From contig QYQC01000064.1 in the NCBI GenBank assembly GCA_007280315.1, forward strand, positions 1 to 41,155: a stretch of 41,155 bases of DNA, read 5' to 3'. Positions within the stretch are counted from its first letter, which is position 1, and each line of letters opens with the position of its first letter. The notes beneath the pieces were generated by a model that saw nothing but the letters and a program-made list of their open reading frames with translations, searched no databases and was not told the origin of the DNA. Origin of the DNA: Betaproteobacteria bacterium. GTDB lineage: Bacteria > Pseudomonadota > Gammaproteobacteria > Burkholderiales > SG8-39. Of the stretch, positions 1 through 41,155 are shown one piece after another. The translations under genes were made by a program, and so were the position numbers.

Positions 1-1
1 G

Positions 2-751
2 CCGGTGGACATGGCGGGCCTGCCGGTGGACCGCGACCGGCTGTATGACATCGCACGCCGCCGCGGCCTGCGTGTAATCGAGGATGCAGCGCAGAGTATG
101 GGCGCCACCTGGGACGGCAGGCGCATCGGCAGCTTCGGCGATCTGGTGGCAATCAGCTTTCATGCAAACAAAAACATCACCACCGCCGAAGGCGGTTGCC
201 TGGTACTCAGCGACAGCGCCGAAACCGATCTATGCACGCGCTTGCGGCTGCAAGGCGTGGTGCGCCTGCCCGACGGCGGCCAGGAAGTCGAGGTTGCGGG
301 CGGCAAGCACAATCTGACCGATATTGCCGCACGCATCGGCCTCGGACAGCTGAAGCAACTGGACGCGTTCACCGCCAGGCGCCGCGCGCTGGTGCGGCGC
401 TATTTCGAACGCTTCGACACCGATTCTGGCTGCGTGCTGCCGCTGGCGGATTACGCCAACTGCAACTGGCATATGTTTCAGGTACTGCTGCCGCTTGAGC
501 GCCTGCGTATCGACCGCGGCGGCTTCATCCAGGCGATGCACCAGCAGGGCATAGGCGTGGGCGTGCATTACCCGGCGATGCACCTGTTCGGCCTGTTTCG
601 CAACCTCGGCTACAATCCGGGCGACTTCCCGCAGGCAGAACGCATCGGTGCCAGCACCGTGACCCTGCCGCTGTTCCCGGCGATGGAGGAGGCCGACGTC
701 GATCGCGTCTGCACCACCGTCGCCGAAGTGATCCGGGCCAATCAAATATGA
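2..751 (+). CDS. arnB: DegT/DnrJ/EryC1/StrS aminotransferase, ArnB-like; 5' truncated by window edge
   Basis: IEDAAQ and PLP-lysine motif SFHANKNITTAEGG, C-terminal LPLFP; overlaps arnC start (ATGA at 748-751). Confidence 0.85.
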   Translation, partial: PVDMAGLPVDRDRLYDIARRRGLRVIEDAAQSMGATWDGRRIGSFGDLVAISFHANKNITTAEGGCLVLSDSAETDLCTRLRLQGVVRLPDGGQEVEVAGGKHNLTDIAARIGLGQLKQLDAFTARRRALVRRYFERFDTDSGCVLPLADYANCNWHMFQVLLPLERLRIDRGGFIQAMHQQGIGVGVHYPAMHLFGLFRNLGYNPGDFPQAERIGASTVTLPLFPAMEEADVDRVCTTVAEVIRANQI

Positions 752-1746
752 ACGTCGATCTCTCTGTCGTGATTCCGGTCTATAACGAGGAGCAGGGTCT
801 CGCAGCCCTGTTCGCGCGCCTGTATCCGGCGCTTGACGCGCTCGGCATCCCATACGAAGTTCTGTTCGTCAACGACGGCAGCCGTGACCGCTCCGCCGCC
901 CTGTTGCGCGAACAGTTCCAGAAGCGGCCGGAGGTCACCCGCGTCATCCTGTTCAACGGCAATTTCGGCCAGCACATGGCGATCATGGCCGGATTCGAGC
1001 AGGTGCGCGGCCGTCGCATCGTAACGCTGGACGCCGACCTGCAGAACCCGCCGGAGGAAATCGGCCGCCTCGTCGTCAAAATGGACGAAGGCTACGATTA
1101 CGTCGGCAGCATACGCCGCATGCGCCGGGACACTGCGTTTCGCCGCTACGCTTCCTCGGCCATGAACATTTTGCGCGAGCGCATTACGCGCATCCGCATG
1201 ACCGACCAGGGCTGCATGCTGCGCGCCTATAGCCGTGAAATCGTCGACGCCATCAACGAATGCCGCGAAGTCAGCACTTATATCCCGGCGCTCGCCTACA
1301 CCTTCGCCCAGCGTCCGGTGGAAATCGAGGTTGACCACGAGGAGCGCGCCGCCGGCGTATCCAAGTATTCGCTGTATCAGCTGATTCGGCTCAATTTCGA
1401 TCTGGTAACCGCGTTTTCACTGGTGCCGCTGCAATTATTCTCGCTCGCCGGCATGATTATTTCCCTTTTGTCCATTCTGTTCGTTGGTTACCTCGCCGTG
1501 CGACGGCTGTTGATCGGACCTGAGGCCGAAGGCGTGTTCACACTGTTTGGCATTGTCTTCTTTCTGCTTGGCATCGCTTTGTTCGGGATCGGCCTGCTGG
1601 GAGAATACGTGGGCCGCGTGTCGCAACAGGTGCGCCAGCGGCCGCGCTACCTGATTCAGGCCGTGCTGGAACAGCGCGAGGCAGAGGCGGCGCTGCTGCG
1701 CCCCGCACCCGCCACGCCTGAGCGCGACGGCAGCGCACCGGGCTGA
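748..1746 (+). CDS. arnC: GT2 undecaprenyl-phosphate 4-deoxy-4-formamido-L-arabinose transferase
   Basis: SVVIPVYNE, VNDGSRD, TLDADLQNPPEEI, two C-terminal TM segments, GEYVGR; arn context. Confidence 0.88.
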   Translation: MNVDLSVVIPVYNEEQGLAALFARLYPALDALGIPYEVLFVNDGSRDRSAALLREQFQKRPEVTRVILFNGNFGQHMAIMAGFEQVRGRRIVTLDADLQNPPEEIGRLVVKMDEGYDYVGSIRRMRRDTAFRRYASSAMNILRERITRIRMTDQGCMLRAYSREIVDAINECREVSTYIPALAYTFAQRPVEIEVDHEERAAGVSKYSLYQLIRLNFDLVTAFSLVPLQLFSLAGMIISLLSILFVGYLAVRRLLIGPEAEGVFTLFGIVFFLLGIALFGIGLLGEYVGRVSQQVRQRPRYLIQAVLEQREAEAALLRPAPATPERDGSAPG

Positions 1747-1787
1747 AACACGGCCTGCCCTTCACCGCCGTCCCTGATTCGATCGTC

Positions 1788-2699
1788 ATGCCCACCGCCG
1801 TCGTCTTTGCCTACCACAATGTCGGCGTGCGCTGCCTGTCGGTGCTGCTTCACCACGGGATAGAAGTGGCGCTGGTCGTAACGCACCGCGACAACCCGCG
1901 CGAAACCATCTGGTTCGACAGCGTGGAAGCGCTTGCGCGCGAGCATGGTCTGCCGGTGATCACGCCGGAAGATGCAAACGATCCGGTGGTCGTCGCGCGT
2001 ATCAGCGCGCTGCGGCCCGATTTCCTGTTCTCGTTCTACTATCGCAGCATGCTTTGCCCGGCGCTGCTCGCCGCGCCAGTGCGCGGCGCCTACAATATGC
2101 ACGGCTCTCTTCTGCCGAAATTCCGCGGACGCGTACCGGTAAACTGGGCGGTGATCATGGGCGAGCGCGAAACCGGCGCCACGCTGCACCTGATGGTGGC
2201 GAAGCCCGATGCCGGCGGCATCGTCGATCAGGAAGCGGTCCCCATAGGACCGGATGACGACGCCGCGGAGGTATTCGGCAACGTCACCGGCGCCGCTGAA
2301 CGCGTGCTGGCGCGCGCGCTGCCGGGTTTAGTCGCAGGCACCCTACGCATCCAGCCGCAGGACTTGAGACTGGGGAGCTACCACGGCGGGCGCAAACCCG
2401 AAGACGGACGCATCGACTGGTCGAGGAGCGCGCAGGAGGTGCACAACCTGGTGCGCGGCGTCGCGCCGCCCTATCCCGGCGCATGTACGCAGCTGGACGC
2501 CACGACACTGCGCATATTGCGCACCCGGCTCGAGCCAAATAGGCGCCCTAGAAGCGGTGCACCTGGGTTATATTTCGAAGCAGGCTCGTTCTTCGCCGAT
2601 TGCGGCGACGGCCAGGTGCTGCGCATCCTGGAACTTGAAGCAGCGGACGGCATGCTCGAGACTGAACGGTTCGCCCGCGAAAAAATTACATTTGCGTGA
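1788..2699 (+). CDS. UDP-L-Ara4N formyltransferase (stand-alone ArnA N-terminal domain)
   Basis: AVVFAYHNVG, FSFYYR, NMHGSLLPKFRGRVPVNW, DAG motifs. Confidence 0.88.
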   Translation: MPTAVVFAYHNVGVRCLSVLLHHGIEVALVVTHRDNPRETIWFDSVEALAREHGLPVITPEDANDPVVVARISALRPDFLFSFYYRSMLCPALLAAPVRGAYNMHGSLLPKFRGRVPVNWAVIMGERETGATLHLMVAKPDAGGIVDQEAVPIGPDDDAAEVFGNVTGAAERVLARALPGLVAGTLRIQPQDLRLGSYHGGRKPEDGRIDWSRSAQEVHNLVRGVAPPYPGACTQLDATTLRILRTRLEPNRRPRSGAPGLYFEAGSFFADCGDGQVLRILELEAADGMLETERFAREKITFA

Positions 2700-2703
2700 T
2701 CAT

Positions 2704-3747
2704 ATGAAAAAAATCCTGATACTCGGCGTCAACGGCTTTATCGGCCACCACCTGTCCAAACGCATCATCGCCAAGACCGACTGGGAGGTCTATGGCATGG
2801 ACATGCAAACCGAACGCATCTCCGACCTGATCGAGGAAAAGCGCTTCCATTTCTTCGAAGGCGACATCACCATCAACAGGGAATGGATCGAATACCATGT
2901 ACGCAAGTGCGACACCGTGCTGCCATTGGTGGCGATCGCCACGCCGGCGACCTACGTAAAAGAGCCGCTGCGGGTGTTTGAACTCGATTTCGAAGCCAAT
3001 CTCCCGATCATCCGCTCCGCCGTCAAGTTCAAGAAACGCGTGGTATTCCCCTCGACCTCGGAAGTCTATGGCATGTGCCGCGACGACGAATTCGACTCGG
3101 AGACCTCCGAACTGGTGCTTGGACCGATCAACAAACCGCGCTGGATCTACTCCTGCGCCAAGCAGCTGATGGACCGGGTGATCCACGCCTACGGCATGGA
3201 GCAAGGCCTCGACTACACGCTGTTCCGGCCGTTCAACTGGATCGGCGCGGGCCTCGACTCGATCAATACCGCCAAGGAAGGCAGCTCGCGCGTGATCACC
3301 CAGTTCCTCGGCCACATCGTGCGCGGCGAGAACATCAAGCTGGTGGATGGAGGCGGCCAGAAACGGGCGTTCACTTACATCGATGACGGCATCGACGCGC
3401 TGCTGAAAATCATCGACAATCCGGCGGGCATCGCGAGCGGGAAGATCTACAACATCGGCAATCCGAAAAACAACTACTCCGTCAGGGAACTCGCGGAAAT
3501 GATGCTGGCACTGGCGCTCGAATACCCGGAATACCGCAGCCACGCAAAGAAGGTGAAATTAATCAGGACCAGCTCGGCGCAGTATTACGGCAAGGGCTAC
3601 CAGGACGTGCAGAATCGCGTGCCGAAAATCACCAATACCTGCAAAGACCTCGCGTGGAAGCCCAAGGTCGATATGCAGCAGGCAATGAAGCATATATTCG
3701 ACTTCTATCGCGGCCACGTCGCCGAAGCACGCAATCTCGTAGATTGA
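2704..3747 (+). CDS. UDP-glucuronate decarboxylase / UDP-4-keto-pentose synthase (stand-alone ArnA C-terminal domain)
   Basis: ATG at 2704 (MKKILILGVNGFIG), PLVAIATP, FPSTSEVYG, YxxxK, RPFNWIG. Confidence 0.9.
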   Translation: MKKILILGVNGFIGHHLSKRIIAKTDWEVYGMDMQTERISDLIEEKRFHFFEGDITINREWIEYHVRKCDTVLPLVAIATPATYVKEPLRVFELDFEANLPIIRSAVKFKKRVVFPSTSEVYGMCRDDEFDSETSELVLGPINKPRWIYSCAKQLMDRVIHAYGMEQGLDYTLFRPFNWIGAGLDSINTAKEGSSRVITQFLGHIVRGENIKLVDGGGQKRAFTYIDDGIDALLKIIDNPAGIASGKIYNIGNPKNNYSVRELAEMMLALALEYPEYRSHAKKVKLIRTSSAQYYGKGYQDVQNRVPKITNTCKDLAWKPKVDMQQAMKHIFDFYRGHVAEARNLVD

Positions 3748-3777
3748 AGCAGATCGAATTTGAAATAAGCGGCTTGG

Positions 3778-4109
3778 TTGGGCTTTTACCCAAGATGGTC
3801 GATCGTGCGCGGATGGCCTTTCATCCGTGCACGATCGACCATCCGCGCGGACGGGCCGCCGTCCGCGCAAGTCCGGGCGCTACAGTTCGATGTCTCGTCC
3901 GATATCTACCGATATCGTCAAATATCCATTGCGCGCTCCGCGCGCCAACCGTGTTTTCCGCGCGGATGAAAAGCACATCCGCACGGAAAACACGGTTATT
4001 GTTAACACCAAACATGCCTTGGGGATTTACCCAAGATCGTCGATCGTACACGGATGGCCTTTCATCCGTGCACGATCGACCATCCGCGCGGACGGGCCGC
4101 CGTCCGCGC
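3778..4109 (+). repeat. Compound palindromic repeat locus 1 (B-A-B), BIME/REPIN-like
   Basis: 91-bp direct repeat 3778-3868 / 4019-4109 (5 mismatches), each with a 22-bp stem and a 10-bp GCGCGGACGG-N4-CCGTCCGCGC hairpin; A unit with 22-bp stem 3947-3997 between them. Confidence 0.9.
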
Positions 4110-4133
4110 CAGGTCGAATAGACACCATTTCCC

Positions 4134-5042
4134 GTGAAACTGGCCCTCAAAATCGACGTCGACACCTATCGCGGCACGCGCGAGGGCGTACCGCGCCTGA
4201 TAGAAGTCCTGAAGAAGCACGAAGCCGGCGCAACGTTTCTATTCAGCCTGGGGCCGGACCACACCGGGCGCGCAATCAAGCGCGCGTTCCGACCTGGCTT
4301 TATGAAGAAGGTGTCCCGCACCTCGGTGCTGGAGCACTACGGCCTCAAGACCCTGCTCTACGGGACGCTGCTCCCCGGGCCCGACATCGGCAAAGGCTGT
4401 GCCGAGATTCTGCGCGGCACGCGCGACGCGGGATTTGAGGTGGGCATCCATACCTGGGATCACGTGAAATGGCAGGATCACGTTGTGGCGCAAGGCGAGC
4501 GCTGGACCGGCGAAGAAATGGGTGCGGCATACCTGCGCTTCTCCGAGGTTTTCGGCGAGCCGGCGCGTATCCATGGCGCAGCCGGCTGGCAGATGAACGT
4601 TCACGCGATGCGTCTGACCCAGCGCCTGGGATTCGATTATTGCTCGGACACTCGCGGCCGCTTCCCCTTCCTCCCCGTCATCCGCGGTGAAATCGTCACC
4701 TGTCCGCAACTGCCGACCACCCTGCCCACGCTGGATGAATTGATCGGCGTGGATGGACTGACCGCAAACAATGTAGCCGCGCACTTGCTCAAATTCTCGG
4801 AAGATCCACTGCCCACCGGCCATGTCTACACCCTGCATGCAGAACTGGAGGGCATGAAACTGCTGCCGGTTTTTGAGTCGCTGCTGATCGGGTGGAAGGC
4901 CATGGGCTTCGAGCTCGTGCCCACGCGCGAGTTGTTCGCCACACTCAGACCGCAGAGCCTGCCCCGGCATGAGCTGGTCATGGGCGAAATTCCCGGCAGA
5001 TCGGGTGCGCTCGCACTGCAAGGAAAAGAGTTTCTCGCGTGA
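4134..5042 (+). CDS. arnD: Polysaccharide deacetylase family, ArnD-like deformylase
   Basis: GTG start; LKIDVDTYRGTREGVP, FLFSLGPDHTGR, HTWDH, PTTLPTLDE, YTLHAELEG. Confidence 0.88.
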   Translation: MKLALKIDVDTYRGTREGVPRLIEVLKKHEAGATFLFSLGPDHTGRAIKRAFRPGFMKKVSRTSVLEHYGLKTLLYGTLLPGPDIGKGCAEILRGTRDAGFEVGIHTWDHVKWQDHVVAQGERWTGEEMGAAYLRFSEVFGEPARIHGAAGWQMNVHAMRLTQRLGFDYCSDTRGRFPFLPVIRGEIVTCPQLPTTLPTLDELIGVDGLTANNVAAHLLKFSEDPLPTGHVYTLHAELEGMKLLPVFESLLIGWKAMGFELVPTRELFATLRPQSLPRHELVMGEIPGRSGALALQGKEFLA

Positions 5043-5917
5043 GCACGTTCTTTCCCGGATTCGCGCGCAGGCAGATTGCCGTAAGCGGGGCCATGATCAA
5101 CCTGGTGCATGGCGGACAAGGTCCGGCGCTGCTATTACTTCACGGCTATCCGCAAACACACTGCATCTGGCATGGAATCGCGCCGCGCCTGGCACAGCGA
5201 TTCACAGTCGTGGCAACCGACCTGCGCGGTTACGGCGATTCGTCCAAGCCGGCCGGATTGCCCGATCACAGCAATTACTCCAAGCGCGCCATGGCCCTGG
5301 ATCAGGTCGAGGTCATGCAGGCCTTGGGCTACCCCGAGTTCCACCTGGTCGGTCACGATCGCGGCGCGCGCGTCGCGCACCGGCTCGCGCTGGATCATCC
5401 GGCGCGCGTGAAGAACCTCGCCGTGTTGGACATTTGCCCGACCGGGACAATGTATACGCGCACCGATCGCGCTTTCGCCAAGGCCTATTTCCACTGGTTC
5501 TTTTTGATACAGCCGGCACCTTTCCCGGAAACACTGATCGGCGCCGATCCGGAATTCTTCATCAAGTACCAGATGGGACGGCGCCACGGCGGCCTGGACG
5601 TGTTCGCTCCCGACGCGATGGCCGAATACTTGCGCTGTTTTTCTGACCCCGCCACTATCCACGCCAGCTGCGAAGACTATCGCGCGGCCGAGTCCATCGA
5701 TCTAGAACACGATGCCGTCGACAACTCGAAAAAAATAGAGTGTCCACTACTCGCATTGTGGGGAAGACATGGGGTTGTCGAACAGCAGTTCGATTGCCTC
5801 TCAGACTGGCGCGCTGTCGCGCGCGACGTGCGCGGCGCGGCTCTGGAATGCGGCCACTATCTGCCAGAGGAGCAGCCCGACGAAGTCGCGCGGCAGCTGG
5901 AACATTTTCTTCTTTGA
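5039..5917 (+). CDS. Alpha/beta hydrolase, haloacetate/fluoroacetate dehalogenase-like
   Basis: HGYPQ oxyanion motif, GHDRGARV nucleophile elbow, YFHW, EDYRA, CGHY. Confidence 0.85.
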   Translation: MSTFFPGFARRQIAVSGAMINLVHGGQGPALLLLHGYPQTHCIWHGIAPRLAQRFTVVATDLRGYGDSSKPAGLPDHSNYSKRAMALDQVEVMQALGYPEFHLVGHDRGARVAHRLALDHPARVKNLAVLDICPTGTMYTRTDRAFAKAYFHWFFLIQPAPFPETLIGADPEFFIKYQMGRRHGGLDVFAPDAMAEYLRCFSDPATIHASCEDYRAAESIDLEHDAVDNSKKIECPLLALWGRHGVVEQQFDCLSDWRAVARDVRGAALECGHYLPEEQPDEVARQLEHFLL

Positions 5918-6011
5918 TGTATTGACGACAAGCACTTACGAACAAATTTGCGTTCCCACCCCGATTCGTCAACAATATTGCCAGACCATCACCAACGGGT
6001 CTGCACATTCA

Positions 6012-6473
6012 ATGGATAAAAAAGAGAAAGTTGGCGATTTTTCACTGCCTTGTACCGGCGACAAACCGTTTCAGCTGTCCGCGGTCGGCGACCAGTTCCT
6101 GGTGCTGTATTTCTATCCCAAGGACAACACCCCCGGTTGCACTGCCGAGAGCGTCCAGTTTCGCGACTTGCACCGGGAATTCAGCGCGCTCGGCTGCGGC
6201 GTCTACGGCATTTCGCGCGACAGTCTCAAATCGCATGAAGGCTTCAAGGCGAAACACGGTCTGCCATTTGATCTGCTTGCCGACACGGACGAGCTGGCAT
6301 GCGGCATGTTCAAGGTGATCAAAATGAAGAATCTGTATGGCAAGAAAGTACGCGGCATCGAGCGCAGCACCTTCGTCCTCGACCGCGAACGGCTGATTCG
6401 GCGCGAATGGCGCGGCGTCAAAGTTCCAGGTCATGTGCAGGAGGTATGCGATTTTGTTAAAACCCTCAAATGA
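6012..6473 (+). CDS. bcp: Peroxiredoxin, Bcp/PrxQ subfamily
   Basis: VLYFYPKDNTPGCT, GISRD, GIERSTF; ATG at 6012 chosen over the upstream in-frame extension. Confidence 0.9.
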   Translation: MDKKEKVGDFSLPCTGDKPFQLSAVGDQFLVLYFYPKDNTPGCTAESVQFRDLHREFSALGCGVYGISRDSLKSHEGFKAKHGLPFDLLADTDELACGMFKVIKMKNLYGKKVRGIERSTFVLDRERLIRREWRGVKVPGHVQEVCDFVKTLK

Positions 6474-6510
6474 CGGTGCGGCATTCGACGAAAATGCCGA
6501 CCAACCACCC

Positions 6511-7929
6511 ATGGCCAAACGCAAGTCCCGCCCCGAATCCGGAAAATCGCTGACCAAACTGTTCGTGCTCGACACCAACGTGTTGATGCACGATCCCACC
6601 AGTCTGTTCCGCTTCGAGGAACACGACCTGTTCCTGCCGATCATGACGCTGGAGGAACTCGACAGCAACAAGAAAGGACTGTCCGAAGTCGCGCGCAACG
6701 CGCGCCAGGCGAGCCGCTACCTCGACGATATCGTAAGCAATGTTGCCGGCAAGATCGACGCCGGCATCAAACTGCAGCGTCATGCCGCGGATCCCGCGAC
6801 GGGCAAGCTGTTCCTTCAGACGCAGGCGCTGGACAGTTCGCTGCCCGAGTCTCTCGCACTGGGCAAAGCCGACAATCACATCATCGGCGTGGTGATGGCA
6901 CTGCAGCGGCAACAGCCGCAGCGGCAGGTCATCCTGGTGTCCAAGGACATCAACATGCGCATCAAGGCACGTGCGCTCGGCCTGCCCGCTGAAGACTACT
7001 TTAATGACAAGGTGCTGGAGGACATCGATCTGCTCTACACCGGCGTGCGCAAGCTACCGGCAGACTTCTGGGACCAGCATGCCAAGGATATGGAATCGTG
7101 GAAGAAAGACGGACACACCTACTACCGCGTCACCGGGCCGTTATGTCGGGAATTGCTGGTAAACGAATTCGTCTATCAGGAAGACGAGCGACCGCTGCAC
7201 GCGATCGTGCGCGAGCGATCCGATCAAACCGCATTGCTGGAAACGATCAAGGATTACACCCACCAGAAAAACAGCGTGTGGGGTATCACGGCGCGCAACC
7301 GCGAGCAGAATTTCGCGCTAAACCTGCTGATGAATCCGGACGTCGATTTCATCACCCTGCTCGGCCAGGCCGGCACCGGCAAAACCCTGCTTACACTCGC
7401 GGCCGGTCTGATGCAGACGCTGGAGAGCAAGGTGTTTTCTGAAATCATCATTACCCGCGTCACCGTGCCGGTGGGCGAAGACATCGGTTTTCTCCCCGGT
7501 ACCGAAGAAGAGAAAATGAACCCCTGGATGGGCGCACTGGAGGACAACCTCGAAGTGCTCAACAAGTCCGACGAGGAAGGCGGCGAATGGGGACGCGCCG
7601 CGACGCGTGATCTGATCAGATCGCGAATCAAGGTGAAGTCGCTCAACTTCATGCGCGGCCGAACCTTTCTCAACAAGTACCTGATCATCGACGAGGCGCA
7701 GAATCTCACGCCCAAGCAGATGCGCACGCTGATCACCCGCGCAGGCCCCGGCACCAAGGTCGTGTGTCTGGGCAATATCGCGCAGATCGACACGCCCTAC
7801 CTCACCGAAGGTTCATCCGGCCTGACCTATGTCGTCGATCGCTTCAAGGGCTGGGAGCACGGCGGTCACGTAACGCTGCAGCGCGGCGAGCGCTCGCGGC
7901 TGGCGGACCATGCGGCGGAAGTGCTGTAG
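6511..7929 (+). CDS. PIN-domain PhoH-family ATPase (PhoH2-type)
   Basis: N-terminal PIN (FVLDTNVLMHD, LVSKDINMRIKA), Walker A GQAGTGKT, GFLPGTEEEK, MRGRT, IIDEAQNLT. Confidence 0.92.
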   Translation: MAKRKSRPESGKSLTKLFVLDTNVLMHDPTSLFRFEEHDLFLPIMTLEELDSNKKGLSEVARNARQASRYLDDIVSNVAGKIDAGIKLQRHAADPATGKLFLQTQALDSSLPESLALGKADNHIIGVVMALQRQQPQRQVILVSKDINMRIKARALGLPAEDYFNDKVLEDIDLLYTGVRKLPADFWDQHAKDMESWKKDGHTYYRVTGPLCRELLVNEFVYQEDERPLHAIVRERSDQTALLETIKDYTHQKNSVWGITARNREQNFALNLLMNPDVDFITLLGQAGTGKTLLTLAAGLMQTLESKVFSEIIITRVTVPVGEDIGFLPGTEEEKMNPWMGALEDNLEVLNKSDEEGGEWGRAATRDLIRSRIKVKSLNFMRGRTFLNKYLIIDEAQNLTPKQMRTLITRAGPGTKVVCLGNIAQIDTPYLTEGSSGLTYVVDRFKGWEHGGHVTLQRGERSRLADHAAEVL

Positions 7930-8154
7930 CGATCCTGCTGGCAACGAATTTGCGCGCTGCGCGCGCCAACCGTGTTTTTGGTACGGATGAAAAGCACATC
8001 CGTACCAAAAACACGGTTATGGATAAAAGCAAGAGCCGTTTCGGGTTTGCTTTTTTCCAAGATCGCCGATTGCGCGCGGACAGGTTCATCGTCCGCGCAC
8101 AATCGGTGATCCGCGCGGACGGGGCGCCGTCCGCGCAAGCAATGGCGCTACAGC
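7923..8154 (+). repeat. Compound palindromic repeat locus 2 (A-B) with 9-bp terminal inverted repeats
   Basis: Perfect 22-bp A stem 7968-8018, B stem 8061-8111, small hairpin 8113-8136; GCTGTAGCG (7923-7931) and CGCTACAGC (8146-8154). Confidence 0.88.
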
Positions 8155-9543
8155 TCAATACCGACCCGGATCTGCATAATTTTCAAAGCGCGTGTATTCG
8201 CCGATGAAGGTCAGGTTGAGCATGCCGATGGGTCCGTTGCGCTGCTTGCCGATGATGATTTCGGCCTTGCCTTTGTCGGCGGACTCGGGATTGTAGACTT
8301 CGTCGCGGTAGATGAACAGGATCACGTCGGCATCCTGCTCGATCGCACCCGACTCGCGCAGATCGGACATCACCGGACGTTTGTTCGGCCGCTGCTCCAG
8401 CCCGCGATTCAGCTGTGACAGCGCCACCACCGGTACCTTCAGCTCTTTCGCCAGCGCCTTGAGCGAGCGCGAAATCTCCGAAATCTCGGTGGCGCGATTC
8501 TCGCCGGACGAAGTCGATGACATCAGCTGAAGATAATCGACCACCACCAGGCCGAGGCCGTCGTACTGGCGGTGCATGCGGCGCGCGCGCGCGCGCAACT
8601 CGAGGCAGTTCAACGCCGGCGTCTCGTCGATATGAATCGGCGCGTCGTGTACCTTGCCCACTGCGTCGGTAAGACGGCTCCAGTCCTCGTCGGTCAGGCG
8701 CCCGGTGCGCAGTTTCATCTGGTCCAGCCGCCCGACGGAACCGAGCATGCGCATCGCGAGCTGGGCGCCGCCCATTTCCATGCTGAACACCGCCACCGGC
8801 AGGCGGTCGTTCACCGCTACGTGCTCCGCGATATTGAGCGCGAACGCAGTCTTGCCCATGCTCGGACGCCCGGCGACGATGATCAGGTCGCCTTGCTGCA
8901 GTCCCGATGTTTTCTGATCCAGGTCGTTAAAGCCGGTGGCAATGCCGGTGATGTCCGACGGATTGTCGCGGTGATAGAGCATGTCGATGCGCTCCATCAC
9001 CTGCGCCAGAATCGGCTGTATCTCGACCAGTCCCTGGTGCCCGCGCGCGCCGGCCTCGGCGATTTCGAACACGCGCGATTCGGCTTCATCGAGCAGCTTG
9101 GCGACTTCCTTGCCCATCGGGTTCAACGCGGAGTCGGCGATGCCGGTGCCCACCTCGATCAACCGTCTCTGGATCGCGCGCTCACGCACGATTTCGGCGT
9201 AACGCCGGATGTTGTGCGCCGAGGGCGTGTTCTGCGCCAGCGCGCCGAGATAGGCAAGCCCGCCGGTCTTGTCCTTGTCCTCGCTCTGCTCTATCGATTC
9301 GAACACCGTGACCATGTCGGCTGGACGGTTTCTCTCCATCAGCTTGCCGATGTGCCGATAGATGCGACGATGGTCGTCGCGGTAGAAATTGCTTTCCGCG
9401 AGGATATCGGCGACGCGCTCCCACGCCTGGTTGTCGAGCAGCAAACCGCCCAGCACCGATTGCTCCGCTTCGATCGAATGCGGCGGCACCCTCAGTTGCA
9501 CCAACTGCGGGTCGTTCACGATTTGGGGGGTTGCCTGGGCCAT
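8155..9543 (-). CDS. dnaB: Replicative DNA helicase
   Basis: PPHSIEAEQSVLGGLL, AGRPSMGKT, VVVDYLQL, SDLRESGAIEQDAD, KQRNGP. Confidence 0.97.
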   Translation of the reverse strand: MAQATPQIVNDPQLVQLRVPPHSIEAEQSVLGGLLLDNQAWERVADILAESNFYRDDHRRIYRHIGKLMERNRPADMVTVFESIEQSEDKDKTGGLAYLGALAQNTPSAHNIRRYAEIVRERAIQRRLIEVGTGIADSALNPMGKEVAKLLDEAESRVFEIAEAGARGHQGLVEIQPILAQVMERIDMLYHRDNPSDITGIATGFNDLDQKTSGLQQGDLIIVAGRPSMGKTAFALNIAEHVAVNDRLPVAVFSMEMGGAQLAMRMLGSVGRLDQMKLRTGRLTDEDWSRLTDAVGKVHDAPIHIDETPALNCLELRARARRMHRQYDGLGLVVVDYLQLMSSTSSGENRATEISEISRSLKALAKELKVPVVALSQLNRGLEQRPNKRPVMSDLRESGAIEQDADVILFIYRDEVYNPESADKGKAEIIIGKQRNGPIGMLNLTFIGEYTRFENYADPGRY

Positions 9544-9583
9544 AGAGCGCGCTTTGCTGGAGTGCAAATTCTACTCCAAGATG

Positions 9584-9806
9584 TTCCTGCTTTTATTCAT
9601 AACTGTGTTTACTGCACAGATGCTTCTTATCCGTGCAGTAAACACAGTCGGTGCGCGGAGCGCGCAATGGCCGCAGGGCGAGATGGGCGCGCATAGCCGC
9701 ATAGGTCGAACCACGGCCTAAGAACTGGCGCGGACGGCGTCCCGTCCGCGCGTAATCGGCGATCTTGAATAAGAAAAGGCCGGATTACCGGCCTTTTCTT
9801 ATCAAG
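9584..9806 (-). repeat. Compound palindromic repeat locus 3 (truncated B, then A; minus orientation)
   Basis: A stem 9601-9649 with the reverse complement of TTGCGCGCTCCGCGCACC at 9650-9667; small B hairpin 9728-9751; 9754-9767 is the reverse complement of 8058-8071. Confidence 0.85.
9769..9802 (-). terminator. Intrinsic terminator after rplI, possibly bidirectional
   Basis: ATAAGAAAAGGCCGG-ATTA-CCGGCCTTTTCTTAT perfect inverted repeat with U-rich tails on both strands, 14 bp from the rplI stop. Confidence 0.8.
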
Positions 9807-9816
9807 AGCTTGCCGC

Positions 9817-10272
9817 TTATTCTGCAGCTTCGCCCAGCACCGAGACGGTAATGTGCACGACGACATCCGAATGCAGCCCGATGGCGATGGAACTGTCGCC
9901 GATCTGCTTTAACGGCCCCTCCGGCAGGCGGACGGCGGAACGCTCGACCTCGAAGCCCTGTGCCTGCAGCGCCTCGACGATATCGTGGATGGTGACCGAA
10001 CCGAACAGACGCCCGTCCACGCCGGTCTTGCGCGTGACCTGCACTGTCAGTCCGTCGATCTTGGTTCCAAGCTCCTTCGCCTGGCTTAGCGCGTCGTTTT
10101 GCGCCTTCTCCAACTCGCCGCGGCGCACCTCAAACGCGGCGAGGTTCTCGGGTGTGGCGCGTTTCGCCTTGCCGTGAGGGATCAGGAAATTGCGGGCGTA
10201 GCCCTCCTTGACCTTGACCACATCGCCCAGTCCGCCGAGGTTGACTACTTTTTCCAGCAGTATTATTTGCAT
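9817..10272 (-). CDS. rplI: 50S ribosomal protein L9
   Basis: [40 protein letters not shown]. Confidence 0.98.
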
Positions 10273-10283
10273 GGCTCGGCTCC

Positions 10284-10580
10284 CTAGTGCAGGTCGGTGT
10301 AAGGCAGCAGCGCAAGATAGCGCGCACGCTTGATCGCCGTCGACAGCTGGCGCTGATAGCCGGCCTTGGTGCCGGTAATGCGCGCCGGAATGATTCTGCC
10401 GTTTTCGTTGATAAAGTCCTTGAGTATCTCAATATCCTTGTAATCGACCCACTCGATCTTCTCCGCCGTAAAGCGGCAAAACTTGCGCCGCTTGAATAGC
10501 TGGCGCCCGCCTTTCTTGTCGTCTTTCTTGTCGTTGCGGCCCTTGCCCTTGCCTTTGGCCCCTCGTCTTGGTGGTGGCAT
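10284..10580 (-). CDS. rpsR: 30S ribosomal protein S18
   Basis: [41 protein letters not shown]. Confidence 0.97.
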
Positions 10581-10581
10581 G

Positions 10582-10884
10582 TCAAACTCCTTCTACGAAT
10601 TCAATGTTGGTTGCGTGTAAAACCAGTTTCTTGCTGTCGCGGCTCCTGCCCGCCAGGAACCCGGTGACCTTCACCTGCATTCCAAGCCTGGCTGCCGCCA
10701 TCAGGCGCGCTTCGCGGTCGAAGGCCAGACCGGCCACTTCGCACTGAACCGAGCGCGAGTGACCGGCTTCGATCTGCTCGGAAGCGTGGCTGAGCCTGAA
10801 ATTGACTACCGCAATTCCGGCAGGCGTATGGCGCAGCGCGTCGAGCTCGATCAAATTGCCGGACAGCACGAACTGATTGTCCAA
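10582..10884 (-). CDS. priB: Primosomal replication protein N
   Basis: TTG start; LRHTPAGI, H-x-S-x-Q-x-EAG, GFL..LVLH; lies between rpsF and rpsR. Confidence 0.92.
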
Positions 10885-10889
10885 TATGC

Positions 10890-11306
10890 TCAGGCAGCAG
10901 CGGCGGTCGTTGGTGCTGCAGCCGCTTCAGCCGGAATGGGCGTCTCGGCCGCCCTCGGCGCGTCGCCGTTCAGCACCGAGCGCGATTTTTCCTCTTTCAT
11001 CATCGGCGAGGGCGCGGTAACCGCCGCCTTCATCTGTACGGTGAGATGGCGCAGCACGGCGTCGTTGAATTTGAACGAGTGCTCGAGTTCGTCCAGCGTT
11101 TCCTGGTCGCACTCGATGTTCATCAGCACGTAATGCGCTTTGTGCATCTTGGCGATGGGGAAGGTCATCTGGCGCCGGCCCCAGTCTTCGAGGCGGTGTA
11201 TCGTGCCTTTGCGGCCGGTGATGGTGGCGCGGTAACGCTCGATCATCGCGGGCACCTGCTCGCTCTGATCGGGATGGACAATAAATACGATTTCGTAGTG
11301 TCGCAT
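10890..11306 (-). CDS. rpsF: 30S ribosomal protein S6
   Basis: [36 protein letters not shown]; AAGGAG RBS upstream of 11306. Confidence 0.97.
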
Positions 11307-11312
11307 GCGCAT

Positions 11313-11358
11313 CTCCTTGTGGGTTAAGCCTCCCGTCATGCGCTGCGGTGAGGCAAGG
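11313..11358 (-). promoter_or_regulatory. S6:S18-binding rpsF leader (autoregulatory RNA)
   Basis: Minus strand CCTTGCCTC-accgcagcgcatgacgg-GAGGCTTAACCCACAAGGAG: CCTT pairs with the SD, inner GCCTC/GAGGC stem, CCC loop motif as in the known rpsF leader. Confidence 0.75.
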
Positions 11359-11400
11359 TCGGCCGGATCAAATGAACCGGCAATCGTCTAAAAGCGCGTG

Positions 11401-11430
11401 ATTATAAAGGGAAAGCACCCCTCAAGGCAA
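11401..11430 (-). promoter_or_regulatory. Sigma70 promoter of the rpsF operon
   Basis: TTGCCT-18bp-TATAAT followed by GC-rich discriminator CACGCGC. Confidence 0.6.
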
Positions 11431-11453
11431 ATATTTTTCAGTCCGTACGCGCG

Positions 11454-12197
11454 TCAACTCCCGCTCGAGCGCCGGCGCCGCGCTTCGAACAGGACGATCC
11501 CGCTCGCCACCGATACATTGAGGCTTTCGACCAGTCCCAGCATGGGAATTTTCACCAGCTGGTCACAGGTTTCGCGCGTCAGGCGCCGCATGCCCTCGCC
11601 TTCGGCGCCCAGCACCCAGGCCAGGGCAACGGGCAATTCGGCCGCGTACAGCGCTTCATTCGCCTCCGAGTCCGCGCCTACGACCCAGATGCTGCGCTCC
11701 TTCAGTTCGCGCAGGGTGCGCGCAAGATTGGTGACCGCGATATAGGGCACGCTGTCTGCAGCACCGCTCGCCACCTTGATCACTGCCGCCGACAAGCCCA
11801 CGGCGCGGTCCTTGGGTGCGATCACTGCGTGGCATCCGGCGGCGTCGGCAACGCGCAGGCAGGCGCCCAGGTTGTGCGGATCCTGCACGCCGTCGAGCAC
11901 CAGCAGCAGGGGCGGCTCCTTCAGATCGTCGAGCAGGTCATCGAGTGCGACCTGCCGCCGAAGCGCGTCCACCCGCGCCACCACGCCCTGGTGTCTTCCG
12001 GGCGGCGCCATGCCGTCCAGGCGCCTTGCGTCCACCTGCAGCACGCGCAGCTGCAGGCCTTCGGCGAGTTTCACCAGATCACGCATGCGCGGGTCGGCGC
12101 GTGCATTGTCGCAATACAGCTCGTGCACGCTTTTCGCGCCCAGTCGCAGGCGCGCGGTAATTGCGTGAAAGCCGTGAATGAAACTGGTGCTGCTCAA
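11454..12197 (-). CDS. rlmB: 23S rRNA Gm2251 methyltransferase
   Basis: HQGVVA, LDGVQDPHNLGACLR, GAEGEGMRRLTRETCD, ESLNVSVASG (SPOUT fold). Confidence 0.95.
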   Translation of the reverse strand: MSSTSFIHGFHAITARLRLGAKSVHELYCDNARADPRMRDLVKLAEGLQLRVLQVDARRLDGMAPPGRHQGVVARVDALRRQVALDDLLDDLKEPPLLLVLDGVQDPHNLGACLRVADAAGCHAVIAPKDRAVGLSAAVIKVASGAADSVPYIAVTNLARTLRELKERSIWVVGADSEANEALYAAELPVALAWVLGAEGEGMRRLTRETCDQLVKIPMLGLVESLNVSVASGIVLFEARRRRSSGS

Positions 12198-12200
12198 GGC

Positions 12201-14504
12201 TCAGCCCTTCTTCTTTTTCGGCGAACTGTCTTCGGCAAGCCGGAAATCGATTTTGCTCGAATCCAGATCCACGCGTACCAGCTTTACTTTCACCCGGTCG
12301 GCGAGGCGAAAACGCCGCGCGGTTCGCTCGCCCAACAGCTGATGCCTGGCGGCGTCGAAATGATAGTAGTCCTCGCCCAGTTCGGAGATATGCACCAGGC
12401 CTTCGACGTAGACGTCGTCCAGGGCGACGAATATGCCGAATCCGGTGACTGCGCTGATCGAGCCCGGAAATTCCTCGCCGATGCGATCCTGCATGTAATA
12501 GCACTTGAGCCATGACTCGACATCGCGCGTCGCTTCGTCGGCGCGACGCTCGGTCATGGAACACTGCGCGCCGAGTTCCTCCCAGTTGCCGGGACTGTAG
12601 CTTTTTCCAGCGAGCACGGCATTGATCGCTCGATGCACCACCAGGTCAGGATAGCGCCGTATGGGCGAAGTGAAATGGGTATAAGCCTCGTAGGCAAGGC
12701 CGAAGTGGCCGACGTTGTCCGGGCTGTACTGCGCCTGTTTCAGCGATCTGAGCAATACCGTCTGCAGCAGCTGAATATCCGGACGACCCTTGATGCCGGT
12801 GAGCAGTTTCGCGTAATCCTTCGCGTGCGGCGCATCACCGCCGCCGAGGTCCAGGCCAAACTGCTTCAGGAATATTCTCAGCGCCTCCAGTTTCTCCGGC
12901 GTCGGGCCCTGATGCACGCGGTAAAGCGCCGGGTGCTTGCGGCTATGAAGGAAATCGGATGCACAGACGTTGGCCGCGAGCATGCATTCCTCGATCAGTC
13001 GGTGCGCATCATTGCGCTGCGTCTGCACGATGTTCTCGATCTTGCCCTGCGCGTCGAACAGCATCTGCGTTTCGACGGTCTCGAAATCGATGGCGCCGCG
13101 CTGTTCCCGCGCCTTCGCCAGAACCTTGTACAGCGCGTACAAATCCTGCAGCTGCGGCACCAGGTGCGCCGGCACCGGTTCGCCCTGCGCCGGCTGCAGA
13201 CCGAGCGCAGCCGCAACGCGGTTGTAGGTCAACCGTGCCTGCGAGCGCATCACCGCGGCTACGAATCGATAGGGTCCGATCTCGCCCTGCGCGTCGACGC
13301 TGATCTCGCACACCATGCACAGGCGGTCGACGTTGGCGTTGAGCGAGCACAGGCCGTTGGAGAGTTTCTCCGGCAGCATCGGAATCACGCGGCGCGGAAA
13401 GTACACCGAATTGCCGCGTTCGCGCGCCGCCAGGTCAAGCGCGTCACCGGGACGCACGTAGTGGCTGACGTCGGCGATTGCCACCCACAGGCGAAAGCCC
13501 CTGCCCTCGCGCTTGCAGTACACCGCGTCATCGAAATCGCGCGCCGTCTCGCCGTCTATGGTCACCAGCGGCAGCGCGCGCAGGTCTTCACGCCCCTTCG
13601 CGTCGTTAGGACGCACCTCATCCGGCAACTTTTCCGCCAGGCGCATTTCCGCGCCCGTGAATTCGTGCGGCAATTCGTGCTTGCGCAGCGCGATCTCGAT
13701 TTCCATGCCCGCATCGGCGTAGTTGCCCAGCACTTCGACGATGCGTCCCGCCGGCTGCGCATTCTTGTCCGGCTGGGCCACGATTTCCACGGTCACCACC
13801 TGTCCAGGCTTCGCTCCCATTTCCGCGCCGGGCGGGATCAGAATATCCTGGCTGATGCGCCGGTTCTCGGCGGCGACGAAGGCGACGCCGTGCGGCTTGT
13901 GCAGCCGTCCTACCAGGCGCGTATTGGCGCGGGAGATGATTTCGACAATGGCGCCCTCGGGCCGCCCGCGCCGATCGACGCCGCTGGTGCGCGCCATGAC
14001 GCGGTCGCCATGCAGTACCTTGCGCATCTCCTTTTCGGAGAGAAACATGTCCGGCCCGGTTTCGTCCGGCACAAGAAAACCGTAGCCGTCAGGATGGCCC
14101 TCCACCCGACCGGCAACGAGGTCGAGTTTGCCCGCCACCAGAATCGCATCCTTGCGGTTGCGCATGATCTGGCCTTCACGCTCCATCGCGCGCAAGCGCC
14201 GGCGAAAGCTGTCCGATTCAGCCGGCTCGATATGCAACAGCTGGCACAGAAGTTCCTCCTGTACCGGAATGCCTTCCTTGGCCAGCGTAGACAGAATCAG
14301 CTCGCGGCTGGGAAGCGGATTGTCATAACGCTCGGCTTCGCGCGCGTAGTGCGGATCCTGCGCGCGCGCCGCTGGCGCGGCGCCGCCGGCGCGCGATTTT
14401 CGGCCGGGCGCGACGAGAACACCCGCATCGCGCGCCGCACGCGCGTTTGGATCGCGCGCGGTGCGCGCGATGGGCTTGCGTTTCGGAGGCTTCTGCGTTG
14501 ACAA
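12201..14504 (-). CDS. rnr: Ribonuclease R
   Basis: TIDGETARDFDDAV, AIADVSHYV, HFGLAYEAYTHFTSPIRRYPDL, C-terminal S1 domain; start codon uncertain (TTG). Confidence 0.95.
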   Translation of the reverse strand: MSTQKPPKRKPIARTARDPNARAARDAGVLVAPGRKSRAGGAAPAARAQDPHYAREAERYDNPLPSRELILSTLAKEGIPVQEELLCQLLHIEPAESDSFRRRLRAMEREGQIMRNRKDAILVAGKLDLVAGRVEGHPDGYGFLVPDETGPDMFLSEKEMRKVLHGDRVMARTSGVDRRGRPEGAIVEIISRANTRLVGRLHKPHGVAFVAAENRRISQDILIPPGAEMGAKPGQVVTVEIVAQPDKNAQPAGRIVEVLGNYADAGMEIEIALRKHELPHEFTGAEMRLAEKLPDEVRPNDAKGREDLRALPLVTIDGETARDFDDAVYCKREGRGFRLWVAIADVSHYVRPGDALDLAARERGNSVYFPRRVIPMLPEKLSNGLCSLNANVDRLCMVCEISVDAQGEIGPYRFVAAVMRSQARLTYNRVAAALGLQPAQGEPVPAHLVPQLQDLYALYKVLAKAREQRGAIDFETVETQMLFDAQGKIENIVQTQRNDAHRLIEECMLAANVCASDFLHSRKHPALYRVHQGPTPEKLEALRIFLKQFGLDLGGGDAPHAKDYAKLLTGIKGRPDIQLLQTVLLRSLKQAQYSPDNVGHFGLAYEAYTHFTSPIRRYPDLVVHRAINAVLAGKSYSPGNWEELGAQCSMTERRADEATRDVESWLKCYYMQDRIGEEFPGSISAVTGFGIFVALDDVYVEGLVHISELGEDYYHFDAARHQLLGERTARRFRLADRVKVKLVRVDLDSSKIDFRLAEDSSPKKKKG

Positions 14505-14525
14505 AATTCTTGATTCCTATAGAAT
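14498..14525 (+). promoter_or_regulatory. Sigma70 promoter of tRNA-Leu
   Basis: TTGACA (14498-14503), 16 bp, TAGAAT (14520-14525), then GC-rich discriminator GCGCACC. Confidence 0.8.
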
Positions 14526-14537
14526 TGCGCACCTTGT

Positions 14538-14624
14538 GCCGAGGTGGCGGAATTGGTAGACGCACATGGTTCAGGTCCATGCGGTGGCAACACTGTGGGG
14601 GTTCGAGTCCCTTCCTCGGCACCA
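14538..14624 (+). tRNA. tRNA-Leu(CAG)
   Basis: Acceptor GCCGAGG/CCTCGGC, anticodon arm CATGG-TTCAGGT-CCATG, long variable arm, TTCGAGT T-loop, encoded CCA. Confidence 0.96.
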
Positions 14625-14906
14625 GATCACAAACGGTAGGATTTTAGCTTACCGCTCACGAAACTGCTTCCCACACTGCGGGCCGACGCGACGATTCGAT
14701 CGTTGGTCTGCCGCAATAATCGGTCGACTGGTTTGCGCTCGATGGGGAGAGCCCGACACTGCTTGGCTCACGGGGCTGGATCTGCACCTGAGCCACTGCT
14801 CGGGTGGCGCAGAATAGCACATTCGACCCGATAACGGGGCCGCAGTCCTGTTGAAGGTCGTCAAAAGCTGCTCCACCTGATCATTGTGTTGATAGCTACA
14901 TAGGAA

Positions 14907-15491
14907 ATGACGATGAAACTGACAATCGAGCGTACCTACACTTTCGTCGAGGATCACCTGTTCGAAGCGGGCAAGAGAGCCGATCCGCCGCTGCGCAAAG
15001 TGGCCGCGGTGGTTGTGTTGAAGAACCCCTATGCGCGACGTTACGTGAAAAACCTGGGCCCGCTGATCGCGGCCAGCGCTGCGCTCGGCCGCGCACTTGC
15101 ATTGCAGGCTGGCGCGGCGCTGGCGCCCTATTCCGCGCAAAGCCTCGGGAAGGCGGCGCTGGTCGGGATTTCGGGCGAGCAGGAGCACGCAAATGCGCTG
15201 CTAACCAACATCTTTGCCGAGCCGCTGCGCGAGATACTCGGCGGCGGCAAGGCATGGATCTCCTCCATGACCAAAGTCGCCATGGCCGGAACGCAAGTCG
15301 ATGTGCCGATGAATTGCAAGGACGCGCTCTATGTGCGTTCGCATTACGATGGAATGACGCTGACTTTGCCCGACGCGCCGATGCCGGACGAAATCGCGGT
15401 CATCCTTTGCGTCGCAAACCGTGGCCGGTTGAATGCGCGCGTCGGCGGCCTGCGTCACGACCAGTTGAAAGGCGACAACGGGCTGGTCTGA
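14907..15491 (+). CDS. 'Amino acid synthesis' family protein (AA_synth-like, function unknown)
   Basis: VVLKNPYA, GKAALVG..GEQEHA, RSHYD, DAPMPDEI, RLNARVGGL family motifs; start 14907 or 14913. Confidence 0.75.
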   Translation: MTMKLTIERTYTFVEDHLFEAGKRADPPLRKVAAVVVLKNPYARRYVKNLGPLIAASAALGRALALQAGAALAPYSAQSLGKAALVGISGEQEHANALLTNIFAEPLREILGGGKAWISSMTKVAMAGTQVDVPMNCKDALYVRSHYDGMTLTLPDAPMPDEIAVILCVANRGRLNARVGGLRHDQLKGDNGLV

Positions 15492-15576
15492 TCGACGCAA
15501 CGGCTGCGGACTGGGCAGCGCCGCACGCGCGGCGCCGCACTCTCCGGTGACGAGCACATTCGTTGACGCCGACGGT

Positions 15577-16344
15577 TCAGCGATCCCTGAACCGGGCCTT
15601 GCGCTTTTCCATGAAGGCGTTCATGCCTTCGACCGCATCCTCGGTCTGAAATGCAAGCGTGTTCAAGTCCGCCTCGATCTTCAGTCCTTCGTGCAAAGGC
15701 ACTTCGAGCGCGCGTTTGACCGCGTCGCGCGCCAGGCGCAGCGCCGGCAGTCCGAAAGCGCTGAATTCGCGCGCGTAGGAGACAGCGGCTTCGATTGGGT
15801 CGCCTGCAATGAGGCGATGTACCAGCCCGATGCGCAGCGCCTCCTCCGCATCGACCGTGCGTCCGCTCAGAATCATTTCCAGGGCGCGCGCTTCTCCCAC
15901 GGCACGCGGCAGCCGTTGCGTTCCGCCGTATCCCGGGATCAGCCCCAGTTTGATTTCCGGCAGTCCCATCTTCGCCGTGGAAACGGCAATGCGAAAAGTG
16001 CAGGCGAGCGCGAGCTCGAGCCCGCCGCCAAAGGCGTAGCCGTTGATGGCCGCGATCGAAGGCATGGGCAGGGTATCGAGCTTTGCGAGGACCGACTGGC
16101 CGAACGCGGCATCGCCCCTCTGCGCCGACAGGCTGCGGCCGGTCAGCCCCTTGATGTCCGCGCCGGCGCAGAACGCCTTCGCCCCTGCGCCGGTCACGAT
16201 CAACGCCCGCGCATCGCCGCCGGCAACCTGATCGAACGCCTGCGCCAGTTCGCGCAGCACGTCGGAGGACAGTGCGTTCAGCGCTTGCTGCCGGTCCAGC
16301 GTAACCACCGCAAATTCTTCCCGCCGCGTCAGATGCACGTTCAT
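15577..16344 (-). CDS. Enoyl-CoA hydratase/isomerase (crotonase)
   Basis: [46 protein letters not shown]. Confidence 0.92.
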
Positions 16345-16415
16345 GCTGGTCTCCTAAGCCGGACACCCTGGAATGTGACTGGCCGGCGCGCCCTGCCGTC
16401 CTGCCTTTCCCGTTG

Positions 16416-17729
<1,314 letters not shown>

Positions 17730-17820
17730 TTACGGTTGCTGCCAGCGACGGCGAAATCTGCGCCACCTACCGATCCATCGCATCGGTTTCGTGCGCGCGT
17801 TCCAGCAGCTGTTCGCGGCT

Positions 17821-18966
17821 TCAAATATTTCTGACCTGCCATTTTGCCTTCTGTTTCACCAGTTCACGCGTACAACGCGCCTCATCGTCTGCGCTCTCGT
17901 GACCCGGCAGATCCTGAATCACCACTTCGCCCGCCGCACGCAGCGTTGCCATCGCGATTTCGAGCGCGGGGTCAGTACTGCGCGGCGCGCGGATCCAGCC
18001 GGGCGCGGGCGGCTCTGGCGACAGACGTGCCAGTTGCAGCAGGTAGAGCGTGAAGCCGGTGGCCGGCCGCGCACGCCCGAACGCCTTGCCCACGCCATCA
18101 TAGCGCCCACCGAGCGCAATTGCGTTGGGCAGCAGCGAGCAGTATGCGGCGAAAACGACGCCGCTGTGGTAGTGATAGCCGCGCAAATCGGCGAGATCGA
18201 TGCTCACCGGAACTTCGTCCATCGCAGTCAGGTGTTCGAGATCGGCAAGAGCGCGGGTGATTTCGGCATATCTAGGCAGAGCGCGCCGCGCACGCGCGAT
18301 CACCTCGCGGCCGCCATACAACTCGGGCAGAAGCAGAATCGCGCCGCGCGTGGTCTTGTCCAGGTTCTTCGTCAATACACGCAGTGCCGAGGCGTCCTTT
18401 GCCTGAAGCGCGGAGAACAACTCGGCTTCCGTCCCGGACTCAACGCCGCTGCGCCGCGCCAGCGCGCGAAACACTGCGACATGGCCGATGTTCAGGCGCA
18501 CGTCGGGCAGATTGCACAGTTTCAACGCCCGCTCCAGCAACCGCTGTATCTCCAGGTCGCTCTCGATGCCCGCATGTCCGTAGACCTCGGCGCCGATTTG
18601 CAGCGGCTCGCGCGTCGAAGTCAGTCCCGCGGGGAGGGTGTGCAGCACCGAGCCACAATAACAAAGCCGGGTAACGCCATCTCGATTGAGCAGATGCGCG
18701 TCGATACGCGCCACCTGCGGCGTGATGTCGGCTCGAACGCCCATGGTGCGCCCGGATAATTGATCCACCAGCTTGAACGTGCGCAGGTCCATGTCGTGGC
18801 CGGTGCCGGTCAGCAGTGACTCGGTGTATTCGAGCAAGGGCGGCATGACCAGTTCGTAGCCATGCACACGGAACAGTTCCAGCAAATTCGCGCGCAACAA
18901 CTCTATCCGGCGCGCCTCCGGCGGCAGGATATCCTCGATATATTCCGGGAGTACCCAGTTACGCAT
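17821..18966 (-). CDS. hisZ: ATP phosphoribosyltransferase regulatory subunit
   Basis: [37 protein letters not shown]; upstream of purA. Confidence 0.95.
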
Positions 18967-19049
18967 GAACCGTGGCGGCGCTTAAGAACCGGGCGGCAGG
19001 CAGACTCGTCCATGCCCGGAACGCAACTTCGCTTCTCAAGCTCTGCTCC

Positions 19050-19235
19050 TTACTTCGAAAATAACAACAGCAGCAAACCCGCGATCATCGAGGTCAGTCC
19101 GAAGAAACGGATCTGACCGTCGCTGAACTTGGTGATGCGGCGAAAGGTTTCGCGCCACTGCGCCGGGAACAGGAACGGCAGGATGCCCTCGATCACCAGC
19201 ATCAGCGCAAACGCCATCAGGAACGTGCTCGCCAT
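19050..19235 (-). CDS. DUF2065 (YjeT-like) small membrane protein
   Basis: LMLVIEGILPFLFP.QWR, DGQIRFFGL; conserved position after hflC. Confidence 0.88.
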   Translation of the reverse strand: MASTFLMAFALMLVIEGILPFLFPAQWRETFRRITKFSDGQIRFFGLTSMIAGLLLLLFSK

Positions 19236-19255
19236 TCCGGGCACTCCGCTAAACG

Positions 19256-20134
19256 CTACTTGCTTCCTTTGCCCGGACTCTTAAGGTACTTGAAGAACTC
19301 CGAGTTGGGTTCCAGCACCAGCACATCACTGCGGTCCTTGAAACTCGACCGGTAGGCTTCGAGGCTGCGATAGAACGCGTAAAACTCCGGATTCTGTCCA
19401 TACGCCTGCGCGTAGGCCGCGGCCGCCTTGGCATCGCCCTCGCCCTTGGTGCGCTGCGCTTCCTTGTAGGCATTCGCAATGATCACCTCGCGCTCCTTGT
19501 CCGCTTCGGCGCGGATGCGTTCAGCCTGGCTCGAACCCTCCGAACGCAGCTGGTTGGCCACGCTCTTGCGTTCGGCGTCCATGCGCTTGTACACCGATTC
19601 GCTCACCTCCTGCGGCAGATCGACCCGTTTCAGGCGCACGTCGATGATCTCGACCCCGATTTTCTTCGCATCCTGGTTGGCCCGATCACGTACGTTCTTC
19701 ATGATCTCGTCGCGGTCCTCGGATACGACTTCGTGCACCGTGCGCTTGCCCACCTCCTCGCGCAGCGTCGCGTTGACGGTCTGCGAAATGCGCGTCTGCG
19801 CCTGCACCTCGTCGCCGACGCTGATGTAGTACTGGCGCGCGTCGTTGATTTTCCATTTGACGAACGTATCCACCAGCAGGTTCTTCTTTTCCGAGGTGAT
19901 ATAGCGCTCGGCGTCCGGTGTATCCAGCGTGAGGATGCGCGCATCGAAGTAGCGCACGTTCTGGATGAACGGCCACTTGAAATGCAGCCCGGGCGTGGTG
20001 ATGACTTCCTTTACCTCACCCAGTTGGAACACGATGGCACGCTCGCGCTGATCCACGGTGAACAGCGCCATGCTCGCCAGCATCACCATACCCAGCAGGG
20101 CCGCAACAACGACTCCCATGCGATTGTTCATCAT
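19256..20134 (-). CDS. hflC: FtsH modulator HflC
   Basis: N-terminal TM, SPFH domain, DVRLKRVDLP, GEGDAKAA, EFYAFYRSLEAY. Confidence 0.96.
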   Translation of the reverse strand: MMNNRMGVVVAALLGMVMLASMALFTVDQRERAIVFQLGEVKEVITTPGLHFKWPFIQNVRYFDARILTLDTPDAERYITSEKKNLLVDTFVKWKINDARQYYISVGDEVQAQTRISQTVNATLREEVGKRTVHEVVSEDRDEIMKNVRDRANQDAKKIGVEIIDVRLKRVDLPQEVSESVYKRMDAERKSVANQLRSEGSSQAERIRAEADKEREVIIANAYKEAQRTKGEGDAKAAAAYAQAYGQNPEFYAFYRSLEAYRSSFKDRSDVLVLEPNSEFFKYLKSPGKGSK

Positions 20135-21315
20135 GGCCGGCTCTCTCTCTGTCTGTCGCGCAGCGCGTCGCGCGAGCGCGCCGCGGAATTCGGATTTGCC
20201 GTCGGTTCGACCAGCGACTGACCGGAGGGCGACGAACCCTCGGCCAACGCCCCTGCCGACATCTGCATGATCTTGTCCAGCGGCAGGTAGAGCAGGTTGC
20301 CGCCGCTCTTCGCGTCGAGCAGTATTTTGCTGGTGCTGCTCATAATCTGCTGCACCGTCTCGATGTACATGCGATCGCGCATCACCTGCGGCGCCTTGTT
20401 GTATTCGGCAAGCACCTGCTTGAAGCGGCTCGCTTCGCCCTCGGCGTTGGCCAGCACGCGCTGGCGATAGCCCTGCGCCTCTTCGGTCAGGCGCGAGGCG
20501 GCGCCGCGCGCCTTGGGTACAACGTCGTTGAAATAGGCCTGGCCCTCGTTCTTCTGCCGTTCCAGGTCCTGCTTGGCCTTGACTGCGTCGTCGAACGCGG
20601 CCTGCACCTGCTCCGGCGGCTGCGCGTTTTGCATGGTCACCCGGCTGATCAGGATGCCGGTTTTATAGCGATCGAGAATATCCTGGATCAGTTTCTGCGC
20701 ATCGGTCGCCACCTGTTCGCGTCCCTCGTACAACACGAAGTCCATTTTGCTCGCGCCTACGACCTCGCGAAATGCAGTCTCCGCCGCCTGCAGTACGGTG
20801 TCATCGGGCCGCTTGTTGTTGAACAGGTAGTCCAGCGGATCCTTCAGTGTGTACTGCACGGCAAACTGGATATCGATAATGTTCTCGTCGTCGGTGAGCA
20901 TGATCGATTCCTTCAGCACCTTGGTCTTGACGGTGTTGCGATAGCCGATTTCCACGGTGCGCACCGAGGACAAATTCACGATCTCGTGCGACTGGAACGG
21001 AAACGGCACGCGCCAGCGCAGGCCCGGGCTGCTGAGTTCGGAGTACTTGCCGAACGTAAACACCACGCCGCGCGCTTTCTCATCCACGGTGTAAAAGCCG
21101 CTCGCCAGCCACACCACCAGCACGAGCGCGACCAGAACACCCGCGCCGCCGCCGATCTGGCGCATGCTTGGCGGCTTGACCGACGCTCCGCCGCCCCCGC
21201 CTCTTCCGCCGAACATGCCGTTCAGCTTCTGATTGAAGTTGCGCCACAACTCGTCCAAGTCCGGCGGTCCGTTGCCCCCGCCTTTCTTGCCCCATTGCGG
21301 GTCGTTAAGTGACAT
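20131..21315 (-). CDS. hflK: FtsH modulator HflK
   Basis: GPPDLDELW, MLTDDENI, QPPEQVQAAFDDA, NLLYLPLDK. Confidence 0.96.
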   Translation of the reverse strand: MSLNDPQWGKKGGGNGPPDLDELWRNFNQKLNGMFGGRGGGGGASVKPPSMRQIGGGAGVLVALVLVVWLASGFYTVDEKARGVVFTFGKYSELSSPGLRWRVPFPFQSHEIVNLSSVRTVEIGYRNTVKTKVLKESIMLTDDENIIDIQFAVQYTLKDPLDYLFNNKRPDDTVLQAAETAFREVVGASKMDFVLYEGREQVATDAQKLIQDILDRYKTGILISRVTMQNAQPPEQVQAAFDDAVKAKQDLERQKNEGQAYFNDVVPKARGAASRLTEEAQGYRQRVLANAEGEASRFKQVLAEYNKAPQVMRDRMYIETVQQIMSSTSKILLDAKSGGNLLYLPLDKIMQMSAGALAEGSSPSGQSLVEPTANPNSAARSRDALRDRQRESRP

Positions 21316-22456
21316 AGGAATCCTTATGATGAAGCTCCGCTTCCAGGTTGGTTGTTGCGGACTTTTTTGCGGCCGCGATTTCGGCCAGTGCAGTCCTGAG
21401 AAAATCCATGCCGTCGCCGGTCTTGGCGCTCAAACTGACACGGCATATTTTACCATACTCATCACGCTCCAAACCCGGCAATACTGGCGTCAGGTCGGTC
21501 TTGTTCCACACCAGCACCTGCGGGATGCCCTCTGCTCCAATCTCGGCCAGCACCGCGTTGACCGCCACTATCTGCGCTTCACGCACGCCGCTCGATGCGT
21601 CGACTACGTGCAGCAGCAGATCGGCATGGATGGTTTCCTCCAGCGTGGCGCGAAATGACGCAACCAGACCGTGCGGCAGATCGCGGATAAAGCCGACGGT
21701 ATCGGACAACACCAGATTGCCCGCACCTTCAACGTACATGCGCCGCGTCGTGGTATCGAGCGTGGCGAACAACTGGTCGGCAGTGTAGCTGTCGGCATGG
21801 GTGAGCGCATTGAACAGCGTGGATTTTCCCGCATTGGTGTAACCGACCAGAGAAACCGATAGGACGTCGCCGCGCACCCGCGCACGTCGCTGCACATCGC
21901 GTCGGCGCTTGAACTGAACCAGTTTGTCCTTGAGCACCTTGACGCGGTTGCCGATCAGCCGCCGGTCGACCTCGATCTGTGTCTCACCCATGCCACCGAG
22001 AAAACCGCGACCACCGCGCTGGCGTTCAAGGTGGGTCCAGCCGCGCACCAGACGCGTGGAGGCGTACTCCAGTTGCGCCAGTTCGACCTGCAGCTTGCCC
22101 TCGTGGCTGCGCGCGCGTCGGGCGAAGATGCCGAGGATCAGCCCGGTGCGGTCGAGCACCGGGCAGTCAAGCTTCTTCTCCAGGTTGCGTTGCTGCGCCG
22201 GCGACAGTTCGTGGTTGAAAACGGTCACCACCGCGTTCTGCTCGCGCACCGCGGCGGCGATTTCCTCGACCTTGCCCGAACCCGCATAAAGCGCCGGATC
22301 AGGCCGCTGCCGCTTGCCCTGGATCAGCGCACTTGGCTTGAGCCCCGCGCTCTCGACCAGCAGGCGCAGCTCGTCCAGGCTTTCGCTGTAGCCGCCGGCG
22401 TTGAAATCCAATCCGACCAGCACCGCCGCGTTGGCGCGCCCGCGCTGCTCAGACAT
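21305..22456 (-). CDS. hflX: Ribosome-splitting GTPase HflX
   Basis: GYTNAGKST, LFATLDTT, DTVGF, NKTD. Confidence 0.96.
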   Translation of the reverse strand: MSEQRGRANAAVLVGLDFNAGGYSESLDELRLLVESAGLKPSALIQGKRQRPDPALYAGSGKVEEIAAAVREQNAVVTVFNHELSPAQQRNLEKKLDCPVLDRTGLILGIFARRARSHEGKLQVELAQLEYASTRLVRGWTHLERQRGGRGFLGGMGETQIEVDRRLIGNRVKVLKDKLVQFKRRRDVQRRARVRGDVLSVSLVGYTNAGKSTLFNALTHADSYTADQLFATLDTTTRRMYVEGAGNLVLSDTVGFIRDLPHGLVASFRATLEETIHADLLLHVVDASSGVREAQIVAVNAVLAEIGAEGIPQVLVWNKTDLTPVLPGLERDEYGKICRVSLSAKTGDGMDFLRTALAEIAAAKKSATTNLEAELHHKDSYVT

Positions 22457-22488
22457 CGCGCGCGCCGGCGGCAGCGGGCCGACTGGTC

Positions 22489-22731
22489 TCAGCTTTCGGA
22501 AGCAGGGTGATCGTAGGAAATGGTGACCGCGCGCGCCGGCACGACGGTGGAGATCGCGTGCTTGTAGACCATCTGTGTGACGGTGTTTTTAAGCAGGACA
22601 ACATACTGGTCGAAGGATTCCACCTGGCCTTGCAACTTGATGCCATTGACCAGATAGATCGAGACCGGCACGTGCTCTTTGCGCAGCGTGTTAAGAAACG
22701 GGTCTTGTAACAACTGCCCTTTAGCGCTCAT
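22489..22731 (-). CDS. hfq: RNA chaperone Hfq
   Basis: [35 protein letters not shown]. Confidence 0.98.
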
Positions 22732-22819
22732 CGTGCCTCCCACAGCTTTGTTGTTGAACTGCCACTGTAATTGATTTTTCGGTCATTTTCCACCGTTGCT
22801 TGCATATTGGGGAGTGTTA

Positions 22820-24142
22820 TTACTTTTTCAAGTAGGGATTGCTCGAAGTCTTGAACTGCACTTTCAGAGGTGTGCCCTGAAGCGAGAATTCCTCGCGAAA
22901 CCGTCCCTCCAGATAGCGGCGGTAGCTCTCCGGCACTGCGCCAAGCGCGTTGCCATGAATGACAATCAGGGGTGGATTCATGCCGCCCTGATGGGCGTAA
23001 CGCAACTTGGGCCGCGTCAATCCCTTGCGCGGCGGCTGCTGGCGCTCGACCGCTTCGATCAGCACCCGCGTCAGACGCGGGGTCGACAGTTTGGTCATGG
23101 CCGCGCGGTAAGCGTCGTCGATGGACGGCAGCAAACCCGACATGCCGCTGCCCTGCAGTGCAGAAATGAAATGCTGGCGCGCAAACCCGAGAAAACCGAG
23201 TTTGCGTACCAGATCGCGTTTGACGCATTCGCGCCGGTAATCGTCCAGGTCGTCCCATTTGTTGACCGCCACCACCAGCGCGCGCCCCTTCTCCACCACG
23301 TAGCCGGCGATATGCGCATCCTGATCGGAAATCTCGGCCTGCGCATCCAGCACCAGTACCACGACGTTTGCCTGGTCCACCGACTGCAGCGTCTTGATCA
23401 CGGAAAACTTCTCCACCGACTCGAACACCTGGCCGCGGCGGCGCAGGCCGGCGGTATCGATCAGGGTATAGCTTCTGCCGTCGCGTTCGAACGGGACTTC
23501 GATGCTGTCGCGCGTCGTGCCCGGCTGGTCGAAGGCAATGACCCGATTCTCGCCCAACAGGGTATTGATCAGCGTCGACTTGCCGACGTTGGGACGGCCG
23601 ATAATGGCAATGCGCGGATGATTCGCGAGGAGCGGTTCTTCAGGTTCGCGCTCAAAACCGGCAAGCGCCAGATCGACCAGATCGTTGACGCCTTCGCCGT
23701 GCGCGGCAGAGATGGCGTAAGGCTCGCCCAGCGCGAGTTCGTGGAATTCGGCCGTGACGACGCCGGTATTCATGCCCTCCGCCTTGTTCACGCTAAGCAA
23801 CACCGGCCGTCCGGTTTTGCGCAGTAAGGCGGCAATATTGCGGTCCTGTGGCGCCAGCCCCTGGCGCACATCGACCATGAACAGAATCACGTCGGCCTCG
23901 GCGATCGCCTGCAGCGTCTGCTTCGCCATTTCATGCAGAATGCCCTCCTTCGCCACCGGTTCGAAACCACCGGTGTCGACGACGAGGAAGGGCCGGTCCC
24001 CGACACGACCTTCGCCATAGTGACGATCACGCGTCAAACCGGGCATGTCGGCCACCAGCGCGTCGCGACTGCGCGTGAGCCGGTTGAACAGCGTGGACTT
24101 GCCGACATTGGGCCGGCCGACGATGACTATGGTCGGTTTCAT
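22820..24142 (-). CDS. der: Ribosome biogenesis GTPase Der/EngA
   Basis: Two [10 protein letters not shown]-domains and a C-terminal KH-like domain. Confidence 0.97.
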
Positions 24143-24235
24143 GCGTGCGGGGTCAGTCGCTCAGGCGCAGAGCCCGAACGGGAGTTACGATTTCTCCGTT
24201 TCGGATACCCGGCGTTTTCGCGCAGAGCGAGCTTT

Positions 24236-25426
24236 CTATTGCGAATTGAAGGCATACAGCCCGCCATTGCGGGTCTGTACCAGGAAGCCGCCGTCGGGCA
24301 GGCTGACCGGGTTGGTGCTGACCGGGCTGCCGTCGGTCGCAACGCGGCCGACGAAGGCGCCCGAATCGCGCGCGAGGAAATGCACATAGCCCTGAATGTC
24401 CGCGACCACGATCTGGTGTCCGAGCGCAAGCGGCGCCGACAGATTGCGCAGGCTCAGTTTGTCCTGCCGCCACAGGCTGGTGCCGCTGCTGCGATCGAGC
24501 GCCTGGACCGCGCCTTTTTCGTCGCTGACGAAGGCGTAACGGGCATCCAGAGTCAGCCCGGACGTGCTCGACATCTCGCGCCCCCAGAGAGCCTGGCCGT
24601 TGGTGAGGTCAAAGCAGCCTATCCGGCCCTGATAGGCAACCGCACAGACCTCGCGCCCGGCGACCACGGGCAATCCGATTACATCGGTGACGCGCTCCAG
24701 TTCTGTGGTGCCGCGGGGCAGCGCAACGGTGGCTTCCCAGCGCAGCGCACCGTTGGACAAATCGATCGCTACCAATTTGCCGCCGGCGAATCCGGCGTAG
24801 ACCACGCCGTCGGATATGGTTATGCCGACCGGCGAGCGCACCGTCAGCGCGGGCGTGGATCGCTGGTAATACCAACGGCGTTTGCCGTCGTTCGCGTTCA
24901 GTCCGAAAATACGACCGTCGGCGCTGCGCACCACCACCACGCCCTGCGCCACTTGCGGCGCCGCCAACACTTCGCTGCTTACCTGCGTTTTCCAGATTGC
25001 CGTGCCGCTGCTATCGAATGCGAGCACCTCGCCCTTGCCGCTTCCCACCGCCACCAGCCCCGGCCCGGCGCCGACACCGCCGGTCAATGACTCCCCGGCG
25101 TTGATGCGCCAAAGTTGTTTGCCGCTGGCCGCATCCAGACGCGAAATCGTGCCGTCGTATGCCGCCGCGTACACGCTGCCCTCCGCCGTGGCCGGGCTGA
25201 ATATCGCCCGTTGCGAACTGCCTACATTCGCCTGCCACAACGTGTTTACTTTGACCGATTGCTCCAGCGCGGGCAGTGGCGCCATCTGCGCTGCGGCACT
25301 GGTGCTGCCAAACCAGTTCATCGGATTGATCGTGTCGACGGCGTTGGCGAACATGCGGCCTCCGCCGCAGCCGGCAAGCATGAGTGCTGCGCTCAACAGG
25401 GCGACGCGTGCGGTTGCGCGCATCAT
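24236..25426 (-). CDS. bamB: Outer membrane assembly lipoprotein BamB
   Basis: Lipobox LAGC, PQQ-like beta-propeller repeats, ELER motif; between yfgM and der. Confidence 0.92.
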   Translation of the reverse strand: MMRATARVALLSAALMLAGCGGGRMFANAVDTINPMNWFGSTSAAAQMAPLPALEQSVKVNTLWQANVGSSQRAIFSPATAEGSVYAAAYDGTISRLDAASGKQLWRINAGESLTGGVGAGPGLVAVGSGKGEVLAFDSSGTAIWKTQVSSEVLAAPQVAQGVVVVRSADGRIFGLNANDGKRRWYYQRSTPALTVRSPVGITISDGVVYAGFAGGKLVAIDLSNGALRWEATVALPRGTTELERVTDVIGLPVVAGREVCAVAYQGRIGCFDLTNGQALWGREMSSTSGLTLDARYAFVSDEKGAVQALDRSSGTSLWRQDKLSLRNLSAPLALGHQIVVADIQGYVHFLARDSGAFVGRVATDGSPVSTNPVSLPDGGFLVQTRNGGLYAFNSQ

Positions 25427-26064
25427 TTGGCCGCTCCCAGCGCATCCAGGCGCAGCTGAATCGACCCGCGCAACGCGGCGTCCTTTGCGTCCGCCTTGTC
25501 CAGCGCGGACTGATAGGCGCCGCGCGCCTCCTCTTTCTTGCCCTGGGCAACGAGCACATCGGCGCGGGACGCCAGAAAAAGCGAGTCGAACGCGGCCCCG
25601 TGCTTGGCATCGAGCACCTTCAGCGCGTCTTCGTACGCCTTTTCATCGAGCATCACGCTGGCCAGCCGCAGGCGCGCGATGTCCTGCATCCCTTCGTCCC
25701 TGGCGTTCTCGGCCACCCAGGCGAGTTGCGCGCTTGCAGTTTTCAGCTCGCCCCCCTGAAAGTGCGCTTTCGCCGAAACCAGCGCTGCCATCGCGGCGTA
25801 GGAAGTACGCGGATAGCCTTCGAGGATTGCGCCGGCCGTTTCGCGTACCTGCTTCAGGTCGCCGTCGCGCGCTGCTTTCTGCACCGCATCGTACAAACCG
25901 GAAGCCTGGACCGCCTGGTTGCGCTGGTAGTAATTCCAGCCCTGCCATGCTGCGAGCACGACGAGCACCAGGCTTGCAATCGTTACTATCAGACCGCCGT
26001 TTTCCTGCCACCACGCTTTCAGCGCGGCGAGTTGTTCTTGTTCTTCCAGATCGTATGCAGCCAT
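25423..26064 (-). CDS. yfgM: YfgM family TPR membrane protein
   Basis: YDLEEQEQL..LKAWW, single TM, ARLRLA. Confidence 0.9.
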   Translation of the reverse strand: MAAYDLEEQEQLAALKAWWQENGGLIVTIASLVLVVLAAWQGWNYYQRNQAVQASGLYDAVQKAARDGDLKQVRETAGAILEGYPRTSYAAMAALVSAKAHFQGGELKTASAQLAWVAENARDEGMQDIARLRLASVMLDEKAYEDALKVLDAKHGAAFDSLFLASRADVLVAQGKKEEARGAYQSALDKADAKDAALRGSIQLRLDALGAAK

Positions 26065-26151
26065 GGTTCTAGTCCCTAAACAAAATGCGGGGATAACTCC
26101 CCTCATGCGCGCCTAAATCAGAGGCCATTTCGGTAATGCTGAAACGGCCTT

Positions 26152-27432
26152 CTACTCATCTTCCAAAAACAACAAATTGGTTACGGTGTCGGGCAGCGTA
26201 GCGCGCGCCACCCGCAGCTGCTCGCGCTCCTGGCGTAGGTGCTTCACGCTCGCCTGGTCGCTGGCAGCCTCGTCTTCACCCAGGATTACGGCGAGTATGG
26301 CGCCGCTCGCATCGGCTTTCTTCATCTGTGCCTTGAAATTCCCGCCGCCGCAGTGCTGCAACACCGACAGGCCGTGGTTGCGCAGTTCTTCGGCCACGCC
26401 AAATGCCATGCGGTCGGCCGCACTGCCCTGATGCACGACATAGACCTCGCATTGCGCCGCAGGTTCCGCTGCGCGCGCTTCCTGCATCAGCGCCAACAGT
26501 CGCTCCAGCCCCATGGCAAAACCGCAGGCCGGCGTCGGTTTGCCGCCGATTTGTTCGAACAGTCCGTCGTAGCGCCCGCCGCCGCATACCGTGCCCTGGG
26601 CGCCGAGGCGATCGGTGACCCACTCGAACACGGTTAGATTGTAGTAGTCCAGACCGCGCACCAGCCGCGGGTTGATGCTGAAATGGATGCCGGCGTCTTT
26701 CAGCACCTGCTGCACGCCGTCGAAATGCGCCAGCGAGGCATCGCCCAGGTGCTCGAGCAGTCGCGGCGCGGCCTCGATCAGCGGCTGCATCGACGGGTTC
26801 TTGCTATCGAGCACGCGCAGGGGATTGGTGTGCAGCCGACGCTTGGAATCGGCGTCGAGGCTTTCCTCATGTGCCTGCAAGTAGCGCACCAACTCGACCC
26901 GGTGGCGTGCACGCTCCTCCGGGCTGCCGATCGAATTGAGTTGCAGCTTGATGCCCTCCAGGCCGAGGTCGTCCCACAGCCGCGCGCACATCAGCAGCAA
27001 CTCGGCGTCCACGTCCGGTCCGGCGTAGCCCAGTGCTTCGGCGCCGACCTGGTAGAACTGGCGGTAGCGGCCCTTCTGTGGCCGTTCGTGCCGGAACATG
27101 GGTCCCATGTAGTACAGGCGCTGCGGACTGCCATAGAGCAGATTGTGCTGAATCGCCGCACGCACGGTGGATGCCGTGGCTTCGGGCCGCAGCGTCAGCG
27201 CTTCCCCGTTGAGTTCGTCGACGAAACTGTACATCTCCCGTTCGACGATGTCGGTGGTCTCGCCGATGGCTCGGCGAAACAATGCCGTCGGCTCGAGCAC
27301 CGGCGTGCGCAGGTTGCGATAGCCGTAGCTGCGCAGCCAGGAACGCAGCATTTCCTCCAACGCCTCCCAATGCGCTGCCTCCTCGGGAAGGATGTCGTTC
27401 ATGCCGCGGACGGCTTGTATGGCGTTGCTCAT
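26152..27432 (-). CDS. hisS: Histidine--tRNA ligase
   Basis: [44 protein letters not shown]. Confidence 0.97.
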
Positions 27433-27455
27433 CTTCGGATTCGGAATTGCAGGGC

Positions 27456-28733
27456 CTAGACCGCGGCTTTGATCGGAATAGTCGTGGTTCTCCTGGCGCC
27501 GACGCCGCCGGTGCCGCCCGAACCATAATGGCTGCGCACGTAATCGTCCACGATCTTCTGAAAATCGCCGGCAATGGTATCGCCCTTAAGCGTCACCGTC
27601 TTCTCCCCGTCGACGAATACCGGTGCGACCGGCCGTTCGCCCGAACCCGGAAGGCTGATGCCGATATTGGCCTGCTTCGATTCGCCCGGTCCGTTCACCA
27701 CGCAGCCCATTACCGCCACGTGCATGTCTTCGACGCCCGGAAACTCGGCGCGCCACAACGGCATCTGGCTGCGCAGGTAGGCCTGGATACCGGCGGCAAG
27801 CTCCTGAAAATAGGTGCTGGTGGTGCGGCCGCATCCGGGGCAGCTGATGACCATGGGCGCAAACGAGCGCAGACCCATGGTCTGCAGTATTTCCTGCGCC
27901 ACCACGACTTCGCGCGTGCGATCACCGCCGGGTTCGGGCGTGAGCGAGATGCGGATGGTGTCGCCTATGCCTTCCTGCAACAACACCGACAGTGCCGCGG
28001 TCGAGGCGACGATGCCTTTCGATCCCATGCCGGCTTCGGTCAGACCCAGATGCAGCGCGTAGTCGCAGCGCGACGCCAGTTCCCGATAGACCAGGATCAG
28101 ATCCTGCACACCGCTCACTTTGCACGAGAGGACGATGCGGTCCGCAGGAAGGCCCCATTGTTGCGCCTGCGCCGCCGATTCCAGCGCTGATACCACCAGC
28201 GCCTCGCGCATCACCGCCTCCGCCGCCAGCGGCTGCGCCTTGGCGGCGTTCTCATCCATCAGACGCGCAAGCAGTTCCTGGTCCAGACTGCCCCAGTTGA
28301 CGCCGATCCGCACCGGCTTGCCGTAGCGACACGCCATTTCGATCATGGTCGCAAATTGCTCGTCGCGCCTGGAGCCTTTACCCACATTCCCCGGGTTGAT
28401 GCGGTACTTGGCCAGCGCCTCGGCGCACTCGGGATATTGGCTCAGCAGGCGATGCCCGTTAAAGTGAAAATCCCCCACCAGCGGCACGCCGCAGTCACGG
28501 CGCTCAAGTTCGTCGCGGATGCGCGCGACCTGCGCCGCTGCCTCCGCCGTATTGACGGTGATGCGCACCAATTCGGAACCCGCGCGCGCCAGGTCATAGA
28601 CCTGCTGCGCCGTGGCGGCGGCGTCGGCGGTATCGGTATTGGTCATGGATTGCACCACGATGGGCGCGCCTCCGCCGATGGCGACACCACCAATGCGCAC
28701 CGCGCGCGTCATGTTTCGAATATTGGCGGTCAT
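27456..28733 (-). CDS. ispG: HMBPP synthase (GcpE)
   Basis: [39 protein letters not shown]. Confidence 0.97.
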
Positions 28734-28738
28734 AGCAA

Positions 28739-29602
28739 CTATTCGAGCGTCAGGCGCGCGACATCAACCTTGAAATGAGGCCGAAGATCGACTGGGGCGT
28801 CGTTGTACTTGAGACGCACTTTGGCAGCGTTGCCGATCACCACGTCGAACGGGGGCATGCCTTCGATCAACTGCCTGGAGCCGGCTGGATTGAGTTGCGA
28901 CAGCAATATTTTTCCGGTCGCCTGCTTGATTTGGACCCAGGATTGTTGATCGAATTCGAGTTCGATGCGGTTCCGGCCGCTAACGCTGCCTTTGACCGCG
29001 CCAACCGGTGCTGCTTCCGGCTCGCGCGATTCTGCCGCGCGCACTTCGCCCGCTTCCACAGCCGCGGGAACGCTTGCCGGCGCGGGCGCCGCAGGCGCAG
29101 GCATCGGCGCGGATGCGGACGCAGGAACGGGCGTGACGTCGCCTGCGTCACCTTGCGCCGACCTGGGTACGATAGTCACTATCTCCCCCGTATCCAGCGG
29201 ATTTATCCACCACTCAAAGGCCACCGCGGCCACCGCGACCAGGGCAGCAAGGGACAGAAAGACGTAGATGCGGTTAGATTTCTTGCCCCCTTCGACAAAA
29301 GGCTCCTGCCCGCTGGTGCGCAGATCGACGGTGATGGGGGCGGGAATATCGCGCCGCCCCAGATCGACAAGCAGCGGCGCCGAATCGATATGCACCAGCC
29401 TGGCATAGCTGCGTATCATGCCGCGCACAAACGTTGTGCCCGGCAATTTCGCATAATCGTCAGCCTCGATCGCGGCGATCTGCTTGACCCCGTACTTGAT
29501 CTGCTGCGACACGTCGGCCACGCTGAGCTTGAGCGCCTCGCGCGCGTCCGCCAGCGCCCGCCCCGGGCTTGACTGCTCCGCCGTTGGTGGCGCTTCGCTC
29601 AT
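28739..29602 (-). CDS. rodZ: Cytoskeleton protein RodZ-like
   Basis: N-terminal HTH ([12 protein letters not shown]), TM, Ala/Pro linker, C-terminal domain (SWVQI, VVIGNA). Confidence 0.88.
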
Positions 29603-30402
29603 TCAAATTGGCCCTTGAGCAGGTCCTGATATTCGGGCGAGCCGGCGAAGCGCCGCCGCAGTTGCACCGAGAGGGAGTTTTCGGCCGACTTGTCGCCCAG
29701 CTTGCGCTCGATGCGCAATGCCAGCCACAGCGATTCGGCCGTCGGTTCAACCAGCTTGTTGAAACGCCCGACCAGGCCGCGCGCGACTTCCAGCTGACCG
29801 CGCTTGTACTGAATCGACGCCAGGTTGAGCAGCGCCAGCAGGTTGTCCGGTTCACTGCGCAGTGCGCGCTCGAAAAAATCGATGGCATCGCGCTCGCCGT
29901 TCCTCCCGAGCGAGCACAATCCGGCGTTGACGTACGATCGCGCCGGCGAGCTGTACAGCGGGTTCTTCAGCGCCGCGAGAAAATAGGCGATGGATTTTTC
30001 CTCGCGCCCGCTGCGGCACAGAAACCAGCCGTAGTTGTTGTTGATGTCCGGATCATTCGGCGCCAGGGCGAGCGCGCGCTCGAAATGCCGCTGCGCGACG
30101 TCGTTCTCGCGCAAATCCATGTGCACCAGGCCGAGTACGTTATATGCCGACGCATAATCCGGATCGGCGGCGATCGCGATGCGCAATTCTTCCAGCGCCA
30201 CACCCATGTTTCCGCGCTCGAAATAGGCCGACGCGAGTTCGGTATGAATGCGCGCGCGATTACGTGGATTACCGACATCACCGCTCAGTGTGCCGGTTTC
30301 CACCGTGTTCGCCTGTGTCCCGGAGGATAGCGGGTTCTGCGCGCAGCCGGCCAGGGCGCCTGCGATGATGACCGTGACGGTCAGGACGGACATTTTCAGC
30401 AT
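29599..30402 (-). CDS. pilW: Type IV pilus biogenesis/stability TPR lipoprotein PilW (PilF)
   Basis: Lipobox [13 protein letters not shown], TPRs; between rlmN and rodZ. Confidence 0.9.
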
Positions 30403-31529
30403 GGCTGTATCTCCACCACACGGCGCGTGCGCCGTGTCTTGTCTTCCACCCGGCCGGCGAGTTGTCCGCAGGCGGCGTCGATGTCATCGCCGCGCGTCTT
30501 GCGCGTTGTCACGACCAGCCCGGCGGCGAGCAAAGTCTCGGCAAAGCGGCGGATGGTTTCGCGCGGCGAGCGCTTGAAACCGGATTTCGGAAACGGATTA
30601 AACGGAATCAGGTTGAACTTGCACGGCACGTCGCGCACCAGATCGATGAGTTGTCGCGCATGTTCCGCGCCGTCATTGACGCCATCGAGCATGACGTATT
30701 CGAAGGTGACGAAATCGCGCGGCGCTTTGTCCAGGTAGCGCCGGCACGCGGCGAGCAGCGCCGCGAGCGGATACTTGCGGTTGATCGGCACCAGCACATC
30801 GCGCAGCGTGTCGTTGGGCGCGTGCAAGGAAACAGCCAGCGCGACCGGACAGGCCTCGCCCAGACGGTCGATCGCCGGCACGATGCCCGCGGTGGACAGC
30901 GTCACCCGCCGGCGCGAAAGTCCATAGGCGTTATCGTCCAGCATCAGGCGCATCGCGGCGACCACATTGTCGAAATTCGCCAGGGGCTCGCCCATACCCA
31001 TCATCACCACGTTGCTGATCAGTCGCTCGCCCCTGGGCGCGGCGCCCTGGTCCGATGCGGCGTCCGGCGCTGGGGTCGCGCCGACATCGCGCGCCAGCGC
31101 GCGCGAAGCGATCCAGAGCTGGCCGATGATCTCGGCGGTACTCAGATTGCGGTTGAATCCCTGCTTGCCGGTGGAGCAGAATTTGCAGTCGAGCGCACAA
31201 CCCGCCTGCGAGGACACGCACAAGGTGCCGCGATTGGCCTCGGGAATGAACACGCTTTCGACCGCGTTGTCCTTGCCGACGTCGATCAGCCATTTGCGCG
31301 TGCCATCGGCGGCCGTGGTGTCTGAAACAACCTGCGGCGCCCAGATGCTGGCGTGCGCGGCGAGTTTTTCCCGCAGCGGCTTGGCCAGATCGCTCATTTT
31401 CGAAAAGTCCGCCTCCCCGCGCTGGTGCATCCAGCGCAGCAGCTGCTTTGCGCGAAACGGTTTTTCGCCGATTTCAGCGAAAAAATCGGTCAGCTGCGCC
31501 GCATCGAAGTTGAGGAGGTTGGGATTCAC
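30396..31529 (-). CDS. rlmN: 23S rRNA m2A2503 radical-SAM methyltransferase
   Basis: [35 protein letters not shown]. Confidence 0.97.
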
Positions 31530-31542
31530 AGGCGTTCTGGAT

Positions 31543-31968
31543 TCAGCGCGAATAGACGTTCAGCGCGGGGAAAAAATAGGCGATTTCCACTTTGGCGGTG
31601 TCCACCGCATCCGACCCGTGCACGGCATTGGCGTCGATACTGTCGGCGAAATCGGCGCGAATCGTGCCTTTGTCCGCTTTTTTCGGATCGGTAGCGCCCA
31701 TCAGTTCCCGGTTCCTGGCAATGGCGTTCTCGCCTTCGAGAACCTGCACCATCACTGGGCCGGAGATCATGAACTTGACCAGATCATTGAAGAATGGCCG
31801 CCCTTTGTGCACTGCGTAAAATCCCTCGGCCTCGGCCTGAGACAGCTGCAGCATGCGCGCGGCGATGATCTTCAAGCCGTTGGTTTCAAAGCGAGAATAT
31901 ATCTTTCCTACGATATTTTTGACCACTGCGTCAGGCTTGATGATGGATAGGGTACGTTCAACAGCCAT
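31543..31968 (-). CDS. ndk: Nucleoside-diphosphate kinase
   Basis: [25 protein letters not shown]. Confidence 0.98.
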
Positions 31969-32082
31969 GCAAATCTCCAATGAAATGTGTGCGGAAAAAG
32001 CTTAACGTCATATTTTATCAGGGATTTTACATTGTGTCGCCTGCGCCGCCTGATGCGCCCGATGCGCAGTCGCGTTCGTATA

Positions 32083-33462
32083 TCAGTCGTGGGGACGCCA
32101 ACTGATCTGCCAGCCGCTCTCACCTGCTCCGGCTTCCCAACCGCTGGCCACACCCAGACCGGGTACTGCGACCAGCGTGTCGGCGCAATAAATCAGGGGC
32201 AGGCGTTCGCGCTCCCATGGCGGCAGCCGCATTTCCTGCAACAGGTTTTTCAGACTGCGTGTGGACCCTTTGGCCCGCAGCCGCAATTTCTCCCCGCCCT
32301 GCCGCAGTCTCAGGTTCAAACCGAATTCACCCACGCGCAAACGCCCCAGGCCCGCGCCTGTTCGACGCTCAAAATGCAATGCGCCACCGAGTTGCGGCAA
32401 CGACCACAGGCGCTTTCCGTCCCATTCACAGCGTAGATCCGCCGGTGGCTGCGGCAGCGACGGCAACAGATAGGCGCGTCCGGCGTAGCGGCGCAGTTCG
32501 CTCGCTCCCAGCGCGACACGCACGCTGGCATCGTCGCCAGCTTCGAGAAGCTGGCGCAGCGCCTCCTGCAATCGATCCGCCTCGGGCGCCGCAGCGCCCT
32601 GCCGCTGCAGCAGCCAGCGCAGCAAATTTTTCGACCGGGCACTTCCCAGGCGTCGCAATTCCGCCACCTCCAGTGTGCCGTCCTGCAACGCGCGCTTCGC
32701 ATCGTCCTCGGCCAGCAGGTCCAGAGTCCGGCTTGCCTCGGCCAGATGCCGTGCCGCGCGCCCCAGGGTTGCGCGATAGCCGGGAAACGCCTGCTCGATG
32801 ATCGGAAACACCCGGTGGCGCAGGAAGTTGCGGTCATAGCGCGTGTCCTGGTTGCTCTCGTCCTCGACCCACTTGAGTTTCCTGGCGCGCGCATACGATT
32901 CGATTTGCGTACGTGCCAGCCCAAGCATGGGTCGCAGGATCGCCGCCGCCCGCGTCCTCTTCCCGCCGCGATGCTGATCCCGAATCAGCGGCATCGACGC
33001 TCCACCTTTTACTCCGGCACCGCGCAGCAACTGCAACAACAGCGTCTCTGCCTGATCGTCCAGATGCTGCGCAAGCACGATGAAATCGGCCTGGCTTTGT
33101 GCTGCGTAGACCTGGTAGCGGACGCGACGGGCGGCAGCTTCCACACCCTCTGCGCGATGCGGGCCGATATCGACTTGATGCAACGCCAGAGCGATATCGT
33201 GTCGCTTGCACCGCCGCGCGCAAAACGCGGCCCAGAGGCGGGCGTTCGGGCTGATGTTATGGTTGATGTGTATGCAGGCAAGCCGAAAGTCGAGCGGGCC
33301 GGCGAGCCGGCGCAGCAGTTCCAGCAGCACCATCGAATCGAGGCCACCGGACAAACTCAACACCAGCCTGGCCCGGGGAAAGAGCAAAGGCTCGAGCGCT
33401 GCGCGCACCGTGGCTTCGAGCGCGTCGACGCTATTCGGTTTCGACTTCCTTGAACTTGCCAT
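32083..33462 (-). CDS. tilS: tRNA(Ile) lysidine synthetase
   Basis: PP-loop [30 protein letters not shown]; overlaps accA 3' end by 32 bp. Confidence 0.95.
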
Positions 33463-34399
33463 ATTCCATCAGACGGCTCAGGCGCGCCTCGATCAGTTCG
33501 TCGACACCTTTGTTGGCAAATACGCGCAACGCGTCCTGCAGCGCTTTTTTCAGATTCTGCGCCATTGCCGTGTGGTCACGGTGGGCGCCGCCCAGCGGCT
33601 CGTTGATGATTTTATCGATCAGGCCCAGGGTTTTAAGCCTGGCGGCGGTGATACCCATGGTTTCCGCGGCCTCCGGCGCCTTGTCGGCGCTTTTCCACAG
33701 GATGGAGGCGCAACCCTCGGGCGAGATCACCGAATAAATCGCATACTGCAGCATCATCACAATATCGCCTACTGCGAGTGCAAGCGCGCCGCCTGAGCCG
33801 CCCTCGCCGATGACGGTGCAGATAATCGGCACGCGCAGTTCGGCCATGACGTAGAGGCTGCGGCCGATCGCCTCGGACTGGCCGCGCTCCTCGGCGCCGA
33901 TGCCCGGATACGCTCCGGGTGTATCGACGAAAGTCAGCACCGGAATATTGAATTTTTCCGCCAGGCGCATCAAGCGCATCGCTTTGCGGTAACCCTCCGG
34001 CCGCGGCATGCCGAAATTGCGCAGGATCTTTTCCTTGGTGTCGCGCCCTTTCTGCTGGCCGATCACCATGACCGACTGACCGTTGAAGCGCGCCAGGCCG
34101 CCGACGATGGAAAGATCGTCGGCGTAGGAACGATCGCCGTGCAGTTCCTCGAAATCGGTGAACAGCGCGCCGATGTAGTCCAGGGTAAACGGACGTTGCG
34201 GATGGCGCGCCACCTGCGCCATCTGCCACGGCGTGAGTTTGGCGTAAACGTCCTTGGTCAGCGCATTGCTTTTCTTCTGCAGCCGCGCGATTTCCTCGGA
34301 AATGTCCACCGCCGAGTCGTCCTGCACAAAGCGCAGTTCCTCGATTTTGGCTTCGAGCTCGGAAATGGATTGTTCAAATTCGAGAAAGGTCGTTTTCAA
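33431..34399 (-). CDS. accA: Acetyl-CoA carboxylase carboxyltransferase alpha
   Basis: [48 protein letters not shown]; TTG start. Confidence 0.97.
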
Positions 34400-34482
34400 A
34401 GGCGCGCAGCCGCGATGTGGGCACAGAAGGCCTCATTCTAGCGCACTGTCTGAACTGCGTACTCGGCCACGTTCGCAGTCTT

Positions 34483-35097
34483 TCAGTACTCGACCGGTAC
34501 CGGATCCAGGCTGCGCCACAGATACCAGGTGGCGACGGAGCGCCACGGCGCCCAGTTCTCGGCCAATTCGCGCATGCGTTCGCGCGTGACGCGTTCGCCG
34601 TCGAAATAGTGCAAGCCGATCGCCTTCTGCAGCCCCAGATCGTCCAGCGGCAGCACGTCGGGCCGCAACAAATTGAACATCAGAAACATTTCCGCGGTCC
34701 AGCGACCGATGCCGCGCACCTGGATCAGTTCGGCGATCACCGCCTCGTCGTCCATGTCCGGCCAGTCGCGCGCGTGCATGCTGCCATCGGCGAAGTGTCG
34801 AGCAAGATCGGTGATGTACTCGGCCTTGCGCTGCGACAAGCCGCAGGTGCGAAGCCGGCGCCGCACCTTCAACAGTTGCGCCGGGGTCGCCTCGGGTGCG
34901 ATCGCGACCACCCGGTTCCATACCGACTCCGCCGCCTTCACCGAAATTTGCTGGCCGACGATGGATCGCGCCAGCGTTTTGAACGGCTCGCCGCGGCGCG
35001 CCAGCGCGATGCGCGGATGGGCACGGATGATGCGTGCAAGCACCGCATCGCGCCGTGCCAGCGCACGCTTGGCGCGCAGCCAATAATCCGGACTCAT
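34483..35097 (-). CDS. DNA-3-methyladenine glycosylase (AlkA/HhH-GPD family)
   Basis: SIVGQQIS, HhH VRGIGRWTAEM, DVLPLDDLG, WAPWRSVATWYLW. Confidence 0.92.
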   Translation of the reverse strand: MSPDYWLRAKRALARRDAVLARIIRAHPRIALARRGEPFKTLARSIVGQQISVKAAESVWNRVVAIAPEATPAQLLKVRRRLRTCGLSQRKAEYITDLARHFADGSMHARDWPDMDDEAVIAELIQVRGIGRWTAEMFLMFNLLRPDVLPLDDLGLQKAIGLHYFDGERVTRERMRELAENWAPWRSVATWYLWRSLDPVPVEY

Positions 35098-36119
35098 GAC
35101 GCCTGGGCCAGCGGCAGGTTGAGCAGCAGGTTTTGCGGTTTCATGTGCACCGTGCCGCCTTCACTCATGCACAACGCCAGGTACACCGGCCTGCCGGCGA
35201 TGTCCGCGCGCATTTCGCCGTCGTCGGCGAAATCCAGGCGGAACAAGGCGAGCAGGCGTACCAGTCTGTCCTGGGCCAATTCCTCGCCCCGCCGCAGATC
35301 GTTGAGCAGCGCGGTGGACTGTGCGTCCAGGCCGATGTGCCAGGCCCAGCGTGTCTCCTCAATGCGCGCAATGGAAGTCACGCTCACGTCAACGCCGGAA
35401 AGGTGCCGTATCCAGTGTTCGATCACGCGACAGAACGCGCTGAGCGCAGCGCGGCCATGATTCATGCTGATGACCAGGTCGTGTCGCTCGTCGCGTTGCC
35501 AGTACAGTTCTGCGTTGCCCCGGTCCAGCACCTCGAGGTCTACCTCCTGCAGCGGCGCGCGCGCCTCTGCGATCAGCTGCTCGAGTCCGGCGCCGGGCGC
35601 GTTGCCGGCGCCGCTGGATGCACGCATCTCGACCATCTCCAGATCGGCGAGCATCACCGTGCCCTCCTGCAAACTGGCCTTCTGCTCGCGGTAGAACAAT
35701 TCTGCCGCGCGCAATTCGAGCGGGTCCTCCTTGCCGTCGAGGATATTCCTCAGGATGACTTGAGCCAGCTGGTCGATGAACAGCGGCGGCGTGCTCACGT
35801 TCGCGCCGGCGAATAGTCCCAGGTAGCAGGCTTCCAAGGTCGGCGCAGCCAGCAATCGTGCGCGAAAATCGAGCACTATGCGGTAGTTGGCACGGGTATC
35901 CACATCCGCAATCGCCTCGATTCGCGCGTCCTCCACTGGCGCACGCGGTGCCCGCAACAGCGCCTGGTGCAGTGCGATCTCGTTGGCACAGGATTCCTCC
36001 ACCGGACGCAATTCGGGTCGCAGATAATAGGCGCGCAGGAAGTCGTCGCTGACGAGCAGGCGACCGCTCGCATCTCGGTCAAGCAAATGAAAACCCGAGT
36101 GCCGCCAGAAATCCCGCAC
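35094..36119 (-). CDS. Conserved protein resembling DUF6352
   Basis: GTG start at 36119 (or TTG at 36122) gives MRDFWRHSGFHLL..DDFLRAYYLRPEL.PVEESC; C-terminal WAWHIGLD, MKPQNLLLNLP; family name recalled, not searched. Confidence 0.72.
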   Translation of the reverse strand: MRDFWRHSGFHLLDRDASGRLLVSDDFLRAYYLRPELRPVEESCANEIALHQALLRAPRAPVEDARIEAIADVDTRANYRIVLDFRARLLAAPTLEACYLGLFAGANVSTPPLFIDQLAQVILRNILDGKEDPLELRAAELFYREQKASLQEGTVMLADLEMVEMRASSGAGNAPGAGLEQLIAEARAPLQEVDLEVLDRGNAELYWQRDERHDLVISMNHGRAALSAFCRVIEHWIRHLSGVDVSVTSIARIEETRWAWHIGLDAQSTALLNDLRRGEELAQDRLVRLLALFRLDFADDGEMRADIAGRPVYLALCMSEGGTVHMKPQNLLLNLPLAQAS

Positions 36120-36124
36120 CAAGG

Positions 36125-36715
36125 TCAAGCGCGCACGACGGCGTGCGGCGTGACGCGGCTGTGCGCGGCGACGTGTTGAGCCAAGAATCCCATCTGATCG
36201 GAAAGGATCTTGCGGTTGGTGAGGATCAGATACTCGGCCTTGTTCGGCACGTAAGGCGCATACAGCAATTCCATTCCCGCTTCCTCGGGTTTGCGGTTGC
36301 GCTTGGCGCCGTTGCAGTGACGGCAGGCGGAGACCACGTTCATCCAGTGGTCGCGCCCGCCGCGCGACAGCGGCGTAATGTGGTCGCGCGTCAGGCGCAG
36401 GTATCCGTACTCGGCGCCACAATAGGCGCAGATATGGCGGTCGCGGCGGAACAACTCGCGATTGGAGAGCGGCGGCACCTGCGAGAAACCCTTCGCCGCC
36501 ATCGCCCGGCCTTTGATCGCGATAATGGAGTTGGTGGTGATGCTGGAACGCTCGCCGGTCTTGCGCGAGGTGCCGCCATAGAACGTGAATGCGCTTTCGC
36601 CCAGGGTCCATGCCACCAGGTTCTTCGCGTAGTAATAGCAGGACTGCTGCCAGGTCACCCAGCGGTGCGGAACGCCATGAAAATCCAGCGTCAGGATGAG
36701 CGGAATCTCCGCCAT
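36125..36715 (-). CDS. HNH endonuclease
   Basis: CAYCG..LTRDHITPLSRGG.D.W.NVVSACRHCN..K (McrA-like Zn-HNH); ATG at 36715. Confidence 0.9.
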   Translation of the reverse strand: MAEIPLILTLDFHGVPHRWVTWQQSCYYYAKNLVAWTLGESAFTFYGGTSRKTGERSSITTNSIIAIKGRAMAAKGFSQVPPLSNRELFRRDRHICAYCGAEYGYLRLTRDHITPLSRGGRDHWMNVVSACRHCNGAKRNRKPEEAGMELLYAPYVPNKAEYLILTNRKILSDQMGFLAQHVAAHSRVTPHAVVRA

Positions 36716-36868
36716 GCGCTTGCCCCAAATCCCCTGTTGGTAAAAAACCAGGCTTGATGCACTGCGGGATAACACCAAGAAAAGCCGCAGCCATCAAGTG
36801 CTTGCGCGGAATTCTGCCTCAAAACTCGCAGTTGCGCCAGCATCACGCGCGACACCTGCCGCCGCTGG

Positions 36869-38461
36869 CTATTTGGCCGTCTTGCGCACTGCAGGCCGCG
36901 GTTTTTTGCGCGTCACCGATGGCTTGGGCAAGGGCACCATCTGCGGCGCACCGGAAACCACGCACCCGGTGTCGCAGCAGCGCCCGGGCTGGCGGTTGCG
37001 CTTGATTTTGCGCGCCGGATCGGCAAGCACCCCGCGATCGAGCAGGCGCTCCACCAGTTCCACCTTGTTTCCGACAGGATAATTGCGCCAGATTTGCTTT
37101 TTCATTGCCTCGGGCGAGCCGCCGCCGTGCAGGCTGATCAGCGAATACCAGCCGCCCTGGTTGGAAGCGGTAAGGTCTTCGATGAAGCGCGCCACTTCGA
37201 TACGCTTGTCGTAGGGAATTTCGGGGTTGCCGCGCAGCACGTCGGCTAGCCTGGCCGCGGTGGCCGGATTATGGTCTTCGTCGGGTCCCGGAAGGGAGAC
37301 GATCAGGCCGCCGGAGACGTGATGCGCCAGCCGGTGCATGTCGTAGATCTGCGTCGCCAGCAGCAGCTTGGCTATATTGGAGAACACTGCGTCAGGCATC
37401 ACGTTGCCCGATGGATCCGCGGCGGCGTAGACCGATGCCGCCACGCCGCAGGCGAAGAACCCCTCTACGATCTTGATCAACTCGACCATCTGCTCGCGCA
37501 GATTGTGCGCCCGTTCCAGATCGATTCCGTTGGCCTCGGTCATCAGCGCGCCGGCGCCGATCAGCAGGTCGCCGAAGCCTGCCCGCGCGCCGATGCAGGT
37601 ATGACGGTGATGCGTGGCATAGGTATGTGTGAGAAATCCCGCATGCTGCCATTCACCCGCGAGGAACACCCGCTCCCAGGGCACGAACACACGATCGAAC
37701 AGGCATACGCCGGTGGACTGACCGTACTTGCCGCTGAACTTCGCCGCGGCCTCGCCTGGGCGCCCGGCAGGACGCGCTACGATGGTGAGACCCTTCGCAT
37801 CCACCGGAACGGCGCAGCAAACGGCATACGCCGCGTCCGCTTCGGTCATGTTGCGCCCGGGCATGACCAGGATTTCGTGCACATAGGGCGCGCCGGTAAC
37901 GATCGCTTTGACGCCGGAAACGACAATGCCGCCTCTGCGCCGCCCGACAATGCGCACATGGCTGTCCGGACTTTCCTGTTCATGCGGGCGCTTGGCGCGG
38001 TCGCCCTTGCCGTCGGTCATGGCCACGGCGCAGGTGAGGTCGCGCTCCTGCGCGTCATGCATATAAGCGAGAAAACGCTGGTGATATTCGCTGCCGCAAT
38101 CCTGGTCGGTACGGTGCGTGGACTGGTACAGCGCGCTGAAAGCGTCGCCGCTGAGATAGCGCTGGGCGCAACCGGTTTCCTGACACACCAGCCGCACGGC
38201 TTCGAGCTTGTTCAACAGATCGGCGCTGCTACGCGCGACGTGAATCAGCCGGTTTACTTCCTGTCCCGAGGTGTGTTGTTGCGCGCGCATCAGCGGCGCC
38301 AGTTCCGGCCTGAGCGCATAATCGTAAGTAAGGCCGATGGCATTGACGCCGGGTGCGAGACCGGCGTCGCCGGCGACGGACTTTACCTTGCGCCCGTTCA
38401 CATATACGCTGGGCTTGCAGGCTTTGAGCGACTCACGGAATTCCCTGCCCGACATGAACAT
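36869..38461 (-). CDS. 4-hydroxybutyryl-CoA dehydratase / HpaB family flavoprotein with atypical active site
   Basis: AMTDGKGDR, GIVVSGVKA, FDRVFVPWERVF, SLHGGGSPEA; GGAGG RBS; start 38461 or 38455. Confidence 0.85.
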   Translation of the reverse strand: MFMSGREFRESLKACKPSVYVNGRKVKSVAGDAGLAPGVNAIGLTYDYALRPELAPLMRAQQHTSGQEVNRLIHVARSSADLLNKLEAVRLVCQETGCAQRYLSGDAFSALYQSTHRTDQDCGSEYHQRFLAYMHDAQERDLTCAVAMTDGKGDRAKRPHEQESPDSHVRIVGRRRGGIVVSGVKAIVTGAPYVHEILVMPGRNMTEADAAYAVCCAVPVDAKGLTIVARPAGRPGEAAAKFSGKYGQSTGVCLFDRVFVPWERVFLAGEWQHAGFLTHTYATHHRHTCIGARAGFGDLLIGAGALMTEANGIDLERAHNLREQMVELIKIVEGFFACGVAASVYAAADPSGNVMPDAVFSNIAKLLLATQIYDMHRLAHHVSGGLIVSLPGPDEDHNPATAARLADVLRGNPEIPYDKRIEVARFIEDLTASNQGGWYSLISLHGGGSPEAMKKQIWRNYPVGNKVELVERLLDRGVLADPARKIKRNRQPGRCCDTGCVVSGAPQMVPLPKPSVTRKKPRPAVRKTAK

Positions 38462-38518
38462 AACGCCTCCCGGGTACCCAGAACGCGGCGACGCGAACTG
38501 GTCCAAACGATTCCGAGT

Positions 38519-38559
38519 TTGATCTGGGTCAAGCGGACCCACGTTCGACCGACTATGCT
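38519..38559 (+). promoter_or_regulatory. FNR-type box with class II promoter
   Basis: TTGAT-CTGG-GTCAA (38519-38532, 9/10 match to TTGAT-N4-ATCAA) and -10 TATGCT at 38554-38559, consistent with about -41.5 spacing. Confidence 0.7.
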
Positions 38560-38589
38560 GTAATTCAACAACCCTGAATGCTATCGACC

Positions 38590-38964
38590 ATGACCAAGAA
38601 CGATTTCTCCGGATTCTGCGCGCTGCTGCAGTCGCAGCGCAAGCAGTTACTCGGCGAGATGCGCGAAAAAATCGCCTCTATCGAAGACGGTCCGGATTTT
38701 CCTAACCAGTTGAAAATCGCTGACAACGACGGACTGCCCGATGCGGCGGCCGAGATGAACGATGCGATGGTCGAGCGCGAAAGCCAGGAACTGCTGGAAA
38801 TCGAGGCCGCGCTTGCGCGCATCAGCGACGGCAGCTACGGCAGTTGTTCGGACTGCGGCGACGAGATCGGCGGGGCGCGCCTGAAAGCGTATCCGGCGGT
38901 CAAGCGCTGCCTGCGCTGCCAGGAAAAATATGAACACACGCACGGTCAGAACCACGCGGCCTGA
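38590..38964 (+). CDS. TraR/DksA family C4 zinc-finger protein
   Basis: Coiled coil then IEAALARI..GSYGSCSDC..I...RL.A.P...RCLRCQ; start 38590 or 38578. Confidence 0.88.
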   Translation: MTKNDFSGFCALLQSQRKQLLGEMREKIASIEDGPDFPNQLKIADNDGLPDAAAEMNDAMVERESQELLEIEAALARISDGSYGSCSDCGDEIGGARLKAYPAVKRCLRCQEKYEHTHGQNHAA

Positions 38965-39021
38965 ATGCGCGTGACGATGCGGACACGTGACCGAATCACG
39001 CGAATCTAAACTGGAGAAACA

Positions 39022-39471
39022 ATGTACACGCACATTCTGGTACCCACAGACGGTTCGGCCCTTTCCGACAAGGCCGTCGAAGCGGCAATCAAACTGGCCA
39101 AGCTGGCGGGCGCACGCATTACCGCTTTCCACGCGGTCGAACCCTATCCGCTGCAAGGCGCTTACGCGGCAGAAGCCAGCGGCGTCGCCGAACTGCAGCC
39201 GGAGATTTTCGCCGAACGCAGCGAGGAGTACGCCAAACGCGTGTTGGACACAGTCACCAAGGCGGCCGCGGCGGCCAAAGTGCAGTGCGACACCAGCTTC
39301 GCTACCAGCCACTCCGCGTCCCAGGCGATCGTCGAAAAAGCCAAGAAAGAAAAATGCGATCTTATCGTCATGGCATCCCACGGCCGGCGCGGCCTGGAAG
39401 GTTTTCTGCTGGGAAGCGAGACGCAGAAAGTCCTGACGCACAGCTCCATTCCGGTGCTGGTGTACCGCTAG
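39022..39471 (+). CDS. Universal stress protein (UspA family)
   Basis: HILVPTDGS, DLIVMASHGRRG, LLGSETQKVL, PVLV; GGAG RBS. Confidence 0.95.
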   Translation: MYTHILVPTDGSALSDKAVEAAIKLAKLAGARITAFHAVEPYPLQGAYAAEASGVAELQPEIFAERSEEYAKRVLDTVTKAAAAAKVQCDTSFATSHSASQAIVEKAKKEKCDLIVMASHGRRGLEGFLLGSETQKVLTHSSIPVLVYR

Positions 39472-39495
39472 AATCGGAACAAGCGTAAAGAAAAC

Positions 39496-39524
39496 AGGGC
39501 GGGGTCTCCCCGCCCTTTTTTTTT
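39496..39524 (+). terminator. Intrinsic terminator after usp
   Basis: GGGCGGGG-TCT-CCCCGCCC followed by T9. Confidence 0.85.
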
Positions 39525-39613
39525 GGGGGGCCACAGAACGCACCGCCATTGGCCGGGATGTAACGGACCGTGCGCCGCCGCGGCCGCTTCGCGCGCTCAA
39601 TTCGCGCGTCAAC

Positions 39614-39654
39614 TTGACAATTCTCAACGCGACTTAAAGCGCTGCGGGTAGCCT
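39614..39654 (+). promoter_or_regulatory. FNR/CRP-family box with possible class II promoter
   Basis: TTGAC-AATT-CTCAA (39614-39627) with TAGCCT at 39649-39654, the same offset as at the 38519 box. Confidence 0.5.
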
Positions 39655-39798
39655 ATTTTTGAAATGCCATACAGAACCAAGACATCAGATTTTCCAATGA
39701 GATCGATCGCATAGCCCGATAGCGTGCGCATCCGTTTCTGTCTGTTGGTTTTTTTTCCGAGCACGCACGGCGCCTGAATATGCGTGTATGCGCATATG

Positions 39799-39812
39799 TT
39801 GACTTTACTCAA
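39799..39812 (+). promoter_or_regulatory. Second FNR/CRP-family box upstream of the octaheme gene
   Basis: TTGAC-TTTA-CTCAA, half-sites identical to the 39614 box. Confidence 0.5.
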
Positions 39813-39916
39813 GCTCCGGGATTTCCACGAGTGCCTAATACCGGTTATCGATGCAAGCTCAGCGGATGTCCGCGACGGCATTCATGAGCGCTTCTCTACC
39901 AAAGGAGAGCGGAACA

Positions 39917-41155
39917 ATGCGCACAGGAATATTCATGGTTGCCCTGCTGGCTTCCATGCTCCTTACACCCGCCGCCCTTGCCGCGGCCGATACCGATTCG
40001 GACTCGGCCAAATTACTGAAGTCCACCTCGGATCACACCAAGTTCAAGGCGCTGCAGCAGGAATTCAATTCCGGCCCGGAAGTCACAAAAGCCTGTCTTA
40101 GTTGCCATACGGAGGCCGCCAAGCAGCTGCACCGGACCGAACACTGGAAGTGGGAATACAAGACCCCCCAGGGCCAGCTGCTGGGCAAGAAGACACTCAT
40201 CAACAACTTCTGTATCTCACCTTCGTCCAACGAGGCGGCCTGCAACATCTGCCACATCGGTTACGGCTGGAAAGACGACACCTTCGACTTCAAGTCGGAA
40301 GTCAACGTCGATTGCCTGGTTTGTCACGACACGTCCGGCAACTACAGGAAACCGGCGGGCCTGGCGGGCAACGTGGTCACCAAGGCGATGGAGTTTCCGC
40401 CCGGCTCGGGCAACATCATCAAACCGATCAATCTGACAAAGATCGCGCAGGCGGTCGGAAAAACCAGCCGTGACACCTGCGGCGCCTGCCATTTCTACGG
40501 CGGAGGCGGCGACGGCGTCAAGCATGGCGACATGGACAGCTCGCTGGCGGCGCCCGACAAGGCGCTCGATGTGCACATGGACGCGCTCGGCCTCAACTTT
40601 GCCTGCGCCACCTGCCATATGACCCAGGGCCATCAGGTGCCCGGCAGCCGCTACGCGCCCACCGGCAGGGACAAGGGCGAGGCGCACCTGCGCGGCAAGG
40701 ATTACAAGACCAACCCGACTACCTGCCAGGCCTGTCACGGCCAGGCTCCGCACAAAACGAATGCCAAGCTCAATGACCATACCGACAAGGTGGCGTGTCA
40801 GACCTGTCACATTCCAAAATTCGCGCGCGGCGGCGTCCCCACCAAAATGTCCTGGGACTGGTCCACCGCCGGGAAGATGGGCCCCGATGGCAAACCGCTC
40901 ACCATAAAGGACGCCAAGGGCCACCCCACCTACATGGCGATCAAAGGCGACTTCGTCCTGGGCGATGACGTCATTCCCGAGTACCGCTGGTTCAACGGCA
41001 CGGTGACCTACACGCTGCGCAGCGACAAGGTCGACGACAGCCACCAGCCCGTCCAGATGAACCGCTATGCGGGCAGCGCGAGCGACGGAAAATCGCTGAT
41101 CTGGCCGGTCAAGATCATGCACGGCAAGCAACCCTACGACCCGGTGAACAAGACC
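39917..41155 (+). CDS. Octaheme c-type cytochrome, tetrathionate reductase (OTR) family; 3' truncated
   Basis: AAGGAG RBS; signal peptide MRTGIFMVALLASMLLTPAALA; seven CxxCH visible (CLSCH, CNICH, CLVCH, CGACH, CATCH, CQACH, CQTCH); motifs HWKW, GKKTLINNFC, GGGGDGVKHGD, WDWSTAG. Confidence 0.9.
   Translation, partial: MRTGIFMVALLASMLLTPAALAAADTDSDSAKLLKSTSDHTKFKALQQEFNSGPEVTKACLSCHTEAAKQLHRTEHWKWEYKTPQGQLLGKKTLINNFCISPSSNEAACNICHIGYGWKDDTFDFKSEVNVDCLVCHDTSGNYRKPAGLAGNVVTKAMEFPPGSGNIIKPINLTKIAQAVGKTSRDTCGACHFYGGGGDGVKHGDMDSSLAAPDKALDVHMDALGLNFACATCHMTQGHQVPGSRYAPTGRDKGEAHLRGKDYKTNPTTCQACHGQAPHKTNAKLNDHTDKVACQTCHIPKFARGGVPTKMSWDWSTAGKMGPDGKPLTIKDAKGHPTYMAIKGDFVLGDDVIPEYRWFNGTVTYTLRSDKVDDSHQPVQMNRYAGSASDGKSLIWPVKIMHGKQPYDPVNKT

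Follow-up and report, generated by a model that had tools for sequence, protein, structure and literature searches.

Correia/NEMIS, ERIC, and BOX elements are intergenic elements of 100-200 nt that lie near genes, have strong predicted folds, and occur in modular forms. In E. coli, BIME-2 (bacterial interspersed mosaic element) arrays combine two diverged palindromic REP/PU unit types (Y and Z2) that alternate in inverted orientation, with two alternating kinds of spacer and fixed spacer motifs, in arrays of variable length plus single units that are extragenic and sit at gene 3' ends (features taken in part from PMC2817692 and PMC8266576). The REPINs of the REPIN-RAYT systems of Pseudomonas, Neisseria, and E. 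coli are inverted doublets of REP-like units that persist for long within a lineage and form tandem clusters with carried flanks (PMC3116915, in the legend of Fig. S7). Compensatory changes are common in their hairpins, according to Bertels & Rainey 2011 (PMC3116915), and their loss upon loss of the RAYT is described in a preprint (10.1101/2021.07.10.451892).

The window analyzed here, a stretch of 41,155 nt, contains members of a BIME/REPIN-like family that resembles E. coli mosaic REP arrays, and in which long stems change in matched pairs and short blocks are fixed. Its composite form measures ~183 nt and consists, in order, of a GC hairpin (h1), a 22-bp hairpin (H2), a linker, a 21-bp hairpin (H3), and a second GC hairpin (h4). 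The basic unit is REP-like, namely a 21-22-bp hairpin plus a GC hairpin of 6-10 bp. Unit A (h1+H2) aligns with the reverse complement of unit B+C (H3+h4), with about 14 of 22 stem positions common to H2 and the reverse complement of H3 when read by eye, and minus-strand matches to our covariance model of the composite (R1) fall on identical loci; the two units share a single design, one being inverted relative to the other. They alternate in inverted orientation, separated in turn by a linker of ~45 nt and a spacer (S) of ~57 nt. Tandem arrays have a period of 239-247 nt in the order A-linker-(B+C)-S-A (contigs C71, C73, C123, and C249, and window positions 3778-4112), and the units are also found singly and as B+C-A. 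Collapse of H3 onto h4 is recurrent and takes place at a common CG(C/T)GCGGAC word.

All units named in the original prediction sit in the window sequence where it had placed them. The region holds seven units, three A and four B+C, one of the latter collapsed (Table 1), and four copies of the small GC hairpin are present. All are intergenic, as had been proposed, in the epimerase/deacetylase, PIN-PhoH/DnaB, and DnaB/L9 gaps, whose flanking genes were confirmed with Pfam. The stem of the A unit at 3947-3997 is paired save for one C.A mismatch, that at 7968-8018 has perfect arms of 22 nt, and that at 9601-9649 is a minus-strand hairpin whose pairing includes two G.T pairs; the B units are those at 3794-3843, 4035-4084, and 8061-8111. 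The composite at 3929..4112 scored 187.8 bits against R1 (model positions 1-183) and that at 7950..8139 scored 196.1 bits. The latter has an orthologous copy in five other species and sharp repeat edges at 7950 and 8139 in metagenome contigs, and positions 7940-8145 gave a DNA fold of -85.8 kcal/mol (z = -13.8), a value that none of 200 shuffles equaled. An nhmmer match to "BC without A" (3791-3868) lies inside the partial element, and the contigs of other copies diverge past its end at 3871. The spacer that follows makes a head-to-tail join of two units with a 241-nt period, and spacers of this type also separate the tandem copies on C71, C73, C123, and C249. The single A unit coincides with an nhmmer match to "A without BC" (9600-9667), and the neighboring B+C unit shares its type of collapse with C199 and with the phoH copy's orthologue in G014.

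Table 1. Repeat features in the window (positions count from its first nucleotide).
Feature	Position	Strand	Composition
Partial element	3778..3871	+	Right part of linker, H3 3794-3843, h4 3844-3869, terminal AAG
Array spacer S (~57 nt)	3872..3928	+	Recurrent ..GCGCTACAGTTCGA.. motif
Full composite	3929..4112	+	h1 3929-3946, H2 3947-3997, linker 3998-4034, H3 4035-4084, h4 4085-4109
Full composite, PIN-PhoH/DnaB gap	7950..8139	+	h1 7950-7967, H2 7968-8018, linker 8019-8060, H3 8061-8111, h4 8112-8136, AAG 8137-8139
Single A unit	9601..9667	-	h1 9650-9667, H2 9601-9649; immediately upstream of dnaB start
S-like spacer between collapsed B+C and A units	9668..9727	-	Only weak similarity to other spacers
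Collapsed B+C unit	9728..9772	-	H3 left arm (AAGATCGCCGATT) abuts h4 (9728-9752) directly

Genome-wide counts placed the window units in a large dispersed family. The assembly scanned (3.05 Mb, 89% complete) holds about 85 near-full units, about 42 A and about 43 B+C, distributed over 31 composites, 11 A units alone, and 12 B+C units alone. Strict motif counts were 40 and 37 in the genome, where a Markov control gave 3 and 0, and R1 gave 31 full-length matches of at least 168 bits. The suggestion that the family is undescribed held in an Rfam search, in which the family had no match: at the gathering score, the sole pass in the window was a tRNA at 14538-14621, and at E values up to 1 there were just sub-threshold matches to miRNA hairpin and sRNA models. 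We also considered and rejected an intrinsic terminator (a GC-rich stem followed by a T run) as the identity of the hairpins, since a consensus scan caught stem fragments and never the whole of H2 or H3 (12 sites compared with 5.5 +/- 3.0 in shuffles of the 6.2 kb).

In architecture, the family shares with BIME-2 the inverted alternation of two diverged units, the two alternating spacer kinds, the mix of arrays and single units, and the extragenic position at gene 3' ends. However, the BIME-2 unit is a single ~35-nt imperfect palindrome, whereas the present unit spans about 70-78 nt and comprises two hairpins (21-22-bp stem plus GC hairpin), lacks a fixed GTAG, has a hypervariable stem interior, and flanks no RAYT gene. 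BIMEs are also characterized by binding of IHF, DNA gyrase, or DNA polymerase I; on reading by eye, the linkers showed no IHF consensus. The likeness to REPINs lies in the inverted doublets, the compensatory changes that preserve the hairpins, the tandem clusters with carried flanks, the long persistence within a lineage, and, by our counts, repeat loss where genomes lack a Y1 gene. In contrast with REPINs, each unit is predicted to fold on itself with no pairing of one unit with the other, there is no master sequence accompanied by many identical copies, and the RAYT-like genes are not flanked by units and score under the NCBIfam cut-off. Correia/NEMIS, ERIC, and BOX elements are similar in size class, intergenic site beside genes, strong predicted fold, and modularity, but the present family has no TA or other target duplication and no long terminal inverted repeat, and its units are separable and reorderable.

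The proposed compound hairpin family was upheld, with significant covariation, in a larger alignment of copies. Among the 31 full copies, 96.8% of cells paired compared with 90.1% in shuffles, and two-sided changes were present in 127 cells compared with 26.1; none of 500 shuffles matched the observed value on any of five measures, and controls with slid partners gave 7-15 two-sided-change cells. Compensatory changes affected 25 of 59 pairs. Across 71 copies from four genomes, Watson-Crick pairs made up 95.2% of cells, and 56 (H2) and 57 (H3) of the 71 left arms were distinct haplotypes. In this four-genome set, 70 of 264 compensated cells (26%) were of transversion type, without a wobble intermediate. 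Outside two hot pairs, mismatches were G.T/A.C in the ratio 13/13 in H2 and 16/19 in H3. Stems kept a length of 21-22 bp, and the indels matched between the arms were a 2-bp insertion (C143) and 1-nt deletions (C71a and C102).

The prediction that the repeats are conserved in structure rather than sequence was half true. Windows within the stems do vary, but identity between copies is 93-97% in h1, h4, the feet of the hairpins, and their CGGAT/ATCCG tips; by block, pairwise identity was 0.93 in h1, 0.97 in the h4 stem, 0.82 in the stems, and 0.61 in the linker. On our reading, what is maintained is the fold together with short fixed blocks (GC hairpins, hairpin feet, and CGGAT...ATCCG tips), and the stem interior varies freely provided that pairing holds. 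The contrast drawn with classical REPs was also weaker than claimed, given that Bertels & Rainey 2011 (PMC3116915) had already reported such compensatory changes for REPIN hairpins.

The same pattern can be followed between sister species. The copy 3' of phoH is common to G000, G003, G004, G013, G014, and G016, all with a rare TTTTTGG variant, and its orthologues differ by four compensated pair changes, two of which are transversions; the G004 copy holds C.C and C.A intermediates. These orthologues bear one or other of two H3 tip types, which from their distribution may be a sign of conversion between copies. A second orthologous pair, on C181 of the source genome and C63 of G022, differs by one compensated transition and one compensated transversion, with 86.9% identity between the elements compared with 80-86% in the flanking genes and 62% in adjacent non-coding DNA.

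Full copies lie only downstream of genes. With gene calls from a crude ORF/GC3 caller, 28 of the 31 full copies were classifiable, 14 in convergent, 14 in co-directional, and none in divergent gaps, a tally that counts tandem copies twice; the baseline over 2140 gene junctions was 14% convergent, 71% co-directional, and 15% divergent (convergent excess, P = 7.5e-6; zero divergent, P = 0.012). Counted by unique intergenic regions, 12 of 26 were convergent. Overlap with a called gene never exceeded 30 nt in 28 of the 31 full copies.

Of 22 other genomes in the genus, 19 carried the family, 16 of them with 21-103 h4 sites, and it was present in 13 of 60 genomes of the taxonomic family (10 of 34 sampled genera). 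None of 149 genomes in a sample of the order, 146 of them from other families, had the repeat. It was found solely in Burkholderiales that are uncultured and represented by metagenome assemblies, and it is an undescribed intergenic repeat of uncultured freshwater members of one taxonomic family. Presence and absence vary among sister species, with about 70 copies in some and one or none in others.

A RAYT or IS200/IS605-type TnpA gene flanked by the units, which the original prediction had suggested looking for, was not found. The source genome (89% complete) had no PF01797 match and no Y1/RAYT gene, and 20 of 22 Y1 loci in relatives had no R1 match (E up to 0.1) inside about 1.5 kb. One of the exceptions adjoins an IS200 with its own, different end hairpins, and the end hairpins of IS200 copies in relatives are unrelated to the repeat. 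A different inverted repeat borders the RAYT-like gene of G008, and six other RAYT-like genes had no hairpins alongside; RAYT-like proteins scored 58.5 and 73 bits compared with a cut-off of 80 for the NCBIfam REP-associated tyrosine transposase. In statistics that take related genomes as independent, 14 of the 16 genomes of the genus that have at least 20 copies had PF01797 matches versus 2 of 6 with at most 4 (Fisher P = 0.025), and 12 of 13 family genomes that bear the element had a RAYT-like homologue versus 21 of 47 without the element (P = 0.003). The nearest RAYT homologues belong to the nearest relatives.

Mobility of the element was likewise not borne out. Pairwise identity between copies in the source genome averaged 0.745 with a maximum of 0.933, and no target-site duplication was present in 31 flank pairs. 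GTAG did not occur at a fixed distance in 31 upstream flanks, where some copies had it at 12 to more than 40 nt and many lacked it. Because near-identical copies are absent, recent transposition is not evident; with 0 of 465 copy pairs at least 95% identical and only 2 of 465 at least 90% identical, copying, if any, must be rare.

On balance, we think that the units are probably an old BIME-organized repeat family confined to one Burkholderiales family and mostly inherited vertically. The fold would be read on single-stranded nucleic acid, more likely ssDNA than one RNA strand because the mismatches are strand-symmetric, and the fixed blocks are predicted protein contact sites. Most present copies would be held in place by purifying selection plus short-tract conversion between copies. 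More tentatively, an unlinked single-copy HUH/Y1 (RAYT-like) enzyme may have seeded the family in trans and may still copy it occasionally. It is possible but unlikely that the repeats are instead host-selected RNA elements at transcript 3' ends, acting in either orientation as a 3' exonuclease barrier, RNase III site, or weak terminator/insulator, with copy number raised by rare duplication and stems covarying through selection on the RNA fold. Such roles are known from Correia elements in Neisseria and from certain REPs in E. coli, and the position of copies solely downstream of genes, half of them in convergent gaps, the pseudo-palindromic design that gives an identical hairpin order on both strands, the absence of young copies, the constant 21-22-bp stems with matched indels, and orthologous copies as conserved as coding DNA, with compensatory change, are all consistent with this. 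Yet selection on one RNA strand should favor G.U, whereas G.T equals A.C outside the two hot pairs; the transversion-type share (70 of 264 compensated cells), the failure of the terminator scan to match whole hairpins, and the family's absence from whole genomes of the genus, which an RNA role leaves unexplained, also argue against it.

Still more doubtful is a REPIN-like population kept in trans by a physically unlinked single-copy RAYT-like HUH enzyme that reads hairpin shape, the fixed tip, and the neighboring GC hairpin over stem sequence, with joint loss of repeats and enzyme from several lineages within one genus; if true, the REP-RAYT partnership would have a variant that is unlinked and read through structure, and "orphan" RAYT groups could possess dispersed clients. 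Palindrome mechanics, in which intrastrand template switching or mismatch correction in extruded hairpins keeps the arms alike with no selection on the fold, would account for the matched indels (C143, C71a, and C102), the 26% of transversion type, the strand-symmetric mismatches, and the recurrent collapse of H3 onto h4 at CG(C/T)GCGGAC. This we judge improbable, since it explains neither the 93-97% identity of h1, h4, feet, and tips compared with 61% in the linker, nor the greater conservation of orthologous copies than of flanking non-coding DNA, nor the absence from divergent intergenic regions, and orthologues retain mismatched intermediates. A classical MITE, derived by deletion from an IS with short terminal inverted repeats (TTGCGCG ... 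CGCGCAA) and moved by its DDE transposase, is very improbable: the composite ends are inverted copies of a 7-8-nt word, the edges at 7950 and 8139 are sharp, and presence differs among sister species, but 31 copies showed zero target-site duplications, lone A, lone B+C, and the B+C-A order are unexpected for a unit bounded by such repeats, and no longer element with such ends was found, the single 1.1-kb interval inspected holding ordinary genes.

Covarying palindromic repeats are already known in general, so the surprise is limited, and because the organisms are uncultured, tests would be heterologous or metagenomic. The family nevertheless offers a clean natural data set for asking why bacterial genomes retain hairpins of the REP/BIME type, since each hairpin exists in about 60 different stem sequences that all pair, and compensatory change is traceable between orthologous copies of sister species. 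Together with blocks held at 93-97% despite the lack of young copies, these features favor constraint on each copy in place over turnover of a selfish population, and the sister species with about 70 copies versus one or none are natural knock-outs.

The hairpin units that the original prediction placed within a 6-kb part of the window are real, and a check of the sequence and its repeats found each of them at its predicted place (see table). All are intergenic, as had been claimed, lying in the epimerase/deacetylase, PIN-PhoH/DnaB and DnaB/ribosomal protein L9 intervals, whose genes were confirmed with Pfam. The DNA fold of 7940-8145, around the copy next to PhoH, has an energy of -85.8 kcal/mol (z = -13.8). 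An Rfam search of the window returned tRNA only, scanning the window for consensus promoters gave no site, and a terminator scan rejected the family hairpins as consensus terminators. Metagenome contigs from four DNA runs yielded repeat boundaries, and none of them spanned an element reliably; for the skip of 3734-4146, one side is 26 letters long in one contig. Separately, just 3' of the L9 gene and immediately ahead of the collapsed B+C unit, the minus strand reads AAAAGGCCGGTAATCCGGCCTTTTCTT, a GC hairpin with a T run after it; this sequence looks like an intrinsic terminator of the L9 gene.

Features of the repeat family in the window, the source genome (G000) and relatives (L, extracted stretches of relatives' contigs)
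Feature	Location	Description
Unit A	3929-3997; 7950-8018; 9601-9667 (minus strand)	
h1	in unit A, beside the 22-bp hairpin H2	small GC hairpin, TTGCGCGC-loop-GCGCGCC
Unit B	3794-3843; 4035-4084; 8061-8111	21-bp hairpin H3
h4 (unit C)	directly after every B	10-bp GC hairpin, CGCGCGGACGG-loop-CCGTCCGCGC
Fourth h4	9728-9752	on collapsed B
Hairpin 3' of L9	9775-9800	GC hairpin, then T run
Copies with GCAAC..GCGATTCAAGTC downstream module	C123, C109, C39, C205, C45, C6, C9 of G000	
Two small inserted genes	L254:2200-2700 (G004:C244)	C52-equivalent site
Tandem hairpin repeat, another genus	L178:200-900 (G095:C41)	period about 240 nt
RAYT-like gene of G008	L058:1465-2196 (G008:C118)	243 aa
AAAGGGGTCAGAGACGAATT inverted copies and upstream repeated 32-nt palindrome	L058:1260-1403 and 2208-2530	
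IS200-like gene near a (B+C)-A pair	L055:1023-1200, 1300-2000 (G018:C409)	
CTGT-N8-ACAG palindrome	L063:1140-1170 (G019:C260)	

Across the source genome, a 3.05-Mb assembly of 260 contigs (62% G+C, 89% complete) to which the window belongs as contig C139, searches with strict h1 and h4 motifs gave 40 and 37 sites, compared with 3 and 0 for a Markov control. Counting copies genome-wide by profile searches gave near-full units of both kinds, 42 of A and 43 of B+C; as assemblies break at repeats, both figures are minima. Thirty-one A and B+C pairs were joined as an A-linker-(B+C) composite, 176-187 nt in length, while the 11 A and 12 B+C units that stood alone included several at contig ends. The 31 composites served to build a covariance model (R1), which recovered them at 168-205 bits and gave about 100-120 bits to full copies read on the opposite strand, and the A profile likewise matched the reverse complement of B+C. 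Thus, A and B+C share one design, in which a GC hairpin stands next to a long hairpin tipped with CGGAT...ATCCG, and they are diverged and mutually inverted versions of it. Composites were arranged in tandem at a 239-247-nt period on contigs C71, C73, C123 and C249 and at 3778-4112 of the window, separated by a spacer of ~57 nt that often carries ..ACAG(T/C)TCGAA.., and the commonest unit order in other genera was (B+C)-short spacer-A. The linker was rejected as a fifth conserved hairpin (mean z of -0.19, with z < -2 in just 7 of 71 linkers), although that of the copy at 7950 does fold, unlike the family in general. Several copies in the source genome also have a recurrent module, ..GCAAC..GCGATTCAAGTC..(C)GTATA(A/G).., on their 3' side, just upstream of the next gene, which could be one more mosaic motif or act as an outward promoter.

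The predicted covariation of the stems was significant, since none of 500 shuffles of the 31 copies matched any measure. In these copies, 96.8% of cells were paired compared with 90.1% after shuffling, and cells changed on both sides numbered 127 compared with 26; slid-partner controls gave 7-15 such cells. RNAalifold assigned 59 pairs to the same alignment, with compensatory changes in 25 of them. When 71 copies from four genomes were considered, Watson-Crick pairs made up 95.2% of cells, the left arms of H2 and H3 formed 56 and 57 distinct haplotypes, respectively, and the compensated cells comprised 194 of transition type and 70 of transversion type. Pairwise identity reached 0.93 in h1 and 0.97 in the h4 stem and fell to 0.82 in the long stems, 0.70 in their loops and 0.61 in the linker, and sequence variation was limited to windows within stems. 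Taken together, these identities and the restricted variation indicate that the fold is kept along with fixed blocks, so the proposal that structure is conserved rather than sequence holds for the fold and fails in its second half, short fixed sequence blocks being kept too.

Wobble pairs bear on which strand or molecule is read. G.T and A.C cells numbered 15 and 30 in H2 and 47 and 20 in H3 (P = 2e-4 for the H2/H3 contrast), but two pairs below the tip account for this contrast, and without them the counts were 13/13 in H2 and 16/19 in H3. The contrast reflects a single tip variant, CGTGCGGAT..ATCCGCGCG, which H3 carries as such and H2 in inverted form. Since the counts become nearly equal once the two pairs are removed, a general strand asymmetry was rejected, and the one-strand wobble preference expected for RNA is absent. 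Among 24 sequencing runs listed, no RNA run contained the region.

Compensatory change was also visible in place. The PhoH copy occupies the same site in six genomes (G000, G003, G004, G013, G014 and G016) with the same rare TTTTTGG stem variant. Among these orthologues, one pair changed from G-C to C-G, the intermediate C.C being present in G004, one from T-A to C-G (G013) and one from G-C to T-A (G014), and another was A-T versus G-C; in G014, H3 had collapsed onto h4. One H3 tip type was found in three species and a second in two, a pattern suggestive of conversion by other copies. Orthologous copies on C181 of G000 and C63 of G022 differed by two compensated changes, one a transition and one a transversion, and by a G.G mismatch, with an identity of 86.9% for the element compared with 80-86% for the flanking genes and 62% for neighbouring non-coding DNA.

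The family showed no sign of recent copying. Full copies in the source genome had a mean identity of 74.5% and a best pair of 93%, with at least 90% identity in 2 of 465 pairs and at least 95% in none of them, and copies from different species were as alike as copies within one genome. Comparison of filled and empty sites revealed differences in presence: the C52 site is empty in G013, the C181 site holds unit A only in G003, and the PhoH-DnaB interval has a short spacer without the element in G001 and a possible remnant in G002. Clean insertion boundaries could not be read, because PhoH-DnaB and C52 are rearranged between species. A small cysteine-rich minus-strand gene lies between PhoH and DnaB in G002, G003, G004 and G005 and is missing in G000 and G001. 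At the C52-equivalent site, G004 carries two small inserted genes whose translations, judged by eye, resemble a HicB/HicA pair.

Among named records, the nearest are genomes of "Burkholderiales bacterium" assembled from metagenomes, with DnaB identities of 96% and 91% to two such records and 74-75% to Nitrosomonadaceae. Searching relatives located the h4 pattern in 19 of 22 other species of the genus, at 21-103 sites in 16 genomes, 4 in G012 and 1 each in G006 and G020; G001, G002 and G009 had none. In a single-gene PhoH tree (459-1500 nt, FastTree) with weak deep nodes, element-poor genomes fell in at least three places, G020 (1 site), for example, being sister to G004 (68 sites). With R1, matches to the repeat were obtained in 13 of the 60 genomes sampled from the taxonomic family, representing 10 of 34 genera, and in none of 149 genomes of an order-wide sample, 146 of which came from other families. 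Some matches in other genera were diverged forms whose stem feet had changed in matched fashion. A different hairpin repeat, TCTCCCCTTTT(C/T)G(C/T)ACGG..CCGT(G/A)CGAAAAAGGGGAGA, forms a tandem array in another genus of the family and is matched weakly by R1, which suggests a possible wider superfamily of ACGG-tipped hairpins.

Gene context was assessed with our own crude gene caller (ORFs of at least 90 aa plus a GC3 signature; 82% of the genome coding). Of 31 full copies, 28 were classifiable, 14 as convergent, 14 as co-directional and none as divergent, compared with a baseline over 2140 junctions of 14%, 71% and 15%, respectively (P = 7.5e-6 for the convergent excess, P = 0.012 for the lack of divergent sites). 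Merging tandem copies left 12 of 26 convergent. The element was oriented with the genes at 10 of the 14 co-directional sites.

A RAYT (TnpA-REP) or IS200/IS605-type TnpA gene flanked by the units, as the original prediction proposed looking for, did not emerge. PF01797, the Pfam profile of the Y1 HUH transposase class, had no match in the 89% complete source assembly and matched in 16 of 22 genus genomes, where the genes were IS200-like or RAYT-like, the latter being about 200-250 aa with an HVH motif and scoring 58.5 and 73 bits on the NCBIfam REP-associated tyrosine transposase model (cut-off 80). No R1 match lay within about 1.5 kb at 20 of 22 loci. IS200 was rejected as mobiliser, since IS200-like genes end in their own unrelated hairpins; in G018, about 300 nt separate a (B+C)-A pair from one such gene, whose end hairpins are of the CCCCGG type, and this proximity may be chance or insertion next to repeats. 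The RAYT-like gene of G008 sits between inverted copies of AAAGGGGTCAGAGACGAATT, the classic REPtron arrangement, here with another repeat family, and this word is absent from the source genome; six other RAYT-like genes had no flanking hairpins. In G019, an SOS-box look-alike separates a RAYT-like gene at L063:1267-1866, which encodes ~200 aa, from a neighbour whose translation reads as ImuA-like. Y1 genes and the element co-occurred in the genus (14/16 versus 2/6, P = 0.025), as did RAYT-like genes and the element in the taxonomic family (12/13 versus 21/47, P = 0.003), with related genomes not independent in either comparison; both associations are positive and not independent of kinship. 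The pattern resembles the REPIN loss after RAYT loss described in a preprint (10.1101/2021.07.10.451892).

Neither the REPtron features of a flanked RAYT, a fixed GTAG and a master sequence nor the target-site duplication of MITEs was found at family copies. Word-based rather than sequence-based searching of the literature found no description of this family, whose organisms are uncultured, and compensatory change in REPIN hairpins is already in print (PMC3116915); we regard the observation as solid and its novelty as moderate. Both architecture and position agree with those of BIMEs, and the arrays follow the same logic as E. coli BIME-2 arrays, with two unit types alternating in orientation and two alternating spacers. 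The family works like a BIME or REPIN system.
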